Shown here: in pieces, positions 1-64,000 of the stretch | Layout of the letters: the number at the start of each line of letters is the position of its first letter | How positions within the stretch are numbered: position 1 is the stretch's first letter | Assembly: GCA_025362235.1 (NCBI GenBank) | Contig: JANYGZ010000095.1 | Span: 733 to 64,732 of the forward strand | Direction of reading: 5' to 3' | Length of the DNA stretch: 64,000 nt | Origin: Ferruginibacter sp. | Lineage (GTDB): Bacteria > Bacteroidota > Bacteroidia > Chitinophagales > Chitinophagaceae | Notes under the pieces: generated by a model | Seen by the model: the letters and a program-made list of their open reading frames with translations, nothing else | Databases searched by the model: none | What the model was told of the DNA's origin: nothing | Program-made: the position numbers and the translations under genes

Positions 1-128
1 TAATGCCTGGTAAAGCCAAAAGCCGTAATACAAAAGCTGGTGTGGTTAGTGGACGCAAGCCTGCTAAAAAGAAAGCATTTGTTACTGTTGCAGATGGCGA
101 AACAATTGATTTATACGGAACAGTATAA
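1..128 (+). CDS. rplW: 50S ribosomal protein L23, C-terminal part (runs off window start)
   Basis: Frame from nt 3 reads MPGKAKSRNTKAGVVSGRKPAKKKAFVTVADGETIDLYGTV*, an L23 C-terminus directly upstream of rplB; not in ORF track. Confidence 0.9.
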   Translation, partial: MPGKAKSRNTKAGVVSGRKPAKKKAFVTVADGETIDLYGTV

Positions 129-250
129 CCCAGTATTCCTGAAGGGGTAAAACGGGTAGTTAAAAATATTAAAGAATGGTAATTCTGCTACCGCAAAACG
201 CAGAGATTAATAAAAATAAAAAGTTCGTCCCCCTTTAGGGGATAAGGGCA
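128..250. repeat. REP-like inverted dyad (CCCC-TRAA-GGGG family) in rplW-rplB spacer
   Basis: ACCCAGTATTCCTGAAGGGGTAA (128-150) and inverted TCCCCCTTTAGGGGATAAGGGC (228-249); same family at 6068 and 6735-6819. Confidence 0.65.
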
Positions 251-252
251 AA

Positions 253-1095
253 ATGGCACTTAGAAAATACAAACCGACCACAGCAGGTACACGTTGGAGA
301 ATTGGTAATGCTTATGCAGAAATTACCACCAATATTCCTGAAAAAACATTGCTTGAAAAGCAAAAGAATACTGCTGGTCGTAACTCTCAGGGTAGAAGAT
401 CAATGCGCTATATGGGTGGCGGCAACAAAACCATGTATCGTATAATCGATTTCAAAAGAGATAAGAAGAATATCCCTGCTGTAGTAAAAAGCATTGAATA
501 TGATCCAAACCGTACAGCCTTTATAGCTTTATTAAGTTATGCTGATGGTGAAAAACGTTACATCATTGCACCTAATGGTTTACAAGTTGGTGCTACAGTT
601 TTAAGTGGTGATAATGTTGCTCCGGAATTAGGTAATGCATTACAGTTGAAATATATGCCATTGGGTACTATGATTCATAATGTTGAAATGCAACCGGGCC
701 AGGGTGGTAAATTAGTACGAAGTGCGGGTAATACAGCTCAGTTAGCGAACAAAGAAGAAAAATACGGTATTTTAAAAATGCCCAGCGGTGAGTTAAGAAA
801 AGTGTTGATCAATTGTTATGCAACCGTAGGTGTTGTTAGTAACAGCGATCATAATCTGGAAAGTGCAGGTAAGGCAGGAAGAAACAGGTGGAAAGGTGTT
901 AGGCCAAGAACAAGGGCTGTAGCCATGAACCCGGTAGATCACCCGATGGGTGGTGGTGAAGGTAGGGCGTCAGGTGGTCATCCACGTAGCCGTACAGGTA
1001 AATATGCAAAAGGACAGGTTACACGTACAAGAGGAAAAGGATCAGATAAAATGATCATCCAAAGAAAAAACGGAAAGAAAATAAGTAATAAATAA
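253..1095 (+). CDS. rplB: 50S ribosomal protein L2
   Basis: [23 protein letters not shown] motifs; S10 operon order. Confidence 0.99.
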
Positions 1096-1154
1096 TATTC
1101 ATTGTTAAAATATCCTGGTGATGAATCAGGAAAATCAACAAAAAAAATAATACT

Positions 1155-1424
1155 ATGCCACGTTCAGTTAAAAAAGGTCCATATATCGATGCTAACTTAG
1201 AAGTAAAGGTGTTAGCAATAAATGAAGGAAAAAATAAGAAAGGTGTTATTAAAACATGGTCACGCCGCTCTACTATCTCTCCTGATTTTGTTGGTCATAC
1301 AATAGCAGTTCATAATGGCAACAAATTTATTCCGGTGTATGTAACAGAATTTATGGTAGGTCATAAATTGGGAGAATTTGCACCAACAAGAAATTTCAGG
1401 GGTCACTCAAGTAAAAAAATGTAA
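1155..1424 (+). CDS. rpsS: 30S ribosomal protein S19
   Basis: [22 protein letters not shown]. Confidence 0.99.
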
Positions 1425-1489
1425 TAAAAAAAGTTAAGAGAAGAATGTTCTAAGGAACATTAAAATTTTAAACTTGAAACTAAATAAAA

Positions 1490-1834
1490 ATGGAAGCAGT
1501 AGCAAAACTTAACAATTATCCAACCTCACCGCGTAAAATGCGTTTGTTGATTGATTTGATTCGTGGAATGGAAGTAGAAAAGGCTTTAGGGGTATTACAA
1601 TTTAATCCTAAACATCCGGCTGTTCCTTTATACAAGCTGTTAAAAAGTGCTATCAATAACTGGGAGCAAAAAAATACAGATGTAAAGGTTGAAGATGCTA
1701 AGCTGATCGTTAAAACAGTGACGGTTGATGGAGGAAGAGTGATTAAACGTATGCGCCCTGCACCACAAGGCCGTGGATACAAAGTACGCAAACGCAGTAA
1801 CCATGTTACATTAATAGTAGATAGCAAAAGTTAA
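1490..1834 (+). CDS. rplV: 50S ribosomal protein L22
   Basis: [17 protein letters not shown]...KRSNHVT. Confidence 0.98.
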
Positions 1835-1864
1835 TAAATTAATTAAAACGATTTAATAAACAAT

Positions 1865-2704
1865 ATGGGTCAGAAAACAAATCCGATTGGTATCAGGCTA
1901 GGAATCATCCGTGGATGGGATAGTAATTGGTATGCACATAAAAAAGATTTCGGTAACAAGTTAATTGAAGATCATAAGATCAGAACTTACCTGAATGCCC
2001 GTATCAACAAAGGAGGTATATCTAAGATAGTTATTGAGCGTACGCTCAATAAATTAATCGTAACTATCCATACATCTAAGCCTGGTATTATTATCGGTAA
2101 AGGCGGTGGGGAAGTTGACAGGATTAAAGAAGAGTTGAAGAAATTAACAGGTAAAGAAGATGTTCAGATAAATATTCTTGAAATTCGTCGTCCTGAATTG
2201 GATGCTCAAATTGTAGCAGATACAATTGCACGCCAGTTAGAAGGAAGGATCAATTTTAAACGTGCTGTAAAGATGGCAATTGCATCTGCATTAAGAATGG
2301 GAGCTGAAGGAATCAAGGTTAGATGTGGTGGCCGTTTAGGCGGTGCTGAAATTGCACGTAGCGAAGAAATTAAACAAGGCAGGACCCCATTACATACATT
2401 GCGTATGGATATTGATTATGCAAGCGTATTCGCTCAAACTGTTTACGGAAAAATTGGTATTAAAGTATGGATTTGTAAAGGTGAGGTATTGGCAAAAAGA
2501 GACCTTAATCCTAACATCTTAGCAGGTGGCGGTAAAGAAGCCGATTCAAGAGGTGGTTTTGAAAACCGTGGAGGTTTTGATGATAGAAGAGGCGGCGGAG
2601 ACAGAAGAGGTGGCGGACAAGGCGGCGATAGAAGAGGTGGCGGCGGACAAGGCCAGGGCGGCGGAAACCGTGGTGGTGGCGGACAGCAGGGTGGAAGAAG
2701 ATAA
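1865..2704 (+). CDS. rpsC: 30S ribosomal protein S3 with Gly/Arg-rich C-terminal tail
   Basis: [36 protein letters not shown]. Confidence 0.99.
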
Positions 2705-2780
2705 TTAATTACAAATGTGAAAATAACGCAATAGCTCAATTGAGTATTTGCTGAATTGAGAAATTTTCAAATTATTAGAA

Positions 2781-3215
2781 ATGTTACAACCAAAAAGAGC
2801 AAAACATAGAAAGGCGCAAAAAGGCCGAATCAGGGAAACTGCCAAAAGAGGCACTACCATTGCTTTCGGATCATTTGCTTTAAAAGCACTGGAACCAATT
2901 TGGTTAACTAACAGGCAAATTGAAAGTGCCCGTCAGGCTTTAACACGTCACATGAAAAGGGAAGGGAATGTTTGGATAAGGATTTTTCCTGATAAACCAA
3001 TTACCAAAAAACCAGCTGAAGTAAGGATGGGTAAAGGTAAAGGTAACCCTGAATATTGGGCAGCAGTTGTAGAGCCAGGCCGCATTTTATTTGAGGCAGA
3101 CGGTGTTCCTTTACAGGTTGCAAAAGAAGCCTTTGAACTGGCTGCACAAAAATTACCAATAGCTGTAAAATTTGTTGTTCGCAGAGATTACCAGGCAGAA
3201 GTAATTAGCAAATAA
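2781..3215 (+). CDS. rplP: 50S ribosomal protein L16
   Basis: [24 protein letters not shown]. Confidence 0.99.
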
Positions 3216-3239
3216 GAAAATTCGAAAATTTGAAAATTA
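3216..3239. repeat. 8-mer tandem repeat (GAAAATTY)x3 in rplP-rpmC spacer
   Basis: gaaaattc gaaaattt gaaaatta read directly. Confidence 0.6.
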
Positions 3240-3246
3240 GAATATA

Positions 3247-3459
3247 ATGTCAAAGAAAGCAGATTATTTAACGAGCATAAAGGGTTTAGGCCTTGAAGAC
3301 CTAAAAGCTAAGATAACAGAAGACGAATTACGTTTGAAGAAAGTATCTTTTGCTCATAGTATTTCTCCATTGGAGAACCCGGTTAGCATGCGTTTATTAC
3401 GCAAAGATTTAGCCCGTTTAAAAACAGCATTAAGAAAGATAGAACTCGGTTTAAATTAA
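3247..3459 (+). CDS. rpmC: 50S ribosomal protein L29
   Basis: LENP...RKDLARLKT; position between rplP and rpsQ. Confidence 0.96.
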   Translation: MSKKADYLTSIKGLGLEDLKAKITEDELRLKKVSFAHSISPLENPVSMRLLRKDLARLKTALRKIELGLN

Positions 3460-3477
3460 ACCATAAATTTTGCAACA

Positions 3478-3753
3478 ATGAGCGCAGTAATAACACCGAT
3501 CGAAAGAAATTTACGTAAAATAAGAGTTGGAGTTGTTTCCAGCAATAAAATGGATAAGTCCATTGTAGTGTTGGTAGAAAGAAAAGTAAAGCATCCGCTT
3601 TATGGTAAGTTCGTAAAAAAATCTACCAAATTTCATGCACACGACGAAAAGAACGAATGCAGTATCGGCGATACTGTAAAGATTATGGAAACCCGCCCTA
3701 TCAGCAAAACAAAACGCTGGAGACTGGTTGAAGTGGTAGAAAAAGTAAAATAA
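3478..3753 (+). CDS. rpsQ: 30S ribosomal protein S17
   Basis: [32 protein letters not shown]. Confidence 0.99.
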
Positions 3754-3758
3754 AAATG

Positions 3759-3908
3759 CCCATCCTAAATCCTTCCCCGAGGGAAGGACTATAATATAAG
3801 TGGGTATTAATGTTAAATGATGAACAATAGTTGAAGGGTTAGTGCAGATGATGATAAAATAAACAATGCCAGGCCTCTTCCGATTTATCGGGAGAATAAG
3901 GGTGAGGC
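3759..3908. repeat. REP-like hairpin pair (CCC-rich leader plus stem-loop) in rpsQ-rplN spacer
   Basis: CCCATCCTAAA-TCCTTCCC-CGA-GGGAAGGA-CT (3759-3790) and oppositely oriented GCC-TCTTCCGAT-TT-ATCGGGAGA-ATAAGGGTGAGGC (3873-3908). Confidence 0.6.
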
Positions 3909-3926
3909 TTCTTAAAATTAAATAAA

Positions 3927-4295
3927 ATGATTCAGCAAGAAAGTAGATTGAACGTAGCCGATAACAGTGGTGCCAAACAGGTTTTGTGTATCCGTGTGTT
4001 GGGTAATTCAGGACAAGACTACGCTAAAATCGGCGATAAAATAGTTGTTACTGTAAAGGACGCAACACCTAACGGGGGTATTAAAAAAGGTACGGTAAGT
4101 AAAGCAGTAATAGTAAGAACGGTAAATAAATTACGTCGTAAAGATGGTTCTTATATTCGGTTTGATGATAACGCTGTTGTGTTATTAAACAATGCTGATG
4201 AGCCAAGGGGCACACGTATTTTTGGGCCTGTCGCCAGGGAGTTGAGAGATAAAGGATTCATGAAGATCATTTCATTGGCTCCTGAAGTTCTGTAA
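3927..4295 (+). CDS. rplN: 50S ribosomal protein L14
   Basis: [30 protein letters not shown]. Confidence 0.99.
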
Positions 4296-4371
4296 GAATT
4301 TAAAGTTTCCGGTTTCGAGTTGATCGAAACTTGTTTTTAAAAGAAAAAAAGCCGAAAGGCACATTAATAAA

Positions 4372-4710
4372 ATGAGTACAAGATTTAAACCCAAGTTTAG
4401 CATTAAAAAAGGCGATAACGTTATTGTTATTACCGGTGATGACAAAGACCTGAAAAAGCCACGCAAAGTATTAGAAGTAATATTGGAAAAGGGTCGTGTT
4501 TTGGTAGAAGGTGTAAACATCGTTACCAAGCATACTAAACCAACATCTCAAAATACAAAAGGTGGTATTGTAAAAATAGAAGCGCCAATCAATATCAGTA
4601 ACGTAATGTTGTGGGATGCTAAAGCGGGCAGTGCAACTAAAGTTAAACGTACCAGGGAAAACGGTAAATTAATCAGGGTATCTAAAAAGTCAGGGGAGGC
4701 AATAAAATAA
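4372..4710 (+). CDS. rplX: 50S ribosomal protein L24
   Basis: [31 protein letters not shown]. Confidence 0.98.
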
Positions 4711-5276
4711 TGAGCACAACAACATACACTCCAAGATTAGCAGATAAGTACACTAAAGAAGTTGTACCTGCTTTAATGAAAAAATTCGGTTATAAAACCG
4801 TAATGCAGGCACCAAAACTTACCAAGATTTGTTTGAATCGTGGTGTAAATGGCGCTGTAGCGGATAAAAAATTAGTAGACATTGCTGTTGAAGAGTTATC
4901 TACAATAACTGGACAGAAAGCAGTAGCTACTATGAGTAAAAAAGATATCTCCAACTTTAAGTTGCGTAAAGCCATGCCAATCGGCGCAAGGGTTACACTT
5001 CGTGGAGTTAAGATGTTTGAATTTTTAGACAGGTTTGTATCTGTGTCTTTACCTCGTGTACGTGACTTTAAAGGTATCAATGACAAGTCATTTGATGGCC
5101 GTGGCAACTACACATTAGGTATTACAGAACAAATCATTTTTCCTGAAATTGATATTGATAAGGTAAATAAAATTACCGGTATGGATATCACTTTCGTAAC
5201 AACAGCTTCAACTAATGAAGAAGCTTTTGAATTGCTGAAAGAATTGGGAATGCCTTTTAAAAATGTAAAAAAATAA
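4710..5276 (+). CDS. rplE: 50S ribosomal protein L5
   Basis: [37 protein letters not shown]. Confidence 0.99.
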
Positions 5277-5296
5277 CCCTTCGACAAGCTCAGGGA
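5277..5296. repeat. Solo copy of GIY-YIG-associated hairpin repeat
   Basis: CCCTTCGACAAGCTCAGGGA begins at the base after the rplE stop; matches CTTCGAC-N2/3-GCTCAG copies at 49378-49874. Confidence 0.7.
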
Positions 5297-5318
5297 TAAA
5301 TTAAAATAAAAATAAAAC

Positions 5319-5588
5319 ATGGCAAAAAAATCAATTGAAGCCAGGCAGAGAAAGCGTGAAGTAATGAGCGCAAAATTTGCTGAAAAAAGAGCAGCATTAA
5401 AAGCAGCCGGCGATTACAAAGCTTTGGACCTTTTACCAAAGAATGCATCTCCGGTACGTTTAAGGAACCGTTGCCAGCTAACAGGCCGCCCAAGAGGATA
5501 CATGAGGCATTTTGCTTTATCCAGGAACATGTTCCGTGATATGGCATTGGCAGGAAAAATACCCGGTGTTACAAAAGCAAGCTGGTAA
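5319..5588 (+). CDS. rpsN: 30S ribosomal protein S14, long zinc-independent type
   Basis: [14 protein letters not shown]...GVTKASW; 89 aa, one Cys. Confidence 0.98.
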
Positions 5589-5669
5589 GAAATTAAAAAC
5601 AGCAGATCAATAGAAATATTGAAATCACTGTAAAAAAATTATCTAATAATAAAGTCAATTTAAATAATT

Positions 5670-6068
5670 ATGGTTACTGATCCTATAGCAGATTTTCTTA
5701 CAAGAATCCGTAATGCACAGATGGCAAACCATCGCATTGTGGAAATACCTGCGTCGAATTTAAAAAAACGCATGACAGAAATTTTGTACGATAAAGGGTA
5801 CATTTTGAAATATAAATTTGAAGATGACAGCAAACAAGGTGTAATTAAAATAGCCTTGAAATATGATGCATCTACAAAACTACCTGTAATTCAAAGTTTG
5901 GAAAGAGTATCTCGTCCGGGTTTACGTACCTACGCAAAACCAGATGAATTTAAAAGAGTTAAAAATGGTTTGGGTATTGCTATCGTTTCTACATCTAAAG
6001 GTGTAATGACGGATAAAGAAGCAAAAGCTCAAAACGTGGGTGGTGAAGTATTGTGTAATATTTACTAA
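5670..6068 (+). CDS. rpsH: 30S ribosomal protein S8
   Basis: [29 protein letters not shown]...GGEVLC. Confidence 0.99.
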
Positions 6069-6090
6069 CCCCTATCCCTTGAAGGGGAAC
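6068..6090. repeat. REP-like half dyad (CCCC-TRAA-GGGG family) after rpsH stop
   Basis: ACCCCTATCCCTTGAAGGGGAAC. Confidence 0.65.
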
Positions 6091-6178
6091 AATAAAGAAC
6101 AATAAAATGATTTGACAATTAAGCCTAAGTCGTGGCTGAACACAAATCGAATTAATTATAATAAAAATAAAATCGACG

Positions 6179-6733
6179 ATGTCTAGAATAGGAAAAAAAC
6201 CGGTTGAATTTCCAAAAGGAGTTACCATAACAGTTGGTACAGATAATGTAGTTACTGTTAAAGGGCCTAAAGGCGAATTAAAACAAGCAGTTGACAGGGA
6301 TATTAAATTGGAAGTTAAGGAGAGCACATTAGAATTGGCTCGTCCTACTGATCAGATCCGTCATAAAGCGATGCATGGTTTATACCGTTCATTGGTAAGT
6401 AATATGGTTAAAGGTGTAACTGAAGGGTATGTAAAACAAATGGAATTAGTGGGTGTGGGTTTTAAAGCCGCCAGTACAGGAAATATTTTGGACCTTGCTT
6501 TAGGATATTCTCATAATATTATTTTTGAAATACCTAAGGAATTAAAAGTTGCTACTTCACAGGAAAAAGGACAAAATCCTATTATCACTTTGGAAGGTGT
6601 TGACAAACAATTAATAGGCCAGGTGTGTGCAAAGATTCGTGGATTACGTAAACCTGAACCATACAAAGGAAAGGGTGTTAAATTTAAGGGCGAAGTACTT
6701 AGAAGAAAAGCAGGTAAGTCTGCCGGTAAATAA
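6179..6733 (+). CDS. rplF: 50S ribosomal protein L6
   Basis: MSRIGKKP, RKPEPYKGKGV. Confidence 0.99.
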   Translation: MSRIGKKPVEFPKGVTITVGTDNVVTVKGPKGELKQAVDRDIKLEVKESTLELARPTDQIRHKAMHGLYRSLVSNMVKGVTEGYVKQMELVGVGFKAASTGNILDLALGYSHNIIFEIPKELKVATSQEKGQNPIITLEGVDKQLIGQVCAKIRGLRKPEPYKGKGVKFKGEVLRRKAGKSAGK

Positions 6734-6734
6734 A

Positions 6735-6819
6735 GCCCCCTAACCCCCTGAAGGGGAAATGAAGAACTTAAAGAGAATTACAATTTTAGTACTCCTTAGC
6801 CCCTTTAGGGGATAGGGGC
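6735..6819. repeat. REP-like inverted dyad (CCCC-TRAA-GGGG family) in rplF-rplR spacer
   Basis: GCCCCCTAACCCCCTGAAGGGGAAA (6735-6759) and inverted GCCCCTTTAGGGGATAGGGGC (6799-6819). Confidence 0.75.
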
Positions 6820-6834
6820 AAAAAATAAAAGATC

Positions 6835-7188
6835 ATGAATAACAAATCAGTTGCAAGGGAAAAGATCAAGTTCCGCATCCGTAAAAAAATAAATGGTGTT
6901 GCTGCCAGGCCAAGGCTAAGTGTTTTTAGAAGCAATGCTGATATTTATGCACAGTTAATCAATGATGAAAATGGCGCAACCATTGCTTCAGTTTCATCAC
7001 TTGATAAGGATATTAAAGCACAAAAAGTAAATAAAACAGCAAAGAGTAAACTTGTAGGAAATGCTATCGCAAGAAAAGCAACCGAACTGGGACTTACTGC
7101 TGTAGTTTTTGATCGTGGTGGGTATATTTATCATGGCCGTGTAAAAGCAGTAGCAGAAGGAGCAAGAGAAGGTGGTTTACAATTTTAA
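6835..7188 (+). CDS. rplR: 50S ribosomal protein L18
   Basis: PRLSVFRSN, VFDRGGYIYHGRVKAVAEGAREGGLQF. Confidence 0.99.
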   Translation: MNNKSVAREKIKFRIRKKINGVAARPRLSVFRSNADIYAQLINDENGATIASVSSLDKDIKAQKVNKTAKSKLVGNAIARKATELGLTAVVFDRGGYIYHGRVKAVAEGAREGGLQF

Positions 7189-7215
7189 TTATAAATTTTC
7201 TAATAAGAACTATAC

Positions 7216-7734
7216 ATGTTAAAAGCAAACGATAACAGAGTAAAAGCCGGAGACCTTGAATTAAAAGACAAGGTTGTTTCTATCAACCGGGTGGTAAAAA
7301 CTACCAAAGGTGGTCGTGCCTTTAGTTTTTCTGCATTGGTAGTAGTTGGAAACGGTGCCGGTGTTGTAGGTCAGGGTTTAGGTAAAGCTAAAGAAGTACA
7401 GGAAGCTATTACAAAAGGTATTGAAGATGCAAAAAAGAATTTGATAAAAGTTCCGGTTATGCATGGTACAATACCTCACGAACAATTGGCTAAAGAAGGT
7501 GCTGCTAAAGTTTTTATTAAACCAGCCGCACATGGTACTGGTGTAATTGCAGGAGGCAGCATGCGTGCAGTATTGGAAGCCGCAGGCATTACGGATGTAT
7601 TGGCAAAAAGCCTTGGGTCTGCTAATCCTACTAATGTGGTTAAAGCAACTGTTAAAGCATTAGCTACTTTACGTGAGCCTATCGCTGTAGCAAAAACAAG
7701 AAACATTTCTTTAAAGAAAGTATTCAACGGATAA
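7216..7734 (+). CDS. rpsE: 30S ribosomal protein S5
   Basis: [18 protein letters not shown]. Confidence 0.99.
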
Positions 7735-7740
7735 AAAATA

Positions 7741-7803
7741 GTCAATAGTCAATGGTCAATGGTCAATAACTGGCAATTGGCAAACGGCAACTGACAACTG
7801 ATT
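7741..7803. repeat. Heptamer tandem block plus inverted heptamer block (rpsE-rpmD spacer)
   Basis: (GTCAATR)x4 then ACTGGCA ATTGGCA AACGGCA ACTGACA ACTGATT. Confidence 0.75.
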
Positions 7804-7808
7804 CAGTT

Positions 7809-7991
7809 ATGAAAAAGATAAAAGTAACACAGGTTAAAAGTGTAATCGACAGACCGGAACGCCAGAAAAAAACAATGGTGGCTTTGGGTTTAAAAAAGAT
7901 GAATGCTTCTGTAGAAGTAGAAGCTACCCCACAAATATTAGGAATGGTCCGCAAAGTGAATCATCTTGTAAGTGTGGTTGAATTAACTTAA
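7809..7991 (+). CDS. rpmD: 50S ribosomal protein L30
   Basis: KVTQVKSVI...ALGLKK...ILGMVRKVNHLV. Confidence 0.97.
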   Translation: MKKIKVTQVKSVIDRPERQKKTMVALGLKKMNASVEVEATPQILGMVRKVNHLVSVVELT

Positions 7992-8144
7992 TGAAATTGA
8001 GAATTGATAGTGGGATAATTGAAAATACTTTAGCTCGAAAAGTATGCTACACATCCAGAACATTACATTGTCAATTATAAAATTAAATAATTATCAATTA
8101 TAATTGCGAGGGGTGATACCCCGTAAGTAAAAAATCAAATTAAC

Positions 8145-8594
8145 ATGGAATTACATTCATTAAGACCCGCCAAAGGAGCAACACATAAAGCAAAACGTAT
8201 TGGCCGTGGTGAAGCAAGTGGTAAAGGTGGTACTTCTACCAAAGGTAATAAAGGCGGACAAAGCCGTGCAGGTTATAAAAGTAAAATGGCTTTTGAAGGC
8301 GGCCAGATGCCGATTCAACGCCGTGTTCCAAAACGTGGTTTCAAAAATATCAACCGTATTGAATATAAAGTAATCAACTTAGGGCAGATTGATCACTACG
8401 CTGAAAAATATAGCATTACAGAATTTAGCCCTCAAAATTTGTATATCAATGGTTTAATTAGCCAAAATGATAACATTAAAATTTTGGGTGTTGGCGAAAT
8501 AAAAGGAAAATATTCTTTTAAAGTAAATGCCGTTAGCGAAAAAGCTAAAGCTGCTATTGAAGCCGCCGGAGGTTCAGTTGAGATAGTTAAATAA
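8145..8594 (+). CDS. rplO: 50S ribosomal protein L15
   Basis: RIGRGEASGKGGTS, FEGGQMP. Confidence 0.99.
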   Translation: MELHSLRPAKGATHKAKRIGRGEASGKGGTSTKGNKGGQSRAGYKSKMAFEGGQMPIQRRVPKRGFKNINRIEYKVINLGQIDHYAEKYSITEFSPQNLYINGLISQNDNIKILGVGEIKGKYSFKVNAVSEKAKAAIEAAGGSVEIVK

Positions 8595-8693
8595 TTTCAC
8601 GATATTTGCAGACGCATTCCTGCTTGCCGCTAAGGGCAGGTACGATAAGCGTCTTTTTAGTTTTACGAAAACATTTAAAATCGATTTAAGTCT

Positions 8694-10040
8694 GTGAAGA
8701 AGTTCATTCAAACACTAAAAAATATCTGGAGCATTGAAGAGCTGCGGAATAAGATATTGTTTACCTTAATGCTGATATTTATTTATCGCCTTGGTTCTTA
8801 TATTGTTCTTCCCGGTATCGATCCTAATAAACTGGCTAATCTAAGCAATAGCACTAAAAATGGTATGCTTGGCTTACTGGATGCATTTGTTGGCGGCGCT
8901 TTTTCTAAAGCCTCCATCTTAGCGTTAGGTATCATGCCCTATATTTCTGCTTCTATCTTTATGCAATTGATAACCATCCTGGTTCCTCAAATGGCTAAAG
9001 TGCAAAAAGAAGGAGAAAGCGGCAGAAAAAAAATCAATCAATGGACACGTTACCTTACAGTTATTGTTACTGCTTTTCAGGCAGCTGCTTATATCGGTTA
9101 TCTTAAAAGTGCAGGAAATGCAGAAGCACTCATTCATTCTTACGATAGCTATTTTGTTGTTTCTACAGTTATTCTTTTGACAACAGGTACATTGTTTGTA
9201 ATGTGGCTGGGTGAAAAAATTACTGATAAAGGTTTGGGTAATGGTACATCTATCATTATTATGATGGGTATTTTAGCCAGGCTTCCACAGGCATTTATAC
9301 AAGAGTGGAGTGCAAGAGCTACAAGAGGCGGCGGCGGATTATTAATCTTTTTAATTGAAATAGCTTTTTTAGTAGCTATCATAATGGGATTGATATTATT
9401 GATACAGGGAACGAGAAAAGTACCAGTTAATTATGCCAAGCAGATTGTTGGTAACCGGCAGTTTGGCGGAGCAAGAAACTTCTTGCCATTAAAGGTAAAT
9501 GCTTCTGGTGTGATGCCGATCATCTTTGCACAGGCAATCTTATTTTTACCAACGATATTTTCCGGTTTTACAGGCGGCGGATGGGCTCAATATTTTACTA
9601 ATCACACTAGTAAAGTTTATATGCTCGTGTATACAATTTGTGTAATAGCATTTACATTTTTGTACACAGCATTGATATTTAATCCAAAGCAAATGGCTGA
9701 AGATCTTAAGCGCAATAATGGTTTTATACCAGGGGTAAAACCAGGCCAGCCAACTGCAGATTATATTGGTACTATCATGGATAGAATTACTTTACCTGGC
9801 GCTATAATATTAGCCTTTGTAGGTATTTTGCCAGGATTGTTTCAATTGGTATTTAATACACAGCAGGCTTTTGCTACCTTCTACGGCGGTACTTCTTTAT
9901 TGATTATGGTGGCTGTAATTTTAGATACTTTGCAACAGGTAGAAACCCAGTTACTGATGCGTCAGTATGATGGCTTGATGAGTTCAGGACGGATACAGGG
10001 AAGACAGACATCATCTGCAGTATCCTCATCAGGTATTTAA
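8694..10040 (+). CDS. secY: Preprotein translocase subunit SecY (GTG start)
   Basis: ALGIMPYISASI, WLGEKITDKGLGNG, FIPGVKPG, GGTSLLI. Confidence 0.99.
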   Translation: MKKFIQTLKNIWSIEELRNKILFTLMLIFIYRLGSYIVLPGIDPNKLANLSNSTKNGMLGLLDAFVGGAFSKASILALGIMPYISASIFMQLITILVPQMAKVQKEGESGRKKINQWTRYLTVIVTAFQAAAYIGYLKSAGNAEALIHSYDSYFVVSTVILLTTGTLFVMWLGEKITDKGLGNGTSIIIMMGILARLPQAFIQEWSARATRGGGGLLIFLIEIAFLVAIIMGLILLIQGTRKVPVNYAKQIVGNRQFGGARNFLPLKVNASGVMPIIFAQAILFLPTIFSGFTGGGWAQYFTNHTSKVYMLVYTICVIAFTFLYTALIFNPKQMAEDLKRNNGFIPGVKPGQPTADYIGTIMDRITLPGAIILAFVGILPGLFQLVFNTQQAFATFYGGTSLLIMVAVILDTLQQVETQLLMRQYDGLMSSGRIQGRQTSSAVSSSGI

Positions 10041-10134
10041 GATAATCAATCCCAGTCATAAAGGGATAAACATAATTGTATTTTTAAACCCTGACAAACA
10101 AGTCGGGGTTTAATATTTACTCAATATTTTATAA

Positions 10135-10944
10135 ATGATTCATTATAAAACAAAATCGGAAATTGAATTGATGCGGGTAAGTAGTTTACTGGTAAGTAAA
10201 ACGCTTGCTCATATTGCTTCAATTATACGCCCCGGAATTTCTACCTGGGATATGGATCAGGTAGCAGAACAATTTATAAGGGATAATGGAGCAACACCTT
10301 CTTTTAAAGGTTACGGAAGCCCGGCATTTCCGTTTGCCTGCTGTATGTCTGTTAACGATGCAGTAGTACATGGTTTTCCAACAAAGGCTGCATTAAAAGA
10401 AGGAGATATTGTTTCTGTAGATGTGGGAACTTTTAAAAATGGTTTTCATGGAGATAGCGCATATACGTTTGCGATAGGAGAGATTGCACCAGAAATAAAA
10501 CAGCTATTAAGGATAACGAAAGATTCTTTATATAAAGGAATTGAAAAAGCAACACACGGTAACAGGGTAGGCGATATTTCTTATGCTGTACAAAATTATA
10601 CGGAGCGTGAACATGGCTACGGAGTGGTAAGAGAATTGGTTGGGCATGGATTGGGCAGGCACTTGCACGAAGAACCACAAGTACCTAATTATGGTAAAAG
10701 AGGTACCGGAGCCAAGCTGAAAGAAGGTATGGTTATAGCAATTGAACCGATGATTAACATGGGTACAAAAAATGTGTACCACGATAAAGACGGGTGGACG
10801 ATAAGAACCGAAGATGGCAAGCCGTCAGCACATTACGAACATAACGTGTGTATACAAAAAGGTACAAAGGCTGATATTTTATCTTCCTTTACTGAGATAG
10901 AAGCTGCTGAAAAAGCAAATACCAATTTGTGTTCTGATTATTAA
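10135..10944 (+). CDS. map: Type I methionine aminopeptidase
   Basis: VHGFP, GFHGDSA, GHGLG, IAIEPMI, SAHYEH. Confidence 0.98.
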   Translation: MIHYKTKSEIELMRVSSLLVSKTLAHIASIIRPGISTWDMDQVAEQFIRDNGATPSFKGYGSPAFPFACCMSVNDAVVHGFPTKAALKEGDIVSVDVGTFKNGFHGDSAYTFAIGEIAPEIKQLLRITKDSLYKGIEKATHGNRVGDISYAVQNYTEREHGYGVVRELVGHGLGRHLHEEPQVPNYGKRGTGAKLKEGMVIAIEPMINMGTKNVYHDKDGWTIRTEDGKPSAHYEHNVCIQKGTKADILSSFTEIEAAEKANTNLCSDY

Positions 10945-10991
10945 TATCAGTAACCCTATTACTTTCTGCAGATAGGGTCAAATTTTCTTTC

Positions 10992-12227
10992 ATGAATAAA
11001 AAGCGATTAATAGTAATTGGTGGAGGAGCCGCTGGGTTTTTCTGTGCTGTTAATGCAGCAAGGATAAATCCATTACTAGAAGTAGTTATTGTAGAGAAAA
11101 CCGGTAAACTTTTAAGTAAGGTAAAAGTAAGTGGTGGCGGCCGTTGTAATGTTACACACGCCTGTTATAGTATGGCAGATATGATTAAGGACTATCCCCG
11201 TGGTGGTAGCTTTTTGAAAAAAGCATTTCATCGTTTTTTTACTACTGATACAATTGCCTGGTTTAAGGAAAGAGGCGTAGAACTAAAAACTGAAACTGAT
11301 GGAAGGATGTTTCCGGTAACCAACAATTCGCAAACCATTATTGATTGCTTAATGCAGGAGGCAAATAAATACGGAGTTGATATATTGATGAATAAAGAAG
11401 TAAAATCAATCAATAAATCAGGCGATTACTTGCAGTTGCAGTTTGCGAATGAAAGTATTTTGGAGGCTGATTTTATTTGTATTGCAAGCGGCGGATATCC
11501 TAAATCAACACAGTTTGAGTGGTTAAAAAAAACCAGTCATACTATTGAAGAACCCGTTCCTTCATTATTTACTTTTAATATGCCCGGTAACACAATTACA
11601 ACATTGATGGGCGTTACTGTAGAAAATGTGGTGGTTAAAATAGTTGGTACAAAGCTTTCTCAACAAGGCCCATTGCTGATTACACACTGGGGCCTTAGCG
11701 GTCCGGTTATTTTAAAATTATCTGCCTGGGGTGCAAGACAGTTTGCTATTGATAATTATAAATTTACCGCCCTGGTAAATTGGTTACCCTTGTATAATGA
11801 ACAAACGCTAAAAGATAAATTTCAACAGGTACGTTTTGATATTGCTGCACAAAAAATAAGTAACAGAAACCCTTTTGCATTGCCACAACGATTGTGGCAA
11901 TATTTATTACTGCAATCTGGTATCAATGAAGACATGCGCTGGGCAGATCTTCCTGCCAGGGAACAAAACAAACTGATCAAAAATTTATGTGTGCAGGAAT
12001 TTGCAATAAATGGAAAAACAACTTTTAAAGAAGAGTTTGTAACAGCAGGCGGTATTGTATTAGATGAAATAGATTATAACAGTATGGAAAGTAAAATTGT
12101 ACGCAACCTGTTTTTTTGTGGTGAAGTAACTAATACAGATGGCGTAACAGGTGGCTTTAATTTTCAAAATGCATGGACAACCGGGTGGATTGCAGCAGCA
12201 GCAATAGCAAATAAATCGACTCAATAA
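10992..12227 (+). CDS. HI0933/BaiN/YhiN(RdsA)-family flavoprotein
   Basis: IGGGAAG, SGGGRCNVT, VTAGG, GEVTNTDGVTGGFNFQNAW. Confidence 0.9.
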   Translation: MNKKRLIVIGGGAAGFFCAVNAARINPLLEVVIVEKTGKLLSKVKVSGGGRCNVTHACYSMADMIKDYPRGGSFLKKAFHRFFTTDTIAWFKERGVELKTETDGRMFPVTNNSQTIIDCLMQEANKYGVDILMNKEVKSINKSGDYLQLQFANESILEADFICIASGGYPKSTQFEWLKKTSHTIEEPVPSLFTFNMPGNTITTLMGVTVENVVVKIVGTKLSQQGPLLITHWGLSGPVILKLSAWGARQFAIDNYKFTALVNWLPLYNEQTLKDKFQQVRFDIAAQKISNRNPFALPQRLWQYLLLQSGINEDMRWADLPAREQNKLIKNLCVQEFAINGKTTFKEEFVTAGGIVLDEIDYNSMESKIVRNLFFCGEVTNTDGVTGGFNFQNAWTTGWIAAAAIANKSTQ

Positions 12228-12249
12228 TTGTAATGTAAAAACTCGTCAC

Positions 12250-12729
12250 TTATAAATCATCACTTATAACTTTTTTATCCATCCAGTTTTTTTCTTTGGT
12301 ATCTCCGCTAGCAATAATAAGTGCTGTAAAAAATAACATAACTATTTGTATAATCCAGGCATATTGAGAATTGTCTTCATATGTAAGCAGGAAACTTTTT
12401 TGAACGCCAAATAATTTTAGCGAAGAGAGTATCATTGTACAAACACAAAACAAACTGCCAATAATAAGAAATGCCCTTGCAATAACGGTTGCTGTTTTAC
12501 TTTTAGATAAAGTAATTTTTTTATGAAGATAATAGTAGCCCGAAAAGAAAATAATGTATGGAATTACAATAATGATGAAATTAAAAAAAATATCGAACCC
12601 CGGAATATTAAATAGTGTAATGGAACATAATTTGAGCAGGTAAAAAATAACAATAAGTAAACCTAAAAAAGCAACAAACCCACTAAAAAGCAAGGCCATC
12701 AATTTAAAATATTTATTAAAATTATTCAT
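12250..12729 (-). CDS. Hypothetical membrane protein (~4 TM)
   Basis: 159-aa hydrophobic ORF preceded by TACCTTTG -7 motif at 12734-12741. Confidence 0.7.
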   Translation of the reverse strand: MNNFNKYFKLMALLFSGFVAFLGLLIVIFYLLKLCSITLFNIPGFDIFFNFIIIVIPYIIFFSGYYYLHKKITLSKSKTATVIARAFLIIGSLFCVCTMILSSLKLFGVQKSFLLTYEDNSQYAWIIQIVMLFFTALIIASGDTKEKNWMDKKVISDDL

Positions 12730-12830
12730 CTGTCAAAGGTAATTGGTTTTTTGCTGCACTTCGGGTTGCCCTGTAATACACAATACAATTATTTTTTCTT
12801 GATCAACTAACTTAATATTATTGGATTAAT

Positions 12831-12863
12831 ATAAAAAGTCCCACTGCAGTTGCAATGGGACTT
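12831..12863 (-). terminator. Rho-independent terminator of rpsA
   Basis: AAGTCCCA...TGGGACTT stem followed by T-run on minus strand. Confidence 0.75.
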
Positions 12864-12884
12864 CTATATCTTTTTTATAAAAGA

Positions 12885-14873
12885 TTACTCAGCTTTTGGC
12901 TCTTCTTTAGTTTCAGCTTTTGGTTCTTCAATAGTTTTATCAACTACAGCATTATCCATTTTAGCTTTTAATCCTGCTAATACGCCAAGATCACCTAAGG
13001 TTGATTTTTCTACTTTGCTTTGTAGGGTTTTCACTGCCTTTTTGGTTACTTCAGCATCTGCTTTCTTTTCTTTTATCACAGCTTGTTTTTCTTCTTCTAT
13101 CACCTGTTCCCACATACGGGTATGGCTTAACACAATGCGTTTGTCGTTACGGTCAAATTCAATTACCATAAACTGGGCAATTTCATCGGCAACAATACTT
13201 TTGCCATCTTCTTTTGTAAGATGACGGTTTGGCGCAAAACCCTCCAATCCGTATGGTAATTGTACTACAGCGCCCTTATCATCTTTTTTGGTAACGGTAC
13301 CTTCATGCGTTGTTCCTACAGCGAAAGTTTCTTCCAGTGAATTCCATGGATCTTCTTCAATCTGTTTGTGGCCTAACTGCAGTTTGCGCCCGTCTTTATC
13401 AATGTTCATAATGATCACTTCTATAGCAGCACCAACTTTCGTGTATTCGTTAGGGTTATTGAAGCGCTTTAACCAGCTTAAATCGCTGATATGGATCATG
13501 CCGCCAATACCTGTTGCCATTTCAATAAATACACCGTAAGGAGTAATATTTTTAACAGTACCTGTATGTTTGCTTCCTTCTGGAAACTTAACATCAATTT
13601 CGCTCCAAGGGTCGTTAGCCATTTGTTTTATAGAAAGACTCATCTTGCGTGTATCCTTGTCTAACGTAACAATTTTAGCTTCGTACTCATCACCCAACTT
13701 AAAGAATTCTTTAGCATTGATTGGAGTGTTTGCCCATGTAATTTCACTTACGTGTACCAAACCTTCCACACCCGGCATTATTTCAAGGAAAGCGCCGTAG
13801 TCTTCAATATTTACTACTTTACCTTTCACTACTTCACCTTCTTTAATTGATTCGCTTAACGTATCCCAAGGATGCGGTGTCAATTGTTTTAAACCAAGAC
13901 TGATACGTTTTTTATCATCATCAAAATCCAATACCACAACGTTTAGTTTCTGGTCCATCTTCAACACTTCTGTTGGATGGTTGATACGTCCCCATGAAAT
14001 ATCAGTGATGTATAATAAACCATCTAAGCCGCCCAAATCAAGAAACGCACCGAAGTCGGTAATGTTTTTGATGGTACCTTCCAATACCTGGCCTTTTTCA
14101 AGTTTGCCAATAATTTCAGCTCGCTGTGCTTCAATATCGCTTTCAATAAGTGCTTTATGAGATACAACAGCATTCTTGATAGTTTCGTTTATCTTAACTA
14201 CTTTAAATTCCATTGTTTTACCAACAAACTGATCGTAATCTGTAACTGGTTTAACATCAATCTGGCTGCCTGGTAAAAATGTCTCCATACCAAATACATC
14301 CACAATAAGGCCACCCTTGGTTTTGCTGGTAACAATACCGGTAACAATTTCGCCGGTTTTGTGCAGTTCAACAATTCTTTCCCATGCTCTGCTGGTACGG
14401 GCCTGTTTGCGGCTAAGGTTTAAGTTACCTTCCCTGTCTTCTTTTTCTACCACCATTACTTCAATCACATCCCCAACTTTCAATCCGCCTACTATATCCC
14501 TGAATTCATTCAGAGAAATAAGGCCATCACTTTTAAAACCAATGTTTACAACTGCATCTGTTTTTGTAATAGCTTCAATGGTAGCCTGGATCATTTCGCC
14601 ATCATTGATCTGTTTAAATGTGTTGTCGTAAACAACATCATACTTGGCTTTTTCTTCTTTGTTGTAACTTGAAACGTTGCGTTTGTCAACACTCCAGTCG
14701 AAGTCGTCATGAGCTGTAACTATTCTTTCTTCAACAGGTGCTTTGGCCACTACAGCTTCTGTAGCAGGCGCTTCAACAGGCACATTTGTTACCGCAGCAG
14801 TTTCAGCTACATCATTGGTAGCCGCTCCTTCCTGTGCATCTGCGTTTAATTGTTTAATAATGTTAAATGACAT
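12885..14873 (-). CDS. rpsA: 30S ribosomal protein S1
   Basis: Multiple S1 domains (FLPGSQID, DFGAFLDLGGLDGLL, GLVHVSEITW). Confidence 0.98.
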   Translation of the reverse strand: MSFNIIKQLNADAQEGAATNDVAETAAVTNVPVEAPATEAVVAKAPVEERIVTAHDDFDWSVDKRNVSSYNKEEKAKYDVVYDNTFKQINDGEMIQATIEAITKTDAVVNIGFKSDGLISLNEFRDIVGGLKVGDVIEVMVVEKEDREGNLNLSRKQARTSRAWERIVELHKTGEIVTGIVTSKTKGGLIVDVFGMETFLPGSQIDVKPVTDYDQFVGKTMEFKVVKINETIKNAVVSHKALIESDIEAQRAEIIGKLEKGQVLEGTIKNITDFGAFLDLGGLDGLLYITDISWGRINHPTEVLKMDQKLNVVVLDFDDDKKRISLGLKQLTPHPWDTLSESIKEGEVVKGKVVNIEDYGAFLEIMPGVEGLVHVSEITWANTPINAKEFFKLGDEYEAKIVTLDKDTRKMSLSIKQMANDPWSEIDVKFPEGSKHTGTVKNITPYGVFIEMATGIGGMIHISDLSWLKRFNNPNEYTKVGAAIEVIIMNIDKDGRKLQLGHKQIEEDPWNSLEETFAVGTTHEGTVTKKDDKGAVVQLPYGLEGFAPNRHLTKEDGKSIVADEIAQFMVIEFDRNDKRIVLSHTRMWEQVIEEEKQAVIKEKKADAEVTKKAVKTLQSKVEKSTLGDLGVLAGLKAKMDNAVVDKTIEEPKAETKEEPKAE

Positions 14874-14903
14874 AATATAATCCCCGGTTTTTTAACGGGA
14901 GGG

Positions 14904-14911
14904 CAAAGGTA
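14904..14911 (-). promoter_or_regulatory. Bacteroidota housekeeping -7 promoter element of rpsA
   Basis: TACCTTTG matches TAnnTTTG, ~30 nt upstream of start. Confidence 0.6.
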
Positions 14912-15238
14912 ATAAAATATAGGCAATAAAGTGCAGGAACAGCAGGTTTTTATAGGGTTTCAGCGTTTTTTTGCAACCTAAAATGGCATTTTTTATTTTT
15001 TTGGTTACCAGCAGTTATTTTTCATGGCTTAATCGTTGCCACGCTCAGTTCAAAGGCATACCAATAGGCAGCTTTTATTGAATCGATTTTAACTATTTCC
15101 TCAAAGAAATTATAATCAGATATTGCAACCAAAAATCACTTACCAACAAAAGTGGTCCTGGCATTAACAGTCAATAGTTAACATTATCGTATCTTTTCAC
15201 TCATTAAGTCTCCATCATTTGTGGAAAGTTTGTAAAAT

Positions 15239-16696
15239 ATGCAGTCTTTTAAAAAGTACCTTCTTATTCCGTGTTTATTGTTGTATAATTTCATGGCGGC
15301 ACAAAATTACCAGGCCATCAATGGGTCTCCTTATGCAGGTAGTTTGGCACCCGGCAGTAACCCTGCGTTTATTATAAATGTTCCTTATGCATGGGATATT
15401 ACAGTTTTTGCGGTTCAGGCAAAACAAACTACCAATGCTTTTACAATAGAAAATTATTCGTTGCTTTCTTCTCCAAAAAATGCAACAATAACAGCTCAAA
15501 ATGGCGATATGAAAAGATGGGTATTCGCCAACCAGGATATCCGTGTATTGAATGCAAGAATTAACCTCAACGAAAAATCAGCCATTGCTTTTGGTGCCAA
15601 CATTCGTAATTATGTATATTCAAATACCAGTGAATCTGACTGGCAGGATACCACCCGTAGCCTTGCTGATTATATGAAAATTAATCTAAACCATATGCCC
15701 TTATCTGTACAAGCCATCGAAAGTACATGGGCAGAATTATATGGTACATATGCACACAACATTATTGATGATGGGCTAAGAATACTGAATGCAGGCATCA
15801 CCTTAAAAGTAAACAGGGCATTGGCGTATGGCTATGCAAATGCACAGGAATTAAGTTATACTTCTACAGCTAATAGTTATTTACTTACTACAGGCAGTTT
15901 GCAATATGGGTATTCTTCAAATTTTGATGATATTGATAGTAATGCATCTGCTGCTACTAACTGGAAAAATTTTTATCGTACTACCCGTTCCAGTATCAGT
16001 GCCGACCTGGGACTGGAATTTATTATTAGATCAAATAATAACGATGAGGAAAACAGCGTTTATTTGTATCAAACAAAAATAGGTATGTCAATCATGGACA
16101 TAGGAAAAAATAAATATACCCAAGGGCGGTATAGCACTTATGCAACAACATGGTTACCGGGCACTACCGATACGGTACTTGAAAATAAATTTTCGAATAT
16201 TACTTCCCTTAAGAATTTTAATGACAGCCTTGCAAGTATATCCCAAACTTTTACTCAAGCTGTAGGTGATTTTTATATATATCAACCCACCCGCTTAGTT
16301 ATAAATGTAGATCAGCATCTTGTAAATAACTTTTTTCTAAATGCCGAAATAACTATACCGCTACTTTCATTAGTACCCAAAAAATTACTTTACATGAGAG
16401 ATATGAATTTACTTGCAATTACACCAAGGTGGGAAACAAAATCATTAGGGGCATATTTCCCCATTCTTTTAAATACAAAGGGCCAGGTATGGGTTGGCGG
16501 GGCATTTAAGGCTGGCCCGGTTTTATTGGGCTTACATAACCTGGCTACTTTATTTTCAAAAAATAAGTCGCAGACCGGTGGGGGGTACCTGGCATTTACC
16601 ATCCGGCCTGGAAAAAACTCTGAGCAGCAATCTGGATATTCAAAAGATAAACTAACAAAAAAGGAAAGACGAAATTTGGAATGCCCAAAGTTTTAA
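15239..16696 (+). CDS. Outer-membrane beta-barrel-like protein, DUF5723-like
   Basis: Signal peptide, alternating beta-strand pattern, C-terminal ...CPKF; family from recall. Confidence 0.6.
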   Translation: MQSFKKYLLIPCLLLYNFMAAQNYQAINGSPYAGSLAPGSNPAFIINVPYAWDITVFAVQAKQTTNAFTIENYSLLSSPKNATITAQNGDMKRWVFANQDIRVLNARINLNEKSAIAFGANIRNYVYSNTSESDWQDTTRSLADYMKINLNHMPLSVQAIESTWAELYGTYAHNIIDDGLRILNAGITLKVNRALAYGYANAQELSYTSTANSYLLTTGSLQYGYSSNFDDIDSNASAATNWKNFYRTTRSSISADLGLEFIIRSNNNDEENSVYLYQTKIGMSIMDIGKNKYTQGRYSTYATTWLPGTTDTVLENKFSNITSLKNFNDSLASISQTFTQAVGDFYIYQPTRLVINVDQHLVNNFFLNAEITIPLLSLVPKKLLYMRDMNLLAITPRWETKSLGAYFPILLNTKGQVWVGGAFKAGPVLLGLHNLATLFSKNKSQTGGGYLAFTIRPGKNSEQQSGYSKDKLTKKERRNLECPKF

Positions 16697-16930
16697 AATA
16701 CCTCAAGATATTGACGAGCTTTTATAATCTGTCAAGGCAACTAAGGTGGGAAAATTCACCAGTTAACTTTTTTCAGGACGGGTCAAAACTGTTTTGTAGT
16801 TTACGTCCTTTTTCGCAAATAGGGTAAACAGGGCAGTTACTGCTTTTATAGTATTTGTATAAACTACCACAAATACTTAAATTATTTTTTAAGTGCTGTT
16901 TTTTCATAACCAATGTCTCAGATAAAAATT

Positions 16931-17587
16931 TTATAATGTCTGCATCAGCAGAGAATTAAAATTTACCAAAGAAGAAATTTTTAAATCTGCGGCATTGAAC
17001 CTTTCATTTTTACTATCATGAGCAGCCGGAACTACCACACATTTCATACGGGCGGCTTTTGCTGCAATCAGGCCATTAAAAGAATCTTCAAAACATATAC
17101 ATTCCGTTGGGTGGCTGTTAAGTGCTTCAGCACAGTTTAAATATACCTGTGGATGAGGTTTGCCATAAGGCAGGTCGGATGCTGATTCAATAGATTGTAA
17201 ATAATTACGGATACCCAGTTTATCCACCACCAAATCAATTAAAGGTTTACCCGAAGAGGTAGCCAGGCCAATCTTAAAATTTCTTTCAATAAAAAAATTA
17301 AAAATATGTGCTACACCTGGCATTGCATTGCCTTTCGCCGCTACCTTTTCCACTACCTTTTTCAATATATCAGTTTCTGCAGCAGCATTATGACGGGCAT
17401 CAATTTTATAATAATTAAACCACCATTCAACAAACTCTTTTGTGCGCATACCCGTAGTAGTGGCATACTGGGCCTTGGTTAACTGAAAATTATATTGTTG
17501 AAAAATTTCAGTGGCAGCTTCATCCCACAAAGGCTCTGAGTTTATCAGTAAGCCATCCATATCAAATATTACAGTGTTAAATTGCAT
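16931..17587 (-). CDS. HAD-family sugar phosphatase (HxpB/YniC-like)
   Basis: IFDMDGLL, GKPHPQVY, FEDSFNG. Confidence 0.9.
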   Translation of the reverse strand: MQFNTVIFDMDGLLINSEPLWDEAATEIFQQYNFQLTKAQYATTTGMRTKEFVEWWFNYYKIDARHNAAAETDILKKVVEKVAAKGNAMPGVAHIFNFFIERNFKIGLATSSGKPLIDLVVDKLGIRNYLQSIESASDLPYGKPHPQVYLNCAEALNSHPTECICFEDSFNGLIAAKAARMKCVVVPAAHDSKNERFNAADLKISSLVNFNSLLMQTL

Positions 17588-17704
17588 AGTGGTAAAGATA
17601 TTAACAAATTTTTTGTGTCAAAAACTACTCATAAAAAAATAGCCTCCCTGATTTCAAAATTGATTAATGTGTATATTGCATAACGGCACTGCTAAAATAA
17701 TTAC

Positions 17705-18475
17705 ATGTCAACTTTTTTTGCCAGATTGAAAGAAACCCGATTAGTGAAGGGATTAGTATATGCCATTGTTGGCGCAGCCTCATATCCCGGTATAAATATC
17801 TTTAATAAACTACAGGTTAATGGTATGGAAAACCTGCATACACTTCCTAAAAGAAATGTGCTTTTTGTAAGTAATCATCAAACTTATTTTGCAGATGTAA
17901 TAACCTTTATACATATTTTTTGTGCGGTTAGCTGGCGTAAAAAATATAAACTGGGCATACCTTTTTATTTACTATGGCCATTTACCAGAATAAAATATGT
18001 AGCTGCTGAAGAAACAATGAAAAGTAACTGGCTTAGCAAACTATTAAGTTTGGGTGGCGCCATTACTGTAAAGCGTACCTGGCGATCTGAAGGAACAGAA
18101 GTAAGAAGAAGCCTTGACCCGACCGATACAAGAAAAATTGAAAGGGCATTAAAAGATAATTGGGTCATTACTTTTCCGCAGGGTACCACCAAACCTTTTG
18201 CACCCGGTCGCAAAGGCACAGCATTTATTATAAAGCAGCATCGCCCGATTGTAATTCCGGTAGTGATTAATGGCTATTGGCGGGCCTTTAATAAAAAGGG
18301 ATTAAAATTAAAAAAACGGGGCTCTCTGCTTTCAGTTACATTTAAAGAACCTTTAGATATAGACTACAATGATACCTGCGAAAATATCCTTGAAAAAGTA
18401 ATGGACGCTATAGAACAGAGCAAACAATATATGCTTAGGGGCAAGCATCATTTAATGAGTTCACTTGATAAATAA
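17705..18475 (+). CDS. Lysophospholipid/1-acyl-glycerol-3-phosphate acyltransferase
   Basis: SNHQTYFAD (HX4D), FPQGTT. Confidence 0.88.
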   Translation: MSTFFARLKETRLVKGLVYAIVGAASYPGINIFNKLQVNGMENLHTLPKRNVLFVSNHQTYFADVITFIHIFCAVSWRKKYKLGIPFYLLWPFTRIKYVAAEETMKSNWLSKLLSLGGAITVKRTWRSEGTEVRRSLDPTDTRKIERALKDNWVITFPQGTTKPFAPGRKGTAFIIKQHRPIVIPVVINGYWRAFNKKGLKLKKRGSLLSVTFKEPLDIDYNDTCENILEKVMDAIEQSKQYMLRGKHHLMSSLDK

Positions 18476-18478
18476 GCT

Positions 18479-19582
18479 ATGGCCACTTTGTACATGAAAT
18501 ATCATTGCTGCTTCGTTTTGTTTATCTTCTTTTTCTTTAAGCAAGCCTGTACTCAAACAAGCTTTACCGGTAAAGTAATCAATGAAACTGATAATAGCCC
18601 TATCCAAAACGCTTCAGTATATTTTAATAACACAACCATTGCCACCCAAACAAACAAGCAAGGCGAATTTAGTTTCGAAGACATTAATTCTTTAAACACG
18701 GAGCTTGTTATTTTTTGCTACGGATATGAATTAATTGTGTTTAAGCCAACTGCGGCTCAACTGGCGGTTAAAAGATTTATTTTTAAACTGCATCCAAAGG
18801 AAATACTGCGAACAAAAAAAGACGTTCCTGTAGACAAAGCATTTTACCAGTATATTTTTCATAAAAATTTTATTGGTATTACTGAAGAGGCTGCAGAGAG
18901 TTCAATCACCAACGAAAAGGATATTTATTTTATTGGGGATACAATTGGCAAAGCTTTGAGGGTTTTTGCAGACACGTCCGTTGAAATAGTAAACAGACTG
19001 CTGGGCTATAAAATGAGTTATAATCTTGTAGAGTTTTTATACCGCGGAATAGGCGATGAGGCATTTTTTACCGGCTATTGCCGTTACGAAAAACTGGGAG
19101 AAGATAAAAAATATCAACACTCCCGCGATAATTGTTACAAAGGCAGCATGCAGCATTTTTACCGAAGCCTTGTTGCCGATCAGTTATACCAGCAGGGTTT
19201 CAATACATTTTTAATCAGTGCCACAATAGCACCAGGGGATAGTACTAATACTATCATTTACAGTAGAGAAAATGCCAGGCCAATAACTGCACAACAAATA
19301 TTAATGATAGACAGCACCAATAATTTCTCCATCGACATTAATGGACGGTTGCTGGTTCAATACAATAAAAATCCTGCTACAAAATCATATCTCTCCCAGA
19401 TAGTGCCTTACCTATCCGGTAATCTGGATAAGGGTATTGAAGTGTATATTGATTTTAGAAATTCGCCAATAGAACTTACTAGTATTGGCGTGCCTGTTGA
19501 TGATGCAAATATGTCTCTTGATGGGTATTGGAATTATGACAGAGTGGCCAACACTTTGCCATATGATTATGAGCCAGAATAG
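18479..19582 (+). CDS. Carboxypeptidase-regulatory-like domain protein, paralog 1
   Basis: N-terminal GKV..ASVYFNNTTI.TQTN..GEF; shared FLG, LGY and GYW motifs with next ORF. Confidence 0.75.
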   Translation: MATLYMKYHCCFVLFIFFFFKQACTQTSFTGKVINETDNSPIQNASVYFNNTTIATQTNKQGEFSFEDINSLNTELVIFCYGYELIVFKPTAAQLAVKRFIFKLHPKEILRTKKDVPVDKAFYQYIFHKNFIGITEEAAESSITNEKDIYFIGDTIGKALRVFADTSVEIVNRLLGYKMSYNLVEFLYRGIGDEAFFTGYCRYEKLGEDKKYQHSRDNCYKGSMQHFYRSLVADQLYQQGFNTFLISATIAPGDSTNTIIYSRENARPITAQQILMIDSTNNFSIDINGRLLVQYNKNPATKSYLSQIVPYLSGNLDKGIEVYIDFRNSPIELTSIGVPVDDANMSLDGYWNYDRVANTLPYDYEPE

Positions 19583-19625
19583 TACTAATTGAATTCAACA
19601 GCTATGGTGCGATTAAAATATTTGA

Positions 19626-20825
19626 GTGCAAATGTTAAACAATACTTTCAAAAAAATTGCCAGAAACAAACCCTGCACTTGTATGACCTTTTCTTTAACA
19701 AGGATAAACGCAGTGCTATTGATCGTTCTGTTTTTTTTACCATTTAATGGTATTACCCAGGTAGTCATTCAGGGAAAAGTAGTCAGCGAATCTACAGATT
19801 TACCGTTAGAAGGAGCGAGTGTTTATTTTAACAATACATCTATTGGTACTAGTACCAATGCAGAAGGCCGGTTTTCTATTTCCTTGCCGGATATAGAAAA
19901 TACAGAACTGATTATTTCAAGCCTCGGATATCAGTGGTTGGTGTATAAACCAGAAGCAACCACAATTCAAAATAAAACCCTTGTGTTTAAACTGGCCCAA
20001 AAAGAAGAGCAGTTAAAAGAGGTATTAATTTTGACTGATGCGGTAAGGAAAAAATACCTGGCCATTTTTGAAAGAGAATTTTTGGGCATTACTGAAGAAG
20101 CATCCCGAAGTACTATTAGAAATAAAAAAGATATTTATTTTACCAAAGGCGAGGGGAAAAATGTTTTTAATGCATACAGCGATACAGCTTTGGTGATTGT
20201 TAATAAAATGCTTGGGTACACAATTAGTTTTGAACTGGTTGAATTTTTTTATGATGAACAAAGCGGCCGAACTTCCTATTATGGGTATACCCGTTTTGAA
20301 GAAATGGGTGATAAAAACAGGTGGATTAAAAATCGTAAACAGACTTATTATGGCAGTACGGTGCATTTTTATAAGTCTCTTATTGATAACAATCTTAAAA
20401 AAGAAGGGTATCAAATTTATATGATAAAACCAATGCATTTATCAACGGATAACAGCAATAAGGGTAATAAAAATATGATTACACAATCCAAAACGCAGCA
20501 GGAAATGGATGTAGCAGTCGAAGTAAATGCCAATCAGGTTATTATAAAAGACAGCACAGATAGTAATAAATTTATAGTAAATGTTCCTGGTAAACTGATG
20601 GTGCAATATGAAAAAGACCCTTCCTCTAAAAATTATTTAAGTAAAATTACTTTTATACAGGGCAGCCTGCCGGTAGGTTTTCGTTCTTATGTCACTTCTA
20701 CTTCGTCCCTTATTAGTCTTAACAATGCAGGTATTGTCAACAACCCAATGGATCTGCAATACGCCGGGTATTGGATATACGAAAAGGCAGCAAATATGTT
20801 ACCCCTTAATTATACGCCCGATTAG
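19626..20825 (+). CDS. Carboxypeptidase-regulatory-like domain protein, paralog 2 (GTG start uncertain)
   Basis: GKVVSESTDLPLEGASVYFNNTSIGTSTNAEGRF...SSLGY. Confidence 0.75.
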   Translation: MQMLNNTFKKIARNKPCTCMTFSLTRINAVLLIVLFFLPFNGITQVVIQGKVVSESTDLPLEGASVYFNNTSIGTSTNAEGRFSISLPDIENTELIISSLGYQWLVYKPEATTIQNKTLVFKLAQKEEQLKEVLILTDAVRKKYLAIFEREFLGITEEASRSTIRNKKDIYFTKGEGKNVFNAYSDTALVIVNKMLGYTISFELVEFFYDEQSGRTSYYGYTRFEEMGDKNRWIKNRKQTYYGSTVHFYKSLIDNNLKKEGYQIYMIKPMHLSTDNSNKGNKNMITQSKTQQEMDVAVEVNANQVIIKDSTDSNKFIVNVPGKLMVQYEKDPSSKNYLSKITFIQGSLPVGFRSYVTSTSSLISLNNAGIVNNPMDLQYAGYWIYEKAANMLPLNYTPD

Positions 20826-20826
20826 T

Positions 20827-21336
20827 TTATTTTGTAAATAAAGCTTTTAATTCACCTGCATCTTCAGCCTTCATTTTTCCACCCAATACCAGCCTTAATT
20901 GTCTGCGTCTTAAAGCTCCATCAAACAATGTTGTTTCTTCTGGTGTTTCAGCAATCAATTGAGCTACTGGTTGTGGATTCCTGTCAGGGTCAAGGGCAAC
21001 AAAAGTAAAATAAGCTTCATTACTTTTATATTTAGACTGATGTATGGCATCTTCTCCCCATACTTTTAAATGTACTTCCATACTGGTTTTAAACGCCCTT
21101 GTTACTTTGGCTTCAATATGTACTACATTGCCTAACTTGATAGGATTTTCAAAAGAGATATTATCAACAGAAGCGGTTACTACAGGGGCACCGCAATGTT
21201 TCATTGCAGACAGGGCAGAAGCGATATCCATCCAGTACATTAATCGTCCACCCATCAGGTTACCAAAGGTATTTGTATCGTTGGGCAGCACCAGTTCTGT
21301 CATTATTACCAGTGATTCAATTGCTTTTTTATCCAT
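20827..21336 (-). CDS. Acyl-CoA thioesterase (hotdog fold)
   Basis: PNDTNTFGNLMGGRLMYWMD; start reset to MDKK after TATCTTTG at 21351-21358. Confidence 0.9.
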   Translation of the reverse strand: MDKKAIESLVIMTELVLPNDTNTFGNLMGGRLMYWMDIASALSAMKHCGAPVVTASVDNISFENPIKLGNVVHIEAKVTRAFKTSMEVHLKVWGEDAIHQSKYKSNEAYFTFVALDPDRNPQPVAQLIAETPEETTLFDGALRRRQLRLVLGGKMKAEDAGELKALFTK

Positions 21337-21494
21337 GTATACATTTTGCGCAAAGATAAGGCTGAAAGATTGATGTAGGATGTAGGGATGCAAAGGTGAG
21401 ATGTGTCGGTTCCTGAATTTTTAAGATGTTTAAAATATAGTGTAAAATACCCAATCCGTGGATTGCTTTATATTTACTAATATTTTTAATTTTT

Positions 21495-22730
21495 ATGAGT
21501 AGTAACCAGGAAATTTCATTCGATAATTCAGAATATTCTTTTGCTTATAAAAAGGACAAGCAATTAAAAAACGCTCATTTTCTTTTTAGTGCAATGGGTA
21601 AACCCTGGTTGGTAAACCTTGGTTTAAAACTTACACCATTGGCCATTAAATGGCGTTTACCATTTACCATTCCTGTTATACGCAATACAATTTTTCAACA
21701 GTTTGTAGGTGGAGAAACTCTGGAAGAAACTTCTGCTGTTGCAAAAAAATTAGGCGAGTATACTGTTCAGGTAATTTTAGATTATGGTGTAGAAGGTGGC
21801 GATGATGGAGAACAGGGCTTTGATCATTCTACAGATGAATTTATCAGGGTAATTGATTATGCTGCAACACAGCCTAATATTCCTTTCATGAGTATTAAAG
21901 TAACTGGTTTTTCACGCTTTGCCTTGCTGGAAAAAATTGATGGGTTGATGAACGCCGCAGAAGGAACTTTAATGAAACGTTATTTAACCACAATAGAAAA
22001 ATTACCCGATAATGAAAAAGAAGAATGGCACCGTGTAAGGGTAAGGCTTTTGCGTATTTGCGAAGTGGCTGCTGCAAAAAAAATTGGTGTACTGGTTGAT
22101 GCAGAAGAAACCTGGATACAAGACCCGGTAGATGCATTAACCATTTTGATGATGGATAGTTTTAATAAACAGCGGGTAGTGGTGTACAATACTATTCAGC
22201 TATACCGGCACGACCGGTTTCAATTTTTAAAAGATTCTTACGAAGCAGCTGCTGAAAGAAATTTTGTACTCGGCGCCAAATTGGTACGTGGTGCATACAT
22301 GGAAAAGGAAAGATTGCGTGCCTCAGAAAAAAATTATGCATCACCCATACAACCCAATAAAGAAAGTAGTGATAAGGATTATAATGCGGCTGTAAAATTT
22401 TCTATAGAACATCTTGACGTGATTGCAGTAATTATTGCATCGCATAATGAACAAAGTAATTTAACCGCAACCGAATTATTACAACAAAAAAATATTCCGC
22501 TTAATCACACACATGTACATTTTTCCCAGCTATATGGCATGAGTGATAATATTACTTTTAATTTAGCCAAAGCTGGTTGTTCTGTAAGCAAATACCTGCC
22601 TTTTGGGCCTATTAAAGATGTAATCCCTTACCTGATGAGAAGGGCACAGGAAAATTCTTCTGTTGGTGGGCAAACGGGCAGGGAGCTGGGTTTAATCAGG
22701 AAAGAACTGACCAGGCGAAAAACGGAATAG
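21495..22730 (+). CDS. Proline dehydrogenase (monofunctional)
   Basis: LVDAEETWIQD, KLVRGAYME, ASHNE, QLYGMSD, PYLMRRAQEN. Confidence 0.93.
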   Translation: MSSNQEISFDNSEYSFAYKKDKQLKNAHFLFSAMGKPWLVNLGLKLTPLAIKWRLPFTIPVIRNTIFQQFVGGETLEETSAVAKKLGEYTVQVILDYGVEGGDDGEQGFDHSTDEFIRVIDYAATQPNIPFMSIKVTGFSRFALLEKIDGLMNAAEGTLMKRYLTTIEKLPDNEKEEWHRVRVRLLRICEVAAAKKIGVLVDAEETWIQDPVDALTILMMDSFNKQRVVVYNTIQLYRHDRFQFLKDSYEAAAERNFVLGAKLVRGAYMEKERLRASEKNYASPIQPNKESSDKDYNAAVKFSIEHLDVIAVIIASHNEQSNLTATELLQQKNIPLNHTHVHFSQLYGMSDNITFNLAKAGCSVSKYLPFGPIKDVIPYLMRRAQENSSVGGQTGRELGLIRKELTRRKTE

Positions 22731-22750
22731 AAGTAGCATTAATCTACAAT

Positions 22751-22969
22751 TTATAACAATGTAAATACAAACATTTCACTTTCAGCAGAGGATTTTGGAA
22801 TCGAAAGATGGCTTTCTTTCAATCCTTCGATGTGAAACTGAAGGGCATCAAATATATTTTTTTCAACAATTGATTTTGTCTTACCTGTTGCAATAACGCC
22901 TGGTAAATCCGGGGCATAAGCTGAGTAACCAGTTTTTGTTTTTTCGTATACAACTAAGTACTTTCTCAT
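22751..22969 (-). CDS. hicB: HicB-family antitoxin (short)
   Basis: YSAYAPDLPGVIATGKT; overlaps hicA stop. Confidence 0.85.
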   Translation of the reverse strand: MRKYLVVYEKTKTGYSAYAPDLPGVIATGKTKSIVEKNIFDALQFHIEGLKESHLSIPKSSAESEMFVFTLL

Positions 22970-23160
22970 TTTTTATTTATTTGAGCCTGCTTAAAAATAC
23001 TGCTTAAAGTGCCAGGTGCAATTTCATCACTTTGTTTATGTGCCGCAATAGTAACCAATCCTTTTTTGGTGGGATGCTTATATTGTTTATGACTGCCCTT
23101 CTGTCTTACCAAATACCATCCGTCTTTTTCAATCAATTGAATTATTTCCCGGACTTTCAT
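22966..23160 (-). CDS. hicA: HicA-family mRNA interferase toxin
   Basis: GWYLVRQKGSHKQYKHP...IAPGTLSSIFKQA. Confidence 0.9.
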   Translation of the reverse strand: MKVREIIQLIEKDGWYLVRQKGSHKQYKHPTKKGLVTIAAHKQSDEIAPGTLSSIFKQAQINKK

Positions 23161-23245
23161 TAACAAATTTATAATTTTTCTTCGAATTATTAACAGCTTA
23201 CTTCTTATAGGTAGTATATGATGTCCCCGTTTACCTGAACGGTCA

Positions 23246-24160
23246 CTAAAAATATATGTCCAATGCAGCTCTGAAAGTATTGCAATGTGCCGCTGTAATA
23301 ATTTTTACGTCAGCACTATAACCACCACCCATTGAAACAGTACAGGGAATATCTTGCTGCAGCAGTGTTTTAAAAACAAATTCGTCTCTTTGCCGGCATC
23401 CTTCCAGTGATACTTTTAATTTTCCATACCGGTCTGTATCTAATATATCAACACCGGATAAAAAGAAAGCGAAATTGGGTCTTATTTCATTGATCAGTTT
23501 GGGCAATGCAGTTTTTAATAAATTCAAATAAGTACTATCATCAGTACCATCTTTTAATGGAATATCAAGGTCGCTTTTTTCTTTGTGAAAAGGATAATTG
23601 TGTTCACCATGCATACTAAAAGTAAATACCCTTTTTTCATTTTCAAATAATTTGGCAGAGCCATTACCCTGGTGTACGTCAAGATCAATTATTAAAATTT
23701 GTTGGACAATATTTTTTTTCAATAAATAATTAGCCGCAACAGCCATATCATTAAGCAGGCAAAACCCTTCGCCGTGGTTGGCAAATGCATGATGTGTGCC
23801 ACCCGCAACATTCATTGCTACGCCGTTTAGCAGTGCATAGTGGCAACAATCAATGGTGCCTTGTGCAATGATGAGTTCTCTTTTTGTAAGTGCCGGAGAT
23901 TGTGGGAAACCAATATGGCGTTGCTCTTTGGCCGATAGTGTTTGGTGATGTAATTTGTAGAGGTATTCTTTATTATGCGTCCATAAAATAATTCCATCAG
24001 GGCATGCAGTCGGAGAAAAAATATTTTCTTTTGTAATACTGCCTTCGTGCAATAGCTGTGCAGGTATTAATTCGTATTTCAACATCGGAAACCTGTGCCC
24101 TTCCGGTAATGGATGCGCATAGATGGGATCGTAGGCGATTTTTAAAATTTTATTTTGCAT
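23246..24160 (-). CDS. Histone deacetylase-family (Zn-dependent deacylase) protein
   Basis: GHRFPMLKY, GGTHHA, IDLDVHQGNG, GVDILDTD, MGGGY; ATG overlaps pdeM stop (TGATG). Confidence 0.9.
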   Translation of the reverse strand: MQNKILKIAYDPIYAHPLPEGHRFPMLKYELIPAQLLHEGSITKENIFSPTACPDGIILWTHNKEYLYKLHHQTLSAKEQRHIGFPQSPALTKRELIIAQGTIDCCHYALLNGVAMNVAGGTHHAFANHGEGFCLLNDMAVAANYLLKKNIVQQILIIDLDVHQGNGSAKLFENEKRVFTFSMHGEHNYPFHKEKSDLDIPLKDGTDDSTYLNLLKTALPKLINEIRPNFAFFLSGVDILDTDRYGKLKVSLEGCRQRDEFVFKTLLQQDIPCTVSMGGGYSADVKIITAAHCNTFRAALDIYF

Positions 24161-24813
24161 CACAGGGCTACAATTGTTTGCTTTACCAATGCATAAACAC
24201 TATCACCTCTTTTTGGTTCAATACCATGGGTACCGGTAAATTTGCTGAATGCCGGAAGTACCGCATGCTGTTTGCTAAAATGAAAACAGGGAAACCGTAA
24301 AGCTTGTTTTGCCAAACCTTTTACAGTAATAGATGGGTGAATATGCCCACTAAAAACATAGCAATCATTTGTAATGGTGCAATCATTTATGTCGTGCACA
24401 AAAATAAAATTATCTATTGCCAATTCGCATTTGTGAATGGTAATTTCTGCAAGCGAATACCATCTTTCCTGTAAAATATCGTGGTTGCCTTTTACAAGGT
24501 GAATGGGTAAGGAAGCAAAATCTTTTCGCCATTTTAAAAAGAAATCATGTTCTTTATTGCTTTCGCTGTGAAACATGTCGCCTATAATAATTAACTGATC
24601 CGGTTTAAAAGTTTGAAGCTGGGTAACGAAGCATTGCATGTCTTCTTTAAAAACCGCCTGCGGTATGGCAATGCCCGATTTTCTAAAATGCCCGGTCTTT
24701 CCCAAATGAAGGTCTGAAACAATCAATATTTTTTTTTCTTCCCAAAAAATACATCGCTCTGCAGATAATAAAAAAGTATTGTTTAATATTTTGTGAGGAA
24801 TTAATGCCGTCAT
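24160..24813 (-). CDS. pdeM: Ligase-associated DNA damage response metallophosphoesterase PdeM
   Basis: SDLHLGK, IGDMFH, GNHD, SGHIHP, LPAFSKFTG; -7 motif TACATTTG at 24819-24826. Confidence 0.88.
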   Translation of the reverse strand: MTALIPHKILNNTFLLSAERCIFWEEKKILIVSDLHLGKTGHFRKSGIAIPQAVFKEDMQCFVTQLQTFKPDQLIIIGDMFHSESNKEHDFFLKWRKDFASLPIHLVKGNHDILQERWYSLAEITIHKCELAIDNFIFVHDINDCTITNDCYVFSGHIHPSITVKGLAKQALRFPCFHFSKQHAVLPAFSKFTGTHGIEPKRGDSVYALVKQTIVAL

Positions 24814-24908
24814 AGCTGCAAATGTAAATTGGATATATATTATAAACAATTGGAAAATTGGTTTTGAAATAAAAAAATAAGTAGCTACTTTACAAAAAAA
24901 TTTAAATT

Positions 24909-25418
24909 ATGACTGACACCAACTCAACATCAAATGTTTTAGATTTTGCAGAAGGCGAAAAACCTACCCTGCCTTCAGGGTTAAATGTATTGACTATTTT
25001 AACCTTTATTGGCTGTGCCATAGGCTTTATAAGTTCTATCTGGGGTTATATCAATGCAGAAAAGGGCTATAAAGATTTACTGGCAGCACAGGATAAAATG
25101 GCAGATGCCCCGGCATGGGCAAAAGGGATGATGGGTCCCGAAATGCTTGAAGTAAGCAGGAAATCAATGGAAAATAAATTACCTATTTTGCTTTTGGGCC
25201 TTGTAGCTATAGCACTTTGCTTATATGGCGCCCTTGAAATGCGTAAATTGAAAAAGCAGGGATTCATACTTTGGTTAGTGGGTGAAGTTTTACCCATCAT
25301 TGCAGGATTGATTTTTATTGGTGCAGGTATGTTTAGCGGTTTTGGCTTAATAGCCATGCTGTTTCCGGTAATATTTATAATACTATATGTTGTAAAAAGA
25401 AAGTACCTGGTTTATTGA
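24909..25418 (+). CDS. Hypothetical membrane protein (4 TM)
   Basis: 169-aa hydrophobic ORF between pdeM and the helicase on the opposite strand. Confidence 0.75.
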   Translation: MTDTNSTSNVLDFAEGEKPTLPSGLNVLTILTFIGCAIGFISSIWGYINAEKGYKDLLAAQDKMADAPAWAKGMMGPEMLEVSRKSMENKLPILLLGLVAIALCLYGALEMRKLKKQGFILWLVGEVLPIIAGLIFIGAGMFSGFGLIAMLFPVIFIILYVVKRKYLVY

Positions 25419-25450
25419 TTTTTTAAATTAATGCTAAAATAGTATTTCTT

Positions 25451-25511
25451 AAAAAAATGCAGTTCCGTTTTGTAATAAAAATTATTACTCAAGCTGGGAC
25501 TGCATTTTTTT
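25451..25511. terminator. Bidirectional hairpin overlapping helicase stop
   Basis: AAAAAAATGCAGTTCC / GGGACTGCATTTTTTT arms (15/16) plus inner GTAATAA/TTATTAC stem between convergent genes. Confidence 0.6.
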
Positions 25512-28001
25512 TATTCTGTCTTCCAGTTTTTCAGAAGACAGGTTTTCTCTGAGGCTATCTACTTTTAAAGGAAAGCAAAATGGGGTTAACTGCCCAGGGT
25601 ATTTTATAACGATGTTGCCGTTTTGTATGCGTTGCAGCATATTGCGTAAACGCACTTCTTCCATCTGCTGATCCAATACTTCCTGGTAAGCCTGCCTTAA
25701 TAAAATATTGCCGCTGTCGTATTCGTTGAATACATTGAATAGCAGGCTGGCGCTGTTTTGCAGATGTTTTGTTTTAACATATTCTCCCGGCGCTCCCTGA
25801 AAAATTAACCCTCCTATTACTGCTATATCCCTGAATTTTCGCTTGGCCATTTCCACACTGTTTACTGATCTTTGAATATCTGCAAGGAGGTTTTCTGCAC
25901 TGAACAATTCATACACATTACTATCATCAACGGGTATTGGCTGATCGCTCAATAACTCAAATCCATAATCATTCATGGCAAAAGAAAAAGTGATAGGTGT
26001 GATGAGGCTTATACGATGAGCCAGTATTGCTGCCATGGCTTCATGTACAAGCCTGCCTTCAAACGGATAAACAAATAAATGAAACCCATCCTTGGTTTCA
26101 ATATGTTCAATCAATAATTCATTCTCTTTTGGGATGTGCGATAATGATTCCTGTAAATCAAACAGTGGTTTTAATACTGATAACTCAGGTTGCTCCAGTT
26201 TTTCTTTTTTGGTGAGTACACGGCTGTTCATTTCAAAAGCTTTATCAAATGTTTTACGAAGCATTATCCCAAGGTTGGCACTCAAAGGCATACGGCCACC
26301 CATCCAACTGGGTACTATTGATTTTTTAGAATTGGATTTTTTTACCAATGCAGTCATATCTTTTATCATCACATATTCAAGGTTTCTTCCTGCCAATGTA
26401 AATACATCGCCGGGTTGTAACCTTGATATGAACCATTCTTCAATAACCCCAATATAACCACCACTCAAAAACTTTACTTTCAGCATGGCATCACTAACGA
26501 TGGTGCCTATATGCATACGGTGGCGCATGGCAATGCTGCGGTTGGTAATATGATACCGCCCATTGATAACTTCTATTTTTTTATATTCATCATATTGTTG
26601 TAAGGCTGCGCCACCCTGTGTTAGAAAGAATAATAATTGCTGCCATTCCTCCTCAGTTATAGCACTAAAACACCAGGTGTTTTTTATTTCGGTAAAAATT
26701 TCTGAAGGAACAAAACCATCTGATACGGCTATGGTACACAGGTATTGTATCAATACATCAAAGCACAATAACATTGGTTCCCTGCTTTCGATAAATGTTT
26801 GGCTGATAGCATCTTTCAATGCTGCTGCTTCTACCAGTTCTAAAGAATGTGTCGGTAAAAAATATATCTTGCTGGTAGCATCCGGCTGATGGCCGCTTCT
26901 ACCCGCCCTTTGTAAAAATCTTGCTACACCTTTTGGCGAACCAACCTGTATAACAGTATCGACTGGACGAAAATCTACACCAAGGTCGAGGCTTGCAGTG
27001 CATACCACCGCTTTTAGTTTACCTGTATGTAAATTATCTTCTACCCACAACCTTAAATCCTGTTCAACACTGCCGTGGTGTAAGGCGATGGCACCCGATA
27101 GTTCCGGGGCTACATTTAATATTGCCTGGTACCATCTTTCCGTCATGCCACGGGTATTGATAAAAATGAGGGTGGTTTTATTATTGTTGATGATGGGAAT
27201 TACTTTTTCTACCAACTTTAGCCCGAGGTGCCCGGCCCACGGATATTTTTCTATTTCATCGGGGATGATAGATTCAATTTTAATATTTTTATTGATGACG
27301 GCTTTTATTATTTTGCCTTTAGGTTTATTGTTGTTTATAGAAGCCAGCAATACATCTTTTGCCTGTTCCAGATTGCCGATAGTGGCTGATATACCCCAAA
27401 TGCTGATTGGTTGATTTATGTTATTTTGATTGGTAATTTTATTTGCACCTATTATTCTTGAAATGGCGAGCTCTACCTGTACACCTCTTTTGCTGCCCAA
27501 CAATTCGTGCCATTCATCTACAGCCAGAATTTTTAAAGATGCAAAAACTTCCGGGTAATTTTTTTGTGCCAATAATAAGTGTAAACTCTCCGGAGTAATA
27601 ATAAGCACTTCAGGCATTTGCCTTTTTTGTTTCTGGCGGTCACTTATTGTAGTATCACCATTACGAATGCCCACTCTCCAGTTCATGCCTAATTCCATAA
27701 TTACTTCTTCCATTGCCCGGCCGATATCTTTTGCAAGCGCACGTAGGGGCGTAATCCAGATAAGCTGTAAACCACTTTTTGTTTTGGTTTTATAATCGTC
27801 AGGATGTTGATTTATAAAATTGATAACGCCGCCTAAAAAAACCGAGAATGTTTTACCACAACCCGTGGGTGCATTTACCAAACCACTTTTGTAATCAATT
27901 ATTTCCTGCCATGTTTGTTCTTGAAATAAAAATGGATGATGGCCTTTTGCAGCAAGCCAATTGTTGATGATGGAATAACCTTTTGTGGATTGTAGTTTCA
28001 A
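25485..28001 (-). CDS. Ligase-associated DEXH-box helicase (Lhr-core), TTG start
   Basis: APTGCGKT, TPLRALAKDI, ITPESL, DEWHELL, LQRAGRSGH. Confidence 0.93.
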   Translation of the reverse strand: MKLQSTKGYSIINNWLAAKGHHPFLFQEQTWQEIIDYKSGLVNAPTGCGKTFSVFLGGVINFINQHPDDYKTKTKSGLQLIWITPLRALAKDIGRAMEEVIMELGMNWRVGIRNGDTTISDRQKQKRQMPEVLIITPESLHLLLAQKNYPEVFASLKILAVDEWHELLGSKRGVQVELAISRIIGANKITNQNNINQPISIWGISATIGNLEQAKDVLLASINNNKPKGKIIKAVINKNIKIESIIPDEIEKYPWAGHLGLKLVEKVIPIINNNKTTLIFINTRGMTERWYQAILNVAPELSGAIALHHGSVEQDLRLWVEDNLHTGKLKAVVCTASLDLGVDFRPVDTVIQVGSPKGVARFLQRAGRSGHQPDATSKIYFLPTHSLELVEAAALKDAISQTFIESREPMLLCFDVLIQYLCTIAVSDGFVPSEIFTEIKNTWCFSAITEEEWQQLLFFLTQGGAALQQYDEYKKIEVINGRYHITNRSIAMRHRMHIGTIVSDAMLKVKFLSGGYIGVIEEWFISRLQPGDVFTLAGRNLEYVMIKDMTALVKKSNSKKSIVPSWMGGRMPLSANLGIMLRKTFDKAFEMNSRVLTKKEKLEQPELSVLKPLFDLQESLSHIPKENELLIEHIETKDGFHLFVYPFEGRLVHEAMAAILAHRISLITPITFSFAMNDYGFELLSDQPIPVDDSNVYELFSAENLLADIQRSVNSVEMAKRKFRDIAVIGGLIFQGAPGEYVKTKHLQNSASLLFNVFNEYDSGNILLRQAYQEVLDQQMEEVRLRNMLQRIQNGNIVIKYPGQLTPFCFPLKVDSLRENLSSEKLEDRIKKMQSQLE

Positions 28002-28137
28002 TAGTCTGAACTATGATTTATGTGATTTATGTGATTATTGTGATTGGTATGATTTACTTTATTGATTTGATTTTTGTCTGCCCATCTAAATTATTCATAG
28101 TAATCTTATCAATCACATAAATCATAGTTCAGACTAT
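28001..28137. mobile_element. 137-bp non-autonomous MITE/REP-like element with perfect 27-bp terminal inverted repeats
   Basis: ATAGTCTGAACTATGATTTATGTGATT (28001-28027) is the exact reverse complement of 28111-28137; internal 9-nt periodic TGATT repeats; mobility not shown. Confidence 0.65.
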
Positions 28138-28140
28138 ATT

Positions 28141-29526
28141 TTACAAAGTTTTTAAATATTCAATTACAGAGCGGCGTTCCGCATCGGATAATTTATCGCC
28201 GAAATAATGGCCTTCGTTGCTAAATCCTTTTAGCGTAGTGTTGTACACTTCACTATTTCCAGGGGCGTTTTTTGTTTCATAATTATATCCCGGTATGTCA
28301 TAATTATAACTTGGTGCAGTAAAATTTCTTTGCCAGTATTTAGGGCGTTTTTTACTGTTTAACAATGTTTCTAAATCAGGTACCGAGCCATTGTGCAGGT
28401 ATGGGGCCGTTATCCAGATGCCATCCAGCGGAGGAGCAATATAGCCCCTGTATGGTACCAGCTTTGCCGGATGATCGCCGCTGGTGAACCAGCTTTGGTT
28501 AAACCAATTTACAAACTGCGGATTGCTGTAATTGGAAGTGTATAATGCAGAATCTGTTTTAATAATATTTTCAGGTATCAGCAGGTTTGGATAGATGGCT
28601 CCTTCACCATAAGTGCCATGGCATTTTTTACAGGTAATGGAAAATATATTTTTGCCTTCGGCAGCCAACGATTCATTAACAGGCTTCGGAAATTTAGGCG
28701 CCTGTATAGAATTGATATATGCCAACACATCATTAAAATGGCTGTCTACTTCTTTTGCTTCACTAGTATCCGTTACTGTTAGTAAATTAGAAGCCATTAA
28801 AAAACGGCCAAAATCCCCCCTGCCAAAACCATTGTAAAACATGGCATTCTTCTTTTTTAAAAGCCACCAGGCAACCACGTCAGTAGGTATTATTTCTGAT
28901 GGCAGTGTAAGTAAATTTGTTTCGCTCCATTCCAGGGTTTGTGGGTTTCTGTGCGATACCAGTAATGCTGCCAATGCATCTGCAAGGTTTACTCCTTTTG
29001 TACTGGTTATCAACAATGGCGAAATGGCTTTTATAGACCGTATGAAATTTTTTGCTGCTTCATATTTTTTTGCATTTTCGCCAGTTAGGTTTTTTAAAAA
29101 CTTTTCTGCAAATAATGCAGCGCCTTCCCGGTTAATGGTATAATCTGATAAAGAATTTCCTAAGCCAACAATCAGCTTACCATCAAAAACCTGAGCATGG
29201 CATTGCAGGCAATTGGGCGCTACAACCAGCTCGCCGTTGGGCGCTTTCACTGCTGTAAAAGCATAAGGAATATTTTTATTATTGCCGGAGCGTTGTAAAA
29301 AATTAATAGTGTCTTTTGTTAAACCCATAAAAAACAAACTGTAGGGTATACCACTCTTTAAATAATCGCCGGTAATTAAATAGTCAAAACCTTTTACTGC
29401 ATCACCGGTACGCTGTTTACTGGGCTCAATAAACTCAGGCTTGTCACCTTCTTTAAATTTATCGGTAACCATTATAAATGCAGTACAGCTAATTACTATT
29501 ACTATTAAAGCACTTAACTTTTTCAT
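28141..29526 (-). CDS. Secreted di-haem c-type cytochrome, RoxA/MauG-like
   Basis: Two CxxCH (CLQCH, CKKCH), APPLDGIWITAPYLHNGSVP, signal peptide. Confidence 0.8.
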   Translation of the reverse strand: MKKLSALIVIVISCTAFIMVTDKFKEGDKPEFIEPSKQRTGDAVKGFDYLITGDYLKSGIPYSLFFMGLTKDTINFLQRSGNNKNIPYAFTAVKAPNGELVVAPNCLQCHAQVFDGKLIVGLGNSLSDYTINREGAALFAEKFLKNLTGENAKKYEAAKNFIRSIKAISPLLITSTKGVNLADALAALLVSHRNPQTLEWSETNLLTLPSEIIPTDVVAWWLLKKKNAMFYNGFGRGDFGRFLMASNLLTVTDTSEAKEVDSHFNDVLAYINSIQAPKFPKPVNESLAAEGKNIFSITCKKCHGTYGEGAIYPNLLIPENIIKTDSALYTSNYSNPQFVNWFNQSWFTSGDHPAKLVPYRGYIAPPLDGIWITAPYLHNGSVPDLETLLNSKKRPKYWQRNFTAPSYNYDIPGYNYETKNAPGNSEVYNTTLKGFSNEGHYFGDKLSDAERRSVIEYLKTL

Positions 29527-29673
29527 CTTTCAATTTACGAAATTTTTTTACAGGCAAAAGCTATATCAATACTCTTAAATACAATTAATTGATGTGAATG
29601 TTTTGTGAGGGATGGAGAAGATATAAAAAAAGCCGGTTGTTACGGGCTAGCCATTTATTATTTCTGTTAAAAA

Positions 29674-30897
29674 TTACCAGGCTTTAGAAAAGGTTCCGTT
29701 CATGATGCGGATAAAATACAAATGTTTATTCTCGTAATAATCCGGAACTGCAGACTCCTTTTTAAGTAGTATTGGCCTGAAATTATAATCTGAAAAAACT
29801 TTTAAACTCTTCTCATTTAAATGGCTCATCACGTTGCCGGGGTATTTTGTAAGCAGTTTGGTGAAAAGGTAAGTACATTCAAACCCTTTAAAAACCATAT
29901 CTCCAGCCTTGCCCTTATATTTTTTTGAATAAGCCGTATTTACCATTTTGCTGTACACATCCCACTTACTGTTAAAATAAGGAGTAGTTATATACACAGG
30001 AAAGTCCTGGTAAGTATCTTTTTTCAACAGCGCCCTAAAATTATCCCAGTTGGGCATACCCAATAAAGTGATAGGATAAGTTTGGTGTAATTCGTAACAG
30101 GCTGTAATTAATTTATTGGCAAAAACTTCGTCCAGTGACCCACCGATAATTACTGTTTGGCGGTTGCTGTCTAACTTTTCTTTTAAAAAATCAGGGGAAA
30201 TTGTACTGTCGAAATTTAAAGTTTGGATATCCAATAAGGGTTTGCCATCCTGTTCATTGATCATTTTAAAATAGGATGCTACCTTATCTTCCTGCGTGCC
30301 TTTTTGCCGGCAAATAAAAATAATATCAGATCCATGATTTTGCAGCAGGTAACTATAAATAGCTTCGCAGTGTGCTTTTAAAGTACTGTTAACCACCACT
30401 AAAAAAGGGTTGGCCACCGTGCCACCATCATTAGGGTAAGTGGCGGAAATAAAAGGGATTTTTTTTGCAAGGGCAAAATCGGCAAGTTGTTTAAATTCAA
30501 CATCTTTTACAGAGCCAATAATAACATCAAGGCTATCCAGCTTTTTATTGTTGATTAATTGCCCAATAGGCTGTGTGTAGGATTTTGTATCATAAATAAA
30601 AGCTTCTATATTTTCTTTTCCTACCTGCATAGAGTCTAATGCTATCTGGGCACCATGAACAAAATCAAGCCCCTGGGTAATAAATTTAGGAAGTGCTTCA
30701 GTAAATCGAATTGTTCCGATATTGGTAAAAATCGAATCCAGATACAAAGGGGCAAAAATGCCGATATGGTATGTTTTTAAAACAGGTACAGAATCTTTTT
30801 GGGCTGTTGCCGATAAAATAAAGCAACTGATGAAAACGATTGATACTATAATCGGCAACAAAACCCCATGTAACTTTTTAATAATTTGCTTACTCAT
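29674..30897 (-). CDS. Type-1 periplasmic-binding-fold protein (LppC/LpoA-like), no LysM domains
   Basis: IGIFAPLYLD, FVHGAQIALDS, LDVIIGSV; downstream of guaA. Confidence 0.65.
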   Translation of the reverse strand: MSKQIIKKLHGVLLPIIVSIVFISCFILSATAQKDSVPVLKTYHIGIFAPLYLDSIFTNIGTIRFTEALPKFITQGLDFVHGAQIALDSMQVGKENIEAFIYDTKSYTQPIGQLINNKKLDSLDVIIGSVKDVEFKQLADFALAKKIPFISATYPNDGGTVANPFLVVVNSTLKAHCEAIYSYLLQNHGSDIIFICRQKGTQEDKVASYFKMINEQDGKPLLDIQTLNFDSTISPDFLKEKLDSNRQTVIIGGSLDEVFANKLITACYELHQTYPITLLGMPNWDNFRALLKKDTYQDFPVYITTPYFNSKWDVYSKMVNTAYSKKYKGKAGDMVFKGFECTYLFTKLLTKYPGNVMSHLNEKSLKVFSDYNFRPILLKKESAVPDYYENKHLYFIRIMNGTFSKAW

Positions 30898-30921
30898 AAT
30901 TTGAATTTAACCAACACTTTA

Positions 30922-31037
30922 ATGTCTGATGTAAGATGTCTGATGTCTGATTTCCTCCAGATTGTTCGCTCTTTCAATATTCGGTGACTTTTTACTTTTT
31001 AAAGTTAAACGAATCAGACACCAAAAACCAAACATAG
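30922..31037. repeat. Heptamer tandem block with decayed inverted partner
   Basis: ATGTCTG ATGTAAG ATGTCTG ATGTCTG ATT (30922-30952) and AATCAGACA (31012-31020). Confidence 0.65.
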
Positions 31038-31043
31038 AAGATT

Positions 31044-32576
31044 TTATTCCCATTCAATAGTAGCAGGTGGTTTGCTGCTTATATCATATACCACTCTATT
31101 TATTCCACTTACATTATTGATAATCTCATTGGAAATATCTGCTAAAAATTCGTATGGCAAATGTGCCCAGTCCGCCGTCATACCATCTACAGAAGTTACA
31201 GCTCTCAATGCTATGGTAAATTCGTAGGTTCTTTCATCGCCCATTACACCTACACTTTTTACGGGTAATAAAATAGTGCCAGCCTGCCATACACTGGCAT
31301 ACAGTTTTGCTTTTTTTAAACCATTGGTGTAAATAGCATCTGCATCTTGCAATAACCGTACCTTTTCTTCAGTAATTTCTCCTAAAATGCGGATGCCCAA
31401 GCCTGGTCCTGGAAAGGGGTGCCGGAAAAGCATTTCATGAGGAAGGCCTAATTCTACGCCTACTTTTCTTACCTCATCTTTAAACAACGACCTCAAAGGT
31501 TCTACCAACGAGAGCTTCATAGTAGCCGGTAAACCACCAACGTTATGGTGCGATTTAATGGTAACTGACGGCCCATGAACCGAAGCCGATTCTATAACAT
31601 CCGGATAAATAGTACCCTGCCCTAAAAAATCAATATTTTCAATCCGTTTAGCTTCCTGGTCAAATATTTCAATAAAGCCACCTCCGATTATTTTTCTCTT
31701 TTCTTCGGGGTCTGTTTTTCCTGCCAGCCGGGTGTAAAAATGTTCTTTTGCATTTACGCCTTTTACATTTAACCCAAGTTGTTGGTACATGGCCAGCACT
31801 TCTTCAAATTCATTTTTACGCAATACACCGTTATCTACAAAAATGCCAAACAAATTTTTACCAATGGCTTGGTGAATAAGGGTGGCAGCTACTGTGCTGT
31901 CAACGCCGCCACTCATGGCCATGATTACCCTTTTGTCACCTATCTTTTCTTTTAATGCGGCTACTGTATCACTGATAAAATGAGCCGGTGTCCAGTCCTG
32001 AGAACAGCCGCAAATAGCTACCAAAAAATTTTTGAGGATGGTTTTACCTTCGGTGCTATGGTACACTTCCGGGTGAAACTGTAAGCCATATAAAGGGCAT
32101 CCCTCACCAGTACGCACAAACGCCGCCACGGGAATACTTTCTGTAGTACCCAATATTTCAAATCCTTGGGGCAACTCTTTCACGGTGTCGCTATGGCTCA
32201 TCCATACCTGGCTTTGCGGCAATACATTTTTTAATAAAATATTGTCTTTAATAATCTCCAGCCTTGCACGGCCATATTCCCTTTTATCACTTTTCTCCAC
32301 CTTTCCTCCAAATAGTTTGGCGGTAAGTTGTGCGCCATAACATACGCCCAGTACAGGCAATTGAGCTGCTATACCGGCAATATCTACTGTCGGTGCATTG
32401 TCTTCATTTACCGAAAAAGGCGACCCTGAAAGGATAACGCCTTTTAATTCGGGGCCAAATACTATCTCTTTGTTATAAGGGGTTATTTCGCAATAAACAT
32501 TGGCCTCCCTGACTGCTCTTGCAATTAACTGTGTGTATTGAGAACCAAAATCAAGGATTAAAATTTTTTCTGTCAT
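31044..32576 (-). CDS. guaA: GMP synthase (glutamine-hydrolysing)
   Basis: [51 protein letters not shown]. Confidence 0.99.
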
Positions 32577-32653
32577 GTGGCTGCGAAGGTAAATAATTAG
32601 TTAATCAGCTCAATAATATTAGCCACAAGGTTCAATAAAATAATTTTGGTTTG

Positions 32654-32685
32654 CCATAGGAACAGGCCGCGGCCTGTTCCTATGG
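32654..32685. repeat. Perfect 32-bp palindrome, REP-like
   Basis: CCATAGGAACAGGCCG|CGGCCTGTTCCTATGG equals its own reverse complement. Confidence 0.85.
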
Positions 32686-32692
32686 ATGGCCT

Positions 32693-32700
32693 TATCTTTG
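32693..32700 (+). promoter_or_regulatory. -7 promoter element for DMT gene (divergent guaA element TACCTTCG at 32584-32591)
   Basis: TATCTTTG 6 nt before ATG 32707. Confidence 0.6.
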
Positions 32701-32706
32701 CGCCTC

Positions 32707-33597
32707 ATGAAAAAAGCCCTTATTCAATTACATATTGCCGTTTTTTTAGCAGGATTTACTGCTATCTTAGGCAAACTTATTGGCTTAAATGAAGGCTTGT
32801 TGGTTTGGTATCGACTTTTAATTACAGTATTAACACTGCCTCTAATTTTATTTTTTAAAAATCAATTGCATCGCATTGCTTTAAAAGACGTTTTAAAAAT
32901 TGGCGGTGTAGGTTTTATAGTTGCTATGCATTGGGTAACATTTTATGGTAGCATAAAATATGCTAATGTATCCGTAGCGCTTGTATGTTTTTCCGCATCA
33001 GGGTTTTTTACTGCTTTTTTTGAACCGCTTATTTTTAACAGGAATATTATTATTGCAGAAGTACTGTTGGGAATGTTGGCAATAGCCGGTATATATATCG
33101 TCTTCGATTTTCATCCACAATTTAAGGTGGGGATCATTTTTGGCATTTTATCAGCTATCGGCAGTTCGCTGTTCCCTATTTTTAATAAAAAGCTTTTAAG
33201 AAGGTTTAGACCAGGTTTATTAACATTGTACGAATTAGGCGGAGGTTTTTTAATGCTAAGCCTGTTGATGCCCTTTTATTTGATGCATTTTCCGGCAAAT
33301 TATTACCTGCCCACCAATTGGGATTGGATTTGGTTACTGGTGTTAGCCTGGCTTTGCACAGTTCTTTGTTTTGACTTGCAGTTACATGCATTAAAAAGGA
33401 TTTCCCCCTTTACCGCCAATTTAACCTATAACCTGGAACCGGTTTATGGAATTATACTTGCTTTTATTTTTTTTAGTGAAAATAAATCGCTGAATGGCCA
33501 TTTTTATATTGGGGTGGGGCTAATTTTACTAGCTGTTATTTTGCAAATGGCAAGGTTGTGGTACACAAAAACACAGGTTCGCATCCTGCCAAAATAA
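32707..33597 (+). CDS. DMT/EamA-family transporter
   Basis: 10-TM duplicated EamA pattern, NLEPVYGI; start reset to MKKA. Confidence 0.88.
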   Translation: MKKALIQLHIAVFLAGFTAILGKLIGLNEGLLVWYRLLITVLTLPLILFFKNQLHRIALKDVLKIGGVGFIVAMHWVTFYGSIKYANVSVALVCFSASGFFTAFFEPLIFNRNIIIAEVLLGMLAIAGIYIVFDFHPQFKVGIIFGILSAIGSSLFPIFNKKLLRRFRPGLLTLYELGGGFLMLSLLMPFYLMHFPANYYLPTNWDWIWLLVLAWLCTVLCFDLQLHALKRISPFTANLTYNLEPVYGIILAFIFFSENKSLNGHFYIGVGLILLAVILQMARLWYTKTQVRILPK

Positions 33598-33679
33598 ATT
33601 TTTTATATGCCCACAGTATAATTGTATGATAAAATTGAAAAAAATCAATAATCATCCTTTCAAAATCAAAAATCTTCCT

Positions 33680-33687
33680 TACCTTCG
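33680..33687 (+). promoter_or_regulatory. -7 promoter element of rpmB operon
   Basis: TACCTTCG 20 nt upstream of rpmB. Confidence 0.5.
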
Positions 33688-33707
33688 CCGTCCAAAAATT
33701 TAGTACA

Positions 33708-33944
33708 ATGGCTAGAGTATGTCAGGTTACAGGTAAGAAGCCTATTACAGGTAATAAAGTGTCTCATTCAAACATAAAAACAAAACGTAGGTTTTTGCCG
33801 AATTTGCAAACCAAACGTTACTTTTTAGCTGAAGAAGACAAGTGGGTAGTTTTGAAAGTTTCTTCAGAAGCAATCAGGACTATCAACAAAAATGGTTTGT
33901 TTTCAGTTGTAAAGCAACTAAGGGCAGCAGGCGAAAAAATTTAA
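33708..33944 (+). CDS. rpmB: 50S ribosomal protein L28
   Basis: [27 protein letters not shown]. Confidence 0.99.
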
Positions 33945-33946
33945 AT

Positions 33947-33977
33947 CCCGCCCATTCTCTTTGTGAAAGGGAAGGGT
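33947..33977. repeat. REP-like hairpin after rpmB stop
   Basis: CCCGCCCA-TTCTCTTT-GTG-AAAGGGAA-GGGT; resembles 3759-3790. Confidence 0.5.
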
Positions 33978-33995
33978 ACAATAAACTAAATAACA

Positions 33996-34178
33996 ATGGC
34001 AAAGAAAGGTAACAGGGTTCAGGTTATTTTGGAATGCACTGAGCATAAAGCCAGTGGCAAACCGGGTACCAGCCGCTACATTACAAAAAAGAACAAGAAA
34101 AATACGCCTGAGCGTTTAGAGTTGAAAAAGTTCAACCCTATCTTAAAGAAAGTAACTGTACATAAAGAAATTAAATAA
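33996..34178 (+). CDS. rpmG: 50S ribosomal protein L33 (zinc-independent type)
   Basis: [23 protein letters not shown]. Confidence 0.99.
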
Positions 34179-34269
34179 TTAGCTGATTAGCTAATATGAT
34201 AATGCGGTATTAATCGCAATCAACATAGTAGCATATTGGTACATAAGCACATTATAAAATTAAATAGTC

Positions 34270-34440
34270 ATGGCAAAAGCAGCTAAAACAGCGATTAAAA
34301 CCAAGGACCAGAAAGCAGCATCAGATGCCAAAAACTGGACAAAAGTAATACGTGCCTTACGTAGTCCTAAAACCGGTGCGTATACTTTTAAAGAGTCTAT
34401 CGTTCATAAAGACAAGATCAAGGAACATTTAGCTCAATAA
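34270..34440 (+). CDS. DUF4295 protein (Bacteroidota ribosomal protein bL38-like), 56 aa, missed by ORF track
   Basis: MAKAAKTAIKTKDQKAASDAKNWTKVIRALRSPKTGAYTFKESIVHKDKIKEHLAQ*; rpmB-rpmG-X-ftsY synteny. Confidence 0.85.
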   Translation: MAKAAKTAIKTKDQKAASDAKNWTKVIRALRSPKTGAYTFKESIVHKDKIKEHLAQ

Positions 34441-34466
34441 TTAAAGGCATTACAATTAATATATTC

Positions 34467-34500
34467 AAGCTGTTCTGATTAATATCGGAACAGCTTTCTT
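34467..34500 (+). terminator. Terminator of rpmB-rpmG-DUF4295
   Basis: AAGCTGTTCTGAT-TAAT-ATCGGAACAGCTT followed by TCTT. Confidence 0.75.
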
Positions 34501-34591
34501 AATTTTAATCCTGCACATTTTTACAGATTTGAGCATTTCTCTTTTTGTACTAACCAATAAACAAAAAATCCTCCCTTAAGAGGTTAATGGC

Positions 34592-35560
34592 ATGGGACTT
34601 TTTGATAAATTCTTTGGCAAAAAACAACAGCAGGAAACACTTGAACAAGGTTTACAAAAAACCCGGGAAGGATTTTTCAGCAAAATAACCAAAGCGATAG
34701 CAGGCAAAAGCACTGTTGATGAAGAAGTGCTGGATAACCTGGAAGAAGCATTGGTAAGTGCAGATGTTGGTATTGAAACAACGGTTGAAATTATTAACCG
34801 GATTGAAAGCAGGGTTGCCAAAGACAAATATCTTAACACAAGTGAATTAAACAGTATCCTTAAACAAGAGATTCAAAATATCCTGGTGTCTGCACCACAG
34901 GATACCAGTTACGAAAATTATGAATTACCTGTAGGTCATAAACCACATATTATTTTAGTAGTAGGCGTAAATGGTGTAGGTAAAACCACCACCATTGGTA
35001 AGCTGGCGCATAATTTTTCAAAGGCAGGCAAATCAGTTTTATTAGGTGCTGCCGATACTTTCAGGGCTGCTGCGGTAGATCAGCTAACCATTTGGAGCGA
35101 ACGTACCAATGTGCCGATAGTAAAAAAAGAAATGGGCAGCGATCCGGCTTCTGTAGCATACGATACAGTTATAAGCGGTGTAGCAAAAAATGTAGATGTT
35201 ATCATCATAGATACGGCCGGGCGACTGCACAATAAAGCTTATCTTATGGATGAGCTTACAAAAATAAAAAGGGTAATTCAAAAAGTGATACCGGATGCCC
35301 CGCATGAAGTAATGTTAGTGTTAGACGGAAGTACCGGACAGAATGCATTAGAACAGGCAAAACATTTTACTGCCGCCACAGATGTTACTGCCATAACAAT
35401 CACTAAATTGGATGGTACAGCAAAAGGGGGCGTAGTGCTGGCCATTGCCCATCAATTTAAAATACCTGTTAAGTTTATTGGTGTGGGAGAAAAAGCAGAA
35501 GATTTGCTGGTGTTTGATAAATACGAATTTGTAGAGGGACTGTTTACACAAGTATCCTAA
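34592..35560 (+). CDS. ftsY: SRP receptor FtsY
   Basis: GVNGVGKTTT, DTFRAAA, DTAGR, TKLDGTAKGG. Confidence 0.99.
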   Translation: MGLFDKFFGKKQQQETLEQGLQKTREGFFSKITKAIAGKSTVDEEVLDNLEEALVSADVGIETTVEIINRIESRVAKDKYLNTSELNSILKQEIQNILVSAPQDTSYENYELPVGHKPHIILVVGVNGVGKTTTIGKLAHNFSKAGKSVLLGAADTFRAAAVDQLTIWSERTNVPIVKKEMGSDPASVAYDTVISGVAKNVDVIIIDTAGRLHNKAYLMDELTKIKRVIQKVIPDAPHEVMLVLDGSTGQNALEQAKHFTAATDVTAITITKLDGTAKGGVVLAIAHQFKIPVKFIGVGEKAEDLLVFDKYEFVEGLFTQVS

Positions 35561-35582
35561 ATTAATTTTTAATTTCTTTCTA

Positions 35583-36437
35583 ATGGTTGAAGTTGGTAAA
35601 TATAATCTCTTAAAAGTAATACGGGCTGTTGATTTTGGTGTTTACCTTGATGATGATGCCGAAGGTATTTTGCTGCCCAAAAGATTTGTACCAACAGCCA
35701 CTTCTATTGGCGATGAACTAAAAGTTTTTTTATACCATGATGGTGAAGACAGGATAATTGCCACTACCCAGGAACCAAAAGGTGTATTGGGCGATATTGT
35801 AAAAATGAGGGCGGTAACTGTTACACCCCATGGCGCTTTTTTAGACATGGGATTGATGAAAGATATTTTTGTACCTAAGAGCAAACAAATATTTGATATG
35901 CGGGTAAACGGCGATTACCTGGTTAAAATTTACCTGGATGAACAAACAGGCAGGATTGCAGCCACAGAAAAACTGGAACCTTTTTTAAGAAATGAAACAT
36001 TAACAGTGAAAGAGCTTGAAATTGTTGACCTGATCGTTTATCGCCGTACTGATATTGGCTATGTATGTATTATTAATAACCAGCACACAGGTGTATTACA
36101 CTTCAATGAAATTTACAGAAATATAGGTGTAGGAGATAAATTTAAAGGGTTTATAAAAAAAATATATCCTGTAAGCAATGATAAGGATGAACGTTTCAGG
36201 ATTGATGTTGCTGCCGGAAAACCCGGTTACAACAGGGTAGAGGATGAGGCAGGTAAAGTGGTTAGATTATTAAAAGAAAATAATGGCTATTTGCCTTATA
36301 ATGATAAAAGCAAACCAGAAGATATTTATGATTTTTTTGGAATGAGCAAGAAGACTTTTAAAATGACTACCGGTAATTTGTATAAAGAAAGAAAAATTTC
36401 TTTTGAAAAAACAGGGATTAAATTGTTGGAGGAATAG
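35583..36437 (+). CDS. CvfB/YitL-family S1-domain RNA-binding protein
   Basis: ILLPKRFVP, GAFLDMGLMKDIFVP, GMSKKTFK..G.LYK. Confidence 0.88.
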   Translation: MVEVGKYNLLKVIRAVDFGVYLDDDAEGILLPKRFVPTATSIGDELKVFLYHDGEDRIIATTQEPKGVLGDIVKMRAVTVTPHGAFLDMGLMKDIFVPKSKQIFDMRVNGDYLVKIYLDEQTGRIAATEKLEPFLRNETLTVKELEIVDLIVYRRTDIGYVCIINNQHTGVLHFNEIYRNIGVGDKFKGFIKKIYPVSNDKDERFRIDVAAGKPGYNRVEDEAGKVVRLLKENNGYLPYNDKSKPEDIYDFFGMSKKTFKMTTGNLYKERKISFEKTGIKLLEE

Positions 36438-36456
36438 AGGAATAAAATGCATATCA

Positions 36457-36714
36457 ATGGCAAAAATAAAAGTTGACCTTCACCCAATATATAATAACAG
36501 TAACGCAATAGATAAGGCATTATTACAGGCATTTGAAGAGGCCATTGAAAAACGCATTACCGAAGTAGAGATCATCCCGGGCAATGGCAGCGGACAGCTA
36601 AAGAAAAAAGTACAAAGGTTTTTACAAATGCCTCATATAAAACCTCTTTACCACTGTATAGAAAATGATAGCAAAAATTTTGGCCGGCTATTTGTTTATT
36701 TTAAGTTTAAATAA
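36457..36714 (+). CDS. Stand-alone Smr/MutS2-domain protein
   Basis: VDLHP...EIIPGNGSGQLKKKV; start reset to MAKIK. Confidence 0.8.
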   Translation: MAKIKVDLHPIYNNSNAIDKALLQAFEEAIEKRITEVEIIPGNGSGQLKKKVQRFLQMPHIKPLYHCIENDSKNFGRLFVYFKFK

Positions 36715-36717
36715 GTG

Positions 36718-38073
36718 TTATTGCAAAAAGTCTCTCCACCAGTAACCAGAGTTTTTAATAGTGCGTAATTGTGTTTTAAAATCTACATGTACCAAACCAA
36801 ATCGTGGATGATATCCTTCACTCCATTCAAAATTGTCCATCAGCGTCCAGGCAAAATAACCCTTTATATTCACCCCTTCTTTTTTAGCTTTAAGCATGGC
36901 CTGAAGATGCTGGTCAAAATATTCAATTCTTGCAGCATCATTAATTACACCATTCTTTAATTCATCTTTAAATGCAGCACCATTCTCGGTTATAATAATT
37001 TCTTTAACCCCGCCATGCGACCATATTTTTTTTATTGTTTTATAAAAACTATGAGCATTAATTTCCCATCCCATAGCAGTAACCGGTACTTTTCTGCTTG
37101 CTGGTTTTACTTCAGATGCCTGCACAATAGGTATATAACTATTATGCCTCACCGTTACCGGAAAATAATATTGCAGGCCAATAAAATCAAAATCAAAATG
37201 AAGCCTTTCTGTATACTTCCAGGTTTTATTTTGCAGTTGTAATTTTTCTAAAAATTTAAAAGAGTCATCTACAGGATAACCTTTACCAAGTGCCGGTTCA
37301 ATAAACAAGCGGTTCATTAAAATATCAATCCGGTTGGCCGCAGCTATATCTTCTTTTTTATCAGAATAAGGAATAATTTGTGAGCAGGAAAATGTTGTGC
37401 CAATATGGGCCTGTGCAGCCAGCTTGCGTATAATGCGCCCACCTTCTGCCTGGGCCATTGCAGCGTGATGAATGGCCGGTAAAAAATTACTCAACCCTTT
37501 TTTGCCAGGAGCATGTTTACCAAGCATATAACCCAGTGTGGTAAATCCAAAAGGCTCATTTAAAATAATCCAATTCTTTACCTTATTGCCGTATGCCTCT
37601 GCGCAAACAGTTACAAACCGGCTGAACCATTTGGTGATAAGGTAATTTGTCCAACCACCTTTTTTCTCTAACTCTAACGGAAGGTCCCAGTGGTAAAGGG
37701 TTATATAAAGGGTAAGGCCTAATTTATTACATTCATCAATTACACGGTGATAAAAATTAATACCCTCTTTATTTATCTTGCCGGTACCATCGGGTAATAT
37801 CCGTGCCCATGAAATAGAAAACCTGAAAACTGAAAATCCCAATGCTTTTACGAGCAATAGATCATCTTTATAGCGATGATAAAAATCACACGCAATAGTA
37901 AGTTTATCACCACCTTTTATTTTACTACTATAACGTGCAAAACTATCCCAAATGCTAGCGCCCTTTCCATCTATATTAGCAGCACCTTCATATTGTGCAG
38001 CTGCTATGGCAACACCCCATGAAAAATTTTGCCCAAAATCTTTTGCCGTAATAGTAGAGTGGAGCTTAGTCAA
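36718..38073 (-). CDS. GH1 beta-glucosidase
   Basis: RFSISW, TLYHWDLP, ILNEP, ITENG, DNFEWSEG. Confidence 0.95.
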   Translation of the reverse strand: MTKLHSTITAKDFGQNFSWGVAIAAAQYEGAANIDGKGASIWDSFARYSSKIKGGDKLTIACDFYHRYKDDLLLVKALGFSVFRFSISWARILPDGTGKINKEGINFYHRVIDECNKLGLTLYITLYHWDLPLELEKKGGWTNYLITKWFSRFVTVCAEAYGNKVKNWIILNEPFGFTTLGYMLGKHAPGKKGLSNFLPAIHHAAMAQAEGGRIIRKLAAQAHIGTTFSCSQIIPYSDKKEDIAAANRIDILMNRLFIEPALGKGYPVDDSFKFLEKLQLQNKTWKYTERLHFDFDFIGLQYYFPVTVRHNSYIPIVQASEVKPASRKVPVTAMGWEINAHSFYKTIKKIWSHGGVKEIIITENGAAFKDELKNGVINDAARIEYFDQHLQAMLKAKKEGVNIKGYFAWTLMDNFEWSEGYHPRFGLVHVDFKTQLRTIKNSGYWWRDFLQ

Positions 38074-38323
38074 AACTTGTAAATTAGTAAGGTGTAAAAT
38101 TGAGGCTTAATGCAAAAGTTTAGTATTAACCTTGTGTTAATTAATTTTTATAAAACTGGTACTAAAAAATAGCACAAATTGTCTCTTGCTACCTTCTTCA
38201 AAATGGGAGTGTATTTAGCAATCAGGGTTTATAATTAACTATACTTTAAGCATTGTTTATTTGCGTAAAGCCGCTATGTGTAAGTGGTACACGGTAAACT
38301 GCTTACCTTTGCCAACATTTAAT

Positions 38324-39631
38324 ATGAAAACAAAGTCATTACATAGGGATAAGGTAAATATAATTACACTGGGCTGTAGTAAAAATATGGTGGACAGTGA
38401 AGTGCTCAGTGGCCAGTTAATTGCCAATGAAATTGATGTGGTGCATGAAAGTGCCAAAAAGGATCACAATATTGTAATTGTAAATACCTGTGGTTTTATA
38501 GAAAAAGCTAAAGAAGAAAGTGTTAATACAATTTTACAACAAGTAGAATTAAAGCGCAGAGGTAAAATTGATAAAGTATATGTTACCGGTTGCCTGAGCG
38601 AGCGCTATAAAAATAACCTTGAAACGGAAATACCAGAAGTGGACGCCTATTTTGGAACGATGGAGCTTCCGATGATATTAAAACAATTTGAAGCCGATTA
38701 TAAAACAGATTTAATAGGCGAACGTTTATTAATTACCCCTCAGCATTACGCTTACATGAAAATAAGCGAAGGTTGCAACAGAACCTGTTCTTTCTGCGCC
38801 ATTCCATTAATGCGTGGCCAGCATATCAGTCGCCCGATTGAGTCGTTGGTTGATGAAGCAAAACGTTTGGTAGATCGCGGTGTAAAAGAAGTAATGCTGA
38901 TTGCGCAGGAATTAACTTATTACGGTCTTGATATTTATAAAAAAAGAGAATTGCCTAAATTGCTGCATGCGCTTGCAGATGTAAAGGGATTAGAATGGAT
39001 AAGGTTGCACTACGCATACCCATCAAAATTTCCAATTGAAATAATAGATGCTATAAAAGAGAGAGAGAATATTTGCAATTATCTTGATATGCCTTTGCAA
39101 CATGCTGCCAATAAAATGTTGAAATTGATGAAGCGGCAAATAACAAGGGAAGAAATGGAAGACCTTGTGGGCGAAATCCGCAACCGCATTCCGGATATCT
39201 GTTTGCGCACTACGTTGATAGCTGGCTTTCCGGGCGAAACAAGGGATGATGTGGAAGAGCTAAAAACCTTTATTACAAAAATGCGTTTTGACAGGGTAGG
39301 TATATTTACTTACAGCCATGAAGAAGGTACCAGTGCACACGATCTTGAAGATAATATACCGGCCGAAGAAAAAGAAGAACGTGCGCAGGAAATAATGGAA
39401 GTGCAGCAGGAAATAAGCCTGGAAAAGAACCAGGAAAAACTCGGTAAAACTTTTAAAGTAATAATTGATAAAAAAGAAGCAGGGCGTTACCTTGGACGTA
39501 CAGAATTTGATAGTGTTGAAGTGGATAACGAAGTAATCATTCAAAGTAAAAAAAGACTTGCTATTGGTGAGTTTGTACAGGTTAAAATCACTAAAGCATT
39601 TGATTATGATTTGGAAGGCGAGGTAGTGTAA
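38324..39631 (+). CDS. rimO: Ribosomal protein S12 methylthiotransferase RimO
   Basis: LGCSKN, NTCGFI, CNRTCSFC, TRAM tail; -7 TACCTTTG at 38304-38311. Confidence 0.97.
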   Translation: MKTKSLHRDKVNIITLGCSKNMVDSEVLSGQLIANEIDVVHESAKKDHNIVIVNTCGFIEKAKEESVNTILQQVELKRRGKIDKVYVTGCLSERYKNNLETEIPEVDAYFGTMELPMILKQFEADYKTDLIGERLLITPQHYAYMKISEGCNRTCSFCAIPLMRGQHISRPIESLVDEAKRLVDRGVKEVMLIAQELTYYGLDIYKKRELPKLLHALADVKGLEWIRLHYAYPSKFPIEIIDAIKERENICNYLDMPLQHAANKMLKLMKRQITREEMEDLVGEIRNRIPDICLRTTLIAGFPGETRDDVEELKTFITKMRFDRVGIFTYSHEEGTSAHDLEDNIPAEEKEERAQEIMEVQQEISLEKNQEKLGKTFKVIIDKKEAGRYLGRTEFDSVEVDNEVIIQSKKRLAIGEFVQVKITKAFDYDLEGEVV

Positions 39632-39659
39632 CTATATTTGTACAACTAAATTTATTTTT

Positions 39660-40079
39660 ATGGGATTAGTTTATGCTGATATTGAATTAACCAACTGCGA
39701 GGATGTAGCATTGGCGAGAAAACATGTTATTGGCGAAAATGAAATCAGGCGATTGAATCTTAATATGTTGGTTGATAGCGGTGCTTATATGATGGCAATT
39801 AATGAAACAATTCAATCTCAGTTAGAACTACCTTTTATTGAAAAGCGAAAAGTGCAAATGGCAGATAGCCGTGTTGTTGAATACGATGTTGTGGGTCCGG
39901 TAAATGTAAAATTTGCCAATAGAAAAGCAACCTGTAGTGCATTTGTTTTACCAGGTGATAGTGAACCGCTTTTAGGTGCCATCCCAATGGAAGAAATGGA
40001 TGTCTTGATTCATCCATTGCGGCAGGAGTTAATCGTAAATCCGGAGCATCCCAATTATGCGGTTTTAAAAATGAAGTAA
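39660..40079 (+). CDS. Clan AA (retropepsin-like) aspartic protease, AF_0612-like
   Basis: LVDSGA, LLGAIPMEEMD; own -7 motif TATATTTG at 39633-39640. Confidence 0.85.
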   Translation: MGLVYADIELTNCEDVALARKHVIGENEIRRLNLNMLVDSGAYMMAINETIQSQLELPFIEKRKVQMADSRVVEYDVVGPVNVKFANRKATCSAFVLPGDSEPLLGAIPMEEMDVLIHPLRQELIVNPEHPNYAVLKMK

Positions 40080-40085
40080 TTATTA

Positions 40086-41687
40086 ATGGATACAGCAGCA
40101 CAGTTTATTTCTTACGGGCAAACAGGTTACTTTTCAAAAATGGTAACAGATTATGTTGCTGCAAAAAAAAAATTGCAACCTTTTTACAATCACCCCGTTT
40201 CCATTGAAGGAATAAAAACATCCATCACAGAAAGGAAAAAATTTAGTACAGACAGAAAATTACTGGTGGATGTTTTACAAAAGCAATATACTTCTGTAGA
40301 AACAAGTATTGAAGTTGCAAAGAATATTGATTTGTTGCAACAGGAAAATACTTTTACTATTTGCACGGCGCATCAGCCAAATATTTTTACAGGCCCCTTA
40401 TATTTTATTTATAAAATTTTGCATGTTGTAAAACTTGCAGAGCAGTTAAAAAATGAACTGCCCGAAAATAATTTTGTGCCTGTTTATTACATGGGCAGCG
40501 AAGATGCAGATCTGGAAGAATTAGGGCATATCTACATTGAAGGTGAAAAGTACCAATGGGCGACCAATCAAACCGGTGCTGTAGGAAGAATGAAAGTGGA
40601 TGCAGCTTTGATAAAAATGCTGGATACTGTAAGCGGACAATTACTAGTGAATCCCTTTGGAGCCGAGATTGTTTCATTGATGAAAGAATGTTATAAAGTA
40701 GGAGTGACCATTGAGGAGACTACATTTAAACTGGTAAATAAATTATTTCAGGAGTATGGGCTGATAATATTATTGCCTGATAATGCTAATTTAAAAGCAG
40801 CTTTTATACCTGTAATACAAAAAGAATTAACTGATGAATTTTCTCATAAAGCAGTTAAAGAAACAATTTCAACTTTAACATCGGACTATAAAGTGCAGGC
40901 AAGCGGCAGGGAGTTGAATATGTTTTATTTGATAGATGATAAAAGGGAAAGGATTGAAATGATTGTTGGTGGCGGTTGGTCGGTTGTAAATACCGGACTA
41001 AAGTTTACAGAGCAAGAAATGCTTGCAGAATTGAAACAATACCCTGAAAGGTTTAGTCCCAATGTAATTCTCCGGCCTGTTTTTCAGGAATTTATTTTGC
41101 CCAATATTGTATTTATCGGCGGCGGCGGTGAAATTGCTTACTGGCTGCAGTTGAAAAAAGTATTTGAAGCATCAGTTGTGCCTTATCCTTTAATGATTGT
41201 ACGCAACTCGTTTCTTTTTGTAATTAAAGAAATACAAGTGCTTATAGAAAAATTGCAATTCAATTATACAGAACTCTTTCAATCAGAGACTGACCTCATC
41301 AACCAATTGGTAAAGCGGGATAGTATGCAGCAGCTTAGTCTTGATAAAGAAGAATTGGAGTTAACTGCTTTTTATGAACAGGTAAAGGCTTTAGTTGAAA
41401 AAATAGATACAACATTGGTGGCACATACGTCAGCATTGCAAACGCAGGCGTTAAAGAAAATATCAGCTCTTGAAAAGAAAATGCTTCGTGCAGAAAAGAA
41501 AAAATTTGCAGCGCAACAAAGACAAGTACAAAAAATAAAAGCACAATTATTCCCAAATAATAATTTACAGGAAAGAACAGATAACCTGATGCCTTATTAT
41601 GCAAAATGGGGTAAAGATTTTATCAGGATGATATACGATAACTCAAAAGGTTTAGACCAGCAATTTGGAATTTTGGTGGAAGCTTAG
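40086..41687 (+). CDS. bshC: Bacillithiol biosynthesis cysteine-adding enzyme BshC
   Basis: HQPNIFTGPLY, GSEDAD, FSPNVILRP, GGGGEIAYW, LQER. Confidence 0.95.
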   Translation: MDTAAQFISYGQTGYFSKMVTDYVAAKKKLQPFYNHPVSIEGIKTSITERKKFSTDRKLLVDVLQKQYTSVETSIEVAKNIDLLQQENTFTICTAHQPNIFTGPLYFIYKILHVVKLAEQLKNELPENNFVPVYYMGSEDADLEELGHIYIEGEKYQWATNQTGAVGRMKVDAALIKMLDTVSGQLLVNPFGAEIVSLMKECYKVGVTIEETTFKLVNKLFQEYGLIILLPDNANLKAAFIPVIQKELTDEFSHKAVKETISTLTSDYKVQASGRELNMFYLIDDKRERIEMIVGGGWSVVNTGLKFTEQEMLAELKQYPERFSPNVILRPVFQEFILPNIVFIGGGGEIAYWLQLKKVFEASVVPYPLMIVRNSFLFVIKEIQVLIEKLQFNYTELFQSETDLINQLVKRDSMQQLSLDKEELELTAFYEQVKALVEKIDTTLVAHTSALQTQALKKISALEKKMLRAEKKKFAAQQRQVQKIKAQLFPNNNLQERTDNLMPYYAKWGKDFIRMIYDNSKGLDQQFGILVEA

Positions 41688-41745
41688 GCCGGCAGTCAGC
41701 CCAAAATTATTATCAATACCAGGAAACAGTAATTCGAAAATCTTC

Positions 41746-42270
41746 TTATTTATCAAACTTATCAAACTCGTTTGTAAAACCCAGGTACTTTACATTCTTT
41801 ACACTTTCCATTACAATATCGTCCTGGTACTCTTTATAAGCTTCTAATTTGCCAGCAATAGAAGTATCATGCAATGCTAGTATTTGTGCAGCGAGGATAC
41901 CTGCATTCTTTGCACCGTTTAACGCAACAGTTGCTACCGGTACGCCATAGGGCATTTGTAAAGTAGATAAAATAGAATCCCACCCATCAAGCGAATTAGA
42001 TGATTTTACGGGTACTCCAATAACAGGTAAAATGGTTTGCGCTGCCACCATGCCCGCTAAATGGGCTGCACCACCAGCTCCTGCAATGATTACTTTTAAT
42101 CCTCTTGCCTTAGCCTTGCTTGCATACTCCCGTAAACGCTCTGGCGTACGATGCGCAGATACAATGGTTAATTCAGGCTCTACATCAAACTGGCGAAGCA
42201 TTTCAGCAGCACCTTTCATAATTTCAAGATCGCTTTCGCTACCCATTATAATGCCAACAAGAGGATTCAT
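41746..42270 (-). CDS. purE: N5-CAIR mutase
   Basis: [36 protein letters not shown]. Confidence 0.98.
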
Positions 42271-42483
42271 GCTTTTTAATTTTTAGCAAAGAAAGGTAAA
42301 AATTACAAAACCCCATCCGCTATATTTTTTAAATTATTTTACAAAACCGCCTGCTTTCGTCAAAAAAAGCTTCTAATAAAACAATGCGTTAAAATATTTA
42401 CTTCAATGTTTATGTTATATTGCATGGCTGGTGCATCTATTAAAACTAACTATATTTGACCTTATTTTTAATGTGAATTTTTT

Positions 42484-43560
42484 ATGCACAATTTTTTTGT
42501 AAAGCTTATTTATATTCTCAATATAATAATGCTGGTTTTTATTTTCACCAATTGTAAAAATAAAGTAAAAGAGTCAGCTAATTCTCCAAAAGAAAGCCCC
42601 CCAGTTTTGGTAGATGTTATGATTGCACAAAAAGAACCAATCAGTAATGTTATTGAAGCCAATGGTAGTGTAATACCAAGCGAACAGGTAGAGCTTCGCA
42701 CTGAAGTAAATGGAAGGCTTATTTATTTAAATATACCCGAGGGCAAATTAATAGCAAAAGGAACTGTGTTGGCTAGGATAAACGATGCAGACCTGCAGGC
42801 CCAGATTTCAAAAAGTAAAGTACAGCTTGCACTTGCTGAAAAAACCCTTGAAAGATTAAAGCAATTACTAGATGTAAACGGACTTAACCAGGCCGATTAT
42901 GATGCCGCATTAAACCAGGTAAATTCTTTAAAAGCAGACATTGTGTATACACAGGCACTTATTGATAAGACTGTTGTGCGGGCACCCTTTAGCGGAGTGG
43001 CAGGTTTACGGCTGGTAAGTCCGGGTGCGTATGTTACGCCTGCTACAGTAATTGCCAGCTTGCAACAAACAAACGAACTAAAAATAGATTTTACTTTACC
43101 TGAAATATATAGTAGTGCCATAAAAACCGGTGCTATAGTAGATGTGGAAGTAGATGCAATTGCCAAAGAAAAAGGCAGGGCAATTATTTTAGCAACGGAG
43201 CCTGGCGCAAACACAGATACCCGTAACATAAAAGTGAGGGCATTATTAAAAGGGGTAAATGTTAACCCTGGCGCATTTGTAAAAATTTATATAGATGCAG
43301 GAAAAGAAAGGTCTTCTGTAAAAGTGCCAACTAATTGCATTATTCCCGATGATAAAAACAACCAGGTAATTTTGGTTAAAAACGGGAAGGCCAGTTTTGT
43401 AAATATACAGACCGGGGTAAGAGAGGCCAATATAGTTGAAGTAATAAAAGGCATTAACGTTGGGGATTCAATTGTAGTAACCGGTGTTTTATTTGCAAGG
43501 CCTGATGCAAAGTTGAAAGTGCGGGAGGTAAAAAAAATAACTACGCTTTCAACACCATAA
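42484..43560 (+). CDS. RND efflux periplasmic adaptor (MFP), lipoprotein
   Basis: Lipoyl/hairpin pattern, VRAPFSG, lipobox IFTNC. Confidence 0.93.
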   Translation: MHNFFVKLIYILNIIMLVFIFTNCKNKVKESANSPKESPPVLVDVMIAQKEPISNVIEANGSVIPSEQVELRTEVNGRLIYLNIPEGKLIAKGTVLARINDADLQAQISKSKVQLALAEKTLERLKQLLDVNGLNQADYDAALNQVNSLKADIVYTQALIDKTVVRAPFSGVAGLRLVSPGAYVTPATVIASLQQTNELKIDFTLPEIYSSAIKTGAIVDVEVDAIAKEKGRAIILATEPGANTDTRNIKVRALLKGVNVNPGAFVKIYIDAGKERSSVKVPTNCIIPDDKNNQVILVKNGKASFVNIQTGVREANIVEVIKGINVGDSIVVTGVLFARPDAKLKVREVKKITTLSTP

Positions 43561-43724
43561 ATAAGTGAAAGTTAGTGCAGTTATATTGCATTAAAACCAA
43601 TTTGCCGATCTGTAAAAGTTTTCTTTTAAATAGTAATAACTGTAACCTGTATACGAAATGTAACAGGCAGGTGCAGAGATAAAATCGAAAGTTACCTGTT
43701 GATAATTAATATTTTTTTTGATTC

Positions 43725-46700
43725 ATGAATATTTCAGAATTTTCTATAAAGCGGCCAGTTTTTGCAACTGTATTAAATCTTATGATTATACTGTTTGGCG
43801 TAGTAGGCTATACATTTCTGGCGGTGAGAGATTACCCTGCAATTGATCCTGCCATTATCAACATCAGCACTTCCTATACGGGTGCCAACCCTGATATTAT
43901 TGAGAGCCAGGTTACAGAACCTTTGGAAAAACAAATCAATGGCATACCAGGTATCAGAACCATCACCTCTTCCAGCACTTTAGGCAACAGTAATATTACT
44001 GTTGAATTTGAGTTAAGCGTAAACCTTGAAGCTGCTGCAAGCGATGTAAGGGATAAGGTTGGGCAGGCCAGCAGAAGCCTTCCACAGGATATTGATGCAC
44101 CACCCGTTGTAACAAAAGCAGATGCCAGCAGTGATTTTATTTTGATACTTGCTGTGCAAAGCAGAACCAAAGGGTTACTGGAATTAAGTGACTATGCGGA
44201 GAATGTTTTGCAGCAGCAATTTCAAACAATTAAGCAGGTAAGTTCGGTAATTATATTTGGGCAAAAGCGGTATGCAATGCGCATTTGGATTGATCCGGAT
44301 AAAATGGTTTCACAGGGCATATCTTACTCCGATATACGAACTGCACTGAACAGTGAAAATATTGATTTACCGCCTGGTAAAATTTACGGCAATAATACAG
44401 AGCTTACTATAAAAACCTTAGGGAGGCTTACTTCTGAAAAAGATTTTCGCGACCTGATCCTGCGCTCTGATGGTGCCGGTATTTTAAGGCTTAGTGATGT
44501 GGCAAGGGTTGAAATAGGGCCGGAAAATCTTGAGCAGGGGTGGAAATACAATGGTGTAAATGCGGTAGGTATTGTATTGATACCGCAACCAGGTGCCAAT
44601 AATATTCAGATTGCCAATGACTTTTATAAAAGACTGGAGGCAATAAAGGGTGCTAACAAGTCTGATATAGAAATGAATGTAATATTGGACAACACAAGCA
44701 ATATTAGAAAGTCAATTAATGAAGTAAAGGATACTTTAATCATTTCTTTTACACTTGTGGTGCTGGTTATATTTTTCTTTTTTAGAGATTGGCTAATTGC
44801 TATCCGCCCTTTGATAGATATCCCGATTTCTTTAGTGGCTACTTTTTTCATCATGTACATTTCGGGTTTTTCAATTAACATATTAACCTTGTTGGGCATT
44901 GTGCTGGCAACCGGTTTGGTGGTAGATGACGGTATAGTGGTTACGGAAAATATCTTCAGCAAATTTGAAAAAGGAATGCCCATTCGCCAGGCTGCAATAG
45001 AAGGCAGTAAAGAAATATTTTTCGCAGTAATTTCTACCTCCATTACACTGGCAGTGGTGTTTTTACCCGTTATTTTTTTAGAAGGTTTTATAGGACGCTT
45101 GTTTAGGGAGTTTGGTGTAACCCTGGCTGCGGCTGTATTAATATCGGCACTGGTTTCACTTACTATAACACCTGTTTTAAATGTGGTATTAAACAGAAAA
45201 AAAGCCGGGCATGGTAAATTTTACAGGAAGACAGAACCATTTTTTACTGGTATGGAAAATGGGTACCTGCGCTTGTTAGAAGGGTTTATAAAAGTGAGGT
45301 GGGTTGCATGGGTAGTAGTTGTAGCATGTATTGTTGTAATTGTATTTATTATAACAAATTTACAAAGTGAAATTGCCCCGTTAGAGGATAGAAGTAGTGT
45401 GCGTTTTTCTGCAACGGCTGCCGAGGGTACAAGCTACAGCAGTATGCAAAAGATATCTGATGAAATCACCAGTTACCTGTATGACTCTGTACCTGAAAGA
45501 GATTTTGTATTTGCACGTACGCCTTCATTTGGCGGCTCTTTAAATAATTCCCAGCCAAGGTTAGTGCTGATAGACCCCTCTTTGCGCAACAGGTCGCAAG
45601 CTGAAATAGCAAGTGATTTGCAAAAAAAATTGCAAAGGTTTAATAATGCCAGGATATTTGCCATACAGGAACAAACAATTGCAGTAGGTGCCGGTTCAAG
45701 AGGTAGTTTACCTGTGCAATATGTTTTGCAAAATCAAGACCTGAATAAATTAAAGGAAGTAATACCTAAATTTTTAGAGGAAGCCAGAAAGGACAAAACA
45801 TTTGCAAATGTTGATGTAAACCTAAAATTTAATAAGCCTGAAATACAACTTACGCTGGACAGGATAAAACTAAAGGATCTGGGTTTATCATCACAGGATG
45901 TAGTTTCAGCATTGCAGTCTGCTTTCAGCGGTGGAAGGCTGGCCTATTTTATAATGAACGGTTACCAGTATTCAGTAATAGCACAGGTTGACAGAAGCGA
46001 CAGATCTGAACCCAACGATATTTCAAAACTATATGTACGTAATAAACGAGGAGAAAACATTCCAATAAGTTCGGTAGTAAAACTGGAAGAAAGCAGCAGT
46101 CCATCTACACTTTTTCATTATAACCGTTATAAGGCAGCAACAATTTCTGCATCATTAGCAGATGGTAAAACCATTGGCGACGGGGTAAAGGCAATGGATG
46201 CAATTGGTAAAAAATTACTGGATGAAACTTATCAAACTTCCTTAACAGGCCCATCAAGGGATTTTGCTGAAAGCTCATCAAATATTGCTTTCGCATTTGG
46301 CTTAGCATTGATACTAATATACCTTATCCTTGCTGCGCAGTTTGAAAGTTTTGTAGATCCTTTCATCATTATGCTTACAGTGCCATTGGCAATGGCGGGT
46401 GCTTTGTTAAGCTTGTATACATTTGGCCAAACGCTCAATATTTTTTCTGAAATTGGGATGATCATGCTGATTGGCCTGGTAACAAAAAACGGCATTTTGA
46501 TTGTTGAATTTGCCAATAAAAAAAGAGAACATGGTCTTGATAAAGTGCAGGCAGTATTGCAGGCTTCGCAGCAACGTTTGCGCCCCATTCTAATGACCAG
46601 CCTTGCAACTTCATTAGGAGCATTACCTATCGCATTAGGACTTGGAGCTTCGGCCACCAGCCGGGTTCCACTCGGCATAGTTGTAGTAGGCGGTATTCTA

Positions 46701-46823
46701 TTTTCTTTGATTTTAACTTTGTTTATTATACCGGCCATCTATACTTTTTTATCAGGTATACACAAAGAGGAAACACCAATAGAAGGGGAGATGCAAAAAG
46801 CTGAAGAATCCTCCTCAAATTAA
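43725..46823 (+). CDS. RND efflux permease (AcrB/MdtC family)
   Basis: GLVVDDGIVV, GLVTKNGILIVEFA, RLRPILMT. Confidence 0.97.
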   Translation: MNISEFSIKRPVFATVLNLMIILFGVVGYTFLAVRDYPAIDPAIINISTSYTGANPDIIESQVTEPLEKQINGIPGIRTITSSSTLGNSNITVEFELSVNLEAAASDVRDKVGQASRSLPQDIDAPPVVTKADASSDFILILAVQSRTKGLLELSDYAENVLQQQFQTIKQVSSVIIFGQKRYAMRIWIDPDKMVSQGISYSDIRTALNSENIDLPPGKIYGNNTELTIKTLGRLTSEKDFRDLILRSDGAGILRLSDVARVEIGPENLEQGWKYNGVNAVGIVLIPQPGANNIQIANDFYKRLEAIKGANKSDIEMNVILDNTSNIRKSINEVKDTLIISFTLVVLVIFFFFRDWLIAIRPLIDIPISLVATFFIMYISGFSINILTLLGIVLATGLVVDDGIVVTENIFSKFEKGMPIRQAAIEGSKEIFFAVISTSITLAVVFLPVIFLEGFIGRLFREFGVTLAAAVLISALVSLTITPVLNVVLNRKKAGHGKFYRKTEPFFTGMENGYLRLLEGFIKVRWVAWVVVVACIVVIVFIITNLQSEIAPLEDRSSVRFSATAAEGTSYSSMQKISDEITSYLYDSVPERDFVFARTPSFGGSLNNSQPRLVLIDPSLRNRSQAEIASDLQKKLQRFNNARIFAIQEQTIAVGAGSRGSLPVQYVLQNQDLNKLKEVIPKFLEEARKDKTFANVDVNLKFNKPEIQLTLDRIKLKDLGLSSQDVVSALQSAFSGGRLAYFIMNGYQYSVIAQVDRSDRSEPNDISKLYVRNKRGENIPISSVVKLEESSSPSTLFHYNRYKAATISASLADGKTIGDGVKAMDAIGKKLLDETYQTSLTGPSRDFAESSSNIAFAFGLALILIYLILAAQFESFVDPFIIMLTVPLAMAGALLSLYTFGQTLNIFSEIGMIMLIGLVTKNGILIVEFANKKREHGLDKVQAVLQASQQRLRPILMTSLATSLGALPIALGLGASATSRVPLGIVVVGGILFSLILTLFIIPAIYTFLSGIHKEETPIEGEMQKAEESSSN

Positions 46824-46840
46824 AATACAAATAAAGCAGG

Positions 46841-48139
46841 ATGACAAAATCGATTTTATATTTTTTATTATTATCCATCTCTATAACTGGCAGTGCACAA
46901 AGCATCATGCATTTGCCGGAAGCACTTAATATTGCTTTAAAAAACAGCCTTGATATTCAATTGGCAAAAAACAATGTTGAGGCAACTACTATTTTAAATA
47001 ATATCGGTATTGCAGGTGGATTGCCGGTTGTCACAAGTTCTATAACAAACAATGAGCAGGTATACAACATCAATCAAAAATTGAATACCGGCGTAAATAT
47101 CGACAGAAAAGGAGCCGCAGTAAATAATTTAAATTCAACTGTTGGTGCAAGTATATTATTGTACAACGGTAATAGGGTAGTGGCTACCAAAAATAGGCTG
47201 GCTCAATTACAAAAGCAAAGCGAGGAGTTGCTTAATTCGCAGGTACAGGATATTATGGGTTCGGTAATGACTGCCTATTATAATATTGTGCGGCACCAGA
47301 GTTTTTTAAAAACCATCGAAAGGTCTATCGAAGCTTCACAACAACAACTGGAAATTGTGCAAACAAGGCAAAAGGCAGGTATGGCAAATAATGCTGATCT
47401 TTTTCAGGCACAACTTAATTTGAACGCATTGCTGCAGACAAAATTATTGCAAGAGTTGGTGATAAAACAGGCTAAAACAGAACTGCTTCGTCAATTAACA
47501 TTAAAACCTGATTCTGTAATTACTGTTCAGGATACTATTTTGATTGATAAAACAATCACGCTTGAAGCAATGTTGAATAACCTTCACCAGAACCCGGATA
47601 TAATTGCATCACAGGATCAGATAAAGATAAATGAACTGTTAGTAAAAGAAATAAGCGCACAAATGTATCCTTCCGTAAAAGGTTTAACAGGTTACAATTT
47701 CAACCGCAACCAGGCAGGCGCCGGTCAACTGCTTTTAAACCAAAGTTATGGCCCCTATGTTGGCCTTTCGGTTGGCATACCTATTTACAACGGCTCTGTT
47801 TATAAGCGGCAACAAAAAGTAGCGGAAATAAATGTGCGTAATGCAGAATTGAATAATAAAATTTTGATCAGGGATTATAATTCGCAGGTTGTAAAATCAT
47901 ACCAAACTTATGCTACCACATTAGTACAATTGGAAACTGAACAACAGAATTATAAACTATCTGCTCAATTGCTCGAACTTGTAATAAAAAGGTTTCAATT
48001 AAAAGAGGCAACTATTTTAGACGTCAAAAATGCACAGGATAGTTTTGAACAATCCGGGTTTAGATTAGTTAATTTAAATTATGCAGCCAAGGCTGCCGAA
48101 ATAGAATTAAAAAGGCTTTCCAACCAACTCGCCCTTTAG
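46841..48139 (+). CDS. TolC-family outer-membrane efflux protein
   Basis: Signal peptide, OEP repeats, GLSVGIPIYNG. Confidence 0.93.
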   Translation: MTKSILYFLLLSISITGSAQSIMHLPEALNIALKNSLDIQLAKNNVEATTILNNIGIAGGLPVVTSSITNNEQVYNINQKLNTGVNIDRKGAAVNNLNSTVGASILLYNGNRVVATKNRLAQLQKQSEELLNSQVQDIMGSVMTAYYNIVRHQSFLKTIERSIEASQQQLEIVQTRQKAGMANNADLFQAQLNLNALLQTKLLQELVIKQAKTELLRQLTLKPDSVITVQDTILIDKTITLEAMLNNLHQNPDIIASQDQIKINELLVKEISAQMYPSVKGLTGYNFNRNQAGAGQLLLNQSYGPYVGLSVGIPIYNGSVYKRQQKVAEINVRNAELNNKILIRDYNSQVVKSYQTYATTLVQLETEQQNYKLSAQLLELVIKRFQLKEATILDVKNAQDSFEQSGFRLVNLNYAAKAAEIELKRLSNQLAL

Positions 48140-48240
48140 GCATTATTTTCTATTGTCTTTATTTATTGCAATCTTCTTACTGCGCATACGCTGCAGCTAA
48201 CAGATAGTTATATCGCACCCATAATATGGTTTGTTTTTTA

Positions 48241-49806
48241 TTAAGAAAGCATAGGACTTGCAACAACTTTTACCGTATGCTTTATCCGGTTTGCCTGGTG
48301 TATCAATTCCTGTTTTTCTTTACTTAGAATGGTAATATGACCCATCTTCCTACCAGGCCTTGTTTCTTTTTTGCCATAAATATGGACAAAAACATTTTCA
48401 ATTTGTAAAATTTCATTCAGGCCTTCGTACTGCACAGTACCGGAAAATCCATCGGCGCCCACTAAATTCACGATTGCTGCAGGCAATATATGTTCAGTAC
48501 TCCCCAATGGATAACCCAGCATAATTCTCCATAACATATCAAACTGCGAAGAGAAATTTGCTTCAATAGTATGATGCCCGCTGTTATGTACCCTTGGAGC
48601 AGTTTCATTTACAAAAACATTATCCTCCATATCTACAAAAAGTTCAACTGCAAAAATACCTGCACTGTTTAAATACTTTACCACTTTCATTGCAATGGCT
48701 TCCACTTTCCACAAAACTTTTTCGGGCAAATCAGCAGGGCTTATCTGGTATTCCAATAAATTTAATCTTTTATCAAACAGCATATCTACAGCAGGGTATA
48801 CAGCAGTTTCTCCTTTATCATTTACAGCCACAATCACTGAAATTTCTTTTTTAATTTTCACCATTTTTTCCAATACAGAAGGTGCATCAAATCCCTTTTC
48901 AAGATCTTCTTTTGTTTTAAGGATTTCAACGCCTCTTCCATCATAACCTCCCAGGCCTAATTTGTGTACTGCAGGCAAAAAATTTCCCTGTTTTTTTAGT
49001 GCAGCTAAATTCTCTGTTATAATAAAATCACTGGTCGGTATTTCATGATTTTTATAAAATTGCTTTTGTAAAATTTTATTTTTTATAATTTTTAAAGCCG
49101 CAGGATTTGGATAGATTTTTACTCCTTCATTTTGAAGCTTTTCAAGGGCATCAGTATTTACACTTTCTATTTCAATAGTTAGCGTATCAAGGCCTTTCCC
49201 AAAATTATATACGTCATCAAAATTGGCAATATCACCCTTAATAAAATGATTGCACAAATGTGCTGAAGGGCATTCGCTGTCATTTTCCATAACAAAAGTT
49301 TCCACGGGGTAATTGGCCCCTGCTTGTAATAACATCCTTCCAAGTTGCCCCCCGCCTAATATTCCTGCTTTTGGCTGCCCTGAGCGGAGTCGAAGGGGGG
49401 TATTTGTTGGTTGAGCGGAGTCGGGACCTTTTTCCAAGTTATAGTATTTATGGTGTGATAAATTATTGCATTGCGAAAGTAACCGAAGCTTATGAAAATT
49501 GCCCTGTATTAATGCTTCTTTCTTTGATCTGGACCAACCTTTAATTTGTACTTCTCTTTCTGTAGCATCTTTTAAAAACGGAATTGTTTCGTAATATTTT
49601 AATACCAGTGGCCTTCTTTTAAAAGTATAACATGTTTCATAAACACCATTTACATGTTCTTCAAATCTTCTTATCAGGTCATCCGTAAGACCGGTATAAA
49701 AGCTACCATCGTTGCATAAAATTATATACAAATAATAGGCTTCCTGACGGGTGTTATAAAGCATGGTGCAAAATAATTCTTTATTACCACTTTTAAACTC
49801 ACCCAT
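48241..49806 (-). CDS. purK: GIY-YIG nuclease::PurK (N5-CAIR synthetase) in-frame fusion
   Basis: GIY-YIG motifs YLYI..YTG..RR..H..E at 49737-49540; PurK from KAGILGGGQLGRM at 49371, 376 aa, NETAPRVHNSGH, RPGRKMGH; no stop or ATG between domains; start (49806, 49764 or TTG 49848) uncertain. Confidence 0.85.
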   Translation of the reverse strand: MGEFKSGNKELFCTMLYNTRQEAYYLYIILCNDGSFYTGLTDDLIRRFEEHVNGVYETCYTFKRRPLVLKYYETIPFLKDATEREVQIKGWSRSKKEALIQGNFHKLRLLSQCNNLSHHKYYNLEKGPDSAQPTNTPLRLRSGQPKAGILGGGQLGRMLLQAGANYPVETFVMENDSECPSAHLCNHFIKGDIANFDDVYNFGKGLDTLTIEIESVNTDALEKLQNEGVKIYPNPAALKIIKNKILQKQFYKNHEIPTSDFIITENLAALKKQGNFLPAVHKLGLGGYDGRGVEILKTKEDLEKGFDAPSVLEKMVKIKKEISVIVAVNDKGETAVYPAVDMLFDKRLNLLEYQISPADLPEKVLWKVEAIAMKVVKYLNSAGIFAVELFVDMEDNVFVNETAPRVHNSGHHTIEANFSSQFDMLWRIMLGYPLGSTEHILPAAIVNLVGADGFSGTVQYEGLNEILQIENVFVHIYGKKETRPGRKMGHITILSKEKQELIHQANRIKHTVKVVASPMLS

Positions 49807-49874
49807 TTTTCGACTCCTGCATCCTTCGGCTACGCTCAGGATTGGCAAAAATATCCTTCGACTTCGCTCAGGAC
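49378..49874. mobile_element. GIY-YIG cassette flanked by inverted hairpin repeats
   Basis: Left copies CCCTGAGCGGAGTCGAAGGG (49378-49397), GGTTGAGCGGAGTCGGGACC (49409-49428); right inverted copies ATCCTTCGGCTACGCTCAGGAT (49821-49842), ATCCTTCGACTTCGCTCAGGAC (49853-49874); partial TTTCGACTCC (49808-49817). Confidence 0.7.
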
Positions 49875-50039
49875 TATTTACCTTCGTTATAAGATATGCT
49901 TCCCGATTATCCTCATAAAAGATTTTTTGACAAGCGCAATTGCTATACTTTGCTTTTGCTTGCCCTTGCTATGGGTTCGTGATATTGTTGAATGATTTTT
50001 GATAAACAATAATACAATTACGAATTTAATAATTACAAA

Positions 50040-51173
50040 ATGGCAACTTTCACAAGTCAACCCAATGCATTAATTAATACCCCAAACGATTTCCTTCCTT
50101 TACTAGGCACTGATTATGTAGAATTTTATGTAGGTAATGCAAAACAAGCTGCACATTTTTATAAAACAGCTTTTGGATTTCAATCGCTGGCTTATGCCGG
50201 TCCTGAAACTGGTATGAAAGATAAAGTGAGTTATGTTATCAGGCAGAATAAATTAACTTTTGTACTAACAACCCCATTACGTAGTGATAACCCTATTGCA
50301 GATCATATTTACAGGCATGGTGATGGCGTAAAATTTTTAGCTTTAAAAGTTATTGACGCTACTGCCGCATGGAAAGAAACAACAGAACGTGGCGGTAAGA
50401 GCTATATGGAACCAACCATATTAAATGATAATAACGGTAAAGTAGTAATAAGCGGCATACATACTTACGGAGAAACCGTGCATTTGTTTATAGAAAAAGA
50501 AAATTACAATGGACTGTTTATGCCTGGCTTTATACAGTGGAAATCAGATTACAATCCTTCACCAACTGGCTTGTTATATGTAGATCATTGCGTGGGTAAT
50601 GTGGGTTGGAACCAGATGAACACATGGGTAAAATTTTATGAAGAAGTTATGGGGTTTAAAAATATCCTCACATTCGATGATAAAGACATATCTACAGAAT
50701 ATTCTGCCCTGATGAGTAAGGTAATGAGTAATGGAAATGGATTTGTAAAATTTCCTATTAACGAGCCGGCAGAAGGAAAAAAGAAAAGCCAGGTAGAAGA
50801 ATACCTTGATTTTTATAATGGAGAGGGGGTGCAACATGTTGCCATAGCTACAGCAGATATTGTAAAAACAGTTAAAGATTTAAAAAGCCGCGGAATTGAA
50901 TTTTTAAAAATCCCTTATAGTTATTACGAAAATATATTGGATAGGGTGGGTAAAATAGACGAAGACCTTGAACCATTAAGTGAATTGGGAATATTGATAG
51001 ATAGAGACGAAGAAGGATACCTGTTACAGATATTCAGTAAACCTTTACAAGACAGGCCCACATTGTTTTTTGAAATTATTCAACGGAAAGGAGCAAAGAG
51101 TTTTGGTAAAGGAAATTTTAAAGCCTTATTTGAAGCTTTAGAAAAGGAACAAGCGGCAAGAGGGAATTTATAA
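50040..51173 (+). CDS. hppD: 4-hydroxyphenylpyruvate dioxygenase
   Basis: DHCVGN, EGVQHVA, FFEIIQRKG..FGKGNFKALFE. Confidence 0.98.
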   Translation: MATFTSQPNALINTPNDFLPLLGTDYVEFYVGNAKQAAHFYKTAFGFQSLAYAGPETGMKDKVSYVIRQNKLTFVLTTPLRSDNPIADHIYRHGDGVKFLALKVIDATAAWKETTERGGKSYMEPTILNDNNGKVVISGIHTYGETVHLFIEKENYNGLFMPGFIQWKSDYNPSPTGLLYVDHCVGNVGWNQMNTWVKFYEEVMGFKNILTFDDKDISTEYSALMSKVMSNGNGFVKFPINEPAEGKKKSQVEEYLDFYNGEGVQHVAIATADIVKTVKDLKSRGIEFLKIPYSYYENILDRVGKIDEDLEPLSELGILIDRDEEGYLLQIFSKPLQDRPTLFFEIIQRKGAKSFGKGNFKALFEALEKEQAARGNL

Positions 51174-51473
51174 GCATTAATTTAATCACCTTCTTGTATA
51201 GTTTATCCACAAAATAATTTAGTGTTTAAATAGCAATATTTATTAATTTCTTTAAAAAGATTAATAAATAAAAACGCCCAAACCCTTTTCTGGTAAAAGT
51301 TTCATCTATGCCTTATTTTTAAAAATAGGTATTAACATTTATCAATTGCGGTATAGTAAAAAATAAATTAATAAGAGTTGGATAAAATAATATTATTTTT
51401 TTAATAATTTTTTATGGTTTGTTAAAAAAATAAATTTAACTTCGTTTTATCATTAATTAAACCAAGCTGCTAT

Positions 51474-54400
51474 ATGTTAAAAAAACTCTTCTCAGGATTA
51501 TGCGCATTAATATGCTGCCTGCTCCTATCTTCCCAAATTTATGCACAGCAAAAAACAGTTACAGGTATTGTTACCAACGGCAAAGACAATACCCCAATTC
51601 CTTTAGCAACGGTAGGTGTTAGAGGAACTAAAATTGCTGCTGTTACAGGTGCTAATGGAGAATTCTCCATTTCAGTTCCAGATGGTAAAAGCCAACTGGT
51701 TATTTCTTCCGTTGGATACGACGAAGAAGATATCAGTGTTTCTGGCGTATCTACCGTAAAAGTGTCTTTAACCGAAAGACCAAATTCTTTAAATGAAGTG
51801 GTTGTAACAGGTTACACTGCTCAAAAAAGAAAAGAAATTACCGGTGCCGTATCAGTAGTAAATGTAAAAGACCTGAAGACTATTCCTTCAGGAACTGTAC
51901 AGCAGATGCTACAAGGGCAGGCTGCTGGTGTTACAATAATTGGTTCTGGTCAGCCAGGCGAAGGCAGCAACGTATTTATCAGGGGTGTAACTTCTTTTGG
52001 TAACGTAGCGCCATTGGTTGTTGTTGATGGAGTTCAATCTGCTCCTGGAGATTTAGGTACTTTACAGGATTTAAATGCAGCAAATATCGAATCTGTTCAG
52101 ATATTAAAAGATGGACAAGCCGCTATTTATGGTGCCCGTGGATCTTCAGGTGTAATTCTTGTTACCACCAAAAGAGGCAGGGGCAGGTCTTCTGTTACTT
52201 ATGATGGTTATTATGGAACGCAAACTGTACCTTCAAGTGATCCATGGAGAAAGGCTAATTCACAACAAATGGCCGACCTGCTTTTCCTGGCAGCAAAAAA
52301 TTCTCAACAGGTAAGGCCAGATACAGCGGCTATTTGCCCTGGTTGTGTGGTTTCTCAACAGTATGGTACAGGGCTGACTCCTGTATTGCCTGATTATATC
52401 AAAGCAGGTAGTGCTTCTGGTGTATCTGCTTCAAATCCAGCGGTTGATTTAACTAAGTATAATGACAATTATGCAAAGGGTGATATTTACCTGATAGTAC
52501 CAGCCAATAAAACTGGTACAGACTGGTGGAGTGCAGTATTTAAAAATTCACCTATTCAAAGCCATACAGTTACAGCAAGTGGCGGTTCAGATAAATCTGC
52601 TTACCTTTTTGCTTTCAACTATTTCAATCAACAGGGAACACTCTTAAATACTTACCTGAAACGTTATTCAGCAAGGATCAATACTGTATTTAATGTAAAA
52701 AACAATTTCCGCATTGGCGAAAATGCGTATATTTTTTACAAAGATGGTAACAGAATCGGCAATAACCAGGAAGGTAATGAAGTAAATACCACGGCTTGGG
52801 AACAACCCATTATTCCTATTCGTAATGCAGGTGGTGGTTTTGGTGGAACGGCTGGTTCTGAATTAGGAAATTCTTCAAGCCCTTATGCACGTACGGTTAG
52901 AAATGCTGATAACAAAAATAATGACTGGAATATACAGGGAGATGTTTTCGCAGAGTTAGATTTCTTAAAGCATTTTACTGCAAAAACATTATTTGGTGGA
53001 AACCTAAACAACAATTATGGTTTCTACCATAATTATAGAAGTTATGAAAATGCAGAAAATTCTGCTTCTAATGGCTATGGCGAATATGCTTCTTATAATG
53101 CTAACTGGAACTTTACCAATACATTAAGTTATAACAATACATTTGCGAGTGACCATAATGTAAAAGCCTTGATAGGTTATGAGGCATTGCAATACAATGG
53201 AAGATATGTCAATGGTCAAAGGATTAATTATTTTTCTGATGATCCTAACTATCTTAGCCTTAATACTGGTGCCAATGGCGGGCAGTCTAATTCGAGCGGT
53301 CAAGCCGGAAACAACGGAGGTAAAGTACATGGTACTGCGCTTTTAGCAAAATTAGATTATGCGTATAAAGAAAAGTACCTTGTTGGTGGAAATTTCCGTC
53401 GGGATGGAAACTCAGTATTTGGGCCTCAATCAAAATATGGTAATTTTTGGTCTATTTCTGCAGGATGGATAGTAACCAGCGAAAGTTTTATGAAGAGCAC
53501 AACATGGCTTAACAGTCTTAAACTACGTGGTAGTTATGGCATACTGGGTTCTATTTCTAATGTACCGGCAGGTAATCAGTATACGTCTTATGGTACCAGT
53601 GGCGGTGGCTCTTATTATGATGTAAGTGGCACAGGTACCCCATCATCAGGCTTTTACGCTGCATCTTACGGTAACCTGAAAACATCTTGGGAACAGAATA
53701 AAGTTTTAGATTTTGGTGTTGATGCAACAGTTATAAAAAATACATTAGATATTTCTTTTGACTGGTATCAGAAAAAAATTAATGGGCTTTTATTTACAGA
53801 TCAGTCGCTAGGTACAGCAGGTGTTGGTGCAAGTTTGCCATTGGTTAATATTGGCGATATGCAGAATACCGGTATTGATTTTTCTGCAACCTATCACACA
53901 AAAATAAATAAGGATGTAAATTTATCAGTTGGTGCAAACTTTGGTGCTTATAAAAACTTAGTGGTAAATATTCCGGGAGCTGCAGGTTACTTTGAAACTG
54001 CAGGTACACACAATACAGGCAACCAGGTTAGAAACCAGGCTGGTCATCCGGTGGGTGCATTTTACGGCTATCATATTGTTGGCATCTATGCAGATGCTGC
54101 TGATGTGGCAAAATCGCCTACAGAAAAAGATGCTGCCCCTGGACGTTTTAAATACCAGGATACTAACGGGGATGGTAAAATTGATGAAACAGACAAAGTG
54201 TTTTACGGTAACCCAAATCCAGACTTTACATTGGGCATCAATATAAATGTCTCTTACAAGCAGTTTGATTTATCGATGGTAATGTATGGCGCTTTTGGCG
54301 GTAATGTTTTAAACTATACCCGTTATTTTCAGGATTTCTGGCCTCAGTTCCAGAATGCTAAAAGTGCAAAATTGTTAACTGAATCATGGATACCAGCAGA

Positions 54401-54752
54401 CAGAACTTTACCAAGGGATCAATGGACAGCGAAAAGTGCAGGTGCATATCCAATTGTAGAAAACGACTCTAAATTTAGTACCAATGGTGAATTAAATGAT
54501 TTTTATAACGAAAACGGCACTTATTTTAGATGTAAACAATTGTCTATTGGGTATACATTTGCCCCTGATTTGCTAAAGCATATCGGTATGGAAAGAGCAA
54601 GGGCTTATATTCAGGCTGCTAATCTTTTTACCATTACCAATTACTCTGGTCTTGATCCGGAAATTTCAGGTTCATCACAAAGTTTTGGTGTTGATTATGG
54701 TAATTATCCTTCATCAAAAACATTTCTTCTAGGAGTTAGCTTCACATTTTAA
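51474..54752 (+). CDS. SusC/RagA TonB-dependent transporter
   Basis: LNEVVVTGY, ILKD..AAIYGARGSSGVILVTTKRG, C-terminal LGVSFTF. Confidence 0.97.
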   Translation: MLKKLFSGLCALICCLLLSSQIYAQQKTVTGIVTNGKDNTPIPLATVGVRGTKIAAVTGANGEFSISVPDGKSQLVISSVGYDEEDISVSGVSTVKVSLTERPNSLNEVVVTGYTAQKRKEITGAVSVVNVKDLKTIPSGTVQQMLQGQAAGVTIIGSGQPGEGSNVFIRGVTSFGNVAPLVVVDGVQSAPGDLGTLQDLNAANIESVQILKDGQAAIYGARGSSGVILVTTKRGRGRSSVTYDGYYGTQTVPSSDPWRKANSQQMADLLFLAAKNSQQVRPDTAAICPGCVVSQQYGTGLTPVLPDYIKAGSASGVSASNPAVDLTKYNDNYAKGDIYLIVPANKTGTDWWSAVFKNSPIQSHTVTASGGSDKSAYLFAFNYFNQQGTLLNTYLKRYSARINTVFNVKNNFRIGENAYIFYKDGNRIGNNQEGNEVNTTAWEQPIIPIRNAGGGFGGTAGSELGNSSSPYARTVRNADNKNNDWNIQGDVFAELDFLKHFTAKTLFGGNLNNNYGFYHNYRSYENAENSASNGYGEYASYNANWNFTNTLSYNNTFASDHNVKALIGYEALQYNGRYVNGQRINYFSDDPNYLSLNTGANGGQSNSSGQAGNNGGKVHGTALLAKLDYAYKEKYLVGGNFRRDGNSVFGPQSKYGNFWSISAGWIVTSESFMKSTTWLNSLKLRGSYGILGSISNVPAGNQYTSYGTSGGGSYYDVSGTGTPSSGFYAASYGNLKTSWEQNKVLDFGVDATVIKNTLDISFDWYQKKINGLLFTDQSLGTAGVGASLPLVNIGDMQNTGIDFSATYHTKINKDVNLSVGANFGAYKNLVVNIPGAAGYFETAGTHNTGNQVRNQAGHPVGAFYGYHIVGIYADAADVAKSPTEKDAAPGRFKYQDTNGDGKIDETDKVFYGNPNPDFTLGININVSYKQFDLSMVMYGAFGGNVLNYTRYFQDFWPQFQNAKSAKLLTESWIPADRTLPRDQWTAKSAGAYPIVENDSKFSTNGELNDFYNENGTYFRCKQLSIGYTFAPDLLKHIGMERARAYIQAANLFTITNYSGLDPEISGSSQSFGVDYGNYPSSKTFLLGVSFTF

Positions 54753-54775
54753 TTTTAAAATAAAACAGTTGATAT

Positions 54776-56524
54776 ATGAAAAAATATAATTTTAAATACT
54801 TTTTACCAATTGCGGTTTCTTCGCTGGTATTATTAAATGCCTGTTCGAAGAATTATCTTGACGTTCCACAAGTAGCTTCGTTAAGCCCCCAATTGGTAGC
54901 CAACAAAATAGCTGTTGCCCAAGTTTTAGTGGGCGCCTATTCTCTGTTGGATGGCGAGGGTAGTCAAGCCGGTACCAACAATGGTCCCTGGGCTACTTCT
55001 TCCAGTAACTGGGTTTATGGAAGTGTGGCTGGTGGCGATGCGCACAAAGGATCTGATCCTGGTGATCAGAACCTGATTACCCCCATTGAGACATGGAATA
55101 CGTCTCCATCCAATAGTTATATTAACCAGTTATGGCAACAGCGTTATGATGGTGCACAACGTGCAAATGATGTACTGCGCCTGATGCGTCAGGCAAAAGA
55201 TATGACCCCTGCAGATACGCTTCAGGCTGCTGCAGAGGCTAGGTTTTTACGTGCCCATTATCATTTTGAGTTAGCAAGGGCTTTTGGTAAAGTTCCATGG
55301 GTTAGCGAAGACCAAACATATTCTGCCGGTAATTTCAATACGCCAAACATAGATGTGTTGCCAAATATTGCAGCAGATCTTGCATTTGCTTATGCAAATT
55401 TACCAGAAACACAAAGCCAGTATGGCCGTGTAAATAAATGGGCCGCTGGGGCTTACCTTGCCAAGGTATATATGTATCAGAAAAGATTCAGTGATGCACT
55501 ACCGTTGTTTACTACCATTATTGCCAATGGAAAAACAGCAAGAGGTGATAAATATGCTTTAAATGCAAAATTTGCTGATAATTTTAATCCTGCTTTAAAA
55601 AACAGCGTTGAAAGCGTATTTGCTGTTCAGATGTTTGTAAACGATGGAACAGGTGGAGCAAATGCTAACCAGGGGGATGCCTTAAACTTTCCTTATGGTG
55701 GTGGTGCTCAAACATCTTGCTGCGGATTTTTTCAACCCTCATTTAGTTTAGCTAATTCTTTTAAAGTAAATGCCAGTGGATTACCATTTCTGGATGGTAG
55801 CTATAATACCACTGATTTACAGAACGACCAAGGTAAAAGCTCTACTACCCCATATTTACCAGATGCGGTTACCCCGGTTGATCCTCGTATTGACTGGACA
55901 ATGGGCCGTCGTGGAATTCCTTTTCTTGACTGGGGTGTAATGCCTGGCCAGGATTGGATTCGTAACCAGGCAGCTGCCGGACCATATGTAACAATGAAGC
56001 ATTTATTTTATAAATCGCAGATCGGTGTTTATACAGATGCTTCTGCATGGTCAAATGGATTTACTGCTAATAACTATAATTTGATGCGCTTTGCAGATGT
56101 ATTGTTGTTGGCTGCAGAAGCTGAAGCTGAAGTTGGATCTTTGGCAACTGCAACTACGTATGTAAACATGATTCGTACACGTGCATCTAATCCACTAGGC
56201 TTTGTTAAATTATCTCCAGCCAATTATCAAATTGGAACATATCCAACTTTTGCAGATCAGGCTACTGCAAGAACAGCTATCCGTTTTGAACGCAAATTAG
56301 AGCTTGCTACAGAAGGGCATCGCTTTTTTGATATTACCCGTTGGGGTATTGGTGGTACTGAATTAACTGCTTATGCGGCTCGTGAATTAGCAAGTGGTTA
56401 TTTAACAATGGTGGGTGTTTCTTACAAAACAGGTAAGAGTGAATACTTGCCAATTCCACAGGCGCAGATAGATCTTAGCCAGGTTGGAGGTAAAGCTGTT
56501 TTAACACAGAACCCTGGTTATTAA
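54776..56524 (+). CDS. SusD/RagB lipoprotein
   Basis: Lipobox LLNAC, EARFLRAHYHF, RFADVLLLAAEA, ELATEGHRFFDITRWG, QNPGY. Confidence 0.97.
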   Translation: MKKYNFKYFLPIAVSSLVLLNACSKNYLDVPQVASLSPQLVANKIAVAQVLVGAYSLLDGEGSQAGTNNGPWATSSSNWVYGSVAGGDAHKGSDPGDQNLITPIETWNTSPSNSYINQLWQQRYDGAQRANDVLRLMRQAKDMTPADTLQAAAEARFLRAHYHFELARAFGKVPWVSEDQTYSAGNFNTPNIDVLPNIAADLAFAYANLPETQSQYGRVNKWAAGAYLAKVYMYQKRFSDALPLFTTIIANGKTARGDKYALNAKFADNFNPALKNSVESVFAVQMFVNDGTGGANANQGDALNFPYGGGAQTSCCGFFQPSFSLANSFKVNASGLPFLDGSYNTTDLQNDQGKSSTTPYLPDAVTPVDPRIDWTMGRRGIPFLDWGVMPGQDWIRNQAAAGPYVTMKHLFYKSQIGVYTDASAWSNGFTANNYNLMRFADVLLLAAEAEAEVGSLATATTYVNMIRTRASNPLGFVKLSPANYQIGTYPTFADQATARTAIRFERKLELATEGHRFFDITRWGIGGTELTAYAARELASGYLTMVGVSYKTGKSEYLPIPQAQIDLSQVGGKAVLTQNPGY

Positions 56525-56548
56525 TAAGTATAAGATTTTTTAAATTAT

Positions 56549-56586
56549 ATAAAAGGAGGCAGGTTTTATAACCTGCCTCCTTTTAT
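56549..56586. terminator. Strong terminator after susD
   Basis: ATAAAAGGAGGCAGGTT-TTAT-AACCTGCCTCCTTTTAT, 17-bp perfect stem. Confidence 0.88.
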
Positions 56587-56668
56587 TTTGAGTAATGTTG
56601 TATTCCAAATATTATTTCTCCTCTATTTTTACTTAATTTGCCTTTTTAAAATTTTTAAATTTGTTGTG

Positions 56669-59600
56669 ATGCGTTTAGTAGGTGGCTTTTTATTTGTTTG
56701 TATATTTTTATTTGCATCCTGTAAAAAAAAGGAACCACTATTTCAAATTGTAGATTCTGCTGATTCCGGGATAGATTTTAACAACAAGATTGTTGAATCA
56801 GATTCGCTGAATATTCTTGATGTATCTAATATTTATAACGGAGGCGGTGTAGGTATTGGTGATTTCAACAAAGATGGACTTGAAGATGTTTACTTTACAG
56901 GCAACAAAGTATCCAACAAACTATATTTAAACAAGGGTAATTTTAAGTTTCAGGATATTACAAAAGAAGCGGGAGTTACTGGAAATGGTAAGTGGTGCAG
57001 GGGTGTTTCGGTAATCGATATCAATAACGACGGATGGTTAGATATGTATGTGTGTGTTACGCTTAATACTGATAGCAACCAAAGAAGAAATTTATTATAC
57101 ATTAACCAGGGTGTTGATAAAAATGGCATTCCGCAATTTAAAGAAATGGCTGCTGAATACGGATTGGCGGATACTTCTTATTCTACGATGGCCTCTTTTT
57201 TCGATTATGATAATGATGGCGACCTCGACATGTATCTTGTAGTAAATGAAATTTCTGATCCCCGTACACCCAATATTTTTCACCCCATTAATAAAGATAG
57301 TTCGTACCGCAATGCCGGCCGTTTGTATCGTAATGACTGGAACAGCACTCTTAAACATGGAGTCTTTACTGATGTGTCAAAAAAAGCTGGTATTTCAGCA
57401 GATGGATACGGACACAGTGCAACTATAACCGATATTAATAGAGATGGGTGGAAGGATATTTATGTAACCAACGACTATTTACCCAACGACCTTCTTTGGA
57501 TCAATAATCATGATGGAACTTTTACTGAACACTTGTCTGATTATTTTAAGCATACTTCCTTTAACGCAATGGGCAACGATATTGGGGATATTAATAATGA
57601 CGGTCTAATGGATGTGGTTACATTGGATATGAATCCAAGAGATAATTATCGCAAAAAGGAGATGATGAAAGCAAATAGCTATCAGACTTATCAAAACAGC
57701 GATCAGTTTGGTTATAATTATCAATATGTGCGCAACACATTGCAGCTAAACCAGGGCCCCAGGATGAAACAAAATGATTCTATTGGAGCGCCCATTTTTA
57801 GTGAAATAGCTTTTTATTCAGGTATGGCAGAAACCGACTGGAGCTGGACACCGTTATTGGCTGATTTTGATAATGATGGTAATCGTGATTTGATTGTTAC
57901 TAATGGATTTCCAAGAGATGTTACAGATAATGAATTTATTATGTTTAGAAATACGGCATATGCGGTTGCTTCCAAAAGTCAACTACTGGCACAAATCCCT
58001 GAGGTAAAAATTCACAATTATGCTTTTAAAAACAACGCCAATTTAACCTTTAGTGATGTATCAGAAAATTGGGGGATTACTATGCCTACTTTTTCCAATG
58101 GCGCCGCTTATGTCGATTTGGATAATGATGGCGACCTTGATTTTATAGTAAATAATATTAATGATAAAGCCTCTGTTTATCGCAACAATGAAAGAGATCA
58201 AAACAAGGACAGCAGCCATTACCTACAGATAAAACTAACCGGCGACAGCCTTAATAAAGCAGGAATTGGGGCATGGGTTGAACTACACTATGATCATGGC
58301 AAACAACAGGTTTGGGAAAACACACCTTATAAGGGATATCTTTCTACTGTGCAGGATATTGGGCATTTTGGTTTGAACAATATAAAGATTATAGATTCTA
58401 TTATTGTAAAATGGCCAAATGGCAAAGCACAATTACTACAACATGTTAATGCCGACCAATTATTACAGGTAAATATTTCAGCAGCAGTACAAGATACCCC
58501 GGGTAACAAAGAAGTATTTGCAATGCATACTTTATTTAAAGAAGTCACTGATTCGGTGGGTATCCATTATATGCACCAGCAATATGATTTCGTCGATTTC
58601 AATATTCAAAAACTCCTGCCACATAAACTCTCCGAATATGGCCCTGCCATGGCTATAGGTGATATAGATGGTAACGGGCTGGATGATATTATCACCGGTG
58701 GCGCAGCTGGCTACAGTGCACAGTTATTTTTGCAGCAGGCCGGTGGTAATCAGTTTATTCAAAAATCCTTATTACCAGCAACTATAGGCAAACACGGCGA
58801 TGATATGGGGCTGTTACTTTTTGATGCAGATGGTGATGGCGATCAGGATTTGTATATTGCCGGAGGTGGCTACGGCAACCAGCCTGGTTCACAAAACTAC
58901 CAGGACAAATTTTATGTAAACGATGGCAAAGGAAACTATTCATTAGATTCATTAGCATTGCCGAATAATCTTACCAGTAAGTTTTGTGTAAGGGCAATTG
59001 ATTATGATAAAGATGGCGATCTCGACCTGTTTATAGCAGGCAGGGTAGATCCATGGAGCTACCCCAAACCAGTTTCAAGTTTTATTTACAGAAACGACTC
59101 TAAAGATGGCCATATTAAATTTACAGATGTAACCAATGAGGTGGCAAAAGATTTAAAAAATATAGGATTGGTGTGTGATGCACTGTTTACAGATTTCGAC
59201 AATGATGGCTGGCCCGATCTTGTATTGGCAGGAGAATGGATGCCGGTAACTTTTTTAAAAAATGATAAAGGCATATTTAAGAATATTACTACCACTACAG
59301 GTATCAGTAACCAATTGGGTTGGTGGAACACGATTGTAGCCGGAGATTTTGACAATGATGGTGATATAGATTACGTAGTGGGTAACGCCGGGCAGAACAC
59401 GTTCTACAAAGCCTCTGATCAATATCCTATATCCATTTATGCAAAAGATTTTGACAACAATGGAAGTTATGATGCATTCCCTACTTTATGGCTACCTACG
59501 AGCCAGATCGATCAAACAAAGAAAGAATACCCTGCGCAGACAAGAGACGATATTGTAAAGCAAATGATAGGCATGCGAACTAAGTTTCAAAATTATAAAT

Positions 59601-60244
59601 CATATTCCACTGCCACCATTGACCAGCTCTTTACCCAAGATCAATTATTTGGGGCCTTAAAACTTAAAGCAAATAATTTACAAAGTAGCTACTTACGAAA
59701 CGACGGACAGGGAAAATTTACAATGACGCCACTGCCGGCAGAGGCTCAGATATCCGTTTTAAACGGCATGGTTGCAGATGATTTTGATGGAGATGGTAAT
59801 CTTGATATACTGATAAATGGTAACGATTATGGTACCGAAGTAAGCGTAGGACGGTATGATGCATTAAATGGTTTAATGCTGAAAGGAAAGGGGGATGGCA
59901 GTTTTGAAGCACAAACTATTTTGCAAAGTGGTATTTATATACCGGGCAATGGAAAGGCACTTGCAAAATTAAGAAGCAGTAATGGCCAGTACCTGGTAGC
60001 TGCCACACAAAACCGGGGAGCAATGAAAATATATACATTAAAAGCCACTAATAAATTATATGCCTTGCAGCCCGATGATTTTTTTGCTGAAATAAAATTA
60101 AAGAATGGTAAAACGCAACGGCAGGAATTTTATTACGGATCATCTTTTCTATCGCAGTCAGCAAGGTTTTTAAACATCAACAATAACATAGCATCGGTTA
60201 CCATTTTTACTATAAAAGGAGCTTCACGAAAAATTGATTTTTAA
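56669..60244 (+). CDS. VCBS/FG-GAP repeat lipoprotein with ASPIC/UnbV domain (CRTAC1-like)
   Basis: Many DxDxDGxxD repeats, WPNG motif, lipobox FASC; start reset to MRLV. Confidence 0.88.
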   Translation: MRLVGGFLFVCIFLFASCKKKEPLFQIVDSADSGIDFNNKIVESDSLNILDVSNIYNGGGVGIGDFNKDGLEDVYFTGNKVSNKLYLNKGNFKFQDITKEAGVTGNGKWCRGVSVIDINNDGWLDMYVCVTLNTDSNQRRNLLYINQGVDKNGIPQFKEMAAEYGLADTSYSTMASFFDYDNDGDLDMYLVVNEISDPRTPNIFHPINKDSSYRNAGRLYRNDWNSTLKHGVFTDVSKKAGISADGYGHSATITDINRDGWKDIYVTNDYLPNDLLWINNHDGTFTEHLSDYFKHTSFNAMGNDIGDINNDGLMDVVTLDMNPRDNYRKKEMMKANSYQTYQNSDQFGYNYQYVRNTLQLNQGPRMKQNDSIGAPIFSEIAFYSGMAETDWSWTPLLADFDNDGNRDLIVTNGFPRDVTDNEFIMFRNTAYAVASKSQLLAQIPEVKIHNYAFKNNANLTFSDVSENWGITMPTFSNGAAYVDLDNDGDLDFIVNNINDKASVYRNNERDQNKDSSHYLQIKLTGDSLNKAGIGAWVELHYDHGKQQVWENTPYKGYLSTVQDIGHFGLNNIKIIDSIIVKWPNGKAQLLQHVNADQLLQVNISAAVQDTPGNKEVFAMHTLFKEVTDSVGIHYMHQQYDFVDFNIQKLLPHKLSEYGPAMAIGDIDGNGLDDIITGGAAGYSAQLFLQQAGGNQFIQKSLLPATIGKHGDDMGLLLFDADGDGDQDLYIAGGGYGNQPGSQNYQDKFYVNDGKGNYSLDSLALPNNLTSKFCVRAIDYDKDGDLDLFIAGRVDPWSYPKPVSSFIYRNDSKDGHIKFTDVTNEVAKDLKNIGLVCDALFTDFDNDGWPDLVLAGEWMPVTFLKNDKGIFKNITTTTGISNQLGWWNTIVAGDFDNDGDIDYVVGNAGQNTFYKASDQYPISIYAKDFDNNGSYDAFPTLWLPTSQIDQTKKEYPAQTRDDIVKQMIGMRTKFQNYKSYSTATIDQLFTQDQLFGALKLKANNLQSSYLRNDGQGKFTMTPLPAEAQISVLNGMVADDFDGDGNLDILINGNDYGTEVSVGRYDALNGLMLKGKGDGSFEAQTILQSGIYIPGNGKALAKLRSSNGQYLVAATQNRGAMKIYTLKATNKLYALQPDDFFAEIKLKNGKTQRQEFYYGSSFLSQSARFLNINNNIASVTIFTIKGASRKIDF

Positions 60245-60336
60245 GCATGTAGAAAATAATCTCATCGATTATAGCCTAAAAAATATTTGAAAAATAAAAA
60301 TGACTATTAACGTATTTTTTTAAATTGAAGCCATTC

Positions 60337-61659
60337 ATGAAAGATTTATTGAAAACAGCCCTTTTTTTATTTGCAGGTTTTATTTTATTAAATGGTTGTC
60401 AGCAAAAAAAATTACCAAAATTAAATGATGCTGAAATATTGCATCAGAACCAGGACTTACTTACCCAGATTATTATTTATGACGTATTTACTCCTCCTGT
60501 TGCGTCAAGGATTTATGTGTATTCTTCTTTGGCATCTTATGAGGCCATAAGGTTTAGCAAGGAAGGAACTGCTTCTATTGCAGAGAAGCTAAATGCGTTT
60601 GGAAAAATGCCCCAGCCGGAAAAAAATAAAAAATATGATTTTACCCTTGCTGCCACTAAAGCTTTTTTTACGGTAGTCAGAAATGTAAAAGTTTTTTCAG
60701 TTGATTCCTTAAACAGTTATGAAGAATCTGTATATACAAATTTTAAAGAGTATCTGGACGACTCAACCTATCAGCGTTCTGTTGCTTTTGGGGATACCAT
60801 TGGCAAGACAATTTTAGCAAGGGCTAAAACTGACGGCTATTTAAAATCGAGGGGAAAACCTAAATATCTTGGCAGCAATGATGCGGGAAAATGGAGGCCA
60901 ACACCGCCTGATTACTCAGATGGTATAGAATGGTGCTGGAATACCATGAAACCAATGACACTCGATTCAGCTTCTCAATTTACGCCACCACCACCACCAC
61001 AATTTAGTAAAGATGCAAACAGTGCATTTTACAAAAACACAATGGAGGTTTATACCATTGCAAAAAATTTAACAGAAGAGCAAAAGACAATTGCCCGCTA
61101 CTGGGATGACAATCCTTTTGTAATTGAACATGCAGGCCATATGATGTTTGGCAATAAAAAAATTACCCCAGGCGGGCATTGGATGGGCATTGCAGCAATT
61201 GCAGCGAGAAAAACAAATGCAGGTGTTGTAAAAATTGCACAGGGTTATACAATGACTTCAATAGCTTTATATGATGCGTTTATTGCGTGCTGGGATGAAA
61301 AATACAGGTCTGCCGTTATAAGGCCGGTTACTGTTATAGATGACTGGATGGACAAAACCTGGTTACCTTTTTTACAAACACCGCCATTTCCGGAATATAC
61401 CAGTGGCCATAGTACTATTACCGCTTCCGCTTCTTCTGTATTAGCTTATCTGTATGGTGATAATTTTTCTTTTCAGGATACCAGCGATCTTAGGTATATC
61501 GGTATGCAACGCCATTTTAATTCTTTCCAGGAAGCTGCAGCTGAAGCATCTATCAGCCGCGTTTACGGAGGTATCCATTACCGCTCAGGTGTGGAGGCGG
61601 GTGCTGCACAAGGCAAAAAAGTAGGAGCATTTATTATTGAAAAAATATTGAAAAAATAA
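60337..61659 (+). CDS. Vanadium-dependent haloperoxidase / PAP2-superfamily lipoprotein
   Basis: KYRSAVIRP, PEYTSGH, SRVYGGIH; lipobox LNGC. Confidence 0.88.
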   Translation: MKDLLKTALFLFAGFILLNGCQQKKLPKLNDAEILHQNQDLLTQIIIYDVFTPPVASRIYVYSSLASYEAIRFSKEGTASIAEKLNAFGKMPQPEKNKKYDFTLAATKAFFTVVRNVKVFSVDSLNSYEESVYTNFKEYLDDSTYQRSVAFGDTIGKTILARAKTDGYLKSRGKPKYLGSNDAGKWRPTPPDYSDGIEWCWNTMKPMTLDSASQFTPPPPPQFSKDANSAFYKNTMEVYTIAKNLTEEQKTIARYWDDNPFVIEHAGHMMFGNKKITPGGHWMGIAAIAARKTNAGVVKIAQGYTMTSIALYDAFIACWDEKYRSAVIRPVTVIDDWMDKTWLPFLQTPPFPEYTSGHSTITASASSVLAYLYGDNFSFQDTSDLRYIGMQRHFNSFQEAAAEASISRVYGGIHYRSGVEAGAAQGKKVGAFIIEKILKK

Positions 61660-61957
61660 ATCTGAAACCGACAAAATTTGTTGTCGTAAAATATATGGAA
61701 CAATTTGTTGTTAAAAAACATATGAAGCAATAATTTATTTTTTTGAAACCTATCTATTCTTTGATATATAAAATACTTATAATTGATAATTACTGGGAAT
61801 ACACAGTGTGTTATTAAATATTTTTCATTTAGCCAGTTTTTGTAAGGTACTTTGTAAAGCACAAATATCCTTCCTGATGGGTTTTTAATAACTCTATCAT
61901 TAAAAAAAATCATAATTTTGTGATTGTTTACCTATGCACCAACAATTTATTAATTAA

Positions 61958-62728
61958 ATGAAGGGCAATTTTATAAAAATTACTATTATTTTTTTGTTTG
62001 CTTTTACAGCGATCAATAATTCAATTGCCCAGGTTAATTTTATTAATTTACAAACAGCTTCAGGAAATTCATCTGATGTATACAGTGCTGTAGAAGACAG
62101 TTTAAAAAAACAGTTTGAAGAAAAAAAACTGCAATGGCCACCCAATGACCTCTATATACGCAGTTTTAAATACGACCGCCTGTTGGAAGTTTGGGTAAAA
62201 ACCGACGACAAGGAAACATTTAAGTTATTTAAAACTTACAAAGTATGTATGCAGAGCGGTTCAATGGGTCCCAAACGTTTTGAAGGTGATTACCAGGTTC
62301 CCGAAGGCTTCTATTATATCAATGAATTTAAAACAAATACCAATTATCATTTGGCACTTGGTTTAAATTATCCAAATGCATCGGATAAAATATTAAGCGA
62401 TTCATTGCACCCAGGTAACAATATCTATATACATGGCGATTGTGTTTCTACAGGTTGTATCGCCATCAGTGATGCACCAATTGAAGAATTATACGTATTG
62501 ACAAGCCAGGCCAAATTAAATGGACAGGATTTTATTCCGGTGCATTTATTTCCTGTAAAATATAGTATTAGAAGATCTTTAGATTACCTGGCAAGAACCA
62601 CCAAAGGAAATCAATCGCTGCAAAAATTTGCTATTTCCTTAAAAGACGCCTACGATTATTTTGAAGTAAATAAGAAGCTGCCTGTAATAACCATTAATAA
62701 AAATGGCCAGTATATTATTGACAGATGA
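61958..62728 (+). CDS. L,D-transpeptidase-family protein (YafK/DpaA-like)
   Basis: GPKRFEGDYQVPEGFY, LNYPN, IYIHGDCVSTGCIA. Confidence 0.88.
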   Translation: MKGNFIKITIIFLFAFTAINNSIAQVNFINLQTASGNSSDVYSAVEDSLKKQFEEKKLQWPPNDLYIRSFKYDRLLEVWVKTDDKETFKLFKTYKVCMQSGSMGPKRFEGDYQVPEGFYYINEFKTNTNYHLALGLNYPNASDKILSDSLHPGNNIYIHGDCVSTGCIAISDAPIEELYVLTSQAKLNGQDFIPVHLFPVKYSIRRSLDYLARTTKGNQSLQKFAISLKDAYDYFEVNKKLPVITINKNGQYIIDR

Positions 62729-62794
62729 TATTTTTACTCTTTTGATATCAAATTATTCATTCCTGCTTCTCCAGATTTTGCCGAATTAAAAAGC

Positions 62795-64000
62795 TCAATT
62801 AGTTTTCATTAATACCTGTATAGTCTCTTGTGTTTTTTGACTTAACAATTCAATTTTTCCTGCTTTTAATTTTTCAACAATTGCTTCATTATAATGTCTT
62901 ACTGTAAGCAATACAACATCTTTTTCTACCTGCACATCAAATAACTGGCTTGCAGCCAATGCCAGCTTTTCTATCTTATCCGGCTTATCATCCATGCAGC
63001 AATACAAACTGATAGCACCATTCTGTGAAAGATTAGGCCTTATTTTTATATCTACAAACAACTGGTGCAATTTATTTACAAGGGTGTCTTCTACAAAAGA
63101 AAAATCTTTTGAATTTAACTGCATCAGCACCTGGTTATTTTTTAAAACAATAATAGGCGGCAGGTTATGAACAGGGGTATCGCTAACGATAGTGCCTGGT
63201 AAAGCTGGTTTTAAAAAACACCGTACATGTAATGGAATGCCTTTGTTTTGTAATGGTTTAATAGTTTTTGGATGAATAACCTGTGCCCCATAATAAGCCA
63301 TCTCAATTACTTCAGTATAGCTTAATGCCGCAATAAATTGTGCATCCGGAAATAATTTTGGGTCAGCATTCATCACTCCTTCCACATCTTTCCAAATGGT
63401 TTGATTTTCTGCATTCAGCATATTGGCAAAAATAGCAGCAGTGTAATCGCTGCCTTCCCTGCCCAATGTAGTGCTTTCATTTTCATCAGTGGCGCCAATA
63501 AAGCCTTGCGTTAAAATAATATTGGTTGTTGTAAAAAGCGGTACAATATTTTCCTCAATTTTTTGCTGGGTAAAATTCCAGTCTAAAGTGGCATCCCTAA
63601 AATTATCATCTGTTCTAAAATTATCCCTTACATCTACCCAAGTATTTTTTACAGTAATAGTATTTAAATAATTACTTACAATAGCGGTGCTTAGTAATTC
63701 GCCGCAACATACAATCTGGTCGTAGTAGTAGTCATAATCCCTTACCGGTTTATCATGCAATAACCATTCTACTTCTGTAAACAAATCGTTTAATATTGTT
63801 AGTGGCTGGGGGTTAAGCTGAAATAAAATATTCACATGATCTTCTTTAATTTGTTGAAACAATTGTAATGCTTCTTCTTTATTGCCGGCATAAAATGCTT
63901 CAGCTACTTTTTCAAGTGCATTGGTGGTTTTACCCATTGCCGATATAATAATCAATAGTTTTTCCCCGGTAAATGATTGTATAATTTTTGCAACGTTCTG
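62795..64000 (-). CDS. lysC: Aspartate kinase (5' end beyond window)
   Basis: SAMGKTTN, GELLST, TLGREGSDYTA, WKDVEGVMNADP; frame open to 64000. Confidence 0.93.
   Translation of the reverse strand, partial: QNVAKIIQSFTGEKLLIIISAMGKTTNALEKVAEAFYAGNKEEALQLFQQIKEDHVNILFQLNPQPLTILNDLFTEVEWLLHDKPVRDYDYYYDQIVCCGELLSTAIVSNYLNTITVKNTWVDVRDNFRTDDNFRDATLDWNFTQQKIEENIVPLFTTTNIILTQGFIGATDENESTTLGREGSDYTAAIFANMLNAENQTIWKDVEGVMNADPKLFPDAQFIAALSYTEVIEMAYYGAQVIHPKTIKPLQNKGIPLHVRCFLKPALPGTIVSDTPVHNLPPIIVLKNNQVLMQLNSKDFSFVEDTLVNKLHQLFVDIKIRPNLSQNGAISLYCCMDDKPDKIEKLALAASQLFDVQVEKDVVLLTVRHYNEAIVEKLKAGKIELLSQKTQETIQVLMKTN

Follow-up and report, generated by a model that had tools for sequence, protein, structure and literature searches.

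A hairpin-bounded GIY-YIG nuclease cassette at the 5' end of Ferruginibacter purK probably gives rise to both a nuclease-PurK fusion and PurK alone

Introduction

How a core purine enzyme comes to share one uninterrupted reading frame with a nuclease, and from which start codon it is then translated, is the question raised by a locus in the 64,000-nucleotide stretch of Ferruginibacter sp. DNA analysed here (the window). A sequence-only reading of the locus had proposed that a selfish nuclease has made itself the obligatory translation start of purK or, as an alternative, that PurK is started from an internal TTG. We compared the locus with relatives across the genus and in metagenomic protein collections. 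The reading that we favour, with a probability of roughly 0.63, is that a cassette resembling those of the Ssn nucleases occupies the 5' end of purK, that both the fusion and a TTG-started PurK would be made from it, and that the cassette is ancient and dispensable. The features of the locus are listed in Table 1.

Table 1. Coordinates of the features of the purK locus in the window.
Feature	Position	Strand	Remark
Upstream hairpin copy 1, tcct-GAGCGAAGTCGA-agga	49854..49878	-	gene-sense orientation; left end of the cassette
Whole open frame as listed	48241..49848	-	535 aa from the upstream TTG
Upstream hairpin copy 2, atcct-GAGCGTAGCCGA-aggat	49822..49846	-	gene-sense orientation
TTATTTTG, candidate -7 promoter box	49769..49776	-	near-match to TAnnTTTG
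Most likely start ATG of the nuclease-PurK fusion	49762..49764	-	MLYNTRQEA...; 507-aa product
GIY-YIG catalytic domain	49519..49737	-	Slx1-like / UPF0213 / Ssn-like type
Conserved C-terminal nuclease tail, GNFHKLRLLSQCNNLSHHKYYN	49438..49500	-	synonymous sites constrained
TACTTTCG, candidate internal -7 box in the tail	49474-49481	-	36 nt before the TTG; one mismatch
In-frame TTG (Leu of NLEK)	49435..49437	-	candidate start of stand-alone PurK
Linker	49372..49434	-	two inverted hairpin copies; peptide includes NLEKGPDSAQPTNTPLRLRSGQPK
PurK, N5-carboxyaminoimidazole ribonucleotide synthase	48241..49371	-	K160 to stop codon

Results

Architecture of the fused frame

The frame at 48241-49848 (575 aa from stop to stop) runs from an intact GIY-YIG domain through a linker of hairpin repeats into a full-length PurK, and it holds the only purK of the genome. 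Pfam identified GIY-YIG (PF01541) at residues 38-110 (6e-14, 52.5 bits, cut-off 22.6), followed on its C-terminal side by RS_preATP-grasp, ATP-grasp and PurK_C, and the NCBIfam models NF004679 (residues 160-528, 353.7 bits, cut-off 326) and TIGR01161 (328 bits, cut-off 318.4) matched the same frame. With its full length, its scores above the curated cut-offs and its three Pfam domains, the PurK part qualifies as a member of the N5-CAIR synthase family. The nuclease catalytic residues Y41, Y51-T-G53, R61, H65 and E99 (numbering of the 535-aa frame) are all present and align with the conserved ones of the solved UPF0213 GIY-YIG proteins 1zg2 and 1ywl; in the numbering of the 507-aa product the intact signature reads Y13, Y23, R33, H37 and E71. 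Neither a stop codon nor an in-frame ATG was found between the ATG at 49764 and the PurK body. The start codon that in relatives stands directly before K-x-G-I-L-G-G-G is absent, and the junction reads QPKAGILGGG where relatives have M[KI]K[AIV]GILGGG, the PurK body here lacking the ancestral ATG and one Lys codon. AlphaFold returned a confident GIY-YIG domain (residues 10-88) and a confident PurK, with pLDDT below 50 for residues 90-130, and the linker is predicted to be disordered.

Four further GIY-YIG genes are present in the genome, all of other subfamilies. Two of them are small and stand-alone, one (on contig C73) is fused to an upstream exonuclease-like region, and one (on contig C66) lies in a 607-aa open frame and is a candidate UvrC. 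A multi-copy cassette was considered and rejected, since the cassette is single-copy in the genome and these four genes belong elsewhere.

Hairpin repeats and the boundaries of the cassette

Two hairpin cores stand in direct orientation upstream of the nuclease gene (49828-49840 and 49860-49872) and two inverted ones lie in the linker (49410-49422 and 49379-49391), where they encode PDSAQP..PLRLRSG; these four matches at the locus compare with 0.18 expected by chance. The order of the cassette is hairpins, nuclease gene, inverted hairpins, and at 33 cassette loci, with 135 cores altogether, all 88 upstream cores were direct and all 47 linker cores inverted. At the same loci the hairpin arms covary, with 4.1 contiguous pairs vs 1.9. 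ViennaRNA DNA folding of the four hairpins gave stabilities no better than those of shuffles (not significant), so that the hairpin assignment rests on the covariation of the arms. The sequence-only reading was borne out on the structure of the locus, namely the single nuclease-PurK frame, the intact catalytic residues, the linker derived from hairpin repeats and the lack of a stop or ATG between the domains.

The boundaries of the cassette were defined against G239, a relative with an empty site. In the present genome (G000) 48 nt of G239 are swapped for a cassette of 506 nt between flanks that are 88-90% identical, the homology stopping just upstream of hairpin copy 1; rpoB is missing from the G239 and G256 drafts, and this closest filled/empty pair was compared through its flanks only. 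The same boundaries were found again in several other fusion/canonical sister pairs. The ~50 nt that the cassette replaces hold, in most congeners, the -7 box and the ATG of purK. To this extent the signals for purK expression have passed to a nuclease gene, as the cassette occupies the place of promoter and ATG; the obligatory translation start that had been suggested earlier is unsupported (see below).

Hairpin cores number about five in G000 and reach 46 in G012 and 35 in G028; a high-copy REP family in this genome was rejected on that count. The locus L110 carries a stand-alone homologue of the nuclease, with its own stop codon, flanked by the same hairpins, and in other genomes relatives of the nuclease are found in frame within an HsdR-like gene and ahead of a DprA-like domain. 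It is conceivable, though we hold it to be rather doubtful, that these cassettes represent an undescribed class of hairpin-ended mobile elements whose sole gene is a minimal GIY-YIG nuclease, which insert at, or in frame with, the starts of host genes and survive by supplying the host promoter and start. Were this so, the nuclease would be expressed only within a host protein and the host would depend on signals derived from the insert.

Distribution, decay and loss in Ferruginibacter

A search for GIY-YIG plus PurK architectures, as the sequence-only reading had advised, retrieved the same intact in-frame fusion from at least 27 of 339 species genomes (Ferruginibacter) and from at least 100 metagenomic protein clusters bearing the name Ferruginibacter or Chitinophagaceae, among which the identity of the nuclease part falls to 43%. 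Public collections annotate these proteins simply as PurK. The earlier remark that no nuclease fusion of PurK is known thus holds for the literature searched, where searches on GIY-YIG with purK and on UPF0213/YhbQ gave nothing relevant and no description of the cassette, but not for the databases, in which the clusters were already public under the PurK label. Of 89 fusion clusters, 73 retain the full set of five catalytic residues, as does the present protein, and linker lengths vary among the fusion relatives by whole codons.

In at least 14 congeneric species the nuclease is frameshifted, nonsense-mutated, truncated or erased while purK is intact (the genus survey counted at least 12 decayed), and in that survey all disruptions in decayed species fall upstream of the nuclease tail; in G091 and G087 only a non-coding remnant of the tail and the TTG are left. 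One genus thus holds all stages, from the intact fusion through the decayed nuclease to tail-only and leader-only remnants, together with the untouched allele. On the purK and rpoB trees, alleles with the cassette lie scattered among decayed and canonical ones, so that the cassette has been lost or swapped many times. Reversion by excision was rejected because the canonical 48 nt are missing from filled alleles, and for the same reason the canonical alleles that nest among filled ones need recombination with a canonical donor.

This patchiness would also be explained if the nuclease were actively carrying the cassette to purK alleles that lack it, through homing or hairpin-directed transposition. 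Such a selfish element would fit the coexistence of intact, degenerate and empty sites at one position, the selection on the nuclease while it is intact (see below), a layout of hairpin, gene and inverted hairpin like that of an insertion sequence, the drop in identity between sister alleles at the purK 5' end, and the fact that the cassettes of G000 and G169 are closer (distance 0.089) than their purK genes (0.19). The cassette tree, however, agrees in broad outline with the trees of purK and rpoB (correlation of distances, r = 0.74), the conflict in AU tests is weak (p = 0.28, 0.019 and 0.035, post hoc), and the cassettes of sister pairs sit where vertical descent predicts, so that most events look like losses; on the same congruence and the weak, post hoc AU results, cassette-only horizontal transfer was rejected. 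The single copy of the cassette and the few cores in the genome are also at odds with an active element, and the Slx1-like lineage lacks a DNA-binding module (PMC1564403). Neither a copy nor a relative was found in viral contigs, and carriage by phage was rejected on this ground. We consider active spread unlikely.

Start codons and expression signals

The nuclease start is most likely the ATG at 49764, which is kept as a start in all intact relatives. The -7 promoter consensus of Bacteroidota is TAnnTTTG (PMC6847099), and in canonical relatives, whose PurK begins M-x-K-x-GILGGG, this motif ends 4-5 nt before the ATG. The candidate box TTATTTTG ends 4 nt before the ATG at 49764, at about this canonical spacing, and is a putative promoter box. 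Exact TAnnTTTG is not conserved among relatives before either the TTG or the ATG, where near-matches only are found.

The in-frame TTG at 49437 is the probable start of a stand-alone PurK, which would carry an N-terminal extension of 22 aa. Of 36 species, 34 have TTG at this position and the other two have ATC and ATA, and the 45 nt ahead of the codon, which include an AT-rich leader following TACTTTCG, are nearly invariant across species. In four decayed species (G216, G013, G183 and G024) the equivalent of this TTG is the sole ATG, GTG or TTG in the open frame before PurK. Among 89 fusion clusters the residue at the TTG position is Leu in 59, and another 20 carry a Met inside tail or linker instead; in about eight, Ile stands at the position and there is no obvious internal start, so that the fusion may be the sole source of PurK in some lineages. 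The first linker hairpin starts 10 nt past the TTG and could hinder initiation there. Ribosomes of Bacteroidota do not use Shine-Dalgarno sequences.

These observations weigh on the principal idea of the sequence-only reading, that the start of the nuclease is the obligatory translation start of PurK. Besides the clusters that lack an obvious internal start, the joining of the domains with neither stop nor ATG between them and the retention of this architecture throughout the intact fusions speak for it, as does the domain staying in frame in some lineages despite a replaced E71 or R33. It is contradicted by the species that keep purK intact behind a broken or erased nuclease and by the nucleotide-level conservation of the TTG codon with its leader, which extends to intact fusions; we therefore judge an obligatory fusion quite unlikely. 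The internal TTG, offered in that reading as the alternative, is well supported by the comparison.

Selection on the nuclease and the linker

In the GIY core the ratio pN/pS was 0.19 and in PurK 0.16, and it reached 0.76 in the linker, which points to purifying selection on both the nuclease and PurK parts and to almost neutral evolution of the linker at the protein level. Synonymous divergence was 0.41-0.45 in the tail and linker and 0.73-0.78 elsewhere.

One might then ask if the stand-alone PurK alone matters, the nuclease frame being a silent relic that is open by chance, since relatives with a decayed nuclease get by on an internally started PurK and the cassette is dispensable and patchy. 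The low pN/pS of the nuclease core, at saturated synonymous sites, makes this very unlikely, as do the intact catalytic residues here and in most clusters, the conserved ATG with its promoter-like box at canonical spacing and the confidently predicted nuclease fold. As purifying selection acts on the nuclease domain, which lacks a stop codon of its own, the internal TTG start does not exclude the fusion protein, and two products, the 507-aa fusion and PurK alone, are probably made.

That an assembly or sequencing artefact joined two separate genes has a negligible probability: the assembly is in draft state, with 111 contigs, but the recurrence of the same in-frame junction, with whole-codon linker differences, in so many independent species assemblies and metagenomic clusters rules out a local assembly error.

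Discussion

Proposed origin and consequences

In the reading that we favour, a hairpin-nuclease-hairpin cassette of the Ssn kind sits exactly at the former place of the purK -7 box and ATG and codes for a single-domain GIY-YIG enzyme of the Slx1-like/UPF0213 type. The nuclease frame has lost its stop codon, so that translation from the ATG at 49764 would run through the 3' hairpins, which would become a disordered linker, and into PurK, giving the 507-aa fusion; this step can be read straight from the sequence together with the purifying selection on the nuclease part. The comparative data suggest that PurK alone would also be made from the conserved in-frame TTG, which would draw on the nearly invariant AT-rich leader and probably on an internal promoter, both lying in the nuclease tail. 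The cassette would be ancient in the genus, mostly inherited along with purK, and dispensable, as it either decays in place or is swapped by recombination for a canonical allele. What decay in place always spares is the tail with the TTG and linker, which serve as the new 5' end of purK. The hold of the cassette on purK may be best pictured as a ratchet, in which purK would need the start signals derived from the insert, not the start codon of the nuclease.

The locus offers a natural and replicated case in which an accessory nuclease gene has displaced the signals that drive expression of a core metabolic gene. Because all stages of decay are kept in one genus, several questions become directly testable, among them how a host gene comes to rely on an insert, how Bacteroidota ribosomes choose an internal TTG, and the mobility of Ssn-type nucleases and their hairpins. 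It also carries a warning for annotation, as nuclease-PurK proteins of 500 aa are filed as plain PurK.

Comparison with known systems

Homing endonuclease genes pass through a life cycle of invasion, fixation, decay and loss. The purK cassette resembles them in that related species, interspersed with one another, have an intact, a degenerate or an empty site at the same exact position of an essential-type gene. It differs in that no intron or intein is present, the insert being tolerated through its N-terminal position and supplying start signals, in that the tree of the element agrees for the most part with that of the host, and in that the nuclease is of another GIY-YIG lineage, without a DNA-binding domain. 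With the REP/RAYT and IS200/IS605 systems it shares a nuclease gene between inverted hairpin repeats and related hairpins dispersed in genomes, but the fold is GIY-YIG instead of a Y1 HUH transposase and mobility is putative here.

Among solved structures the best sequence matches of the nuclease are the Slx1-like/UPF0213 proteins BH0048 (1zg2) and EF2693 (1ywl), with an E-value of 5e-12 and the same catalytic residues. This family is a minimal GIY-YIG variant, and its only prokaryotic fusion in the survey of Dunin-Horkawicz et al. (2006, PMC1564403) is to a methyltransferase. Whereas those proteins are stand-alone, the nuclease described here has no stop before PurK and is fused to a metabolic enzyme.

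The layout of the cassette is that of the Ssn nucleases, for which NTS-ssnA-NTS is given as the typical arrangement (Chenal et al. 2025, Nat Commun, PMC11893778) and whose authors note the likeness of hairpin, gene and inverted hairpin to an insertion sequence. Both are minimal single-domain GIY-YIG nucleases (about 90-110 aa) whose genes have copies of a hairpin repeat of 20-50 nt on either side (PMC11893778), and in both the bracketing repeat is also scattered elsewhere in some genomes. The hairpin sequence is distinct here, with a core GAGCGRAGYCGA and variable arms, and does not fit the published degenerate SRM pattern, which is not matched in the window and is matched once in the genome; many dispersed copies, as in the Ssn systems, are absent from this genome. 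The nuclease here lacks a stop codon and is translated on into PurK, which adds an unreported architecture, a fusion to a metabolic enzyme, to a recently defined family of hairpin-associated GIY-YIG nucleases.

A single nuclease-PurK frame and its distribution

In the window, nuclease and PurK share a single open frame (575 aa from stop to stop), as the sequence-only reading had proposed, and reading the frame bears out its statement that the two are separated by no stop and no ATG in frame. The NCBIfam PurK equivalogs match aa 160-528 of the 535-aa frame with scores above their cut-offs, and no second purK was found in the window's genome. The catalytic residues named beforehand are all present and align with conserved residues of the UPF0213 structures 1zg2 and 1ywl (E 5e-12). 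Two copies of a motif with the core GACTCCGCTCA encode the linker, and two further copies lie upstream of the nuclease gene in opposite orientation, giving four matches against 0.18 expected by chance. In an AlphaFold2 model built on the fusion alignment, the nuclease domain (residues 10-88) and PurK are confident, and because residues 90-130 have a pLDDT <50, the C-terminal tail of the nuclease and the linker look like a flexible tether.

Features of the fused frame, its neighbour and related GIY-YIG loci
Feature	Position	Strand	Remarks
Nuclease-PurK open frame	48241-49848	-	535 aa from upstream TTG
GIY-YIG domain	aa 38-110 of 535-aa frame	-	Pfam
preATP-grasp, ATP-grasp and PurK_C	aa 160-517 of 535-aa frame	-	Pfam
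Neighbour gene	50040-51173	+	looks, by eye, like 4-hydroxyphenylpyruvate dioxygenase
L116 (G003:C48), 269-aa ORF	782-1588	-	GIY-YIG joined to DprA-like (DNA_processg_A) domain
L115 (G039:C4), nuclease homologue	2477-2761		in frame within ORF 1478-4375
L118 (G017:C4), tandem arrays	316956-318212 and 341964-342837		four copies at 340-nt period, three copies at 338-nt period

The sequence-only reading had suggested looking for further GIY-YIG plus PurK architectures. A protein-collection search with the N-terminal part of the fusion gave 120 matches, all of them PurK proteins and more than 100 of them clusters of about 500 aa carrying PF01541 plus the PurK domains. The fusion clusters derive from metagenome bins of Ferruginibacter or Chitinophagaceae, are annotated plainly as PurK, and their nuclease parts are down to 43% identical. 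In a six-frame search of 339 species genomes of the genus, the intact in-frame fusion was present in at least 27 species, which rules out both an assembly error and a single isolated occurrence.

Across the 22 best-aligned species, pN/pS was 0.19 for the nuclease core (pS 0.78), 0.15 for the tail (pS 0.45), 0.76 for the linker (pS 0.41) and 0.16 for PurK (pS 0.73). In the nuclease core and in PurK, synonymous sites have reached saturation; synonymous divergence in tail and linker is about half that of the remaining gene. Y13, Y23, R33, H37 and E71 (507-aa numbering, from ATG 49764) are all kept in 73 of 89 fusion clusters; the other 16, mostly divergent, have lost R33 and/or E71 with the frame still open, E71Q being a feature of one small clade. 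A second, very divergent fusion lineage (G206, L071; G140, L069; clusters P0101-P0105; nuclease 43-48% identity) is without the hairpin linker, its junction reading ...VKKAGILGGG or ...QKKAGILGGG, and most members carry E71Q; in the rpoB tree, G206 is nested among main-type species.

The insertion site

Canonical purK in about 20 congeners starts M-[KI]-K-[AIV]-G-I-L-G-G-G, and the Bacteroidota -7 box, consensus TAnnTTTG (PMC6847099), ends 4-5 nt before the ATG. The window's junction reads ...SGQPKAGILGGG, and the purK ATG and one Lys codon have thus been lost. The nearest purK to the window's, that of G239 (93% aa identity), is canonical. The flanks on either side of the insert are 88-90% identical between the two loci, and where G239 has 48 nt (promoter box, ATG and AAAAAA), the window's genome has the 506-nt cassette. 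Several other sister pairs of cassette-bearing (filled) and canonical (empty) alleles repeat these boundaries, which on the left lie 48-56 nt, and on the right 0-7 nt, upstream of GILGGG's first Gly codon. Since the upstream flank, including the neighbour gene region, aligns in most filled and empty relatives compared, the cassette is the sole difference in the intergenic region. The neighbour gene is transcribed divergently from the fusion.

Two predicted products and a probable internal start

ATG 49764 is preceded by TTATTTTG, which ends 4 nt before it, near the canonical purK spacing of 4-5 nt, and which we infer to be its promoter. The nuclease domain, which is under selection, lacks a stop codon of its own, leaving the fusion from ATG 49764 as its only possible product in this genome. 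The sequence-only reading had proposed this nuclease as the obligatory translation start of PurK, with an internal TTG (49437) as the alternative. The first proposal is not supported: there are at least 12 species in which a damaged nuclease precedes an intact purK, with nonsense codons (G216, which also lacks the ATG and Y23, and G185), frameshifts (G013, G283, G148, G151, G333 and G110) or 5' truncations (G024, G207, G183 and G155). All these lesions lie upstream of the tail and none between tail and PurK. In G216, G013, G183 and G024, the equivalent of TTG 49437 is the sole ATG, GTG or TTG in the frame open before PurK.

The TTG alternative fares well. In two further genomes, G091 and G087, all that is left is a piece of the tail, non-coding and riddled with indels but still reading AAGCTT..TTACTTTCGC..AAATATAAAGA, after which comes the TTG with stop codons directly before it. 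The Leu codon is TTG in 34 of 36 cassette-bearing species (ATC or ATA in the other two), and the 45 nt preceding it are near-invariant; this AT-rich leader agrees with known start selection in Bacteroidota (PMC6847099). Leu occupies the position in 59 of 89 fusion clusters, a further 20 have a Met in tail or linker instead, one of these lineages still having the canonical MKKIG, and about eight carry Ile and show no other obvious start. Exact -7 boxes before the TTG are not conserved; TACTTTCG (49474-49481), 36 nt upstream of the TTG with one mismatch to the consensus and kept in the non-coding tail remnants, may be an internal promoter. These comparisons lead us to conclude that most lineages, the window's included, probably produce stand-alone PurK from an internal start. 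The best reading is of two predicted products: the nuclease-PurK fusion of 507 aa, and PurK extended by 22 aa.

Hairpin repeats

The repeats have a conserved 12-nt core, GAGCG(A/G)AG(T/C)CGA, flanked by short arms that vary among copies yet remain complementary (TCCT/AGGA, TACT/AGTA, TTTC/GAAA, GGTC/GACC and others). Among 135 cores in 33 cassette loci, every upstream core is in gene orientation (88 of 88) and every linker core is inverted (47 of 47). Arms pair over 4.1 contiguous positions versus 1.9 when re-dealt; by standard energy models the hairpins are not predicted to be stable, and the structure therefore rests on arm covariation.

L110, a locus from a different family within the order, has a stand-alone homologue of the nuclease bracketed by the same hairpins; the homologue is 55% identical, has a similar tail, and ends at its own stop codon ahead of the 3' hairpins. 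Core counts are 5 in the window's genome, 46 in G012 and 35 in G028, with about 0-3 for a control pattern. In G012 and G028 the core GAGCGRAGYCGA is often paired 20-40 nt apart, mostly away from GIY-YIG genes; in some Chitinophagales it thus resembles a dispersed repeat family of the REP kind. Arrays of the same hairpin at 49-nt spacing lie on both sides of the L116 ORF. The L115 homologue (46% identical) separates the ResIII and SWI2/SNF2 helicase parts of a 966-aa type I restriction R-subunit-like ORF, which also contains one hairpin core about 550 nt past the GIY-YIG segment, and L118 holds a more distant small GIY-YIG gene.

History of the cassette

On a tree of PurK from 85 species, the three allele states (intact, decayed and canonical) are mixed throughout: there are 30 state changes, a number close to that for shuffled labels, and supported filled/empty sister pairs (G000, the window's genome, with G239; G197 with G125; G263, G070 and G080 with G164). 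The tree of rpoB, an unlinked marker, has the same interspersion, well-supported branches forcing at least eight changes. The cassette tree agrees broadly with both, and cassette distances track purK distances (r = 0.74, Mantel p < 0.001), the two having equal means; AU tests gave a weak conflict, post hoc.

A canonical allele cannot be restored by excising the cassette, because filled alleles do not contain the canonical 48 nt. Active spread by the nuclease is a less likely possibility: the cassettes of the window and G169 are twice as close as their purK genes, but the data can be explained without it. The cassette is single-copy in the window's genome, and no copies were found in viral contigs. 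The simplest account has the cassette as old, passed down along with purK and repeatedly lost. Loss could have proceeded by decay in place, by in-frame deletion or by recombination with canonical alleles of relatives; identity between sister alleles dips over the first 100-200 nt of purK, which fits tracts of such recombination. An in-frame deletion that took out the whole nuclease ORF is suggested by G065 (L108): in the 60 nt before its purK, the cassette leader and ATG run straight into purK, MTTKKIGILGGG (MTTKKIG...), with nuclease and hairpins absent. In G006 (L016), the ATG is missing from its canonical place before purK; the in-frame start closest to purK is a GTG, 16 codons upstream, and a cassette-leader remnant, AATAATGGATTATTTTGCAGCC, lies about 130 nt further upstream.

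Comparison with Ssn and UPF0213 nucleases

The sequence-only reading knew of no PurK-nuclease fusion, and our full-text literature searches found no paper on one. Ssn nucleases, described in 2025, are minimal GIY-YIG enzymes with hairpin repeats (NTS/SRM) on both sides, which they bind and adjacent to which they cut, only in single-stranded DNA; their authors compare the layout to an insertion sequence, and the word 'fused' is absent from their paper (PMC11893778). The purK cassette has the same layout, hairpin repeats bracketing a minimal GIY-YIG gene, but the published SRM pattern does not match its hairpins, and the closest solved structures to its nuclease are the UPF0213 proteins, which an older survey places under bacterial Slx1-like nucleases. 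We therefore call the insert Ssn-like: a cassette that has lost its stop codon and become joined to purK.

Follow-up and report, generated by a model that had tools for sequence, protein, structure and literature searches.

The window analysed here, a stretch of 64,000 nucleotides, carries a gene for a GIY-YIG nuclease with short inverted repeats on both sides, and the question that this locus raises is what kind of unit the nuclease and the repeats form together. RAYT genes, which encode HUH enzymes, are flanked by inverted REPs that the RAYTs spread. By analogy, an earlier note on this DNA had proposed an undescribed system, a REP/RAYT-like element run by a GIY-YIG enzyme, with no transposase in sight. 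We examined the locus in the window's own genome (G000, 4.33 Mb) and in compared genomes, which are denoted by other G, L, and P codes.

The 18–20-nt repeat unit was located in four copies around the GIY-YIG gene, two on each side and in inverted orientation, as the earlier note had described, and the repeat pattern given there had three matches in the window against 0.00 expected from 100 shuffles. Recomputing the complementarity of the two outer copies again gave 17/18, and the −7 motif placed between the upstream copies was present there. The solo copy reported at 5277, CCCTGAGCTTGTCGAAGGG on the minus strand, was real as well, but is a 13-nt-core variant of the same hairpin superfamily. 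The features of the locus are as follows.

48241 to 49365, minus strand: PurK portion (N5-carboxyaminoimidazole ribonucleotide synthase), from GILGGGQLGRM to the stop codon
49378 to 49397, plus strand: hairpin D2, outer downstream, CCC-TGAGCGGAGTCGAA-GGG, antisense to the GIY-YIG gene and abutting the PurK N-terminus; repeat unit at 49379–49396 (plus), CCTGAGCGGAGTCGAAGG
49409 to 49428, plus strand: hairpin D1, inner downstream, GGT-TGAGCGGAGTCGG-GACC, antisense to the gene; degenerate unit GGTTGAGCGGAGTCGGGACC
49435 to 49437, minus strand: in-frame TTG (L of ...YNLEKG), candidate internal start of PurK
49444 to 49764, minus strand: GIY-YIG nuclease domain, codons 1–107 of the fused ORF, with its ATG at 49764
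49769 to 49776, minus strand: −7-like box, TTATTTTG, 4 nt upstream of the GIY-YIG ATG
49822 to 49841, minus strand: hairpin U2, inner upstream, TCC-TGAGCGTAGCCGAA-GGA, sense to the gene; repeat unit at 49823–49840 (minus), CCTGAGCGTAGCCGAAGG
49846 to 49853, minus strand: −7 box in the U1–U2 spacer, TATTTTTG, a perfect match to TAnnTTTG and a putative promoter element
49854 to 49874, minus strand: hairpin U1, outer upstream, (A)GTCC-TGAGCGAAGTCGAA-GGA(T), sense to the gene, with a GTC tag; repeat unit at 49855–49872 (minus), CCTGAGCGAAGTCGAAGG
5277 to 5295, minus strand: solo hairpin of the 13-nt-core type, CCC-TGAGCTTGTCGAA-GGG, about 20 nt ahead of the start of a gene

Orthologous copies of U1 were found at the corresponding position in G013, L063, and L065, the same three genomes that carry orthologous CCC/GGG copies of D2, and orthologues of D1 with the same GGT/ACC stem were found in L063. 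The U1–U2 spacer was only partly conserved in orthologues, a similar spacer, ATTTTTGCCA, being present in L082 and L083 and a degenerate one in G013. The motif TAnnTTTG is the −7 promoter consensus of Bacteroidota. The TTATTTTG box just ahead of the nuclease was conserved in L083 and L084, and it may be likened to the TAnnTTTG box that stands 4–6 nt upstream of the purK ATG in genomes with a separate purK or without the cassette.

A point that the earlier note had missed is that the GIY-YIG gene lacks a stop codon, its reading frame continuing into purK. The fused frame is an ORF of 535 aa (48241–49848), or of 507 aa when counted from the ATG at 49764, in which D1 and D2 are translated as the linker residues GPDSAQP and PLRLRSG, respectively. 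The PurK portion has no start codon of its own (ATG, GTG, or TTG) downstream of D2; its domains PF22660 (RS_preATP-grasp-like), PF02222 (ATP-grasp), and PF17769 (PurK_C) all scored above their cut-offs, and it was 68–79% identical to PurK of relatives. The absence of the stop codon is read from the G000 assembly and from four further genomes in which the frame is likewise open, so that the GIY-YIG::PurK frame is open in at least five genomes (G000, L082, L083, L084, and P0002), the linkers differing in length. In Ferruginibacter-like genomes, the nuclease stop codon, the purK promoter, and the purK ATG are gone. The fusion is secondary, because unfused orthologues are single-domain proteins of 112 aa. 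The in-frame TTG at 49435–49437 may act as the internal start of PurK. It was kept, with purK intact, both in G013, which has a GIY-YIG pseudogene, and in G024, which retains only the last third of the GIY-YIG gene. In Lacibacter and L066, an antisense copy of the hairpin lies within codons 3–8 of purK.

The identification of the encoded protein as a GIY-YIG enzyme was borne out by a match to PF01541 of 52.5 bits against a cut-off of 22.6. The catalytic residues were intact, and in the protein alignment, Y13, Y23, R33, and H37 were invariant and E71 was nearly so; the window protein may be an active nuclease. Its nearest PDB profile matches were the UPF0213 proteins BH0048 (1zg2, E 2.7e-22) and EF2693 (1ywl, E 3.8e-19), the entry names of which give neither a repeat association nor a substrate. 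To our knowledge, UPF0213 proteins have solved structures but no assigned function or repeat association; Escherichia coli YhbQ is another UPF0213/Slx1-like GIY-YIG protein. In the window protein, a C-terminal extension typical of the clade, IKGWSRxKKxALI...LSHHKY, precedes PurK. Reference genomes from many phyla contain at least 584 members of the clade, and the gene is single-copy in G000. NCBIfam had no family for it, giving solely a sub-threshold match to a group I intron endonuclease (TIGR01453, 14.3 bits against a cut-off of 56).

Judged from the alignment of 27 copies, the 18–20-nt unit is a DNA hairpin with an invariant 14-nt core, TGAGCGNAGYCGAA, and a covarying outer stem. The core consists of TGAG, a mini stem-loop, and then GAA, and the outer stem often bears a GTC(A) tag; U1 and U2 were both among the aligned copies. 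While the core did not vary, the three inner pairs of the stem were paired in 100% of the copies, with 9–11 double changes each, and the covariation score was 0.72 against 0.22 for shuffled alignments (0 of 500 as high) and 0.08–0.23 for slid controls. The four hairpins of the window have outer stems of just 3–4 bp, and their predicted folding (−0.6 to −2.6 kcal/mol) was no better than that of shuffled sequence, on which ground a reading of these copies as terminators or stable hairpins was rejected. The weakly folding copies may be worn relics, or they may need the protein for folding. A permissive Rfam scan of 49200–50100 gave two chance-level snoRNA matches and nothing else, and therefore no known RNA family is present there; a literature search for the hairpin motif strings found no paper.

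The whole genome of G000 had six matches to the repeat at up to three mismatches and about nine with a looser core pattern. So few copies in 4.33 Mb rule out a genome-wide REP in G000, and the same small number makes it unlikely that the hairpins serve the whole genome there in the way proposed for Neisseria. Hairpin-rich relatives were found in G009, G028, and G012, with 210, 150, and 135 copies, respectively, against 2–8 in controls. G009 had the most hairpins, yet no close nuclease homologue in its 80%-complete assembly. Gene-less hairpin pairs in (+,−) orientation, about 40 nt apart, also occurred in related genomes.

The earlier note had proposed looking for enrichment of the repeat at the flanks of homologues and for co-evolution of repeat and protein, and both were found. 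Among relatives, the motif was present in every locus of a close homologue, and in none of the loci of distant GIY-YIG paralogues or the gene-less purK control loci. In a survey of 80 homologous loci from many phyla, the hairpin density was 3.34/kb near the gene (within 350 nt) and 0.10/kb farther away, which is a 32-fold enrichment; at least one hairpin was present in 66 of the 80 loci, and hairpins were present on both sides in 44. The nearest upstream copy was in sense orientation at 42 loci and antisense at 13, and the nearest downstream copy was antisense at 47 and sense at 6. Furthermore, core length followed the protein tree, on which the core type required 11 changes, compared with 21.7 ± 2.0 when shuffled (0 of 1000 as low). 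Taken together, the 32-fold enrichment, the inverted arrangement, and the core length following the protein tree indicate that the repeat and this GIY-YIG clade are genuine partners.

With respect to the history of the copy in the window, the order hppD–GIY-YIG–purK was shared with Lacibacter cauensis and two other assemblies, the identities to Lacibacter being 68% for PurK, 69% for GIY-YIG, and 78% for HppD. The dN of GIY-YIG was close to that of PurK in every pair compared, and its dN/dS was 0.035–0.087 against L082–L084. By this synteny, the parity in dN, and the dN/dS values, the window copy is an old resident, vertically inherited, under purifying selection, and not currently mobile. G016, a genome of the same genus, had hppD–purK synteny with neither the cassette nor a hairpin, and cassette-less genomes of this type therefore need a clean loss or a more complex history. 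Neither a clean empty site nor a target-site duplication at purK was found when the cassette-less loci of G016, G011, and G001 were examined, and the upstream region of cassette-less relatives was unalignable with that of G000 outside the coding sequence.

A partnership of this type has been described in the Ssn systems, in which small GIY-YIG nucleases are flanked by their own hairpin repeats, which they cut as single-stranded DNA (Chenal 2025, PMC11893778). SsnA of Neisseria meningitidis cuts single-stranded DNA beside the flanking NTS hairpin, and the layout of repeat, gene, and repeat has already been likened to IS and REP/RAYT (PMC11893778). Ssn proteins were delimited there as single-domain proteins of <150 aa with the repeat on the 5′ and 3′ sides, assigned by a top CDD match to cd10448 or by blastp to SsnA (CAX49033.1) at E<1e-10 and ≥75% coverage; site-specific cleavage next to the hairpin, confined to single-stranded DNA and sparing double-stranded DNA and RNA, is a further mark of the family, and the repeats were searched with the SRM sequence HGTCWYN(0-2)YYVSBRHN(0-5)WNVSBRGN(0-2)RNCYNB (PMC11893778). 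The claim that the system was undescribed therefore has to be given up, since both the nuclease/hairpin systems and the analogy to IS and REP/RAYT were in print. The paper mentions neither Bacteroidota nor UPF0213, and in the literature searched, cd10448 occurred in this paper only. As in Ssn, the module has a small single-domain GIY-YIG protein (in its unfused orthologues), short hairpin repeats on both sides of the gene that may in addition be scattered elsewhere, with copy numbers from tens to hundreds, a correspondence between protein clade and repeat type, and, in many copies, the same GTC(A) tag before the stem. Unlike in Ssn, the hairpins fall outside the SRM pattern, which had no match within 500 nt of the module or in five representative copies from relatives, one match in the 80 homologue loci, and one in the G000 genome against seven for the reversed control; here it is the core that is conserved and the stem that varies, whereas in NTS the stem is conserved. 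The nearest solved relatives are UPF0213 proteins, and no chain named SsnA was among the PDB matches; in addition, the window gene is fused to PurK, giving 507 aa instead of a single domain of <150 aa, and it lies in a genome with about nine hairpins. Because the clade is UPF0213-like and its hairpins miss the SRM pattern, the module is, on comparison, a variant of the published Ssn nuclease/hairpin systems and not an unknown kind of element.

Other known systems share parts of this picture. REP/RAYT units (REPtrons) likewise have an enzyme gene flanked by inverted copies of a genome-amplified hairpin repeat, repeats in tandem and inverted dimers, and long vertical persistence as a single-copy gene; however, the enzyme here is a hydrolytic GIY-YIG nuclease instead of an HUH/Y1 transposase, the hairpins show no association with the Y1_Tnp genes that these genomes carry, and amplification is seen in the relatives G009, G028, and G012 but not in G000. 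The proposed REP/RAYT-like element run by a GIY-YIG enzyme thus stands as regards the partnership, the inverted bounds, and the multi-copy units in relatives, but not as regards the window, where the copy is fixed and fused to purK and the repeats number about nine. As regards IS elements and MITEs, homology bounded by TIRs and multiple copies were seen in G012 and across phyla, while the G000 copy is single and showed no target-site duplication. CGTC-tagged palindromic repeats occur in Proteobacteria, Bacteroidetes, Chlorobi, and other phyla with no dedicated transposase reported (Di Nocera, De Gregorio & Rocco 2013, PMC3733652). They are also short tagged hairpins, and their (C/T)GTC tag resembles the GTC(A) tag; their families are, however, defined by a consensus of stem and loop, whereas the likeness is drawn from the tag and not from the TGAG...GAA core, and that paper gives no link to GIY-YIG, the term "GIY" being absent from it. 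The UPF0213/Slx1-like proteins are the closest sequence family, with the same bare catalytic domain of about 100 aa, but the window protein has the C-terminal extension of its clade and continues into PurK.

The explanation that we consider probable, taken as a whole, is a resident nuclease-plus-hairpin module that is vertically inherited, has become fused to purK, and acts in an SsnA-like manner. The module would be a UPF0213/Slx1-like single-domain GIY-YIG gene bracketed by cognate copies of the DNA hairpin, and an ancestor of the Ferruginibacter- and Lacibacter-like Chitinophagaceae would have carried it between hppD and purK. Later, the Ferruginibacter-like lineage lost the nuclease stop codon as well as about 70 nt with the purK promoter and ATG, the likeliest cause being recombination between two antisense hairpins, of which one lay within purK near its 5′ end, a route that we reconstructed from comparisons. 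The outcome is the 507-aa GIY-YIG::PurK frame with both downstream hairpins translated as linker, and PurK would be made either as the fusion or by initiation at the in-frame TTG where the nuclease domain ends. The nuclease itself most likely resembles SsnA in binding the hairpin when this is folded in single-stranded DNA and in nicking next to it. At the level of the family, nuclease activity or recombination between hairpins may have led to the spread of hairpin-gene-hairpin units and gene-less pairs. If so, the Ssn-type partnership of nuclease and hairpin would extend to a UPF0213-like clade with a core-conserved hairpin, UPF0213 proteins would gain a testable substrate, and new specificities might be added to the cutters of single-stranded DNA that are of biotechnological interest.

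In G012, the homology between two copies of the module ends at the inverted hairpins, and across phyla, the hairpin likewise bounds the conserved coding sequence, with close sequences occurring in different phyla. From these boundaries and similarities, the sister units have evidently spread horizontally and crossed phyla, and the gene-less pairs look like miniature derivatives; the family may be mobile. An autonomous minimal transposon, with the GIY-YIG enzyme as its sole "transposase", the inverted hairpins as its ends, and the window copy active now or recently, would be a counterpart of IS200/IS605 or REP/RAYT and would accord with this TIR-like layout in relatives, with the gene-less pairs and the copy-number bursts in G012, G028, and G009, with the patchy distribution of the gene (20 of 41 relatives), and with the close sequences in different phyla. 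We consider it improbable, since G000 has one copy that is fused to purK, the synteny and the agreement with PurK in dN extend across genera, neither a target-site duplication nor a clean empty site was found at purK, and no transposition event was observed in the family; we also know of no strand-transfer chemistry for a hydrolytic nuclease. Nor is it likely that REP/MITE-like hairpins owe their movement to a different enzyme acting in trans, for instance a Y1/HUH transposase, with the GIY-YIG gene as a trapped passenger, a reading to which we give very little probability. Genes for Y1_Tnp (PF01797) were indeed present in all eight genomes checked, G000 included. The candidate was rejected as the mover because these genes lie away from the hairpins: no hairpin of G000 was within 4 kb of a Y1_Tnp gene, and Y1_Tnp counts did not track hairpin counts, G016 having seven matches (four above the Pfam cut-off) and nine hairpin-pattern matches and G009 having three and 210. 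A passenger would not give a 32-fold clade-specific association together with co-variation of the core type, either.

The two remaining alternatives concern the site at purK. A free-standing homing endonuclease gene that targets the purK 5′ end and re-invades cassette-less alleles after DNA uptake would explain a shared site in several genera, patchiness, and decaying copies: Ferruginibacter-like, Lacibacter, and other Chitinophagaceae genomes have the cassette at one and the same site, most genomes of the same genus have no cassette, and G013 and G024 represent a pseudogene and a truncated stage. However, the divergence of GIY-YIG equals that of PurK in every pair, which is unexpected under recurrent transfer, and the sister genes lie at many unrelated sites, always with hairpins. 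GIY-YIG homing enzymes of the I-TevI/Seg type join the catalytic domain to a sequence-specific DNA-binding region, whereas the protein here is a bare catalytic domain without such modules, and we regard homing as hardly likely at all. Alternatively, the hairpins might be regulatory or structural elements of the host, which serve the expression of purK and its neighbours or act as recombination or replication signals, with the link to the nuclease being secondary. That they are kept at orthologous positions despite saturated synonymous sites, that genomes with a separate purK have a copy within the 5′ part of its coding sequence, and that solo copies lie near gene starts would be in line with this, but the hairpins occur in both orientations, with a fixed pattern of sense upstream and antisense downstream in many phyla and beside varied neighbour genes, they match no Rfam family, they have no U-tract, and the window stems are too weak for terminators. 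A host element is therefore also given a low probability.

Beyond the preferred explanation of a resident, purK-fused module, there is a wider reading, which we put forward tentatively as rather unlikely: the TGAG...GAA-core hairpins and the UPF0213-like nuclease would form a second large Ssn-like branch that the published pattern missed, the nuclease would mobilise hairpin-gene-hairpin units of about 400 bp and gene-less pairs via single-stranded DNA, and the window copy would be domesticated. Were this true, these units would count among the smallest mobile units that are self-contained, and they would be the counterparts of REP/RAYT and IS200/IS605 with a GIY-YIG enzyme; the window copy would be a fixed derivative that has captured the translation of an essential biosynthetic gene.

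For annotation, the locus means that purK lacks its own start codon and that the 535-aa ORF is to be kept whole and not labelled as a frameshift. Across the compared genomes, the locus forms a natural ageing series, from a separate gene through an in-frame fusion, in which the purK start is taken over, and a pseudogene or relic N-terminal extension to absence. The hairpin copies are likely to be recombination substrates in this ageing of the module, and STTLRAGILGGG of G013 matches SSTTLRIGILGGG of Lacibacter.

The GIY-YIG nuclease gene in the window, which runs on the minus strand, is flanked by two hairpin repeats on each side. The four inverted copies described in the earlier note were all found where it had placed them, as was its -7 motif between the upstream copies; its solo copy is likewise present, but with a variant core. 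The features are as follows.

49855-49872, minus (sense strand of the nuclease gene): outer upstream repeat U1, CCTGAGCGAAGTCGAAGG
49846-49853, minus: promoter-like motif (the -7 motif), between both upstream repeat copies, TATTTTTG
49823-49840, minus (sense strand of the nuclease gene): inner upstream repeat U2, CCTGAGCGTAGCCGAAGG
49409-49428, plus (antisense to the nuclease gene): inner downstream repeat D1, degenerate, GGTTGAGCGGAGTCGGGACC
49379-49396, plus (antisense to the nuclease gene): outer downstream repeat D2, CCTGAGCGGAGTCGAAGG
5277: solo copy with the 13-nt-core variant of the hairpin, CCCTGAGCTTGTCGAAGGG

The repeat pattern of the earlier note occurred at 3 sites in the window compared with 0.00 expected from shuffles, and the whole genome (G000) contains about nine hairpins in 4.33 Mb. 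The four hairpins around the gene have stems of only 3-4 bp, and their predicted folding is no more stable than that of shuffled sequence; for copies in relatives, the folding energies are -5.7 to -8 kcal/mol. Between U1 and hppD lies a 28-codon ORF (MLPDYPHKRFFDKR...; 49896-49982, plus), the N-terminal codons of which are kept in three related genomes (G013, G016, and G006) and two loci (L063 and L065); its product may belong to the hppD operon, as a leader peptide or small protein.

The nuclease reading frame was found to have no stop codon, and ORF 48241-49848 continues into PurK, a feature that the earlier note overlooked. This ORF encodes 535 aa from a TTG, or 507 aa when started at ATG 49764, with a GIY-YIG domain followed by three PurK domains. 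The stretch from the last repeat to GILGGGQLGRM, a PurK motif, contains no ATG, GTG, or TTG that would give PurK a start of its own. An in-frame TTG at 49437-49435, equivalent to the TTG of ...DLEK... in the related genomes G013 and G024, may be the PurK start in the window too. The open fused frame occurs in at least five genomes (G000, L082, L083, L084, and P0002), with linkers of ~20-45 aa that are unlike in length and sequence; that the frame stays open despite these differing linkers argues that read-through from the nuclease into PurK is needed.

In an alignment of 27 repeat copies from G000 and its relatives, a 14-nt core (TGAGCG-N-AG-Y-CGAA) was invariant, and the stems around it varied between copies yet remained complementary (such as tcc/gga, ccc/ggg, ggt/acc, catgc/gcatg, and gctggt/accagc). 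Pair counting indicated that each of the three inner stem positions was paired in 100% of copies and had undergone 9-11 double substitutions. The stem covariation score of 0.72 was reached by 0 of 500 shuffles, which scored 0.22, and slid controls scored 0.08-0.23. Because some homologue loci have a longer core, in which TGAG is followed by an inner stem-loop and then CGAA, the architecture that best fits the repeat unit is an outer stem leading through a TGAG/GAA internal loop to an inner mini-hairpin. A GTC(A) tag precedes the stem on its 5' side in many copies, and no Rfam family matched the hairpins at the module. At one orthologous locus (L066 2372-2415), a nested ~20-nt insertion, itself a small hairpin (CCCGTAAAAGACGGG), interrupts the second downstream hairpin within its core, and in a Ferruginibacter MAG (L082 2300-2500) the fused gene is preceded by six or more hairpin units in tandem with a 22-nt period (CAGTCCTGAGCGAAGTCGAA).

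The association of hairpin and nuclease extends to the relatives. The protein is patchy, with a match in 20 of 41 related genomes, and the core pattern occurred at all close-homologue loci (L009-L017, L029, and L030), whereas none was found in loci of distant GIY-YIG paralogues or in 22 purK control loci without the nuclease gene. A scan of reference genomes gave at least 584 relatives in many phyla. In the best 80 of these loci, counting hairpins with a stem of at least 3 bp, flank enrichment was evident, with 3.34 hairpins per kb up to 350 nt from the gene versus 0.10 per kb beyond; at least one copy was present in 66 loci, and copies lay on both sides in 44. Of the nearest upstream hairpins, 42 were sense and 13 antisense, and of the nearest downstream ones, 47 were antisense and 6 sense, the majority pattern being the window's own arrangement. 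Core length (13 or 14 nt) required 11 changes on the protein tree, fewer than in any of 1000 shuffles (21.7 ± 2.0), which, although the test is inflated by relatedness, points towards protein and repeat varying together.

The gene-repeat architecture, clade-specific repeats, and the analogy to IS and REP/RAYT elements have already been described for the Ssn nucleases (Chenal et al, 2025; PMC11893778), so that the system, a candidate undescribed one in the earlier note, is not undescribed; CGTC-tagged repeats had also been catalogued without a dedicated enzyme (Di Nocera et al, 2013; PMC3733652). The window module shares this architecture and is a variant of the known nuclease-hairpin kind. It differs from Ssn in that its clade's hairpins fall outside the published SRM pattern and conserve the core, not the stem, that the nearest solved relatives of its protein are UPF0213 proteins, and that it is fused to PurK. 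The hairpin motif strings had no occurrence in the searchable literature. GIY-YIG paralogues with an 'FTxKYN...NPxW' signature, some flanked by NTS-like GTCAT hairpins, are present in relatives and presumably resemble the Ssn type; if they are of that type, the window clade would be a sister branch of Ssn. For SsnA, binding to the flanking hairpin requires single-stranded DNA in one of the two orientations, and the cut falls a few nucleotides from the hairpin (PMC11893778). By analogy, we infer that the function of the window nuclease is most likely an SsnA-like activity on the TGAG...GAA hairpins, and its role in G000 is probably local or residual rather than genome-wide, because hairpins are so few there.

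Signs of mobility are seen at the level of the family. In the related genome G012, two gene copies at separate loci share homology confined between inverted ends (CTGTCAGYCTGAGCTTGTCGAAGRCGG on one side and its reverse complement on the other), and there are 135 core matches versus 2 in the control, many of them as (+,-) pairs ~40 nt apart that look like gene-less miniatures; the 14-nt-core type occurs there in tandem arrays. G028 has 150 core matches and G009 has 210 (control 8), the most among relatives; in this 80%-complete assembly, no close nuclease homologue was found, the only GIY-YIG match being a distant one at the edge of a contig. Nuclease genes of Burkholderiales, Sulfuricurvum, and Geobacteraceae have DNA-level similarity in common that stops at the downstream hairpin. 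The earlier note saw no transposase in sight, which holds in that no Y1/HUH gene lies near any hairpin in G000, but such genes exist in all eight genomes tested, where their numbers do not follow hairpin numbers.

For the window copy, the reading as a live mobile element is not supported: G000 has a single gene copy of this nuclease clade and few hairpins, the hppD-nuclease-purK order is found also in Lacibacter cauensis and two other assemblies, and the GIY-YIG dN tracks that of PurK across the compared pairs. By Nei-Gojobori estimates, dN for GIY-YIG and PurK was 0.073 and 0.064 between G000 and L082, 0.127 and 0.122 between G000 and L083, and 0.261 and 0.248 between G000 and Lacibacter, with which G000 shares 68% identity in PurK, 69% in GIY-YIG, and 78% in HppD. 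Hairpin positions are conserved between the window and orthologous loci although synonymous sites are saturated, and some orthologous downstream hairpins keep even the same stems (GGT/ACC and CCC/GGG). These comparisons indicate an old, fixed copy. The observation of the earlier note is confirmed and its interpretation is supported in part, for a system of known kind. The catalytic Tyr, Tyr, Arg, His, and Glu are all intact, and the GIY-YIG dN/dS of 0.035-0.087 represents strong purifying selection, which shows that the domain has some protein-level role beyond keeping the frame open into PurK.

Relatives' nucleases that are 69-73% identical to the window's have 112 aa and end in a stop codon of their own. 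In Lacibacter, L063, and L066, this stop is followed by two antisense hairpins, a TAnnTTTG box 4-6 nt before the purK ATG, and a third antisense hairpin in the 5' coding end of purK, at codons 3-8 in Lacibacter and L066 and further in, within a longer PurK N-terminal extension, in L063. In G000, the segment with the purK promoter and ATG is absent, the second hairpin adjoins the PurK N-terminus, and the sequence is 3 nt shorter than L063 at the stop-codon position. The fusion probably arose via recombination between antisense hairpin copies, which, between the second and third, would have removed that segment; as expected from this, ...STTLRAGILGGG of G013 matches MNSSTTLRIGILGGG of Lacibacter. 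Later stages of the fused locus also exist: in G013, the nuclease is a pseudogene interrupted by five stops; in G024, the GIY-YIG domain is reduced to its last third; and P0093 (a 163-aa annotated product of another Ferruginibacter assembly) consists of that last third alone, fused to the N-terminus of PurK. In the DNA of G013 and G024, purK is intact and in frame with the retained TTG (...DLEK...). G016, G011, and G001, of the same genus, have a plain purK (ATG AAA AAA GCC GGA...) without cassette or hairpin, which may reflect either a loss or the ancestral condition. Where purK is separate or cassette-less (L041, L042, L044, L063, L065, and L066), the TAnnTTTG box lies only 4-6 nt before the ATG, which suggests an mRNA with little or no leader; the window's GIY-YIG ATG has a similar box (TTATTTTG, 49769-49776, minus).

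Other small GIY-YIG genes lie outside the window. One of ~82 aa and a different clade (G000:C91:136231-136446; L002 1416-1716) has a copy of the same tRNA 3' end (GGTCACCGGTTCGAATCCGGTATTCTCCACCA) on either side, with the contig end 84 nt upstream and an over-long 94-nt 'tRNA-Pro' predicted by ARAGORN overlapping its 3' end. Another, of 74 aa (G000:C14:19690-19902; L003), lies directly upstream of the tmRNA gene ssrA (L003 1796-2169) and is preceded by a ~45-nt duplicate of the tmRNA 5' end (GGGGCTGAC...GACAGCATAGATCTTTGTA) broken by a small hairpin. Tandem copies, with tRNA-like fragments between them, occur as four genes with a 340-nt period in G017 (C4:316956-318215; L025 and L034) and two genes 370 nt apart in G003 (C34:7173-7794; L036).

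Follow-up and report, generated by a model that had tools for sequence, protein, structure and literature searches.

Organisation of the Fused Frame

The window analysed here is the whole stretch of 64,000 nucleotides from a contig of Ferruginibacter sp., and the genes of interest lie on its minus strand, where a small nuclease gene and purK share one reading frame. ORF translation and profile searches revealed a single frame of 535 aa with a match to PF01541 (GIY-YIG) at residues 38-110 and to PurK models from residue 160; the GIY-YIG frame continues without a stop codon into purK, giving a predicted nuclease-linker-PurK protein of 507 or 521 residues. The PurK part (N5-carboxyaminoimidazole ribonucleotide synthetase, assigned by NCBIfam and Pfam) runs from K-A-G-I-L-G-G-G-Q to the stop codon (48241..49371, minus strand). 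It scores 353.7 bits against NF004679, above the cut-off of 326 and a curated full-length match in NCBIfam, and 328 bits against TIGR01161, both matches starting at residue 160 of the 535-aa ORF; the Pfam domains preATP-grasp, ATP-grasp and PurK_C are all present, and the N-terminal GGGQLG motif is intact here and invariant in 37 fusions. This fused gene is the sole purK of the genome, and purE is found on the same contig (window 41794-42258).

The nuclease domain with its C-terminal helix (MLYNTRQEAYYLYIILCNDGSFYTG…NLSHHKY) occupies 49444..49764 of the minus strand, as delimited by Pfam, structure search and conservation. The PF01541 match (E = 6e-14) covers window positions 49737-49519, the closest solved structures are those of the UPF0213 proteins 1YWL and 1ZG2 (PDB sequences, E about 1e-12), and the catalytic-type residues Y13, Y23, G25, R33, H37, E59 and N89 are retained in 32-37 of the 37 fusions. 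The AlphaFold2 model consists of two confident domains, with pLDDT 85-91 for the nuclease, and a low-confidence linker, pLDDT being below 50 for residues 101-128. In the DNA the linker corresponds to about 24 codons (49372..49443, minus strand; …YYNLEKGPDSAQPTNTPLRLRSGQP) that contain no ATG and are mostly hairpin-encoded. The model predicts that in this genome nuclease and PurK are joined by a disordered, hairpin-encoded linker of about 25-40 residues, and the open frame suggests that a full-length fusion protein may be made.

The cassette as a whole extends from 49873 to 49378 on the minus strand and is placed between the old leaderless purK promoter box and approximately codon 3 of purK. 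It is a small GIY-YIG cassette of the Ssn/UPF0213 kind, in which one nuclease gene of about 105 residues is bracketed by hairpin repeats. A Pfam scan of the insert returned the GIY-YIG domain only, with neither a recombinase or transposase nor a DNA-binding domain, and genome-wide searches for further copies by DNA, protein and repeat pattern recovered this single copy and two solo hairpins (at C63:22294 and C90:5487), so that the cassette is not a multicopy transposon. Stand-alone GIY-YIG paralogues of the genus are 45-50% identical and lack the hairpin core, which is found with the G058/G003 type alone; the ends of the element are therefore not definable from paralogous copies.

Three in-frame codons are candidate starts. 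The ATG at 49764-49762 is the nuclease start kept in all carriers, and it is immediately preceded by a -7-box-like TTATTTTG followed by CACC (49765..49776, minus strand), with the spacing seen in the leaderless purK promoters of the relatives; the -7 box has been defined as located at -12..-5 (PMC9723704). The arrangement of an TTATTTTG-like box and ATG is common to G120, G154, G051, G062 and G096, and the box of the cassette is a putative promoter. An upstream in-frame ATG (MGEFKSGNKELFCT-MLYNT…; 49804..49806, minus strand), which would give the 521-aa form, is not conserved, since it is lost in the proximal copy of G095 (…aaaaaaggtaag…). The third candidate, brought out by the comparison of carriers, is an in-frame TTG (49435..49437, minus strand), coding for the L of N-L-E-K, from which a short-extension PurK might be initiated internally. 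Most of the carriers shown have this TTG (G095, G120, G143, G148, G154, G115), and so do the decayed alleles G013, G024, G051, G140 and G162; the codon at this position is ATC in G043, ATG in P0117 (MEKGLDSARP…) and the called TTG start in P0118. The stretch from the nuclease to the GGGQLG motif is free of ATG codons, so PurK activity would need either an upstream start or the TTG at 49437. Translation would probably begin at ATG 49764 (or 49806) on a leaderless or short-leader mRNA, which may arise from the cassette's own -7-like box, from the stranded purK box, or from both; start codon and promoter of the fusion are thus candidates read from the sequence.

Hairpin Repeats of the Cassette

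Two hairpin units in sense orientation lie upstream of the nuclease and two inverted units lie downstream. Each consists of a conserved 12-nt core, GAGCG-N-AG-Y-CG-R, between covarying stems of 4-6 bp. H1 (TCCT-GAGCGAAGTCGA-AGGA-T; 49853..49873, minus strand), identified by repeat analysis and alignment, is in sense orientation and lies upstream of the old promoter box; H2 (ATCCT-GAGCGTAGCCGA-AGGAT; 49821..49842, minus strand), supported by repeat analysis and covariation, is also in sense orientation and is the first cassette unit downstream of that box. Between them, alignment with nuclease-free (empty) alleles identified TATTTTTG (49846..49853, minus strand) as the -7 box kept from the ancestral leaderless promoter of purK. 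The inverted units are H3' (GGTT-GAGCGGAGTCGG-GACC; 49409..49428, plus strand), assigned from the repeat families, and H4' (CCCT-GAGCGGAGTCGA-AGGG; 49378..49397, plus strand), assigned from the repeats and stem covariation. A search for complementary pairs added a half copy of the core (GGAGTCGAA; 49809..49817, minus strand), at which the number of tandem partial cores differs among species (G095, G115, G120, G154). The core has 8 matches in the 4.33 Mb genome, 4 of them at this locus.

The stems vary in sequence and keep their pairing. Stems of at least 4 bp were found in 39 of 48 units, with at least 11 distinct stem sequences; 90% of the cells are paired, a share that drops to 31-50% with a slid partner, and compensatory changes occur in 70 cells compared with 20 in shuffles, none of the 500 shuffles reaching so high a count. 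When the hairpin regions were folded as DNA with nearest-neighbour energies, neither strand did better than shuffles (z -0.9 to +1.6), and support for the stems is accordingly taken from the covariation count alone, not from folding energy. The linker stretch differs among species in length and reading frame and retains the hairpin DNA, the downstream hairpins yielding LRLRSGQ or STTLR depending on the species; the hairpins are thus conserved as DNA even in the coding linker, where they are read in differing frames by species. The locus thereby shows hairpins kept as DNA structures even within coding sequence.

Empty, Unfused, Fused and Decayed Alleles

The fusion is not peculiar to this genome. 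More than 100 protein clusters (90% identity) of 490-535 aa, named Ferruginibacter sp. or Chitinophagaceae, combine PF01541 with PurK domains, and the same open fused frame is found in the congeners G095, G120, G143, G043, G154 and G115. In G062 the two genes are unfused: the nuclease ORF crosses the downstream hairpins and its TGA overlaps the intact ATG of purK (ATGA). P0073 and P0108 are fused with M-K-K or M-Q-K-K still present. In G013, G051, G024, G140, G162 and P0107-P0120 the nuclease is decayed yet in frame with purK. G096-type genomes have, at the very same codon, a fusion with a second GIY-YIG that is only 44% identical.

Empty alleles lie in the same neighbourhood, with a small ORF and hppD upstream, and have the form TATATTTG-nnnn-ATG AAA AAA GCA (MKKAG); in G105, G142, G118, G045 and G071 the sequence is TATATTTG-CTAC-ATG AAA AAA GCA GGA. 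In the PurK tree, G105 and this genome are sisters. In the alignment these alleles are collinear with the joined flanks of carriers, and TATTTTTG then aligns with TATATTTG; variants of the box (ATTTTTTTGCCAG and similar) occur in G115, G043 and G120, and H1 aligns with a degenerate hairpin-like stretch (TCCTGAGCTACTTCAAGA) of the empty alleles. The five empty alleles (…TATATTTGnnnnATGAAAAAAGCAGG) keep an ATG and two codons that are missing from carriers. In the window the -7 box (49853-49846) is still there and the purK sequence picks up again at AAA GCA GGA (49371 onward), so that the ATG of purK and about two codons have been replaced. Carriers vary in how much they retain of the ~40-48 bp between the small ORF and purK codon 3, and the empty alleles keep about 40 bp that are absent from the carrier. 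One site in one genus thus offers a natural series of unfused, fused, decayed in-frame and empty alleles, in which intact, degenerate and empty states are polymorphic among close relatives.

Junctions of the Insert

The original prediction read the insert as a transposon-like element that had entered codons 1-2 of purK and duplicated a GCAG target, so that precise excision would act as an on/off switch of purK. The letters on which it was based are present: on the minus strand AT (49822-49821) is followed by GCAG (49820-49817), a second GCAG lies at 49378-49375, and deletion of the 442 bp 49379-49820 yields ATG CAG CCA AAA GCA GGA ATA TTA GGC, an open MQPKAGILGGGQ start. The TATTTTTG box indeed ends 24 nt upstream of this ATG, the insert has inverted repeats on its flanks, and the 9-bp pairing of the insert ends is exact, GGAGTCGAA (49817-49809) being complementary to 49386-49394; what pairs here is the half copy of the core with a full copy in inverted orientation. 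The site itself was correctly recognised, as comparison with the empty congeners places foreign DNA at the start of purK; what does not hold is the 4-bp target duplication. The left GCAG occurs only in this genome (G000) and in its 95-98% relative G095, other carriers shown having different left junctions, and both copies abut or overlap hairpin stems: the AT at 49822-49821 and a second AT at 49842-49841 close the 5-bp stem of H2 (ATCCT/AGGAT) on either side, and G49378 is both the last stem base of H4' and the G of the right-hand GCAG. The letters at the GCAG junctions belong to the repeat units and not to the target. Because AT is found on both sides of H2, a 462-bp deletion (49379-49840) also produces ATG CAG CCA..., and here the ATG falls only 3 nt past the -7 box, as in the real geometry of the relatives. 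The caveat that a 4-bp match could be accidental proved well founded. GCAG is the only junction with 4-nt microhomology among the 336 breakpoint pairs that give an in-frame ATG, and the match is no better than chance; by our own estimate, an in-frame 4-mer shared by one of the few upstream ATGs and the first ~15 purK-proximal codons is expected with a chance of roughly 0.1-0.2.

The comparison of purK 5' ends points the same way. Instead of the expected MQPKAG, the relatives start with MKKAG, MIKAG or MTKAG, one residue shorter, and no deletion within the window recreates the empty allele, in which the ATG, about two codons and about 40 bp lost by the carrier are kept. As it stands, the ATG in question opens a frame of 7 codons only (MQESKNG*; 49799..49822, minus strand), out of frame with the fusion, and ATGCAG is present only in G000 and G095. 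An exact search of a metagenome contig collection for the predicted junction ATGCAGCCAAAAGCAGGAATA gave no purK match; the sole match lies inside an unrelated DEAD-box helicase (LLEKMQPKAGIQ) and is thus a coincidence. The insert is old, under selection and in frame, it is present in single copy, and it encodes a nuclease and no recombinase; as purK would already be expressible as a fusion, no switch is needed. The outcome for an excision switch is therefore mostly negative, and we regard it as very improbable.

Removal at the RNA level would make the same letters meaningful in another way, the insert being a self-splicing intron with a GIY-YIG homing endonuclease and the mature purK mRNA regaining its ATG. 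GIY-YIG endonucleases are common in group I introns, and the ends of the insert can pair. An Rfam scan (E <= 1) for introns and riboswitches, however, matched no intron or other RNA family, returning only a snoRNA match far below threshold; the ~60-110 nt outside the ORF on each side are too little for an intron core, and in different species compensating indels keep the frame open through the insert into purK, which splicing would make needless. Such an intron is extremely unlikely.

Age, Selection and History of the Fusion

Between carriers, dN/dS is 0.05-0.10 for the GIY-YIG part and 0.04-0.09 for PurK, the nuclease thus being under purifying selection as strong as that on PurK. Every pair of carriers except G000-G095 has dS >1, and with silent sites saturated the fusion must be old. 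The insert is thus most of an old small nuclease gene inside its own hairpin repeats, which replaces the start of purK, and not a recent insertion.

Taken together, an old cassette of the Ssn/UPF0213 type that became translationally fused to purK by the following route is, in our judgement, probable. In an ancestor belonging to the genus that public records call Ferruginibacter, the cassette came to separate purK from its leaderless promoter (-7 box), an early unfused state still seen in the congener G062. Small indels subsequently joined the frames of nuclease and purK, with loss of the purK ATG. The resulting fusion is old and common to many lineages, with both halves under purifying selection, and the frame into purK has been kept even after decay of the nuclease. 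The nuclease may still bind or cut its hairpins as single-stranded DNA, as SsnA does, and presence and absence would flip between lineages through homologous exchange of whole alleles rather than excision. Given that H1 lies upstream of the retained promoter box, several events may have contributed to this history. A single insertion of 495 bp running from IR to IR, with H1 and H4' as termini, was considered and dropped, as H1 and H2 have the old -7 box between them; these termini are also disfavoured by G120, which keeps both an older hairpin-like relic and H1. If this history is correct, the locus shows a housekeeping gene that lost its promoter-adjacent start codon to a cassette and stayed expressed by translational fusion.

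The distribution of alleles also invites a more dynamic reading, namely an active homing-type selfish element for the purK start. Here the nuclease would act at or near a promoter-region hairpin of empty alleles, the cassette would be copied in by recombinational repair, gain, decay and loss would follow one another as in the homing-endonuclease cycle, and the fusion would keep purK expressed. Intact, decayed and empty alleles do occur at one site in close lineages, and the state flips within a purK dS of 0.5: the carrier G043 and the empty G118 differ in purK by dS 0.50, and the cassette of G043 is at dS 1.1 from the nearest other cassette. Also in favour are the degenerate hairpin (TCCTGAGCTACTTCAAGA) of empty alleles at the position of the carriers' H1, the second, 44%-identical GIY-YIG at the same codon (G096 type), the conserved nuclease residues, and pairs whose nuclease halves are far closer than their PurK halves, such as P0073/P0080 with distances of 0.047 and 0.166, respectively. 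Against this, the distances of the two halves co-diverge overall (r = 0.63, with a minority of pairs strongly discordant) and their dN is similar, as for mostly vertical descent, even though a correlation that is only moderate means that inheritance was not purely vertical. Pfam detects no DNA-binding domain of the kind found in homing GIY-YIG enzymes; sliding flank identity in carrier/empty pairs revealed no sharp conversion tract and no clear pattern, the left flank of G043 being too short; and loss by import of empty alleles accounts equally well for the patchiness. An active homing-type element is thus possible but doubtful. Its most explicit form is a living homing element whose hairpin-specific nuclease attacks the promoter region of empty alleles and which, once copied in, destroys the purK start and donates its own leaderless in-frame start; this we hold to be unlikely. 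If true, it would amount to a homing element of a bacterial chromosome that lives as a parasite on a housekeeping gene whose N-terminus it has become, and the G096 type, a second nuclease lineage that took over the same codon independently, would count as a recurrence within this phenomenon.

Domestication has to be weighed as well, with the GIY-YIG nuclease and its hairpins serving the host, either by controlling DNA uptake or recombination at the locus, like SsnA/NTS in Neisseria, or by coupling a DNA transaction to the supply of purines. The equal strength of purifying selection on nuclease and PurK over dS >1, the covarying hairpins and the reported modulation of transformation by SsnA (PMC11893778) would fit such a role, but the nuclease has decayed repeatedly with purK left intact (G013, G051, G115, G024 and many shorter proteins), many congeners do without it, and only a handful of genomic hairpins is available as targets. 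Repeated decay and the congeners that lack it indicate that the nuclease is dispensable, and a domesticated function is improbable.

Relation to Known Systems

No description of a GIY-YIG/purK fusion or of a GIY-YIG mobile element in Bacteroidetes turned up in a literature search. The closest known kind is that of the Ssn nucleases with their NTS/SRM hairpin repeats, exemplified by SsnA of Neisseria meningitidis (Chenal et al., Nat Commun 2025, PMC11893778), and the purK cassette is a fused variant of it. Small GIY-YIG nucleases flanked by hairpins (Ssn) have been known only since 2025; their authors likened the repeat-gene-repeat architecture to an insertion sequence, and mobility is still treated as a hypothesis (PMC11893778). 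As in Ssn systems, a small GIY-YIG gene is flanked 5' and 3' by oriented hairpin repeats, the conserved non-palindromic part of the repeats giving the orientation. Ssn nucleases are small GIY-YIG proteins of the cd10448 clade that cleave single-stranded DNA site-specifically beside the hairpin; for the purK nuclease, the family match is to PF01541 and the nearest solved structures are UPF0213 proteins. The differences are several: Ssn proteins stand alone at ~100 aa, whereas here the nuclease is the N-terminal domain of PurK (507-535 aa), an unfused state being seen in G062; Ssn repeats are dispersed in many copies, whereas the purK-type core occurs 8 times in the genome; and two of the hairpins at the purK locus lie inside coding sequence. 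The purK hairpins, a short stem with a 12-nt GAGCGNAGYCGR core, also fall outside the published SRM pattern: the expression HGTCWYN(0-2)YYVSBRHN(0-5)WNVSBRGN(0-2)RNCYNB does not occur at the locus and has a single, unrelated occurrence genome-wide.

With free-standing GIY-YIG homing endonuclease genes such as those of the phage T4 Seg proteins and I-TevI, the cassette shares the character of a nuclease-only selfish gene at a defined site of a conserved gene, with intact, degenerate and empty alleles among close relatives; unlike them, it has no detected separate DNA-binding domain, it is bracketed by hairpins, and it is translationally fused to the host gene, whereas homing genes lie between genes or in an intron. 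REP/BIME sequences with their RAYT (TnpA-REP) and the IS200/IS605 elements likewise combine a single nuclease-type gene with inverted short hairpin repeats, presumably recognised as single-stranded DNA, and no target-site duplication, but their enzyme is of the HUH/Y1 type and not GIY-YIG, and the purK locus has few repeats and a nuclease gene joined to a housekeeping gene. Inteins with homing endonucleases resemble the cassette in that selfish nuclease DNA lies in frame with an essential host gene whose protein is still made; the cassette differs in having no splicing domains, so that the extra domain stays on or is bypassed by an internal start. For annotation, the fusion explains hundreds of PurK entries that are about 130 residues too long.

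The nuclease-PurK fusion

The feature at the purK start is an old, selected cassette of a GIY-YIG nuclease gene and hairpin repeats that is fused to purK. One open frame of 535 codons, counted from a TTG, extends on the minus strand from 49848 to a stop at 48241; in it, residues 38-110 form a GIY-YIG nuclease domain that is followed by three PurK domains (Pfam), with zero stop codons between the two parts. From residue 160 the frame matches NF004679, the NCBIfam PurK equivalog, with 353.7 bits (cut-off, 326 bits), and it is the sole purK of the 4.33-Mb assembly. The purE gene (41794-42258, minus strand; TIGR01162, 211 bits) is located 6 kb downstream on the same strand of the same contig; the two genes are not adjacent because an RND efflux pump and a TolC-like gene intervene. 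In an AlphaFold2 model of the fusion the nuclease (pLDDT 85-91) and PurK are confident and the linker (residues about 90-128) is of low confidence; the solved structures nearest to the nuclease are UPF0213 proteins. In alleles with the cassette (carriers), PurK probably cannot start on its own and would depend on an upstream start, since no ATG precedes GGGQLG. A TTG at window 49437, in frame with PurK (N/D-L-E-K), is conserved; the database protein P0117 has ATG in its place (MEKGLDSARP…).

A database query with the first 200 residues, clustered at 90% identity, matched more than 100 clusters of 490-535 aa, all with PF01541 and PurK domains and named 5-(carboxyamino)imidazole ribonucleotide synthetase, from Ferruginibacter sp. 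or Chitinophagaceae. Among 150 congeners, the nuclease-to-PurK frame is unbroken in G095, G120, G143, G043, G154 and G115. Between carriers, dN/dS is 0.05-0.10 for the nuclease and 0.04-0.09 for PurK, dS exceeding 1 for every pair except with the near-identical G095, and 32-37 of 37 diverse fusions retain the expected GIY-YIG active-site residues Y13, Y23, G25, R33, H37, E59 and N89 (numbered from the M at 49764). These sequence comparisons indicate that the fusion is widespread and old, with both halves under purifying selection.

Hairpin repeats

The cassette is bracketed by two sense hairpins, H1 (49873-49853) and H2 (49842-49821), and two inverted ones, H3' (49409-49428) and H4' (49378-49397). 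Three copies of the pattern CCTGAGCGNAGYCGAAGG, with 0 expected, lie at the locus, and the rest of the window has none. In 39 of the 48 units from 11 carriers, a stem of 4 bp or more surrounds the invariant core GAGCG-N-AG-Y-CG-R, the stems including TCCT/AGGA, CCCT/AGGG, GGTC/GACC, TACT/AGTA, TGCT/AGCA, TTTC/GAAA, TTTT/AAAA, CACT/AGTG, TACC/GGTA and CTCT/AGAG. The stems covary: across 40 distinct units, pairing was found in 90% of cells versus 31-50% with slid partners, and both sides had changed in 70 stem cells, a count reached by 0 of 500 shuffles (20 ± 5). Thermodynamic folding of the hairpins alone was unremarkable.

The core is found only 8 times across the whole genome. Two solo hairpins lie outside the window with no nuclease gene nearby, TCCT-GAGCGGAGCCGA-AGGA (G000:C63:22294-22311), which is intergenic and precedes a terminator-like stem, and TTCT-GAGCGGAGTCGA-AGAA (G000:C90:5487-5504). 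In the closest relative (L038 of G095), a tandem duplication ~130 bp ahead of the nuclease start covers H1, the -7 box, H2 and the ORF start; its proximal copy lacks the counterpart of the window's ATG 49806.

The empty site and the GCAG junction

In congeners without the cassette (empties: G105, G142, G118, G045, G071, G089, G056, G159, G151 and G161), the same neighbourhood, with a 28-codon ORF and hppD upstream, reads …TATATTTG-CTAC-ATG AAA AAA GCA GGA ATA. The Bacteroidetes sigma-A box TAnnTTTG lies at -12 to -5 (PMC9723704); transcription would then begin at the A of the ATG, and purK of the empty allele is accordingly predicted to be leaderless. Joining carrier flanks in silico, with the cuts made immediately before H2 and immediately after H4', gives sequences collinear with empty alleles: H1 aligns with a degenerate hairpin-like stretch (TCCTGAGCTACTTCAAGA in G071), the stranded TATTTTTG with TATATTTG, and AAAGCAGGAATA with the empties' counterpart. 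The cassette proper (H2 to H4') therefore took the place of the purK ATG and of about two codons. Its own conserved start, M-L-Y-N-T (ATG 49764), comes directly after TTATTTTG-CACC, with the geometry of leaderless purK, and TTATTTTG may be the cassette's promoter box. The 28-codon ORF (MLPDYPHKRFFDKRNCYTLLLLALAMGS; 49896-49982, plus strand), just upstream of hppD (50040-51173) and divergent from purK, has no match in Pfam; its start (…GGATAATC.GG….CAT on the purK strand) is kept in most congeners.

The original prediction took GCAG for the target duplication of a 442-bp insert in purK codons 1-2. The letters are as it described: on the minus strand AT (49822-49821) precedes GCAG (49820-49817), which recurs at 49378-49375; deleting 49379-49820 yields ATG CAG CCA AAA GCA GGA…, with TATTTTTG (49853-49846) ending 24 nt upstream of this ATG; and GGAGTCGAA (49817-49809) is perfectly complementary to 49386-49394. 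These letters are, however, pieces of the repeat family. The 9-bp pairing is half a core opposite an inverted core, the AT forms one end of the H2 stem (ATCCT/AGGAT), and the G of the right-hand GCAG is the final stem base of H4'. Since AT also stands at the opposite stem end (49842-49841), a 462-bp deletion (49379-49840) gives an identical ATG CAG CCA…, its ATG 3 nt past the TATTTTTG box. Few junctions could restore an ATG, and a 4-nt match at one of them is no more than chance allows (our estimate, 0.1-0.2); the left GCAG is private to the window's genome and G095, which argues against a target duplication. The place of insertion was correctly identified, yet the mechanism was not.

Allele stages, gain and loss

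In G062 the cassette is unfused, the nuclease ORF ending …LQLRSGQIQL-TGA and overlapping an intact purK start (ttATGAaaaaaatagga), while the database proteins P0073 and P0108 are fused with M-K-K or M-Q-K-K still in frame. Most carriers have lost the purK ATG, with at least two junction types, in which the last hairpin is read as LRLRSGQ-x-[KR]-x-GILGGGQ (G000, G095, G143, G148, G115) or as STTLR-x-GILGGGQ (G120, G043, G051, G013); as the frame differs, it is the hairpin DNA that is conserved, compensating indels holding the frame open. Decayed nuclease alleles, by frameshifts (G013), a stop (G051), loss of the N-terminus (G115) or deletion of most of the gene (G024, G140, G162), keep their tail in frame with purK, as do many database proteins of 396-484 aa. 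In L043 (G148) the fused frame breaks ~40 codons into purK (…VMENDPSCPAATSAIILQKAI*); the locus is either misassembled or a pseudogene. The purK of L014 (G006) has neither ATG nor cassette, and a 43-codon open stretch (…HQVTKDQHSTPETSNLPRIGILGGGQ) precedes GGGQLG, an in-frame GTG being the likeliest start; it is a further lineage with a remodelled purK N-terminus.

Carriers and empties are interleaved in the PurK tree, the window's genome grouping with the empties G105 and G142 (support 99/87, 99/98) and carrier G043 with empty G118 (95/91). The purK dS between G043 and G118 is 0.50, versus about 1.1 between G043 and carrier G143 for both cassette and purK, so that the change of state postdates a long divergence of the cassette lineages. 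Precise excision had been proposed as a possible switch, with relatives expected to start MQPKAG or similar. Empties start MKKAG, MIKAG or MTKAG, one residue shorter than MQPKAG, and an exact search of metagenome contigs for the excision junction gave one match, in an unrelated helicase gene. Empties also have the promoter of the ancestor together with its ATG and two codons, which fused carriers lack; changes of state would therefore need whole-allele import by homologous recombination, not excision; such import may run in either direction. Nuclease-half and PurK-half distances correlate (r = 0.63, 98 fusions), with some strongly discordant pairs, consistent with inheritance that was largely vertical, with exchange from time to time.

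G096-type genomes have a PurK fusion at …E-V-K-K-A-G-I-L with a nuclease of a second lineage, which shares 44% identity with the first and has other flanks, so the purK start was captured at least twice. In L048 (G096; 349-1869, minus strand) and P0100-P0106 the junction reads …KKEVKKAGILGGGQ; in L048 a long palindrome upstream replaces the GAGCG hairpins and the neighbour gene encodes a LuxR-type response regulator.

Known systems and proposed mechanism

Ssn/NTS-SRM loci are likewise ordered as hairpins, a small GIY-YIG gene and inverted hairpins, an architecture that Chenal et al. compare to an insertion sequence (PMC11893778). Unlike these, the window nuclease is fused to a housekeeping enzyme, and its repeats differ in sequence, with dispersed copies nearly absent; the published SRM pattern does not fit the hairpins at the locus. 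A literature search found no paper describing a GIY-YIG/purK fusion; in its architecture the purK-fused cassette is a variant of the recently described Ssn kind. The allele pattern also resembles a homing-endonuclease cycle, with putative cleavage of the empty site; an Rfam scan found no intron-like RNA at the locus.

In the mechanism that we propose, the cassette's own box, the stranded purK box or both would drive transcription, and translation from ATG 49764 (or 49806) would give a 57-kDa fusion, TTG 49437 being a possible additional initiation site. By analogy with SsnA (PMC11893778), the nuclease may act on its own hairpins as ssDNA. Presence or absence of the cassette presumably changes by allele exchange rather than excision. 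A further GIY-YIG gene with hairpins like those at purK (GGTT-GAGCGGAGCCGA-AACC) forms an in-frame fusion with another protein in L064 (G058; 1399-2277) and L066 (G003), the partner having a weak, below-cut-off match to DprA (DNA_processg_A, E = 8e-4).
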